DNA from: Hormiphora californensis
Taxonomy: Eukaryota; Animalia; Ctenophora
NCBI GenBank assembly: GCA_020137815.1
Contig: CM035357.1
Location: forward strand, 5,890,001 to 5,954,000
Reading direction: 5' to 3'
Length of the DNA: 64,000 bases
The first letter of the stretch is position 1. Each line of letters begins with the position of its first letter. The translations under genes were made by a program, and so were the position numbers. The notes under the pieces are model-generated. The model saw only the letters and a list, made by a program, of their open reading frames with translations. It did not search any database and had not been told where the DNA came from. This document shows, in pieces, positions 1-64,000 of the stretch.

Positions 1-44
<44 letters not shown>
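1..44. repeat. (AG)n microsatellite
   Basis: Perfect AG dinucleotide run at the window start. Confidence 0.95.
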
Positions 45-46
<2 letters not shown>

Positions 47-1019
47 GCTACTACTGGAGTATTTAACTTTGCAATGACGAAGGAGAGGACGTATGCTTGT
101 GCAGGAGGAGGGAGAAAAGCTAAAATTGGGTGCATGCAAGAACCCTGACAAAGGCTGAATTAGGGACATATTATTCTTGAATGAAAAGGAGAGAGAGAGA
201 GAGGGGCACACCTATAGTGATGGAGTGAGAGAGGTAGAGAGGGAGAATGAGAGAGTGATTTGAGATAGAGGAGAGAGGGTAAGAATGAGAGAGAAGGACT
301 TTTAGCCGGAAGTATCCTAATCAAACAAATTCAAAACAACATATGTTTCACAGGGGTGAGAGCTTTCTCCATAACATCGCCTCACTTCTTCTTCTCCACT
401 CTCGTCAATACTTATTATATAAACCTCTCCGCTTCAATTTTAACAACTCCAACTACGACGTGATCTAAATTCCTATCACAGCTCTTATCAAAGTACTCAA
501 CGAGCAGTTAATTTTCAGAATTAATCACACTGAGCAGTGTGAGAGAGAGAGCCAGTAGTGAGAGATTGTCTCACAAAAGACTGAACTCTCAGAACTGGGC
601 AGCGTGCGCTATTATAGTGATCAGAGAGATAGAACACATACTTTGGATACTGTGAATCAGAGTATTATCATTCAGTGAATGTCAGCTGGTAATACTACAG
701 TGGTAACACAGTGGCACCGCTGCTGCGTTTAGCACTTGCATTGTTTACACAACTGAAAAAGTGAGTGCTTGACAGAGATAGGGATAGAGAGAGTGGCAGC
801 GATAGTGAGAGAGAGAGTGTGTGTGTGAGAGGAGGGTGTGAAAATGAGCCGTTTACATCTGATTGACAGTGTCAGGAATAACATGGTGTGTACCATTCGC
901 CTGTCAGAATGCTGAAAAAAGATTACTGATATGTTTTGGGCGGGATGCGTCTTATTTCTCTTTCTGTCCTTTCTTTCTATCTCTCTTCCTCCATCTCTCT
1001 TCATCTCCATCTCTCTCCA

Positions 1020-1020
<1 letters not shown>

Positions 1021-1110
<90 letters not shown>

Positions 1111-1139
1111 ATCTCTATCTCTCTATCTCTCTCTATCTA

Positions 1140-1200
<61 letters not shown>
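1021..1200. repeat. (CT)n microsatellite
   Basis: About 180 bp of nearly pure CT repeat; it explains the poly-SL and poly-RE ORFs in the track. Confidence 0.95.
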
Positions 1201-1203
<3 letters not shown>

Positions 1204-1756
1204 GCGCATGACGCAAAAGATAAATGGAGCATTGGAGCATAAAAAGCATTCAAACACCCTGCTATGTTGCAAGAATTGAAAATAAAAGCATTCTATCAGG
1301 GAGATGGGAAACAGAGCACTTCTGACAGGTTTACCAAATCGAATTTGGGGCTGCATGCAGCACCCAGCTACCACCGTCACACCCTAAGAGAGGAACTACT
1401 GCGGAACAGTTGAACACGTTAATATGAAGAATTCAGAGAATAAAAATGAGATGAGTGGTAGTGAGAAGAGTGGTCCTTAGTTTTATCAAAATTCTGGTTA
1501 TGATAAACAAACAACGAAACTCTGCGTTTTGGTTAAAAAATGAAATGTTACAAAAAAAATGGGAAGATATATCTAGAAAACATTTGGCACTGCCGGCAAT
1601 AAAAAATCCTAATAAGTATCAAAAATATTAGAAAACATTGGACTAATAAAGAAATATCCTAAGATCGTATCCAGTACTCTCCATCCTAAAATGTCCTATT
1701 CAAATCCTCGATTCCATCCTAATCAGTATGCGGTCCTATTAAAACTCCCAGTTCAG

Positions 1757-2488
1757 CTAGTACACGATAATCTCCTCTTCTTCAGTTCCATTTCCATCAG
1801 AGAGGGGGGAGTTCTCAACCCACTTGACACAATCCAACCTGGGACAACATGTACCAGTGGGGATTGGGGTGAAGTCCAGACACTTCTGAGATGGGGGCAT
1901 GACAGGGAACCGGGGACAGGCTTCAATCATACCACTACACACGTAGCTTCCTGAGGGGGGTGATTAATTTTGGTTAGTTTTGGTTATTGAACTGTCCATA
2001 CCGTCTCCGCGGGGATTGCGGTGACAGTTCAGCGCACACTAATCTAACTCACCTTTAGTACACAGACATGTTCCACATTCCATTCTAAACATCTCTCCAC
2101 TCCTGACAAAGAACTCAGAGGTCCTATCTTTACAGACAGTCTCTGCCTCCGATATCAGTACCAATAGGTCCACACTGGAGAATTGGGCTATGGGTTGCTG
2201 AAAGAGGGAGCATTTTAGGAACATGTTCGACAGAAAAAAGGGAGCCTATTGATCTAAAAACATGTTTGACTGTATGCTGCAACTGGTAGCCATTAGCCAA
2301 ATAAATCACTACGTTTTATTTTGATCGTCTTGACCGAAGTCGGAAAGAACTGGTTAGTTATTTAAAAAAGTTCGTTAATTTTCACTTACGTTTTGACTAG
2401 CTTGGAAATGGGTTGGTCGGTTGCCGAATGGGCCTGCCAGTACTCCACTAGTGGCAGCAAGGATGAGAATAACACACATAGCAGTCAT
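1757..2488 (-). CDS. Small secreted single-VWC-domain (Cys-rich) protein, 3 exons
   Basis: Exon 1 (2488-2390) encodes MTAMCVILILAATSGVLAG... (signal peptide) and ends at GTAAGT. Exon 2 (about 2197-2053) encodes ...GEMFRMECGTCLCTK and ends at GTGAGT. Exon 3 (about 1950-1757) encodes GSYVCSGMIEACP...C...GTCCPRLDC. The CxxCxC and CCPxxxC spacing is the VWC pattern, and the phases are consistent. Confidence 0.75.
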
Positions 2489-3076
2489 GGTAACAATAAT
2501 TAGAGAAGTACTAAGTTGTTAGTTAACAATCGAAACGAGTTTAATAAGTTGATATAAGTTAGATTTAAGTCGATGGATCCCACGCCTTTATACTCCCTTC
2601 TGCCTTCCGTGACCTACGTCAATATTTGGGTTGGACCGGTGCAGGACTGTTGTCCAATTAACTTAATTACCACATGTATCACTCCTTAGAACGAGGAAGA
2701 GAGAGATAGAGAGAGAGAGAGAGTGTGTGTGTGCGTGAGATTTTGTGCCAGCACTTGTTACAAAAAACTACTACAGTGATTACACAGGGCGGGGACTGAC
2801 GTTGTGGTTATGGACACGCCCACACATAGGCCATGGTATATCATCATTACACATTGTAATTGTTCCAGTTGGATTCAGCAATGGTCACAAATTAATGTTG
2901 GGTGTGGTGTGGTTCATGGGCGGTCTAATTACCCACCGAAATATTAGTAAAGTCATAGTTAGTGAGTCATGGCTATATAGATATCGGGGGGGGGGGAGGG
3001 GGTATAGTTATAGTCGTACTCAATGACAAGGCTGATGATTCATTTTAAATGAATAACTTACCACCTTGATCTAGCT

Positions 3077-28172
<25,096 letters not shown>

Positions 28173-28653
28173 AAAAAAAGATGAATGTGTGTTTTGTTTT
28201 TATTTTCTGTGTGTTTTGATTGTGTTTAAGGTTTTAAGTGCCGCAAAGTTTTGAGTTTATGATTTGTTCACATGACATGGGCCCGCCCTAATTAACGATT
28301 GAAGAATCTCAACTTTCCCACGGTTGGTCATGGCGCGGAGCTATTGCTAGTTTTTGGGATTCATTGGTGTGGAAAGCACACCAACGCAAATTGCGCGCAC
28401 GGGTCACTCTAATTTCCTGGTCCTGCCCCTACCAGATTCTTTCCAGTCTCAAACTAAAACACGAAATTTAAGAAAATAATCAACTGTTAGAAATAATGAA
28501 TTACACATTTGTTAATATTAACAAGTCAGATCTACCACGGTCAGTGCTAATTGCGGTGTCCTTGGGTTTAGAAAAAAAAAAAGCAAACGTAAAACAATAA
28601 CTCAGTTCGGGTGGTAATATACAGTTCGTTTCTAAAATATTTTAGTAAGTGAT

Positions 28654-31600
28654 TCAGGCATCAGAAGAGAGAGGGAACTTTGCGGTGAGCCGTTTCAAGA
28701 GTTCGTAAATCACTGGAACTGAACAGGCTTGTAGGTCGGGCAGGGAAATACTTTCCTGGAAATAGGGAGTAGGTTGTTAATTTAGAGTCAAATTTGTAAC
28801 GTTCCAGCTCAAATAGGGGTGGTGAATAAATATCCACATATGAATAATTATTATTGGTTACTGATTATGGACAATACATGTGTGTGACGTGTGTACGTAC
28901 CCGTCCAAACTGTAGTTGTGCAAAGCTGATAAATCCTCCTAAGTTCCTTGATGCCTTCAGAGTACTGAGAGGTTCACCTCCCTGCGGTACATGAACCATT
29001 CTAATCGTGTTCTTCCTCATTACATTCAGTAGTTGGCAAAGCAATACTCCATCCTTGAGGGCATCCACTTCTTGCAGGCTGACTGCCAGATACTTAGCAA
29101 CCACCTAGTGATAATTAGTGATTAATTAGTGTTAATTAGGTCGCTACTAGGGCGCCCCCCCCCCCCCACTAGGGGTCATATAATATCTGAAAACAAATTG
29201 TTTCAGTCAAAACATACGTTTTTGATAAAGTTTTCCTGGACTTGTAGTTGGGCCACTTTTCCCTCATTTCGTGTGATTGTAAAGGAACTTTCCTCACCCT
29301 CTACGTCTTCAGGGTCAGACTGGGACAGAGAAAGGGGTTTAGTAGTGTCTCATATTTGAGGGTCAGACTGGGACAGAGAAAGGGGTTTAGTAGTGTCTCA
29401 TATTTGAGGGACAGGATTCAGGGTTGGTAGCCTAACACAGTGATTAGCACTGACGTGGAAAGCACAATAAGAAGGTCCCACATATTTGATCCATCCAGCT
29501 ACCTACCCCAGGGGGAGAAGAAGTGGGCACTGGTGGGATGACTTCCTTATTGTCAGAAAATGAAACTGATCGCTTACCTAGTAGGATAAGTATTGTTAAT
29601 TTCACACGCAAAACATTAAACCAAACTCAATGATAAGGACCATTAAAAACCCACTAAAACCTTGCTCGACCCTGTTTCCCCGCACCCCTCTCTTATTTAC
29701 AAATGTAAAGGAGGGTTAGAACATGGCAACTAAAACCTACTTGAGAGACTTGATAGACTAGTGAGTGTAGAGCTACGACTCCCTGATAACCCATCCAATA
29801 ACACCTCATCTAGAGAGGCAAGGGCCGCTTCTTCAGGACTCACTACTAGATCTGGGATCTGAAATAGTGAGAGATAGAGATAGAGAGAGGGAGGGAGGGT
29901 GGGTGTGATGATGTATTTTGAAGGAGAAAACAGTGTGTGAGTAGACGAAGGAAAGACGCTTGTTTGTATTGTCACACTCTCGCACACACACACACAGTAT
30001 CACACAATCCCAGCTAGCACTCAAAACAAGAAAAAGAGAGGCTATTTGCTATCTCTCTTTTCTCTCTCTCTCTCTCCGCTGTTTTTATATCACACACACA
30101 GACACACTCTCACTCCTCTTCCTCGTGACTTCGAGACTTAGTTACTTTCTTCATTAACTTTTTCATCTTTGGAAAGAAAATGAAGGGTTATAAAGTTAGA
30201 AAACGAGAGCCTTGATAAGGTTTTCGGCCGAATTCACTATACCGTCAGTTTTACCCCGACTGTCCGTCAGTTTTTCCCCAAAAAACGGACGGATGGTCCA
30301 GAATGGGAAAGTGTACAGGAAAGTTACACTCGGCGCGCGACCCTTCCAATGGGTGAGTTATCGCGCGTTACGTAGTTGTCACCCAGAGTTTGGTACAGAA
30401 ATGGGCCACACACATCTGAATTGTTATTTTCAACTCTATAGAAATTATTGGATGTGAGATGTGTGTATATTATATGTTCGCAAAAGGCAAGCTTCCCCTC
30501 GTCCGACCCGAAGTTGGAATCATATGGGTTTAGTTTGTCGAACCGGCAAGTTGCTAACATTTTCAAATCTTCACTACTTCTCAAATGATCCCATACTTTC
30601 AGTCTAATCCCAAAATCCTATTAAAAATAGAGACAAAAATAACGGCACCAAACTGTGAAATGCCCTTGCATTAGTGCGAGTAGAATAAAATCAATTTTCT
30701 ATCTAAAGGCCGAGTTTATAGCAAGAAAGGACTATTTTACAACGAATTCTCTGGTTAGTATGGTAACCAACTCCGTTGTCATGGTAAATCAATCGAACTC
30801 TATCGAGTTCTATCGCCAGCAACTGGATGAAAATTTATCCATTTCATTATGCACAATGCACAGGCTTTGGTTACGAAGTTACCCCTTGCCAGCGTGTGCA
30901 CGCGAAGGTCGCCCGGCGACAGAGTGTGAGGTGTCTTCGATACCAAGCACAGGCTTGTGTAACAAAAAGGGGCGTTTTTATAGCTTATTGTTCATCATAA
31001 CCTGAAATAAATAATTTTCATTACTTTCACAAAGGCTCAAAGTTTGAATATCAAATTTGCCAAAATTGTGCAGGGGCCACCCCAAAATTAATCTCTAAGT
31101 AATTAATTAATTAATTTTGACTATTCCCACTTTCTGTAGATTATATTATATGTTTTATGCATGAAGAACATTCCTAGAAAGTTTCAAGTCGATATTTTAA
31201 GCAGAACGGAAAATATAATTTAGTGCATGGGCAAACAAAATGGTGCAAGGGCACATGTTCAGGGGAAATTTGCACAAATTGTGCAGGGGCAAATTTTAAT
31301 TAATTTGCCTATAATTAATTACCTAATTGATATATTAATCATACGGCTCTTCTAGTACTCGTAGTTATGCTACTAGAACATGCATAGAAAGTTTCGTGTC
31401 AAAATATTAAACGGTGTGGACACAGTTCGATCATAAAATTGGTGCAAGGGCTGCCCTTGCACCATTTGCCCTTGCACATTGCCTGCCCTTGCACCAAATT
31501 CCATTTTTTGCACGGCTCTAACTAACTAATTAATTAATTTTGACTATTCCCACTTTTCGAACATCATCTTTTATGATTGAAGAACATTCCTACAAAGTTT

Positions 31601-34600
31601 CAAGTCGATATTTTAAGCAGAACGGAAAATAGAATTTGGTGCAAGGGCGTGGTGCAAGGGACATAACACGCAATGTGCAGGGGCACGGTGCCCTTGCACC
31701 GTTTTTAATTACCTATAATTAATTAATTAATTAAAAATTCAAAAATCCGCCAACGTCATGACACAAAGGAATACTACAAGAACATGCCTACAAAATTTCA
31801 AGTCGATATCTCAAACGGTGTGGCCACAATCGTTGACATGTTTTTTGCCCCCCCCCCCCCCCCCCCCCCCAAAAAAAGACCTTTCTTTGTTCTTAATAGG
31901 GCCGGCATTTTTGGGTTTTTGTGCAGGGGCAAAAATTTTTTTTCGTTTTTTGCTGTTTTCTTCGGGTCGGAGGTGCCTGCCGGCACCTAAATAACTGTGG
32001 AATATAACACTCACCCCAGATACTTTGGGGGACTTCTTCGCTTTCTCTGAATCTTCATTTGACTTGTCCGACTTGGGCGAGTATTTGACACTTTTAGGGG
32101 ACTTGGTTTTCGAATCTGGGGTAAGGAAGGAATGTCCTGAACAATATGTTAATTAAGTAGTCAGGAGACAAACAGATGAACATTAAACAGACAATAAATT
32201 GTATGAGACACTGACCCTTCTTCTTCTTGTCTCTCTTCTCAGATTGGGGTGATGGACTTGGTTCACTAGTCTCTGGTAGGGTCATATCGGCTGATGTATC
32301 AGCTAGTTGTTTAGCCAGTGCCTTCCCAGTTGTTCTGTTAATTGTGTTGATAGAACGGCCCTGGGCAACCTGGGACGAGGAATGTGCAGCCCTGTAATCC
32401 CCCAACACGTCTAGGGGGAGCTGGAGTGGGGCTAGAGGGGCTGGAGAGTGGGGGAGTTGGAGTGGGGCTAGAAATGGGGGAGCTGGAGTGGGGCTAGAGA
32501 GGGGCTGGAGAGGGGGAGCTGGAGTGGGGCTAGAAATGGGGGAGTGGGGCTAGAAATGGGGGACTGGGGTCTGGGGCTAGAGTGGGGCTAGAAATGGGGG
32601 ACTGGGGCTAGAATGGGGGACTGGGGCTAGAGTGGGGCTAGAGGTGGGGGACTGGGGCTAGAGTGGGGCTAGAGGTGGGGGAGCTAGAGGGGGACTTGGT
32701 CTAGAGGTTGGGGGACTAGGTAGCTAGAGATGTCTTGTCACGGACGGTGTCATCAGCCCTATACAGCTGATCCAGAGGGCTAGAGATGTCACTCAGATAA
32801 AAACCTGTAAAGAACGTTTCATATAATCCCCTCCAATTCCATATTTCTCTCTGTATGTTTTATCTTTCTCAAGCTCCTTCTTGAAGAAAGGATCCTCTAA
32901 CATCCAAGCAGTGGCCTGACAATCCCATGATACGAGGAGATCACTGATGAAACTGAGGGGAGTGGTGGGTTAGTATCGGAGTGGAACAGAGAGACAAGGA
33001 GACAGGCAGACAGAGAGAGAGAGAGTGGGACAGAGAGACAGACATACAGGCAGACAGACATACAGACAGACAGACAGTATTCCACACCTAGCACTGTTAG
33101 TAAGTGTTGATCTCGGATTTGCAAAGTTATGTTTCATCCTCTCCTCCTCTTTCTTCCTTCTGAAAACCTTCTCAGTACTTCCAACAGGTCCTTTTGTTCC
33201 TGCTGCCAGACCAGAATCTCTAGGAGTTTGAAGATGTGAACCCGTCCCCTCTCTGCGTACTAGAAGATAGGGGTTGTTAATTGGGGAGTGCGTGTGTCTG
33301 GTCCTTGTGGGTGAAGCTCGTGACACTGGTCATGGTGGATGGATGAAGTAAGAGAGGTAGAAAGTATTTAGGTAGCTGTGTGGGAGAGAAGACAGTATAT
33401 CTCTAGGGGCTATATTAACCTGTGCAGGAGGGCACACTAGAGGATTATTACTAATATCCAGGAACTTCAGATCCTTCAGGAACCGATATGATGGTGGGAT
33501 AATTGCAATCCTGTTATAACTGAGATCCAACCTTACTAGCGGCGTCTCGGTCAGCTCTGTGGATGAGGAGGAGGGTATCAGTTTGGGATTACATCTCGAA
33601 AATACAAAGCAGAAACTCTAACTGAGTTTATCAACAAGATAAAGCACAATACCTTTAGTTTCGTAAACTAATATTTACCGGAGGGAATGTGAGTTATAAA
33701 GTTGTTCCGTGCATTCAGATCCCGTAGGTTGGTAAGTTTCCCGAATTCAGGGGGAATGCTGCTCAACATGTTACAGCTCATATCGAGATCCATTAGTTGG
33801 GTCAGGTTACCTGTGAGATTGGGTCAAGTGAGGGTTGGGATAAACTGAGTAAAGCGAGCATATAAGTACACAACTACATATTTGATATTACCAAAGATGT
33901 ACACATCGATGTGTCTACCAGTACCCACTACCCGGCCGGCGGCCATCTCATCACCTATACCAACCTATTTCAGCTGGGAGTGTGTGTATTTTGTTGTTGG
34001 CCAGGTACAGTTCCTCTAACGGTAATGAACATAGATGAGAGGGAATCCTGGGAGAGAAGATTGTGTTAGTGAGATGTCTGGCCCTAATCAAGTGAGATGT
34101 CTGGCCCTAACCAAGTGAGATGTCTGGCCCTAACCAAGTGAGATGTCTGGCCCTAACCAAGTGAGATGTCTGGCCCTAATCAAGTGAGATGTCTGGCCCT
34201 AACCAAGTGAGATGTCTGGCCCTAATCAATGTCTCCATACTAATAATCAAGTGATTAGTGAGATGTCTCCAATCTCCATACTTACGAGGTGAGTTGGTTT
34301 CTACTGAGGTTCAACTTGCACAGGAACCGTAGAGAGCTCATATCAATGATAGATCTGATCATGTTGTAGTAACAGTTTAGTTCCTCAACCGCCTCACATT
34401 CCAGGACCTCCTCAGGTATCTCATTGAACTTGTTCTTGGATAGATCTGGGGAGAGAGAGGGTGTAGTGAGATTTTGATAAATCTGGACGGGGTGTTGTTC
34501 AAAGAGGTTAGAGGGTCGAGCAAGGCAAGACGGGAGGGTGAGATATGTGGATTGAGGAACGACACGGGATGTAATACCTATAATCGAAGAATTTTATTCA

Positions 34601-34939
34601 CTAAAAATGCGCAAATCTTACCTACAACCATGACATCTGATGTGTCAACATGATCAATTTCCTTGGGTAACGTCCGCAAATTCATTGACTGAATTTCTAA
34701 CGTTCCTGAAAACAGAGGGCTCGTGTTACAAATATGAATCTAAAAAGTAAAATAGATGGGAGGATCTCTAAAATGCGTTAATTTTTTGCCTGTCTGTTTG
34801 TAAAGACCTCAAAAAGGAACCTGAGATGTGTCACCTACTAACACTTACACAGCCTCCAATACACCCACTGACCTGTAAAGATGCTGGACTCAAACTTTTG
34901 TTTGAGAGAAGTTTGTACATGCACATTCCCCCCGGCCAT
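28654..34939 (-). CDS. LRCH: Leucine-rich repeat and calponin homology domain protein, multi-exon
   Basis: N-terminal exons MAGGNVHVQTSLKQKFESSIFT / GTLEIQSMNLRTLP / DLSKNKFNEIP...LNLSRNQLT / LDLSYNRIAIIP...LDISNNPLVCPPAQ (LRRs); C-terminal CH domain LKDGVLLCQLLN...VHVP (about 29105-28901); last exon ends in TGA at 28654. The middle exons are not fully resolved. Confidence 0.88.
30190..31995. mobile_element. Putative non-autonomous DNA element (Helentron/DINE-like?) in an LRCH intron
   Basis: Non-coding; internal repeated blocks and many GTGCAAGGGC motifs in both orientations; terminal hairpin AGGTGCC-TGCC-GGCACCT near 31971-31988. Boundaries are approximate. Confidence 0.4.
32412..32720. 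repeat. G-rich degenerate minisatellite (GGGGAGCTGGAGTGGGGCTAGA)
   Basis: Tandem 11-22 bp G-rich units inside LRCH. Confidence 0.8.
34068..34230. repeat. 23-bp intronic minisatellite (GTGAGATGTCTGGCCCTAAYCAA)
   Basis: About 7 copies in an LRCH intron. Confidence 0.9.
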
Positions 34940-35068
34940 CCTAGTCCTAGAGAGAGAGAGGGGAATCAATATTGTACTTGTACGACAAGGCACGGTACCC
35001 GCACGGTACCTTTAGAGACTCCGTGACGGAGATATATAAACACACTGGTCTTTAAAAAATATCAACAG

Positions 35069-35272
35069 TTAATAAATTAGACATGTGTTATATATTCTCT
35101 CTAGAAGATGATACTGAGAAGGGAGGGTGGTAGGTAGTCCGGTAGCAGGGTCTGGGTTCGTCTGGAGTCCCTTGTAGATTATGTAGGGGATAATTCCGTA
35201 GTAGAACACCTTTTGGCCCAGTCGTGTCACCTTCATCAGTCGCTCCTTCATTGGCTCAGATAGTTCAACCAT
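35069..35272 (-). CDS. TOMM7: Mitochondrial import receptor subunit TOM7 (C-terminus apparently frameshifted in this sequence)
   Basis: MVELSEPMKERLMKV...VFYYGIIPYIIYKGL...DP matches the TOM7 pattern (GxIPxxIYxG). A TOM7-like end, PPSLLSIIF*, lies in another frame and stops at 35101. Confidence 0.8.
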   Translation of the reverse strand: MVELSEPMKERLMKVTRLGQKVFYYGIIPYIIYKGLQTNPDPATGLPTTLPSQYHLLERIYNTCLIY

Positions 35273-35706
35273 GGTGGGCTGCTAAAATGGAAGGAGCTGT
35301 GAAATAACAGGGACTACTAAAATGTAAGGGCTGTGAAATAACAGGGCCTGCTAAAATGGAAGGGCTGTGAAATAACAGGGCACTAAAATGGAAGGGGTGA
35401 AACGTGTGGAATATGTGATGTAGTTGGTAAATAAAAGAAAGTCTGAAGAGAAAATAACACTAAGAGTAATAAATATATGACAAAACAACCACTTTAAAAA
35501 ATGTAAAACTAAGATTTAAAAACCGAGATGATTCTATCGGTAAGATAAAGTCTCTCATGCAGTTACTGCATAGAATAATAAAATGCACATATACCATGCT
35601 AAATTTTCCGTATCACTTTTCACTAAAATAGTTGAAAGGAATATCCGACCATTTTCAGTATTGTCTATTGTGAGTTCTCAGCCTAGTCTATTTAGGGAGA
35701 TTTGGC

Positions 35707-36611
35707 TCAATGAAGAGCATTATGAATTCCCATCAGATCCTTGAAATATTTCACTGTCTTCACTTTCAGCTCCATAGTTGCATGTTCGTCACAGATAAAC
35801 ACTGCTTTAGCGTGTTGCTGTAGAGCAGTGATAGTCCACATGTGATTGATACCACCTTCAATAGCATAGTGAAGCGCCAGGGCTTTGTGGGCCCCTGTAA
35901 TCAGAATCATAACCTCTTTCGCATCCAAAATGGTCTGAACTCCAACATGTAAGAGCCTGGGTTGGAACCTTAGATTCATCTCCATCAAAGAACCGAGCAT
36001 TAGCCTGGATGGTTTCTTTATTCAGATGTTTTAACTCGGGTTCTGGATACCAAGCTTGATCCAGGCTCGTTGAACGCTATGTGTCCATCAGGTCCAATAC
36101 CACCAACAAATAAATCAATTCCACCTGCCTCAACTATCATCCGCTCATAACTCTCACACTCTGCAACCAGATCTGGCGCATTGCCATCCAATATGTGTAC
36201 ATTATCAGGGTGGATGTCGATGTGTTTGAAAAGGTTTTCCCACATGAAGGAGTGGTAACTCTCTGGGTGATCTCGGGGAAGGTTCACATACTCATCCATG
36301 TTGAATGTCTTAACGTACCTGAACAATAATGATTTTAGTGAGGAGAGGAATAATGTTAGAAGACAGACAAGCTCTTGAAACTTGATGAAATTCAAAGTTT
36401 AAACCTATCTTGTTACCTACTTGAAACTAAGTTTTCCTGCCTGTACGAACTTCACAAGTTCTCGGTACATGCCCTTGGGTGTTCCCCCTGTTGGTAGACC
36501 CAGGACAAAGTATTTCCTGTGATCAGGGTTCGCTTCAAGGATCCGTGCTTTGACGTAGGATGCTGCCCAGAACGCAACATCCTGTTCTGTGTCCCTGATT
36601 ACCAAGCGCAT
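35707..36611 (-). CDS. GNPDA: Glucosamine-6-phosphate deaminase (two apparent +1 frameshifts)
   Basis: [55 protein letters not shown]; intron 36420-36319; one extra base at 36026 and one at 35947. Confidence 0.93.
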
Positions 36612-36739
36612 GTTCTAATTAATCGTGGAGTTAATTAAGTGTTGTTAGTCGTTTGAAGGGTCTATAATTCATGCAGTTAAATCAAGAAACCGATCCAATT
36701 TCTAGCAAAAATGCATCCGGGAAAAGATCTATTCACACG

Positions 36740-37379
36740 AGGGTGCCGTTATGATATGGGTGTCAACAAACCTGTTTACAGGTGTGTGCTGCCAAAAAAG
36801 TACCCTGCACTAAAATGGCGCTAAGGGTCGGTGTGCAGCGTTCATTCACTAAAAAATTTAGCCCTAATTTTAACGTTGGCCCGTCGCGACGGGTGCGATT
36901 ATAATCTGGGTGCCTTGCATCCTGTTTAGAGGTACGTGCTACCTAAAGAGTACGCTTAGACCAACTTTTTTCAAACAGCTATGCCACACAACCCCATGAC
37001 CAATTTTAGTAAACTAAACGGTATCTGATAGAGGATATATAGTGCTAACCGATAACCCTAAACAAAAACCTAATCCGACCCTAACAACAGCCCTAACCCG
37101 TCTCGACCGCCAAAATCGATGAATTGTTAGCAATGGAAAGCAGGGCGCCGTTACGATCTGGGTGTTTCGTGGCCTGTTTACAGGTATGCGCTGCCAAAAA
37201 AAGTTGATTTACTGAAATGGCTCTAACCGCCAAACCACTCAACCGTTTTGGCTTATTTAAAGTTTATCTGGTAGGAAATATCAAGGCCTAACCCCAACCC
37301 AAACCCCAACCCTAACCCTACTTTAGCCCTAACCGGCTAACTTTAGCCCTAACGGCTAACCCTAAAAAACCGTTTGTCA
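36740..37379. repeat. Repeat family with a unit of about 268 bp and telomere-like CCCTAA motifs, left part
   Basis: Same unit as 42676-43190; interrupted at TGTCA by a LINE and resumes at 40269. Confidence 0.75.
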
Positions 37380-38836
37380 ATTCAATTCAATTCAATTGTT
37401 ACATTTGATACCCCGCAAATTGACTTAATATAGCTAAGAGATAAACGCAAAAAACAGAGAAAAAACTCCTAATTAAAACGCCAGAGCTCTTAAGCCAGCC
37501 TTCTTATGCGGCAGTCCATACAGAAACAGTAGATAGATAAAAGTGGGTACACACTGAGGGACTGTATGAATAAGTTAATTAAGATAGTTATAATTTAAAA
37601 AAGAAGAAATTAGAATTCCAATCATAAAAAGAGTAGATTAATGATTAAAAGTTGATTCAGTAGATAACGGTGTAGATAAGCTATACGATTACTTGGTAAA
37701 AAAGATATAAAAAATCACTGCACTCAGTATAAAAAGGGGCTAGACTCGGAACTCAGAACAGAACAAGACACGTAAAACAAGACAGACAGCGACTAGACAG
37801 ATCTCTTCTAACAAAGCTACAGATCAGCCAGCAGGACCGTATGACTTGTCAAAGAGGTGCGTCTTCAGCCTCGATTTGAAGAGTGACTCATCTGTGCAGC
37901 TTCGAATTGTTTGAGGCAGGATATTCCACAGTCTCGGTCCTGCTACTTGAAAAGCACGCTGAGAAGTCTTATACTTAGTGGAAAAGTCTTTTTGGAGAAG
38001 TGTTGGATCATCATCATGTCTCAGTGATTTGCACTTTAGTTGCCGCCTTTGTATTAGACTCTGTAGGTAGGATGGTGCTAGATTGTTGATGCACTTGAAA
38101 ACCATAAGACAGATCTTGTAGTCAATTCTCGCTGTGACAGGAAGAAAATGCAGCTGCTTTCTCAGTTCTGTTACTCCTCTCCATTGCCACCTTCCAAAGA
38201 TGAATCTTGTCGCTGCATTCTGCACTTTTTGAAGGCGGGTGATGTCACTCTTATCAGCTCCAATCAATAGGCCATTGCAGTAGTCTATGCGAGAGTGTAT
38301 AAGGGAGTGAACCAGCTGGACTTTGTTTTTCTTTGACAGTTTGTCGCCGATGCGCCTCAGGTTGTGTAAGGTCATGTTGCAGTCCCTGACTACTTTGGAG
38401 ATATGGGCTTTCATGGTGAGCCTTTCATCAAATATAACTCCTAGATTCCTTGCCTGTTCCGAGGGACTGATGTACGTTGCCGGTTGATCAGATCTACGCA
38501 GAGAGAAAGACTCATCATGAGCGATGGGATTTGTAGTTTTGTCAGTCCGCGATGATATAAACAGTAGTTCTGTTTTGGAGGGGTTGAGTTTCAAATAACT
38601 CGATGCCATCCATTGCTCGATTTCAGAGAAACATTGTCGAAGCTGATCTTCATTTTGTGTCCAGTTGTTGTTGGTAAACTTCACATATATAATAAATAAA
38701 TAATAAAAATGACAGTTTATATCCCGCACTGACACAGTTTTAATTACAGACAACTCGTTTTCCTTCATTTGAAAGGGACTGCAGCAGACTGCCTGCTCCT
38801 AGCACGGTTCTCTGATAACGGTGAATTAGTCGGGAA

Positions 38837-39802
38837 CTATCCCACTTGGATAACATTGTTACGGATAAAATAGCAGCCGTCTGGATCTTCTAGTCGTATC
38901 CGTTTCAAAGTGGACCTGAGAGCTTTTTGCTCCTTCAGTTCAGAGGGCGTTAGATCCGGAGATAGATAAACAGCCGAAAACTGTTTGGAGTCTTTGAGGT
39001 TTCGTGCTTTTTTGAGCAGCGCCAGGAGAGTCGCTCTCCTCTCCAGGGATACTAAGAGCGGTCTAGGACGTTTCTCATTTCTTTCCCCGATGCGTTTTAT
39101 CGTTGTCACTTTCGGTTTCTCTTGCAGTTCCTCAAAAAGTTCGTCTAAAGTAGTTTTAGCTACTCTATCGGTTGTTTCTTGGAGACCAAACACAATCAGG
39201 TTCTTCTCTCTTCCGGGCTGTTGGACGGGAGTAGGGTGGTGCGACGTTAGTGGTTTTACCACTTTAGGGGAGGTTGCAGCACAATTCTGTGCAAGCACAG
39301 AAGAGTAGGCTTTCACCTTCTTCACCGAAGTTGACACTGCACTTAGTTGTTGCTTTTGGGCTTCAATAACCGTTTGCTGAAGCTCAATCACGCTAAGACG
39401 GTGGCGATCAAGTTCTTCTTTGCATTCACGTAGTTGCTTCTCGAGTTTTTCTGCGCTGATAACATTTTCAAAATTGTTCATTGTTGCTCTGGCAAGTTTC
39501 ATACTGGAGAGAAAAATACGCGAAGTAGCCTCAACAATTTCATTCGCAGTTAAGTCCTTGAGACAGTGACTGAAGTACGAACCCCAGTGATTGCAAGGGG
39601 AAGCTACACTGTCGTTGGTTAACATTGAGTCGGGTGCAGCTTGGATCGATTTATAACATTGAATAAACTGATCCGATGTGATACTCGTCGTGTTGGGATC
39701 ATCAGCAGAGTTCAACCAGTAAACTTCAGACACAAAGTCGTTTACTGTCTCTTCCAATCGTTTTATCGCAGGGTTATCGCCCTCGTACTTCGTTTCTGAC
39801 AT
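38837..39802 (-). CDS. LINE ORF1-like protein (coiled coil plus RRM/CTD-like region)
   Basis: MSETKYE...; coiled coil, then REKNLIVFGLQE...RIG...RPRPLLVSL...VYLSPDLTPSE; same architecture as 26336-27304. Confidence 0.8.
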   Translation of the reverse strand: MSETKYEGDNPAIKRLEETVNDFVSEVYWLNSADDPNTTSITSDQFIQCYKSIQAAPDSMLTNDSVASPCNHWGSYFSHCLKDLTANEIVEATSRIFLSSMKLARATMNNFENVISAEKLEKQLRECKEELDRHRLSVIELQQTVIEAQKQQLSAVSTSVKKVKAYSSVLAQNCAATSPKVVKPLTSHHPTPVQQPGREKNLIVFGLQETTDRVAKTTLDELFEELQEKPKVTTIKRIGERNEKRPRPLLVSLERRATLLALLKKARNLKDSKQFSAVYLSPDLTPSELKEQKALRSTLKRIRLEDPDGCYFIRNNVIQVG

Positions 39803-39858
39803 TATCAACGTTTCGTTTTTCTGCCCTTTGGGGCTGTTACATCGGATTCATCTTCCTG

Positions 39859-39893
39859 CTCAAATTAATTTGTTTAAAGTAGTGTTGAAAAGT
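39859..39893 (-). other. Genomic copy of a ctenophore trans-spliced leader exon (ACTTTTCAACACTACTTTAAACAAATTAATTTGAG)
   Basis: The sequence is read directly. The match to the Hormiphora/Pleurobrachia SL is from memory and needs confirming. It is followed by mRNA-like sequence rather than a GT donor, so it is not an SL RNA gene. Confidence 0.8.
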
Positions 39894-40611
39894 CGTCTGC
39901 GTAAAGGTGAATCCTCATCGCATGTTTGGCCGCAATTTTCTCGAGGTCTTTCGTGAACAGAATAAACATAAGGGGCCCCAAGATGGATCCCTGGGGCACT
40001 CCAATGTATACATTTACTTCAGCAGACTGGTAATCACCTATTTTGACAACAGCTTTCCTTCCTTCGAGATAAGAAGAGAACCATTTGAGAGCTGTTCCAC
40101 TGACTCCATACATGTTCTGCAGGCGACGTAGAAGGATTGTATGAGGAACAGTATCAAAGGCAGCAGAGAGATCGAGTAGAAGGAGTACTGCCTTACTTTT
40201 CTTGTCAGTCATCACGAGTAGATCATTAAAGATCTTCAGGGTGGCCGTTTCACATGAGTGTTTCTTTCTGTCAGCACTCAAGAAACACCCAGATTTTAAC
40301 GCTGGCCTGGAAAGCACCCAGATTTTCACTTTGCCCGTTGGCAAACGCCGCTGACCCCCGCAGTGCGGGATAAGGCAGCTTAGGCAGCGCTTTTCAACGC
40401 TTTTCAACTTTGCCCGTCGCGACGACAAAATTTGACGAGAAAATTTTCAGCGCGAGCGCGCGGCTCAAGAAAGTCAGTTTTTGCAGCGTTTTAACCATTT
40501 GTGTCCGGACACAATTCGCGCGTTACATTAAATGCAACGCATAATAATGATAAACTGTTCCTGCGCGCGATGTTTTTCAATTCAGATTTTTTTTAACTGT
40601 CTGATTTTCCA

Positions 40612-42675
40612 GGGATCCCTAAAAAAGTGTAAAGTCCATTTTTATTCAACTGTTCACCCTCCAACTCGTGCGCGTGCGATATTTAAATTTACGCTGCGCG
40701 CGCTACACGTTAACATGTGATAGACGCGCAAAACAATTCCGCGCACGACTTTGGGGGTGAACAGTTGAAAAAAAAGTTTTGACAAGTTTTACAAGTTTTT
40801 GACAAGTTTGACAAGTTTTAAAAATAATTCAGGTCGGTGTTACCCGACCCATGAAAATACAATAATAATTTAATTAATAATTTAAAAACACACTCAAAAG
40901 ATAAATATAATTAAAAATAAAAGAAAATCTGGAGAAGTGGGGAGGGAGATGGGGGAGGGAGAAGGGATCAAGGTATGTGTGTATGGGGGGGGGGGGGGGG
41001 TGCATAGTGATAGAGTTGGTGGTAAGTGTAGAAGAGAACAGTGTGGTTAAGGGAGTGGGAATGACCGGGTGGAAGGGTGAGAGAGAAACAAGATGCTAAG
41101 AGAGAGGTGAACAGCAGTGAGGTGGAGAGGGAGCACTTAAACCGGGGGAAAGGAAGAAGGGGATAAAGGTGGCAAGACAACGTGCGGGAGGCGGGGGACC
41201 GGAGGTAAAGGAGGACTGAGGCTGACGAAGAGCACTGAGAGCAGCTAGGGATGGGTTCCAGGGAAGGGGCAGCGAGGTCTGGAGAAAAAGGGTGAGATGA
41301 AGGAGGGCCGGAGGTGAGGAATGGAAAAGGTGAGAGTACCAGAAGAGCAAGAGGCGAGACGATGATCCGGATCAAGAAGGGGGGGGGGGGCTGGAACGAG
41401 GAGGGAAATGGAGGTCAAACCAGCGGCGGAGACGACGAGAAGGAAGCGGAGTGTCGGTGGAGCCTGGCTGTCGGGGACGGGGGACTGACGGAGAGATACA
41501 ACTCAGAGAGAGGAAGTAGTTGGCCACATTGATGCCTGAGTGAGATCGAGGTCGCGCAGCGACCGAGATCGATCTCACATCTAGGCCTCCGGTCCGTTAT
41601 TGATTTTAGAGCAAACTTTTTCAAAGACCTGGCTGCAAGGAACTACTGAACCGATTTACATCTCGTTTGTTGCTCCTGCCAGATAATTGTCTTTAGTTTT
41701 ACGGAAAATACCCGCGAGTATCAGCATTTGAGGAATAGTGGGTCAAAATTGACGCTAAACATGAGCAATTCTTTAAAGACCTGGCTGCAAGCTCGTACTC
41801 GGTCCTGGGACAATCTGCGGGTACTGGGGGAATCGTCATGGCCTTGTGAGTATGGGAAAATACCCGCCGATTCATCACGATGCGAAATGAGGCCATAATT
41901 GACCTTTGAGTAGTGCTAGGTCAGCTAAAATGGTCTCCAAAAACGGTATATCACGCGCGATCTGCTGAAAACGTGCTTTATATCGCGCGCACGTGAGTTC
42001 TTGCTCTCAACGGGCCGGGATCCTATTATTCGCGGAGCGAGAATAGGATGCGATGGATCCAAAGGAAGTAGATGGAAACCACGGACAGGAAGAAGGGCGG
42101 TGAGGGCTGGAAACGGTGAAGGAGGGCCAGAGATTGAGGTGAGGAAGGAGGAAGGAGAGCACCCAGTGGAGTATAAAGTCCATTTTTATTCAACTGTTCA
42201 CCCTCCAACTCGTGCGCGTGCGATATTTTAATTTACGCTGCGCGCGCTACACGTTAACATGTGATAGACGCGCAAAACAATTCCGCGCACGACTTTGGGG
42301 GGTGAACAGTTGAAAAAAAATGGAGTATAAAGTCGGATTTTTTGAAGTTGTCACCCCCCCTTCTCGTGCGCGGAATGTTTTTGCGCGTCACATCACGTGT
42401 TAACGTGTGGTGTGCGCGTCAAAATTGATAAATTTCACATGCGCGGTCATTTTGGGGTGACAACTTCAAAAAATCCGACTTTAAAGTCCATTTTTTTTTC
42501 AACTGTTCACCCAAAATTGAAATTTCAGTGAAATTTAGAATTTTCGTGGCGCGCGCTACACGTTAACATGTGATAGACGCGCAAAACAATTCCGCGCACG
42601 ACTTTGCGGGGTGAACAGTTGAAAAAAAATGGACTTTAAACGCTGTGTAAATACTGAACTTTTTTAGGGGTCCCT
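40612..42675. mobile_element. Putative non-autonomous DNA element with hairpin subterminal repeats of about 140 bp
   Basis: Short inverted ends CCCTAAAAAAGT / ACTTTTTTAGGG; repeated TTCAACTGTTCACCC...GGGTGAACAGTTGAA units at 40630-40775 and 42175-42640. Confidence 0.5.
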
Positions 42676-43190
42676 GTTACGATCTGGGTGTTTGGAGGCC
42701 TGTTTACAGGTGCGCGCTGCCAAAAAAGTTGATTCACTAAAATGGCTCTAACCGCCAAACCACCTAACCGTTTTGGCTGATTCAAAGTTTATATGGTAGG
42801 GAATGTCAAGGCCTAACCCCAACCCAAACCCCAACCCTAACCCTAACCCTACTTTAGCCCTAACCCTAAAAAACCGTTTGTCAGCACTCCCAAAACACCC
42901 AGATTTTAACGCTGGCCGATTTTCCAGGCCCAGGTCGGGCGCCGTTACGATCTGGGTGTTTGGTGGCCTGTTTACAGGTGCGCGCTGCCAAAAAAGTTGA
43001 TTCACTAAAATGGCCCTAACCGCCAAACCACTCAACCGTTTTGGCTAATTCAAAGTTTATCTGGTAGGGAATGTCAAGGCCTAACCCCAACCCAAACCCC
43101 AATCCTAACCCTAACCCTACTTTTGCCCTAACCCTAAAAAGCCGTTTGTCAGCACTCCCGAAACACCCAGATTTTAACGCTGGCCGCCCA
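42676..43190. repeat. Tandem 268-bp units containing telomere-like (CCCTAA/CCCCAA) runs
   Basis: Units start at 42676 and 42944. Confidence 0.85.
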
Positions 43191-44262
43191 GGTCGGATTT
43201 TTAAGTTCCCTCCAACACGCTTGAAAAGCGCTGCCTTATCCCGTACTCGGTACTGCAAACTCATTAGGGTGAGCAGTGTTTGCCAAGCGCTGCCTTATGA
43301 CTTATCTCGCACTACAGACTACAGTCTACACCCCAAGGATGCAATGCCTGTACGAATACACCCCACAGTCTCTACAAAACAAACGATGAAATTTCAAGTT
43401 TTGGTAAATCCCAGTCGCCAGGGTTTCGGAAGAGTCTTTGAAACAGGGCATTGGCCATTTTCATGATTTTGAAAATATCTCAAAATTTTAGTAAAATAAT
43501 TTTAGTTAAGTTTAGGTTACTAACACTCCTTCACTTTGCATCGAATAAAACACGAGTTTGTTGTAGATCTCATTGTACAATTTCGATATCGAAAACGTGG
43601 TCATTTTATATTGGATGTGAAATTAAGGAGCTATTACAATTCACAAAAAGGGTGGCACGCTACTTTTGGCACGTGATGATGTAAATTGTAACCGCTCCTA
43701 TTATTTATTTTCAAAATAATGTGCACGTTGCAACACGGTGTCAGGCCTGTGAGATCAGGGGAAGAGAAGAAATTACTAATTGATAATAAATATAAGATAT
43801 GGTTACACAATCCCTGATGTCCCAGGTCCCTTGTGGGTTGTGTTATTTGTTACACAACCAGAGATTTTATAACTGATATCTGAGTTATTTAGTTTAGACT
43901 AGATTAAAATCCAGTAAAAATTTGCTTTTTTAATTTGTTCTACCTGTTCGAAAGATTATTAAAGGGCCGGCTGACAGTAGATACATGGTATGCAATGTTC
44001 CCCACCCTTTGTAGTTTCAAGATTCAAAAGAGAAAAGTTGCTGTGGCCTGATCCAAAGACATTCAAGGTGTACCTTACAAACCTGTTAAAACGCCAGAGC
44101 ACTGGGTTTGACGCACAACATGTTTTGAAAGAACAGCATAGTTAAATATTTCATGAAGTGTAAATGGTATAATAATTACTAATAGATGATAACAATGGTC
44201 AATGAACACAATACTAAACTCACGTAATGTAATTAGTGGTATACATTAGATTTAGACCTTAC

Positions 44263-44864
44263 CTGCTAAAGTATAATAGTAGTCAGATGCTCTGTCATAA
44301 ATGCTAAAAGAGATCGTATCCACAACATCGCCACCCCGTTTTGTAACACAGAAGGTAAGTGAACTATCTGCAAACAGGTAATTCAGCACCTCCACATTAT
44401 TACATGTGATGATGAGGGCGGTCTCTGTTTTGCTGATCGTCCAGATCTTGTCCGCATCCACCGGGGGTTGTACTGGCAGGTCTGTGGAGCCGGTGGTGCA
44501 GAAGTTTATATAATACTGCATTGGGGAGGTGAACTTCACACTCACACCACCGATTTCTTTGCCGTCCTTATCGTACATCTCCACAGTAATCCTCTCATCC
44601 CTGCCAATTAGTTCAGAGTCCGTCTTTATTTGGAGAGGTGTTCTCTCCAGGTCCCAGGGTATCTTCACACCCCGCTCTACAGCTGTCCACTCTGAAATAC
44701 AATAAATATACTAACCACTAAAATTAAACTATAACATTTGTTGAACCACAACGCATCAAATATTTATTTTATATGTATGTGAAATTATGTGACGAACCTG
44801 TGAGAACAACTGTTCCACAGAGTGCAGCTGTGAAGAGAAGGAGACGTATCATGTTAACACACAT
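44263..44864 (-). CDS. Uncharacterised secreted protein (partial; exons 1-2)
   Basis: Exon 1 MCVNMIRLLLFTAALCGTVVLT (signal peptide) ends at GT; exon 2 (about 44691-44263) EWTAVERGVKIPWDLERTPLQIKTDS... ends at GTAAGG. The 3' exon was not identified. Confidence 0.7.
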
Positions 44865-47307
44865 CACTTAGTAAAATGGTAAACATGAGCATGCGATGAA
44901 CATAAGAACACTATATAATATTGTTTTGTTCGGGAATACAGAGAGCAATTTAATAGAATTGTGGGAAATAAGGGAAAGTGTTTCCACCTTTTTTGTTACA
45001 AGCATACTGTTACAAGCATAGTGTTATCAGACTGAGAGGCAGCTCATAACCAATCGGGAATAGGAATTACAACATTTGCTCAGCGCATTAATGGCTCAAC
45101 TGAGTTGATGGCTTTGGCTATTCTCTGCTCTCGCATTCCCTTATTGAGCAAGGAAAATAATGGATGCAACATTCTTGGCAATAATCTCGCTCTCTTGTTA
45201 TCGTGACAGAGAGCCCGGCAGTGACCATATAATATATATGCTCTATTCTTTATTGAAGAACAGACTGATTCTATTCTTCAATAAAAATAGAATATAATCG
45301 TGCCTCTAGGTAAGCGATGTTTCCCTCTCTCAGCACATACCTGTTAATATGAGCTACGCATTATAAGCGGTCAGATTCAATAGGAAAACTTAGAATACCA
45401 AGAATTCGTCATGTTTTCAGATAAAGTGGTATGTCAACGGTACAGAGATAGATACCAATAGTACGGAGTATAGTGAGCGGTCTACAATTAGTTTCAAGGA
45501 ACAGGTGGAGTACAGGGCCTTCTCAGAGCTTGTTATTAATGGCCTCAAAACTGAGGATAACGGTTAGTAACCATGGTAACAGGGGGGAGGGGACGGCCAT
45601 GGTAACAGCTGGTGGTATATGGGGTAACGGCCATGAAATGAGCTACATAACCCCCATTCCCTTCTTCCACCCCTTACTCAACAATTCCCTTCAGGAACAT
45701 AAATTACCTTACTCTCGTTTTTTAAGAAACGCTTAAGTAAGAAACTTTTTTATAAGAAACTTTTCAAATGTAAATCACACAATTCAGAGACACCACAACA
45801 AAATATAACACCCCTAACTTGTTTAGTTTTTTGATAAAGGAGAAATTCTTTTTGTTTTTGGATTGCTTACACCTGTAGTTTCCTAGAAAAAAAGTTTCTT
45901 ATTTAAAAGTTTCTTGAAATATGCGAGCTTAATTAAGGCCAGAGGGGGGGGGGATAAAAGGCACTTTCCAATAAGTTAAAAAAATGCCCCAAAACCCGCC
46001 TAAAAAATTGGTAATTTCCCAAATTCTTTATTTTACTTAACCACATTTTTAGAATAATTTAGTCTAATTTTTAAAATTTTAAGAAAAATTTCCCTCTAAA
46101 CTTGATCAAAATTAAGAGAAAATATTTACAAAATTGTAACCTAATTTTTTGGGGGGGCCCGGAAACAATTTAAAAATCGAAATACTTTTGGGAAATTAAA
46201 CCCCCCAACGGTGGGTTAAGGGTAGCCCCCAAATGAACGGGCCAAATTTCCCCAAATTCCCGATTTTAAAACTTTTTTAATTAACCTCAATTTCTTTCCG
46301 CCTTTTTTTAAACTCTTTTGGCTAAACCGTAACAATCTTCTTTTTAATTCTATTTTCCCTCTCCTTTAATTTACGGTTCCAATTTTTGCCCAAATAACTC
46401 CCGGACTTTCCCCCAAAATCTTTCTGAATTCTCTTGGTCCAGCCCTTGTAAAATTTTACCCCCCCGGGCCCCCCCCCTCTGCACTTAGGTGTGTCCCCTC
46501 CTCTTTTTGTTACCCCCCCCCCTTCTCTCTTTTTCTCCTCCCTAACATTTCTTTTTCCCCCAAATTTTTTTTTTTTCCCTCCTCCCCCTCTCTCTCTCTC
46601 TCCTCTCCCCTCCCCTCTCTCTCTTTTCCTCTCTCATCCCCTCTCTCTCTCTCTCTCTTTTTCTTCTCTCTCTCCTCCTCTCTTCCCTTTTCTCTCTTTC
46701 TCCTCTCTTCTCTCCCTCTTCTCATCCTCTCTCCTTCTCTCCCCTTCTTCTCTCTCCCCTTTGCCTTCTTTCTCTTCTCTCTCTCTCCCTCTTTCCTTCT
46801 CTCTCTCCTCTCCCATCTCTCCTTCTCTCCCTCCCCCCTCTCTTCGCCTTGCCGGTCCCCCCCTTACCTGGCCCCTTGGGTCCCCCTCTCTTCCCTGGGA
46901 AAAATCTGTTTTCTCTTTTTTCTTTCCTTTTCTTCTTCAATTCTCTTTGCTTATTTCAAAAGTCCGATAATAACCATTTCCCCCAATAATTGCGGGGCAC
47001 CCCGGGAAACAAAAAAAAATATTAAAAATTATATTCCGGGTTTTAATTTCCCCTTTGTTAAATCTCCCAAATTTCCCAAAGGGGCCCAATCCCTAAACAC
47101 CAAAGGGATTTGGGATTTCCCCCGGGCCCAAAAAAAATATACCCTTCCACCAATCCGCCCTACACCAATAAGTAAAGAAAAGTAGCCAAAAAGGAAAAAA
47201 AAACTTGTTAGTTAAAATATTTTAATTTATTACTATAATTTATAATTTTTTAATAACATTTTACAAATTAACCTATAACATCCAAATCAATTAACACTAT
47301 AAATCCA

Positions 47308-48972
47308 TTACCTGGGGTAAAATAAAATATATAGGGTAGTAGTAGTATTAGCTGGAGCAGTAGTAGTATTAGCTGGAGCAGTAGTTTGAACAACAGGTGG
47401 TTTGGTAGTTGGATCAATAACAGGGGGAGGTTTCGTAGTAATACGCCCAGATTCGATAAAGAATAGAGGGTCCACTACTTTACTTGATGAACAAGCACAC
47501 CATTTGTTATGACTCTCACAGCATGGTACAACATTGCCATTCCCGCTCCAGTCCACAGTTGATTTGAAAGTGCTCTCAATCGACTTGTCAATATCGTTCC
47601 TAAAGTTATCTAGAGTTTGGTAAAACTCCACCGTAAGATTGGTTAGAGGAGTGGACTCCGCTGGATCAACAGATAAATCAAATACAAGAGGTGGATCGTG
47701 TAACACAAACCCGGTTCCTTTGTGTCCACTGCAGTCAGGTCTGGGATTGGTAGCGAAGTATATTTTGTAGCTATTCCACCTCATTGCCCATAATTCCTGG
47801 AGTTGATCAGGGATGAATAACACCCTTGAGGAGGGTGGTTGGAGGAAAGAGAGGGGGACACCGTCAAACACACGATCTGTTGGTAGGGAAAAACCAACGA
47901 TTTGAGCGATAGATGGAAGTATATCCATGGCACTGGAGAGCGCATTTGAAACGGTTCCTGGTTCTATTTTACCCGGCCAGGACGCGATAAAAGGTACCCG
48001 ATGTCCACCCTCCCAGGTCGTCATCTTTCCAGTTGAGCCTCCCCCATAAGCAGTTTTTTGGTACTCTCCTACAAAGGGGAAATGAGACCCCGCCAGCTCA
48101 CATTTATACTCCCACGGTCCATTATCTGAAGTGAATATGACCAGGGTCTCTTCAGACACACCAAGACCATAGACAGTGTCCAAAATCTCCCCGACAAAAT
48201 GATCAATTTCCATGAGAGTGTCCTGGAAGTGTCCGACCCCGGAGGCATTTTGGAACCTCGGGTCAGTGGCTAAGGGCACGTGGGGTTGTGCTAGTGGTGC
48301 ATACAGAAAAAAGGGTTTCTTTCCATACACGTGCTCACGAATGAAGCCTTTAGAAAATTCAACGTAGTTGTTTGTTAGTTGGTTAAGGTTTGCAGGTTGC
48401 TGTACGATGTCTCTGTTTGCGTACAGAGGGACGGAGTTATGCCACGCTGTAGGTTCCCCACAAACAGAACTTATTTTGACATTGTAAACTGGTCCATCAG
48501 TCACACAGCCCATATCGTTTGAGAATGGGATGCCAAAGTAAGTGTCAAACCCATGACTGAGAGGGTGAAACTTGTCCGTAATTCCCAGGTGCCACTTTCC
48601 CACGATTCCAGTTGCATATCCTTCATTTTTCAGAAAATGTGCAATCGTATTTTCCTTTTCGGGGAGACCACCAATTGAGCTTGGTCCAAAATTTCGAATT
48701 ACTCCCGTTCGTTGGGCGAGCCTGCCCGTCAAAAGTCCAGCCCGGCTCGGGGTACATACGGGGGCGGCACTGTGGTAGTCCGTGAACCGGATGCCCACAT
48801 TAGCGAGGCGGGTTATGTTGGGGGTAAAGGGGTTGGATGGGTTGTTAGGGGTGATGTCCGCATATCCTAAATCATCCGCCATGATGAGAATGATGTTGGG
48901 TGTCTCGGAGGTAACATGGTGGAGACATATCAGGAAAAGTAGCAAGTATGGCGATCTGAAATGTCCTGACAT
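47308..48972 (-). CDS. Arylsulfatase (ARSA/ARSG-like), single long exon
   Basis: PNIILIMADDLG, formylglycine motif CTPSRAGLLTGR, GKWHLG, FTSDNG, GKMTTWEGGHRVP; hydrophobic signal after MSGHFRSP. The C-terminal end runs into low-quality sequence. Confidence 0.92.
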   Translation of the reverse strand: MSGHFRSPYLLLFLICLHHVTSETPNIILIMADDLGYADITPNNPSNPFTPNITRLANVGIRFTDYHSAAPVCTPSRAGLLTGRLAQRTGVIRNFGPSSIGGLPEKENTIAHFLKNEGYATGIVGKWHLGITDKFHPLSHGFDTYFGIPFSNDMGCVTDGPVYNVKISSVCGEPTAWHNSVPLYANRDIVQQPANLNQLTNNYVEFSKGFIREHVYGKKPFFLYAPLAQPHVPLATDPRFQNASGVGHFQDTLMEIDHFVGEILDTVYGLGVSEETLVIFTSDNGPWEYKCELAGSHFPFVGEYQKTAYGGGSTGKMTTWEGGHRVPFIASWPGKIEPGTVSNALSSAMDILPSIAQIVGFSLPTDRVFDGVPLSFLQPPSSRVLFIPDQLQELWAMRWNSYKIYFATNPRPDCSGHKGTGFVLHDPPLVFDLSVDPAESTPLTNLTVEFYQTLDNFRNDIDKSIESTFKSTVDWSGNGNVVPCCESHNKWCACSSSKVVDPLFFIESGRITTKPPPVIDPTTKPPVVQTTAPANTTTAPANTTTTLYILFYPR

Positions 48973-49608
48973 ACTCTTCTTCTTCTTTTTCTTTGGAGCA
49001 GCTGGTATGTTGCCAGTCGGTGTTAAGGATCTGAAGGCTTCCTCAAGTGACACATACTCTATAAAAGGGTTAATAATTGTTAACTATTTGTTTTTGTTTG
49101 TTCGTTTGTGGTGTAGGACCACTTGATCCTATAAAGTGTCGTGAAGGCTCAGTGACTGGGATATTGAAATGAAATGTGTATACCGGAAGCGACTACATCA
49201 ACGTGAGACCCCAGTCGGCGAGCGGAGTCACTCTTTGAAAATGGCTTCGTAGTGATAGCACCTCGTCTCTGGAACACCCTCCCGGCAACTGTAACCGTTT
49301 GGGCCTACAAGGAAACTGAGCTTGAGAAGCTCCAAAAAGTAACAAAAGTAACAAAAGTAGCATAGTACCTTCCAAAAGTATTAGGAAGATAGCATATCTT
49401 CCAGTAGTAGCTTATCTTCCAACCAACTGTCAGAGCATTGGCTCCAGGAAGCAAAGCGAATACAATAGACCAATGGTAACTTGTCTGATGTCTACACGCT
49501 ATAATGTTCCATCTCATGCTCTCTCTCCACATCCCCTATACTCTCTATATAGTAGAGGAAAAACATAGCACCCAGCAGTACACTGTGCGTGATGTGATCA
49601 CAGAGAGA

Positions 49609-49610
49609 GG

Positions 49611-49699
<89 letters not shown>
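49609..49699. repeat. (AG)n microsatellite
   Basis: About 80 bp AG run. Confidence 0.95.
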
Positions 49700-49702
<3 letters not shown>

Positions 49703-49980
49703 CGCTACTGATCGACGTCGCTGTACCAAAAGACAGGTCAGTCTCGGACAGGGAGATGGAGAAGATCGAGAAGTACCAAGAACTTCGGAGGGAGCTCACA
49801 CGAATTTGGGAACTTAAAAAGGCCACGGTCATCCCTATCGTGATCGGAGCCCTTGGCGGAGTCAGCCCCCGACTGGAGAAGTACCTGACTGCCATAACCC
49901 GCCAAATCTACCCCTCCCAGCTCCAAAAGTCAGTCCTGTTCAACTCGATGAACACGCTCCGGAAAGTTCTCGACATGTAA
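49700..49980 (+). mobile_element. 3' fragment of an RLE-type non-LTR retrotransposon (R4/Dong or NeSL-like)
   Basis: LLIDVAVP...EKIEKYQEL...VIPIVIGALG is the C-terminal restriction-like endonuclease motif; it begins abruptly at the AG run. Confidence 0.8.
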
Positions 49981-50994
49981 TATACCTCCTGCGCTGTCTC
50001 CCCCTGTAATTGTATTAAATTTATTTATATCTATACCTTTCTACCCGTTCCTGCTTGCCACTAGGTTTCCCTAGATTCAGACGGTTTGCTTCTCTTGTTC
50101 CTGATAAGTTGACCCTTCTTAGACTCCGTTCCAGATGGTTGGGCTTCTTTCCAGATAGTTTAGGAGGTCTTTTGCTCCGTCACCATGAGCTTTAATTCCC
50201 TTTATATATTTTCTCCTACTTTAACCCATATGTACATTGTTCAACCTACCCTTATGTACATTGTTCTACCTTAACTCCGCAGGCCCTCCGGGCCCTCAGA
50301 TCCAACAGGATCCGGGCCCGGGGGATTTAACCCTGTTTCCACATGGGACCCTTAAAAGGCCCATGTTGGAGTGGTGCTTGTTGGGGGACCGAGAGAAGAG
50401 AAAAGAGAGAGAAAAAGAGATAGAGAGAGGGAGAGAGATAGAAGAGAGAGCGAATAAGGATACAATTTGAGAAATTGAGAATAGGTCAGCGCTCCCCGCC
50501 CTCCTCTGTGTCTCCCCGCGCCGTCCCCGTGCTGTTCTCGCAAGGTCCCCATGGGAGTGCTTTCACCGCGGTGCGACGACTCTGGGCGACCGAAGCGCGG
50601 CCTTCGCGCGCTCGCGCGCGGCGCCGCCGACCGCGCTCGCTCTCCGGCTCGCCGTCTCGCTCTCCTAGTCCCCGCTCCGTGCTCTCGTCTCTCCCCGTAT
50701 CTCTCTCTCTCTCCCCAGCGCTCTCTCTCTCTTCTCTGCTCTTCTTCTCTCTCTCTCGCGCGCGCTCTCTCCTCCTCGGCTCCCTCTCTCTCTCTCTCCC
50801 GACCTTCTTCTCCTCCCTCCCTCTCTAGCCTCTTCTAGTTCCCACTTTCTTCCTTTTTCTCCAGGATAGAGAAAATTACTCATGCAGTCACCATTTCCCT
50901 GTCTCTGTTTGGCAATCTGAGGGGGCGACCATTCTTTTCGCATTTGGCCATGCTCCGACAGCTTGCAAGTAATATGGATTGACTTAGACGTTGA

Positions 50995-52185
50995 GTGTCC
51001 CACTGTCTTTGCGTGACCTATGATTTTGGGTGATGAGTGGGTTCCATTCAAATGCTCATAACTCATCGAAAAATTGGTCAAAACGGCTCAACCAAAAACA
51101 GTGTTGTAGAGAATTGTCAGGCGAACATTTGGGTACAAGATTGATGTTCCAAGTCTTACCAACCGTCAGATATATCGTCTTAAAGTCAAAAATACGTGTT
51201 CATGAAATCCGACCGGGGTTCACGTTTTGAAAAATTCACAAATGCAAAGTTGCTCGGATCACATTGCATCCCTCATAAGAGTTGTAGGAAATTGTCTGGC
51301 GGTCATTTTGGTACCCGAGTTTTTGTCCTAGCTCAATGTTTAGAGTGTCTTATGACTGTCAGAACTGGAATTTTCACAAAAGTGGTCTCAGGTATCGCAT
51401 TACATTTTGCCCTGTTATGAAGCTCATTGCTGCTTGAATAACATCTTAGTGCATGATAGGGTTGAGATAGACCACTTGCGTATCCTTCACATTAACAGGG
51501 GCCTTGCCAAATCGTCATAACAACCCTGTCAAGTGTCTAGATGAAATTGAGACGATATGTGCTGATTATCATGGGATTACACACGACACCGAGCCACCTA
51601 ATTAGGCGTTGTGAGCCGATACCAAGACTCAGCGTAGACAAATCCTTATGTTCCTACAGTCATAACGCAACTAAAACGTAGAGCTATGGATAAAATCATG
51701 GTATCAAAATGAACCTTAGACGATTCCAATGAAGCCCTTATAAATTTCAAACCATTTTACCCATTTGTTGATGACACGTGATCCCCTCAAAAATGTTGGT
51801 TGAATTTCGTCTTTAGACAGTCATAAGACAGTCTAAACATTAAGCTAGGACAAAAACCCGGCTACCAAAGTGACCGCCAGACAGTTTCCTACAACTCTTA
51901 TGAGGGATGCAATGTGATCCGAGCAACTTTGCATATGTGAATTTTTCAAAACGTGAACCCCGGTCGGATTTCATGAACACGTATTTTTGACTTTAAGACG
52001 ATATATCTGACGGTTGGTAAAACTTGGAACATCAATCTTGTACCCAAATGTTCGCCTGAAAATTCTCTACAACACTGTTTTTGGTTGAGCCGTTTTGACC
52101 AATTTTTCGATGAGTTATGAGCATTTGAATGGAACCCACTCATCACCCAAAATCACAGGTCACGCAAAGACAGTGGGACACCCTG
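50995..52185. mobile_element. Non-autonomous Tc1/mariner-like element with TIRs of about 370 bp
   Basis: 50995 to about 51365 is the inverted copy of about 51815-52185; right end ...GGGACACCCTG-TA; the left tip is missing. Confidence 0.85.
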
Positions 52186-52447
52186 TAGAAGAAATGCTGA
52201 GAGGGGGAACGACCGACATGTACTTGCAACTGCAGTCAGGCCAATGCTCTGACAGACTTGCAATGTATGTGAATATGAGATTGACTTATGATCAGTGATT
52301 GGCATTTGGGGTCGTATGTGACACAGACACAGAGGGTGACGTGGCGGTTGAGGGCCTTTCCAGACGAGACAAAAGCCGGGTGCAAGCAGGGTGTAATCCA
52401 CTTTTTGTCTCGTCTGGAAAGAAGTTTGCACCCTGTAGGAGGACCTA

Positions 52448-52872
52448 TTAGCGCTATAAAGCGCTTTTTGTAGCGCTATGAAGCACTTTATCAAGCGCTA
52501 TAAAGCGCTTTTTAAAGCGCCATAAAGCGCTTTTCAAATCGCTATAAAGCGCTTTCGAAAGCGCTATGAAGCGCTTTTTATAGCGCTTTATAGCGCTTTA
52601 AAAAGCGCTTTATAGCGCTTTATAGCGCTTTTTAAAGCGCTTTTCAAAAGTGCTTTTTAGACCGCTTTAAAAAGCGCTTTAAAGCGCTACTGTACGATTT
52701 AAAGCGCTATAAAGCGTTATAAAGCTTTCGGAAGCGCTTTAAATCGCTACAAGAATCGCTTTAAAGCGCTTTTAGCGCTTTAAAGCGGTGCACTTTAAAA
52801 CGGTACCGCTTTAAAGCGCTTTATAGCGCTATAAAGCGCTTTTTCAAACGCTTTAAAGCGGTTTAAAGCGGT
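52448..52872. repeat. Array of short palindromes (TATAAAGCGCTTT)
   Basis: Dozens of AAAGCGCTTT / TAGCGCTA units in both orientations. Confidence 0.85.
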
Positions 52873-52980
52873 CGAAAAAGTTCAGCCCAGAACTACCATA
52901 TTACCTTAAAATTAAAATTTTAATTTTGACGCCGCACACACCAGCGGCCGTTAAAATTTCTCTCCCCCATTCTATAATAT

Positions 52981-53413
52981 AAATAACCCCGGCTAGTGGA
53001 GGGATGAAATTTGATATACCAGCCTGACAGGCTGGTATATCAATATACAGGGTGGGCCAGAAACATGGAGCCACTTGGAGATAACTAAGGTGTCAATACA
53101 GTCCACTCTCCCATGTACAGTGTAATTTTCACGGTCTATTGACTAGAAAAAGTGTCCCCTGAGGATTGAGATCGACAGAGAGTCACCCTTTCCTAACAAT
53201 TATCAGCCTGTCAACTGACAGGGTAACACGTTGAAATTTGGATCCGTACAATAGAGAGAGGATTGTATTTTTCCAACTTTTATCTCCAAGTGGCTCCATG
53301 TTTCTGGCCCACCCTGTAGATATCCACGAGGAGTGAAACGACGAGGGGGATATCGTGTGATAATCCCCGTAGGGGATTATCAAATTTCATCACTTTACTA
53401 GCCGTGGTTATTT
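52981..53413. mobile_element. Nested MITEs: inner TA-flanked element 53048-53316 inside an outer inverted-repeat element
   Basis: Inner TIR CAGGGTGGGCCAGAAACATGGAGCCACTTGGAGATAA is a perfect 37 bp; outer ATAACCCCGGCTAGT..GATGAAATTTGATA / TATCAAATTTCATC..ACTAGCCGTGGTTAT. Confidence 0.8.
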
Positions 53414-53934
53414 GTTATAAACCGACCCCGGGTATTATGAAAGGTGTGAATGGGCAGTATCACTGACAACAGAGGGAGGGAATTATCTGATATACCATAG
53501 TAGACTGCGGGAATCAGACAGAGACAGATGGAGAGAGGGAGGGAGGGAGGGAGAGGGAAGGAGAGGGAGAGAGGGAGGGATACAGAGACAGATCAGACAG
53601 AGACAGATGGACAAAGATCTGAGACAGACGGACAGAGTAAGATGGAGCGAGATTAAGATGATGAGAGGGAGATAGTAAGCGTGTGTTTGTCCGTCCGTCC
53701 GTCTGTCTCTGTCCTTTTGTTTCCATCTCTTTCTTTTTCTGTCTCACTCCGTCCCTATCTCACTCTCTCTCCATCTTACTCTCTCTCTCCATCTTACTCT
53801 GTCCGTCTGTCTCAGGTCTTTATCCGTCTGTCTCTGTCTCTGTCCCTGTATCCCTCCCTCCCCCTTTCCCTCTCCTTCGCTCTCCTCCCTCCCTCCCTCC
53901 CTCCCTCCCTCCCTCCCTCCCTCTCCTTCTTATT

Positions 53935-54405
53935 TTGCGTCTATATTGCGTCTTTATCGATTTCGCACACATGCGGCTATACTGCGTCTATACTGCTTCC
54001 TTCTATATGCGACAAAAATGCGTTTATAAAACGCCCAACTGCGCCTCAAATATCGCACTGTAGCCTGGAGTACGTCTATAGTGCTTCTTAAAAAAGCACG
54101 TTTTTTATAGACGCGGCGTCTATAAAAAGCGATTTGCGTCTATAATGCTTCTATTATGCGTCTATATGCGTCTATGTAGCGTTTATGGTGCTGCTATAGT
54201 CAGTCTATAGTGCGTCTATAAGGCGATTTTGGGGTGGGTAGTGCGCCTATAATGCGGCTATACTGCGTCGCGTCTATAAAAATGCGTTTATATTGCTGTT
54301 ATAATGCGCCTATACTGCGTCTATACTGCTGCTTACGAAAGTCCGTCTATATTGCGTGTGTCTATACTGCGTCTATAATGCGTCTATAGTGCGTCTATAA
54401 TGCGA
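53935..54405. repeat. Degenerate 13-bp repeat array (TATACTGCGTCTA)
   Basis: Many TGCGTCTATA units. Confidence 0.8.
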
Positions 54406-54766
54406 AAACTTAGAATACCAAGAATTGAAGACCGGGTTCCTGTTATAAGCTACCGGAAAACCTGTTGAATTAGGGCACACGGAAGGGCAGTGGACCTGGA
54501 TGAGGGGAAGTATTGTTCTAACCCTCCTCTACATTTGTTAAAGAGGGCGGAGCGCACGGAAATAGGGTCGAGCAAGGCTAGGGGAAGGAAGAGGTTATTA
54601 CCAAGGTCCAAGAGATGAAAAGGGGTATGCACTATGTAGCTACTAGCTGCAGTAGTGACTAGAAACCAACTCCCTCCTCTGGTAGCGATAATCGATTTGT
54701 GACTAGACATAACTAGGAATTAACTCTCCCCTCCCCTAGTAGCAATATGGCTGTGTGTGACTAGAC

Positions 54767-57700
54767 ATGACCAGCACTATGATGGGCCACAACCCCCACA
54801 GTAAGTGTTGTTTGACATAATATTTCCCAGTCAATCTACAAATAGTTGGCGTGTTTTTAATATCAACTATCAAGTCAGTCTACCCTGTAGTTTGTAACTC
54901 CCCACCTCTAACTTGTTTGAAATATTTCCCTAACTTCCTTCCCCCATCTCTAGACCCGGGAGCGCTATTGCCTGGAGCCCCTGGAAAGAGGAAGGAGATA
55001 TACAAGTATGATGCCCCCTTCACTCTCTACGCTATGAGTTGGAGTAACAGGCCTGATAGAAAGTACAGATTAGCCCTGGGAAGTTTCATTGAGGAGTACA
55101 GCAATAAGGTACAACACATTGTAAATCACGATTATATATTCATTGAACATTTGGACAGACACAGTGTCAGGCGACTCAACAACTAGACCCACACTGTGCA
55201 TTTGAGTCTTCTGACACAGAATCACAATTTCAATTTAAAAAACCACAATTTTATCAAGGGGTTTCCATCACAATCCAAATTGACCCATTGCTATCTTGTC
55301 CTGATGAAGGCATATTTTAAAAAACTAATGCGTAAGATGTTATTTACTCATTTTCAGGTTCAAGTTATCCAGCTAACAGATGAGGAAAATGGGGAGTTTA
55401 AAGTAAAGGGAAGTTTTGATCATCCCTACCCAACCACCAAAATATTGTGGATCCCAGATACGGTAAGAAGGGGGATTGTTTTTTGTTCAACTTGTATTAT
55501 ATTTTAATTTAGGGCCGAAATTGGCCGCCCCCCACTTGTATATCAGCTAGAAGAAATTGTTTGTCAGCTGTAGCCACCCTAGCTCATCATAAACCTTAGC
55601 CCATCCTAAATCCATATCCATCATGTTTCACATCCGGCAGTATAATTGAATATTTTGCCAAAGTTGCCATTCTGTCAGAATATTCTACTGTTCACATTAC
55701 ACATTGTCCAAATTGTTAAAAACAGTACAGGTCATACAAAATTGTTTAGAAATTAATATTTTCATCATATTTCATTTCACCTTCCATTGCGCCCATCCCC
55801 CACCTACCACGTTATTTCCTTTCATTGCAAAGAGAGTGAGAGAATGAGAGAGATAAAGAAAGAAAGATAAAGAAAGAGAGAGAGTATATGTCAGTATATC
55901 TGTGATGTACATAATGTGTGATACACACAGTCTCCCGTGTCAGCTCATCACTTCAAGCCCCCCTAAAACCACACTGTATCCTTTCAAAACGCCTATATCT
56001 CGATACACCCCCCCCCCTTTAAAAACTGATCGGATGATATAATTTCGATTCCTCCCCCTAATATATCTCGATTCCCCTCTCTTTCCAGAAAGGTGTTTGT
56101 CCTGATCTACTGGCGACGAGTGGAGATTATCTCCGAATTTGGAAAGTAAATGATCAAACGAATGAAGTAAAATTGGAATCTCTTCTTAACAATGTAAGTA
56201 ATAGGACATAAGAACCAACTTTTTGTTTGTTGATTTGTTTTGGTCTTTGGATAAATATTGAATCATTTTCAGAATAAAAACTCAGATTTCTGTGCTCCCC
56301 TAACTTCATTTGACTGGAATGAACTAGACCCCAATATAGTTGGAACATCTAGCATTGACACAACTTGTACTATCTGGGGACTAGAGGTAATATGTTACAT
56401 CATTCATTCATCTGTTATCCGTTACTGTTAAAATGTGTGTAAATGTGTTAGGGGTATTGCTAGTTTTTAGCGATTCACACAGTGCAAGTTGCGCAGTGGT
56501 CTTTTGATCTAGTGCGCGGCGTGGCGCGCATTTTGTCATCCCCGCCATTCCAACCAATTACCCAATTACACACACACACACACACACACTAATTCATGAA
56601 ATTCTTGTTAGAACCAAGAAATCATTAGGGGCAAGCTAATTTTTGCACAATCCGATAGTCAATAGGCCCCTGAACCACCAAAAAAAAGTCCCAAGCCCAA
56701 CTCCTGGGGGAAGTGCCCCTAATTGACCCTAATTGATTACAGTGTATTTGTAACCATCAATTAAATCGTAAATCGTCTTAGGAAAGGAGTAGAGGGAAAA
56801 CCAAGGGCACTAAAGTGTTCAGCGTCTTCGCATTAGTGGGGGTAGGTGCTGGAATTAAGTCTCTATCTCATCTGGTTAATTAGATAATTGGATAATTAGG
56901 TTTGCGCAGAGCCGTTTTTTGGCTATATGGCTATAGCCACTTAGGAAAAGAGTAGAGACAAAACCGAGGGCACTAAAATGATCAGCGTCCTCGAAATAGT
57001 GGGGGTAGGTGCTGAAATTAAGTCTCTATCTCATCTGGTTAATTAGATAATTGGATAATTAGATCCGCACATAGCCGTTTTTGGCCACATGGCTATAGCC
57101 ACTTGGGAATGGTTTAGAGACTTTTCACTGGTGCCATTTTGTAGGCAATGGCTAAGTTATGGGGGGTCGTGGTCGGACTTTTAAGCTCTATCTCAAACCG
57201 TTTAGCCGTTATTTGGATTCAAAGATCCACAAAGAGGCTCAAAATCATACTTTTTACCATTTTTTGCTCATTTTCAGCACCTTTGAATCCAAATAACGGC
57301 TAAACGGTTTGAGGTAGAGCTTAAAAGTCCGACCACGACCCCCCATAACTTAGCCATTGCCTACAAAATGGCACCAGTGAAAAGTCTCTAAACCATTCCC
57401 AAGTGGCTATAGCCATGTGGCCAAAAACGGCTATGTGCGGATCTAATTATCCAATTATCTAATTAACCAGATGAGATAGAGACTTAATTCCAGCACCTAC
57501 CCCCACTAATGCGAGGACGCTGAACACTTTAGTGCCCTTGGTTTTCCCTCTACTCCTTTCCTAAGACGATTTACGATTTAATTGATGGTTACAAATACAC
57601 TGTAATCAATTAGGGCCAATTAGGGGCACTTCCCCCAGGAGTTGGGCTTGGGACTTTTTTTTTGTGGTTCAGGGGCCTATTGACTATCGGATTGTGCAAA

Positions 57701-59227
57701 AATTAGCTTGCCCCTAATGATTTCTAGGTTCGGGCAGTTTTTGACAACATTTCCATGACTTACACACACACACACACCCCTCCCTTTCCTAACAAACATG
57801 CACTTCTTCAGACAGGACAGGCAATTGGACGGATAGATGGAAACAGTGTGACTGGTATGGTACGAACACAATTGATAGCGCACGACAAAGAAGTCTTTGA
57901 TATTGCTTTCTCTCGAGCTGGAGGGGGCAGGGATATATTCGCTAGTGTAGGGGCAGATGGGAGCGTCAGAATGTTCGATCTGAGGTAAGTTTAAATCCTC
58001 TCTTACTCGACCCTCCCTCAGAGGGGTTTCTAATCCTCTGTGATCTATCTTTCTGAGACGTTTTCCTAATTGAAATTTAAAATATCTCACCCCTATTTCA
58101 GGCACTTAGAGCATAGTACAATTATATATGAAGATAGTCAGCAACAGCCCCTTTTGAGACTGGCATGGAACAAACAAGATCCTAACTATCTGGCTACAAT
58201 GGCAACCGATGGATTGGAGGTTAGTTAAGGGGTTACCTCTTCAAATCTATTTTGATTGATGATAGTTAGTACTGCAAATCGTTGTTTATATCCTTCAGTA
58301 CATCTTTGCTCCACCCACCCTCCTAGGTTCTCTCCAGCACCCCTCCCGGTCCCCTAGTTCATAATACGGTATTATTATTATTAATACCCCTCCTAGGTTA
58401 TCTCGCCTCTAATGCCATACCCAACCCCCTAACCAGGTGATAATACTAGATGTCCGTGTTCCCTGTACCCCTGTAGCTACCCTGAAGAATCCACACTGCC
58501 TGCGTTAATGGTATCGCCTGGGCTCCCCACTCTTCCTGCCACATATGTTCCGCCGGTATGCATAGAGATAGGGATAGAGAAACATAATATTAGATATAGA
58601 GATAGAGACGGAGAGATAGACTGAGATACATGATAGAGATAGAGAAACATGATAGAGATAGATAGACCGAGAGATAGAGAAACATGATATTGGATAGAGA
58701 GAGAGAGATATACAGAGAGACATGATTTTGGGTAGAGATAAAGAAACATGATTTTGGGGAGATAGATAAAAGAGAGCGAGTAGAGGGTGAGGGTCGATAA
58801 TAAAACTAGACAGATAACTGTATCGGCTTGTTATTTTCAAGTCCTCCGTAACAACTTATTGCTGGTACATATGTGAACGTTCTGTGACACCATCTGTCCC
58901 CCTCAGCAGACGATCAGCAGGCCTTGATATGGGATATCCAGCAGATGCCCCGACCCATAGATGATCCCATTCTGGCATACAAAGCAGAGGGAGAAATCAA
59001 CCAGGTAGGGACAACACTGCAGCTCTAGTTAATTACCCCCCCCCCCCCCCTTCAACAGATGGAGGGAACAACCTCCAACTACTGTTTCTGGTGTCATTTA
59101 GACTGAAAAATACACTGCAACTGTTTTATAACACTATCTTCTTCCCTCTCAGGTTCAGTGGGCTACTGGACAGCCAGACTGGATAGCTATTTGCTACAAC
59201 CAATCCATGGAGATTCTCCGAGTGTAG
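54767..59227 (+). CDS. DCAF7: DDB1- and CUL4-associated factor 7 (WDR68), multi-exon
   Basis: [106 protein letters not shown], ending MEILRV*. Confidence 0.96.
56611..57731. mobile_element. Foldback element (near-perfect palindrome of about 1.1 kb) in a DCAF7 intron
   Basis: Inverted arms of about 500 bp around a short spacer near 57225-57280; the left arm carries an extra duplication of about 120 bp. Confidence 0.85.
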
Positions 59228-60399
59228 ATACACGCCTTATATGGACATTTCTGATCACGTTTCGTACCTTATTTGGACATTAAGTGATGAATGGTTTACC
59301 TACGAAACCCCTCTTTAGAGAGAGACTCTCTCAGAGAGCGAGAGAGAGAGTGTGGTGTTGTAGCGTGCTACATGCGATGATGATGATGTAAAAATGCGAG
59401 TTAGGATGCGAGAGAAATGATATTTTTACCCAAACTATTTTATTATATATGAGAGACACACATGAACAATTCATATATATCAGATGTATCAGAGAGATCA
59501 CGTGTAACACGTGTTTAGCTTGATTGTACGGTGTATACCCTCCTTTATAGTGATGCGTCTAGAGAAACAGAGAAGGGGGAGATACCGTACCCAGCAAGTG
59601 TTTAGCAGACGTGTGTTTATTAGTTGACAAAGATTGGGGAAGTTTAGTAGTTACACACGCACAGTGACAATTGATATGTTACACTGCCCCTCACAGTATG
59701 CAGCGGGGCGGACATTGCTAGTCGTTGTTCTCTTAGTTAAAGTAACAAACTCTCCCTGTTGATATATGTCCGTCTTGCCGCATCTAGTGGGACAGTGTAA
59801 CATGTGTAACAAGGGATAGTTTGTAGCTGCACAATTGTGGGTTAAGTGTTGATCGCTGCAAGTGTACTGACTAAAACAGTACCCTGCCCCTGTTTGTGAT
59901 GCTGTGTGCACTGTGCAGTCCTTATTTAATGTTTACTGTTTACAACTGTGCTTGGGATTAGTGTGACTGAGTGAGCTAATCTTGTGAACTTATCTGCTTA
60001 TCCGTTTCCAACAAACCATACTGTTTGAATTGTTTTAAATCCACTATTGTGACAATGCAATATTGATATGGCATGGAATTGCCATGCTACGCAGTCTGTC
60101 TGTTCGGCACGTTAAGCGCCTCGGGCTCCCGTAAGCTCACACCGGGCCTTTGGCCCGGTGTGAGAGCCGACAGACTGGGAACATGTCAAGCATGGAAGGG
60201 AAGGTGAAAGGTGAAGCCAACCACAATGATATTGCATTGGTGAACCAAGCCACTAAGCTCTGACTGATCGCAAACTGACCCCTTTGTTTCTGAGAGGATT
60301 GGTGACAAAGTTTAAACAGATTTCTTGGTTCTGGAGCAATAAAAATTAAATTATATCAAACAATTTCACAAACACAAATGGTTAAAATCAGATTGTCTC

Positions 60400-61263
60400 T
60401 CAAACTCTCATCCATGGGTGCCAGTAGACAGCGGGCAGGCCAGGTCTGGATTTCTCATCGTGGGTCAGGAGTAGGGACAGGAAATCTCGGGAGGGTTGGT
60501 CCAGGGAGGGATTCAGGAAGGTGAGCCCCTGGGGTTTGTAGTTCTTGACATCCATGACTGTGTTAAAGGGGCAGTCACCGTTCAGCAGGCAGTAAGCGAG
60601 GCATCCAATGGCCCAGGTTGTGGAAGGGAGGGATCCGTGGGTTCCGGTGGCAAAGAACTCGGGAGGAAGGTAGACATCAGTTCCCTGGAATCGGTGGTAC
60701 CGCTCAGCGAGGAGGGAGGCGGATCCAAAGTCGATCAGTTTGATCTGTCCAGTGGTAGGGTTGTAGAGGATGTTCTCGTCCTTTATATCACGGTGGTCGA
60801 TCCCAACGGAGAAGAGGTAGCAGACGGTCTCGATCAGTTGTCGGATGATGTTCCTAGCATCAGCAGCAGACAGGGAATCGTGATGGTCAATGTAGGAGAA
60901 GAGATCCTCAAAACCAGCCACGTACTCCATTATCAGGATCCAGGAATCGGAGGGCTCATCAAAGTACATCTCCTCCAGGTTCAGGATGTTGGGGTGTTTC
61001 AGCTCCTCCCACAGAATGATCTCATCAGGCAGGTCACAGTCACGGAGGGGGCAGTAGGTCTTCCTCTTGCACTTGGAGTCGGGGATCACCTTGGCAGCAT
61101 GGAGAGAGCCATCCTCCTTGCTTTGGACGAGCATGACAGAACCGTAGCCTCCTTCGCCCAGGACTCGGATGGAGGTGTAGAGGTCAGAAACACAGGCGGT
61201 AGCAGGAGAACAGGCGGTGGTAACAGCAGCAGCAGTAGTGGTGGTGGTGGTAGAAGAAGACAT
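60400..61263 (-). CDS. PIM-family Ser/Thr kinase, intronless
   Basis: LGEGGYGSV, AAKVI, HRDIKDENIL, IKLIDFGS, FQGTDVYLPPEF, HPWM; TATA-like TATAAG about 40 nt upstream. Confidence 0.9.
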   Translation of the reverse strand: MSSSTTTTTTAAAVTTACSPATACVSDLYTSIRVLGEGGYGSVMLVQSKEDGSLHAAKVIPDSKCKRKTYCPLRDCDLPDEIILWEELKHPNILNLEEMYFDEPSDSWILIMEYVAGFEDLFSYIDHHDSLSAADARNIIRQLIETVCYLFSVGIDHRDIKDENILYNPTTGQIKLIDFGSASLLAERYHRFQGTDVYLPPEFFATGTHGSLPSTTWAIGCLAYCLLNGDCPFNTVMDVKNYKPQGLTFLNPSLDQPSRDFLSLLLTHDEKSRPGLPAVYWHPWMRV

Positions 61264-62644
61264 GTCGATTGTTTGATATTGGATGGAAAGTGCAGTTGGT
61301 ACTTATACCCCAGCAGTACTGATTGGGTTTGAACGCTTGTTAGGTGTAACGTGGGATAATCGGGGTGATTATCACCCCTCTCGCCCCATTATTACCCTCT
61401 CTCACGGCCCCTAATTGGGCAGGGCACACTGATTGGGTATCTCACACAGTGCAGTAATTGGGTTCCCATGGGTCCTATCCTTGTAATTGGGTACGTCACA
61501 CTGTGGGACACACAGTTTGTGGGAGAGATAGAGGGAGATCACATGACACTAATGGGCCGGCACCTGGGAAATCTGATTGGAGAGAGGCTGTAATTGGGCT
61601 GATTAGATATGTCATAACAAGCCATCCAGTCCATTATGGGAAACCCAATACGTCCAAGAAGATACTGAGTGGAAGGTCAAATGATATGGAGAGGGATCTG
61701 TCAGGCCAATGCTCTGAAAACAAGGGATCAAGGGGAATGTCGATTGTCGAATCTACGACATTGAGAGAGAGAGGGGGTGGGGGCCACAGGGGAATCCTTG
61801 GCCTTGGACCCATTCCCAGGCCAAGTGGGTGGGCTGGATTTGTGTCTAAGTTACTCCTTGGGCACGTCGCGCCCCCCATTTTCGCGCGCCCGTAGGGCGA
61901 TCCCCTACGGGGCTTGCCTGCTTCGCAGGCAAAGTTACTCCCCATATCGACCCAATTTGTGAGTGCGCTTTACTTTTAGTGCATGACAGACATCCATTTT
62001 GTTTACTTTTTAGTATGCTCAGATCTTGAAATGAGAATGACTGTCTTGCTCTGACAGCGGACAGCCATTTCCGCCAACCAATACAGGGTGTGAACTGCAT
62101 GTCGTGTTTGCTAGTCGCGAGCGCGCTTGCGAGACAAGCAAACACGTCAAGGTTCATTAACAAGCATGCTGCTCAGTCATTTTAGATTTAATACACAATG
62201 TAAGGATACCATGTAATAGGTGAGACTCTTGCCGTCACCCTCGTTCAAGTCCCGTGAAAAACGGAGCAGTACACGCAAACTGATGCCCATTTTCCTCGCG
62301 TGACCCCGATTCAGCAGTTTGAGACACCAACTCTTTAGGGGGCCATATCTCAGGAACCAGACAAGATAGGAAAAATCGCCGTCTAACGAGGCGTACAGTT
62401 TTTAATCTAGTTTACCACTGTACCGGCCGTTTCACTCTCCGACCTAAAACAAAAATCGCAACCCCACAAAACTTCAAAATAATGAAATTCGCATCTCGCA
62501 TGTCGTGTTGCATGTCGTGTTGCATGTCGTGTCATGTTATTGACGCGCTCGCGTTCAACTCTCACACAGCAGCTGCAGAACATGGCGGGAAACATCGAGG
62601 AGTAGAGAGAGAGGGTCGGTGCCGAATCAAATATTTCTTGATCT

Positions 62645-64000
62645 TGATCTACTCCATCTCTCAGCTATCCTACCCCTCATCAACTCAATCTCTCAGCTAC
62701 CCTACCCCTCATCTACTCCATCTTTCAGCTACCCTACCCCTCATCTACTCCATCTTTCAGCTACCCTACCCCTTATCTAGTCCATCTCTCAGCTACCCTA
62801 CTCCTCATCTACTCCATCTCTCAGCTTCCCTATTAGGGAAGCATAGAGATGGAAACGATTAGGGGTAGGGAATCCCTATCCATAATCGTTTCCATCTCTA
62901 TGCTTCCCTAGCCCTCATCAACTCCATCTTTCAGCTACCCTACCCCTAATCTAGTCCATCTCTCCGCTACCCTACTCCTCATCTACTCCATCTCTCAGCT
63001 ACCCTACCTCCCATTTACTCCATCTCTCAGCTACCCTACCTCCCATTTACTCCATCTCTCAGCTTCCCTACCTCCCATTTACTCCATCTCTCAGCTTACC
63101 TACCTCCCATTTACTCCATATCTCAGCTTCCCTACCTCCCATTTACTCCATCTCTCAGCTTCCCTACCTGCCATTTACTCCATATCTCAGCTTCCCTACC
63201 TCCCATTTACTCCATCTCTCAGCTACCCAACCTCCCATTTACTCCATCTCTCAGCTTCCCTACCTCCCATTTACTCCATCTTTCAGATACCCTACTTCCC
63301 ATTTACTCCATCTCTCAGCTTACCTACCTCCCATTTACTCCATCTCTCAGCTTCCCTACCTCCCATTTACTCCATCTCTCAGCTTCCCTACCTCCCATTT
63401 ACTCCATCTCTCAGCTACCCAACCTCCCATTCACTCCATCTATCAGCTACCCTACCTCCCATTTACTCCATCTCTCAGCTTCCCTACCTCCCATTTACTC
63501 CATCTCTCAGCTTACCTACCTCCCATTTACTCCATATCTCAGCTTCCCTACCTGCCATTTACTCCATCTTTCAGATACCCTACTTCCCATTTACTCCATC
63601 TCTCAGCTTACCTACCTCCCATTTACTCCATCTCTCAGCTTCCCTACCTCCCATTTACTCCATCTCTCAGCTTCCCTACCTCCCATTTACTCCATCTCTC
63701 AGCTACCCAACCTCCCATTCACTCCATCTATCAGCTACCCTACCTCCCATTTACTCCATCTCTCAGCTTCCCTACCTCCCATTTCCTCCATCTCTCAGCT
63801 TCCCTACCTCCCATTTACTCCATCTCTCAGCTTACCTACCTCCCATTTACTCCATATCTCAGCTTCCCTACCTGCCATTTACTCCATCTTTCAGATACCC
63901 TACCTCCCATTTACTCCATCTCTCAGCTTACCTACCTCCCATTTACTCCATCTCTCAGCTTCCCTACCTGCCATTTACTCCATCCCTCAGTTTCCCTACC
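62645..64000. repeat. 32-bp pyrimidine-rich minisatellite (CTCCCATTTACTCCATCTCTCAGCTTCCCTAC) running off the window end
   Basis: About 40 copies, interrupted by a palindrome at 62835-62910. Confidence 0.95.

Follow-up and report, generated by a model that had tools for sequence, protein, structure and literature searches.

How a copy of the host spliced leader came to stand in genomic DNA, at the head of an intact open reading frame (ORF) and in the middle of the reverse transcriptase (RT) gene of another retrotransposon, is the question raised by this locus of the ctenophore Hormiphora californensis. The stretch of DNA that was analysed (the window) is 64,000 nt long and all coordinates refer to it; the features of the locus lie on the minus strand, in the order RT frame to HLYADD, a 35-mer, a 5' untranslated region (UTR), the ORF, a 3' UTR, a tail and the RT frame again, the insertion amounting to 1.2 kb. 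The answer that we favour, with a probability of roughly three in four, is that the insert is an ORF1-only LINE-type element which was likely copied from leader-trans-spliced RNA by a borrowed RT and likely receives a fresh leader in each round.

The 35-mer (39859–39893; hereafter leader A) agrees at 35 of 35 positions with the 44-nt leader published for H. californensis, of which it represents the 3' end (PMC8527503). It occurs once in the window and in none of 100 shuffles, the expectation by composition being about 10^-15. According to the available part of the same source, the species has shared first exons of 35–48 bp, carries the leader on 56% of its Iso-Seq reads and holds 718 leader copies in its genome (PMC8527503). 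In the RNA run X7, a metatranscriptome for which the species is not fixed, 240 contigs mapped with depth almost solely on the leader, and in two of them (records 29 and 30) the leader was found at the contig end, adjoining unrelated sequence. Both results bear out the identification of the 35-mer as the ctenophore leader, which a sequence-only reading of the window had already made. Loose ends at 39893 show the upstream letters of the leader in runs X3 (25 contigs), X5 (25) and X10 (21); set against the published 44 nt, the leader of the insert is about 9 nt short. At the locus leader A is followed by CAG and the UTR of the element and not by a GT donor, which rules out an SL RNA gene as the identity of the 35-mer. 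Leader A was found in none of the viral contigs searched.

Two further observations concern leader copies in general. At 39858–39859, 11, 13 and 9 contigs of X3, X5 and X6 continue from leader A plus C into diverse other sequences, and leader copies not followed by GT are therefore common beyond the ORF1-only family. One contig each of X1 and X5 joins the leader region (39888) to a high-copy repeat at 40629, so that some leader copies adjoin this repeat.

Downstream of the leader, at a GAG-CAG joint, lies a 5' UTR of 56 nt (39803–39858), which is identical at 54 of 56 positions to that of L001, one of three metagenome loci (L001, L002 and L003) examined from 96 candidates. The UTR contains a four-codon upstream ORF (39837–39851, minus strand), and L001 has the same one. 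The 321-aa ORF is intact from ATG to stop (38837–39802), and the 127 nt between stop and tail (38710–38836) contain no ORF2, as is also the case in L002 and L003. The 3' UTR ends with a GCGG..TATAAA motif (GCGGGATATAAAC, at 38727), and both the host LINE and L002 have similar 3' ends; the insert closes with 20 nt of tandem TTA/TTTA repeats (38690–38709), no poly(A) being found at its 3' end. Intact ORF, short UTR, LINE-like 3' end and tail, as well as the ORF1-only anatomy, had all been described from the sequence alone and are present, the tail in the TTA/TTTA form. The 3' end gave no other blastn match within the window; the short motif alone is common to the insert and the host LINE, and their tails differ. 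Folding of the 3' ends, performed without a shuffle control, disclosed no shared stem-loop, and Rfam returned two weak matches, both outside the insert and far under gathering. HAL1 elements have poly(A) tails. HAL1 proper was rejected as the identity of the insert, which ends in a tandem repeat without poly(A) and would work in a HAL1-like manner.

The insert resides in a LINE, the 5' part of which (39891–40270, minus strand) runs to YADD and matches RVT_1 with an E value of 2.9e-16. The 3' part (37377–38689, minus strand) continues from YVKF through an RT frame of 287 aa to a stop at 37824 and is followed by a 3' UTR, the GCGGGGTATCAAA motif at 37416 and an AATTG tail. By its motifs this LINE is putatively L2-like. 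Its 5' boundary was placed near 40269 by contig joints and loose ends. The LINE is itself found within a high-copy repeat (37300–37380 and 40269–40340), and many contigs join 37331–37381 to 40269–40284; the locus thus consists of three nested layers, repeat, LINE and leader-headed insert.

Two contigs, X1 record 1 (1642 nt) and X10 record 9 (1146 nt), traverse the RT gene without the insert: their match reaches 39891 and is taken up again at 38682, the two parts being separated by 13 letters. Loose ends at 39891 in X5 and X6 give the same empty site, reading YADD-S-Q-L-YVKF, so that the insert-free target is present in four runs. X1 record 1 spans both halves of the LINE with 6 and 23 differing letters (29 in about 1630), and the LINE is, to judge from its sequence, young and 5'-truncated. 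Because the sequence of the empty site is known, the junctions can be described to the base. The first three nucleotides of leader A, ACT (39891–39893), are also target sequence, 6 bp of target have been lost, and the target resumes at 38689. The microhomology had previously been given as AC and has to be corrected to ACT on the evidence of the empty-site contigs, whereas the estimate of about two lost codons agrees with the 6 missing bp. The RT had been said to resume at IYVKF; it does resume in frame, but the 'I' is a junction codon and the target reads YVKF. No target-site duplication of at least 6 nt is found at the insertion. The 3' tail, the 3-nt microhomology and the 6-bp target truncation are hallmarks of LINE-mediated insertion, and short target truncations accompanied 5 of 25 de novo insertions of a zebrafish L2 element, as reported in the accessible part of that study (PMC2666801).

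The same junctions bear on the possibility that the locus is a chimera of the assembly, in which a cDNA-like or repeat contig was merged into the LINE. Looking for sequence across the junctions, which the sequence-only reading had required of raw reads, gave a divided outcome: the empty target was found in four runs, and no contig among those listed crosses the L2-leader junction, or the 3' junction, in five runs (X1, X3, X5, X6 and X10) labelled as DNA by a guess. The latter result is what a chimera would produce, and the same caveat has been raised for Schistosoma, in the part of that paper available (PMC5832876). Contigs omit rare alleles and the 3' junction sits in a repeat outside the contig mapping; the insertion may exist solely in the animal that was assembled. 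A merged contig would hardly let the LINE resume in register after exactly 6 missing bases, nor would it give junctions with the features of LINE integration, and joins between leader and element recur in independent contigs and in gene models of Pleurobrachia bachei. An artefact is thus very improbable, and we regard the insertion as real and young.

Searches of Pfam and of PDB sequences gave no name for the 321-aa ORF. Two leads came from Atlas, a 0.86 cluster with Transposase_22 in 20% and a 0.89 cluster with Baculo_FP_2nd in 36%. An AlphaFold model built from 24 sequences (pLDDT 70.7, pTM 0.32) shows a long helix at residues 86–173, RRM-type elements at 201–282 and, at 286–320, a small C-terminal domain (CTD). 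The ten best Foldseek matches of this model are all to human L1 ORF1p (E values from 2.6e-5 to 4.4e-4), and L1 ORF1p takes ranks 1–3 in the VIA-align comparison, with a Z score of 9.9 for 2w7a (rmsd 2.6, 86 residues aligned) and of 9.5 for 2yko (rmsd 3.3, 127 aligned), the best other RRM reaching Z 8.6. The ORF is accordingly predicted to encode a type II (L1-like, coiled coil-RRM-CTD) ORF1p, and the predicted fold sustains its earlier description as ORF1-like; the pTM of the model and the lack of a Pfam name weigh on the other side. Type II ORF1 occurs in L1, CR1 and L2 elements, according to the accessible text of PMC4120745. The insert resembles the type II ORF1 of CR1/L2 elements in domain order and in having 2yko as its best structural match; it differs from these elements in lacking ORF2 and in having about 85 additional helical residues at the N terminus, a part that the fold searches barely covered.

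The insert had been suggested to be a single mRNA written back into the genome; it is one copy of a large family under purifying selection. Among 1253 candidates 28 relatives were found at E≤0.001, and a profile search retrieved 10,904 representatives at E≤0.001. When 11 of 58 cluster rows (7 fragments, 1 without contig, 3 of a distant cluster) and 2 entries shorter than 300 aa were excluded, 45 full-length entries remained; 42 of these lie on contigs of at most 2 kb, with a median of 1372 nt, near the 1.2 kb of the element. In L002 and L003 little sequence follows the ORF: they close, without ORF2, in (TTTGTA)n and (ATTGAT)n tails, respectively, and the sequence of L001 ends at the stop. The window ORF is 79% identical at the amino acid level to that of L001, 53% to that of L002 and 83% to the protein P0046; the relatives that bear a name are P. 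bachei gene models. In all six pairs compared dN/dS was 0.16–0.20, from which it follows that the protein is needed and under purifying selection; dS between the window element and L002 is about 2.2. Many variant contigs in each run, differing flanks before the leader and the empty target site show the family to be multi-copy and interspersed. No member was found among 27 viral and 90 prokaryotic contig candidates. On these comparative grounds the insert is a member of a large, multi-subfamily, ORF1-only non-autonomous LINE-type family and not a one-off retrogene; its subfamilies all appear to be leader-headed. One P. bachei gene model, P0083, consists of a family ORF1 fragment fused to PSF3 (GINS) exons and is likely to reflect a family copy inserted at a host gene.

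The size and anatomy of the family also bear on the proposal that the insert is a retrocopied, shortened ORF1 transcript of an autonomous LINE with two ORFs, or that a host ORF1 gene was domesticated and gave rise to it as a processed pseudogene. Such an origin is favoured by the purifying selection seen in the ORF and by the 3 of 45 contigs that exceed 2 kb. It is nevertheless difficult to reconcile with the many subfamilies on contigs of about 1.4 kb, with subfamily-specific tandem-repeat tails instead of poly(A) and with the many variant copies in each run, and we consider it quite improbable.

Members of the family are preceded by one of two leaders at the same joint. L001 begins with 26 of 26 nt of leader A at the same GAG-CAG joint, which by itself is no proof of leader renewal because its UTR is nearly as conserved (54/56). 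L002 begins with a different, leader-like 42-mer (leader B). Of 248 proteins, six contain leader B as an in-frame translation, each with a different upstream flank; it matches at 14 of 14 residues in P0025, P0046, P0239 and P0240, at 13 in P0078 and at 12 in P0224, P0025 and P0078 being P. bachei gene models. P0046 carries leader B at the joint where the window element has leader A, and the B-headed ORFs of P0046, L002 and P0025 are 38–52% identical, with unrelated UTRs. Most family proteins start past the leader, which is then invisible in them, and since the frame concerned is closed by a stop in leader A, its 0 matches in protein N-termini are meaningless.

The contigs give a similar picture at the nucleotide level. 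Leader A is joined to the UTR in X3 records 5 and 7, X5 records 9, 14 and 15 and X6 records 22 and 23, the short side of these joins being at most 29 letters (X3 record 7), below the 31-letter rule. A 3-letter gap of X6 record 23, the place of which in the sequence is not given, could reflect use of a second AG. X3, X5 and X6 have loose ends at 39863 in which leader B adjoins a UTR like that of the window; the X3 form is 5'-truncated and runs into an AT-rich flank, and in the X5 contig the leader B letters equal the leader of L002 exactly over 19 loose letters. Among the best 24 of 79 loose-end rows no non-leader upstream form was seen at the joint, and no stacked leaders were found in the window, in L001, in L002 or in the six leader-reading proteins. 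Leader B found no support on host mRNAs in the literature and host proteins searched, and it was absent (0 matches) from the prokaryotic genomes; when unrelated proteins were searched for it, the one of two candidates that was returned proved to be a family member.

Because leader B is constant across divergent ORFs and leader A equals the present-day host leader, the simplest reading is that the leaders come from the host and not from the ancestry of the element, and the constancy of the leaders fits renewal by trans-splicing. A rival reading is a leader captured once or twice and since fixed as a genome-templated 5' end under selection, for example as an internal promoter. The tree of leader types needs two changes, as low a number being obtained in 500 of 500 shuffles, and is compatible with a single change from B to A; a UTR can be highly conserved, as seen in L001, and a promoter role has been proposed for a retroposed leader, in the accessible part of PMC6050394. 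A fixed 5' end would, in contrast, hardly be expected to match the present-day host leader letter for letter, or to preserve the leader B letters shared by the X5 contig and L002 despite a dS of about 2.2 and unrelated UTRs. We judge it improbable.

The mechanism that we propose for an element with renewed leaders starts from what the locus and its family display: leader, UTR, ORF and tail in place of 6 bp of the LINE RT and, at family level, a fixed joint that is preceded by leader A or B, with flanks that are unrelated to one another. The predicted coiled coil-RRM-CTD ORF1p would package the element RNA. Since the element is missing an RT, it would be mobilised in trans: an ORF2p of the CR1/L2 group may recognise the 3' end and prime reverse transcription at a nick, and the 3-nt microhomology would serve to join the 5' end, at a point where some 9 nt of the full leader are missing. 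In the last step, the weakest of the series, the new copy would be transcribed by read-through, the terminal AG of the DNA leader would act as trans-splice acceptor, and splicing would restore the same 5' end. To this re-splicing at the leader's own AG we give a little less than even chances. It is consistent with the single AG of leader A and of leader B, in each case at the 3' end, with the lack of stacking in the sequences named above and with the absence of a non-leader form among the rows listed. At GAG-CAG tandem acceptors CAG is usually preferred. The step is disfavoured by this, because the GAG-CAG joint would normally be used at CAG. Read-through past the insert is possible, since the insert shares its strand with a glucosamine-6-phosphate deaminase (GNPDA) gene (35707–36611, minus strand), located downstream, and with a sulfatase-like ORF (47308–49083, minus strand), located upstream. 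Location of the insertion within a GNPDA intron was rejected, the gene starting at 36611, downstream of the insert. In X7 the depth over the element UTR (39770–39839) was zero, a result that counts against our reading.

The main rival to re-splicing at the own AG shares the trans-spliced intermediate with our reading but assigns it to rare master copies that keep their own promoter and outron, the leader-headed copies being mostly dead-end daughters. This is the usual mode for a trans-spliced gene; it accounts for the fixed joint and for the lack of stacked leaders in the window, L001, L002 and the six proteins, and it avoids the GAG-CAG joint, an awkward acceptor. Under this arrangement non-leader upstream forms should exist, and their absence from the best 24 of 79 loose-end rows argues weakly against it; moreover, each subfamily would need an outron-bearing master of its own, although spliced RNA loses the outron. 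Such masters seem to us rather unlikely. Re-splicing without masters would, in its fullest form, amount to a promoterless retrotransposon with the host leader as its whole 5' regulatory apparatus, a trans-splice trap in read-through RNA, which we advance as a tentative proposal. If it is correct, the sole AG of the leader would lie in an AT-rich stretch and a fresh capped leader would be swapped in with the joint kept to the base. Repair would then extend to copies with a truncation inside the leader, the RNA of the element would resemble a host mRNA, and element copies may account for many of the 718 genomic leader copies of Hormiphora.

Non-LTR elements must regain their 5' end with each copy, and internal promoters, self-cleaving ribozymes and insertion into transcribed arrays are the known ways of doing so. 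If our reading holds, host trans-splicing is another way, and a transposon lifestyle would be tied to SL trans-splicing, the repeated origin and upkeep of which in animals is debated. The leader is a built-in tag of element copies. Our reading could also account for the leader copies that ctenophore genomes contain by the hundreds and that are counted but unclassified in the available part of PMC8527503.

The components of this arrangement are known separately; their combination in ctenophores was not found in the literature searched, which covered few subscription papers. Within the same range no account of ctenophore retrotransposons that are leader-headed or ORF1-only came to light, the accessible parts of PMC7986045, PMC4664967 and PMC4558846 hold nothing on ctenophore leaders or on the insert element, and the six supplementary files of PMC3795323 gave 0 matches. 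ORF1-only LINEs have been described as HAL1 (L1 clade), HeT-A (Jockey) and Ag-Sponge (CR1), in the parts of the accounts available to us (PMC5753468, PMC5786205). Like these, the insert family encodes ORF1p alone, has a LINE-type 3' end and would obtain RT in trans; unlike them, it has the host spliced leader as its 5' end instead of a LINE-derived 5' UTR, and its host is a ctenophore. In flatworms, leader copies fused to LTR or LINE sequences have been noted at 597 discarded loci (PMC12582326) and in six elements (PMC5832876). As in the insert, a genomic leader stands with a retroelement and was taken by the authors as an integrated trans-spliced transcript; in the passages available, these are side notes on elements that are not ORF1-only and come without family anatomy, fixed joint, empty site or an argument for renewal. 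About 30% of TE Iso-Seq reads in Hydra carry the leader (PMC12220107), and Hydra TEs thus use host trans-splicing as proposed for the insert; that observation was made at the RNA level, and the leader as a DNA 5' end does not figure in the accessible part of the account. The leader-relic retrogenes of dinoflagellates (PMC6050394, as far as available) had been drawn as a parallel from the sequence alone. The likeness holds in that a leader in DNA marks a retroposed trans-spliced mRNA, and it fails for stacking: dinoflagellate relics belong to host genes and are often stacked and decaying, whereas the insert is selfish and has a single leader that shows no decay, and stacking was absent from the window, L001, L002 and the six proteins. 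To these systems the present locus adds an empty site at base level and two leaders directly visible at one joint.

The window contains a second, distant ORF1-only element (26073–27394, minus strand), with a 322-aa ORF (27304–26336) that shares 25% identity with the main ORF and matches its profile with an E value of 1.6e-35. It has a (TTA)n tail and a 9-bp target duplication (at 26064 and 27395), sits within an intron of a WD40-containing gene, to which it is antisense, and its closest relatives are also found on contigs of about 1.3–1.4 kb. A leader is absent from its 5' end, and a distant ORF1-only element without leader in the same window counts against our main reading. Between 10080 and 16019 (minus strand) there is an intact frame of 1365 codons, with endonuclease, RT and RNase H-like motifs recognised by eye, and a frame of 344 codons upstream of it; this is probably a full-length LINE of another clade, and the scan of the window gave no leader match for it. 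Long tandem arrays of a 23-nt unit and another long-period tandem array are found within 9456–22000 and 24100–25700.
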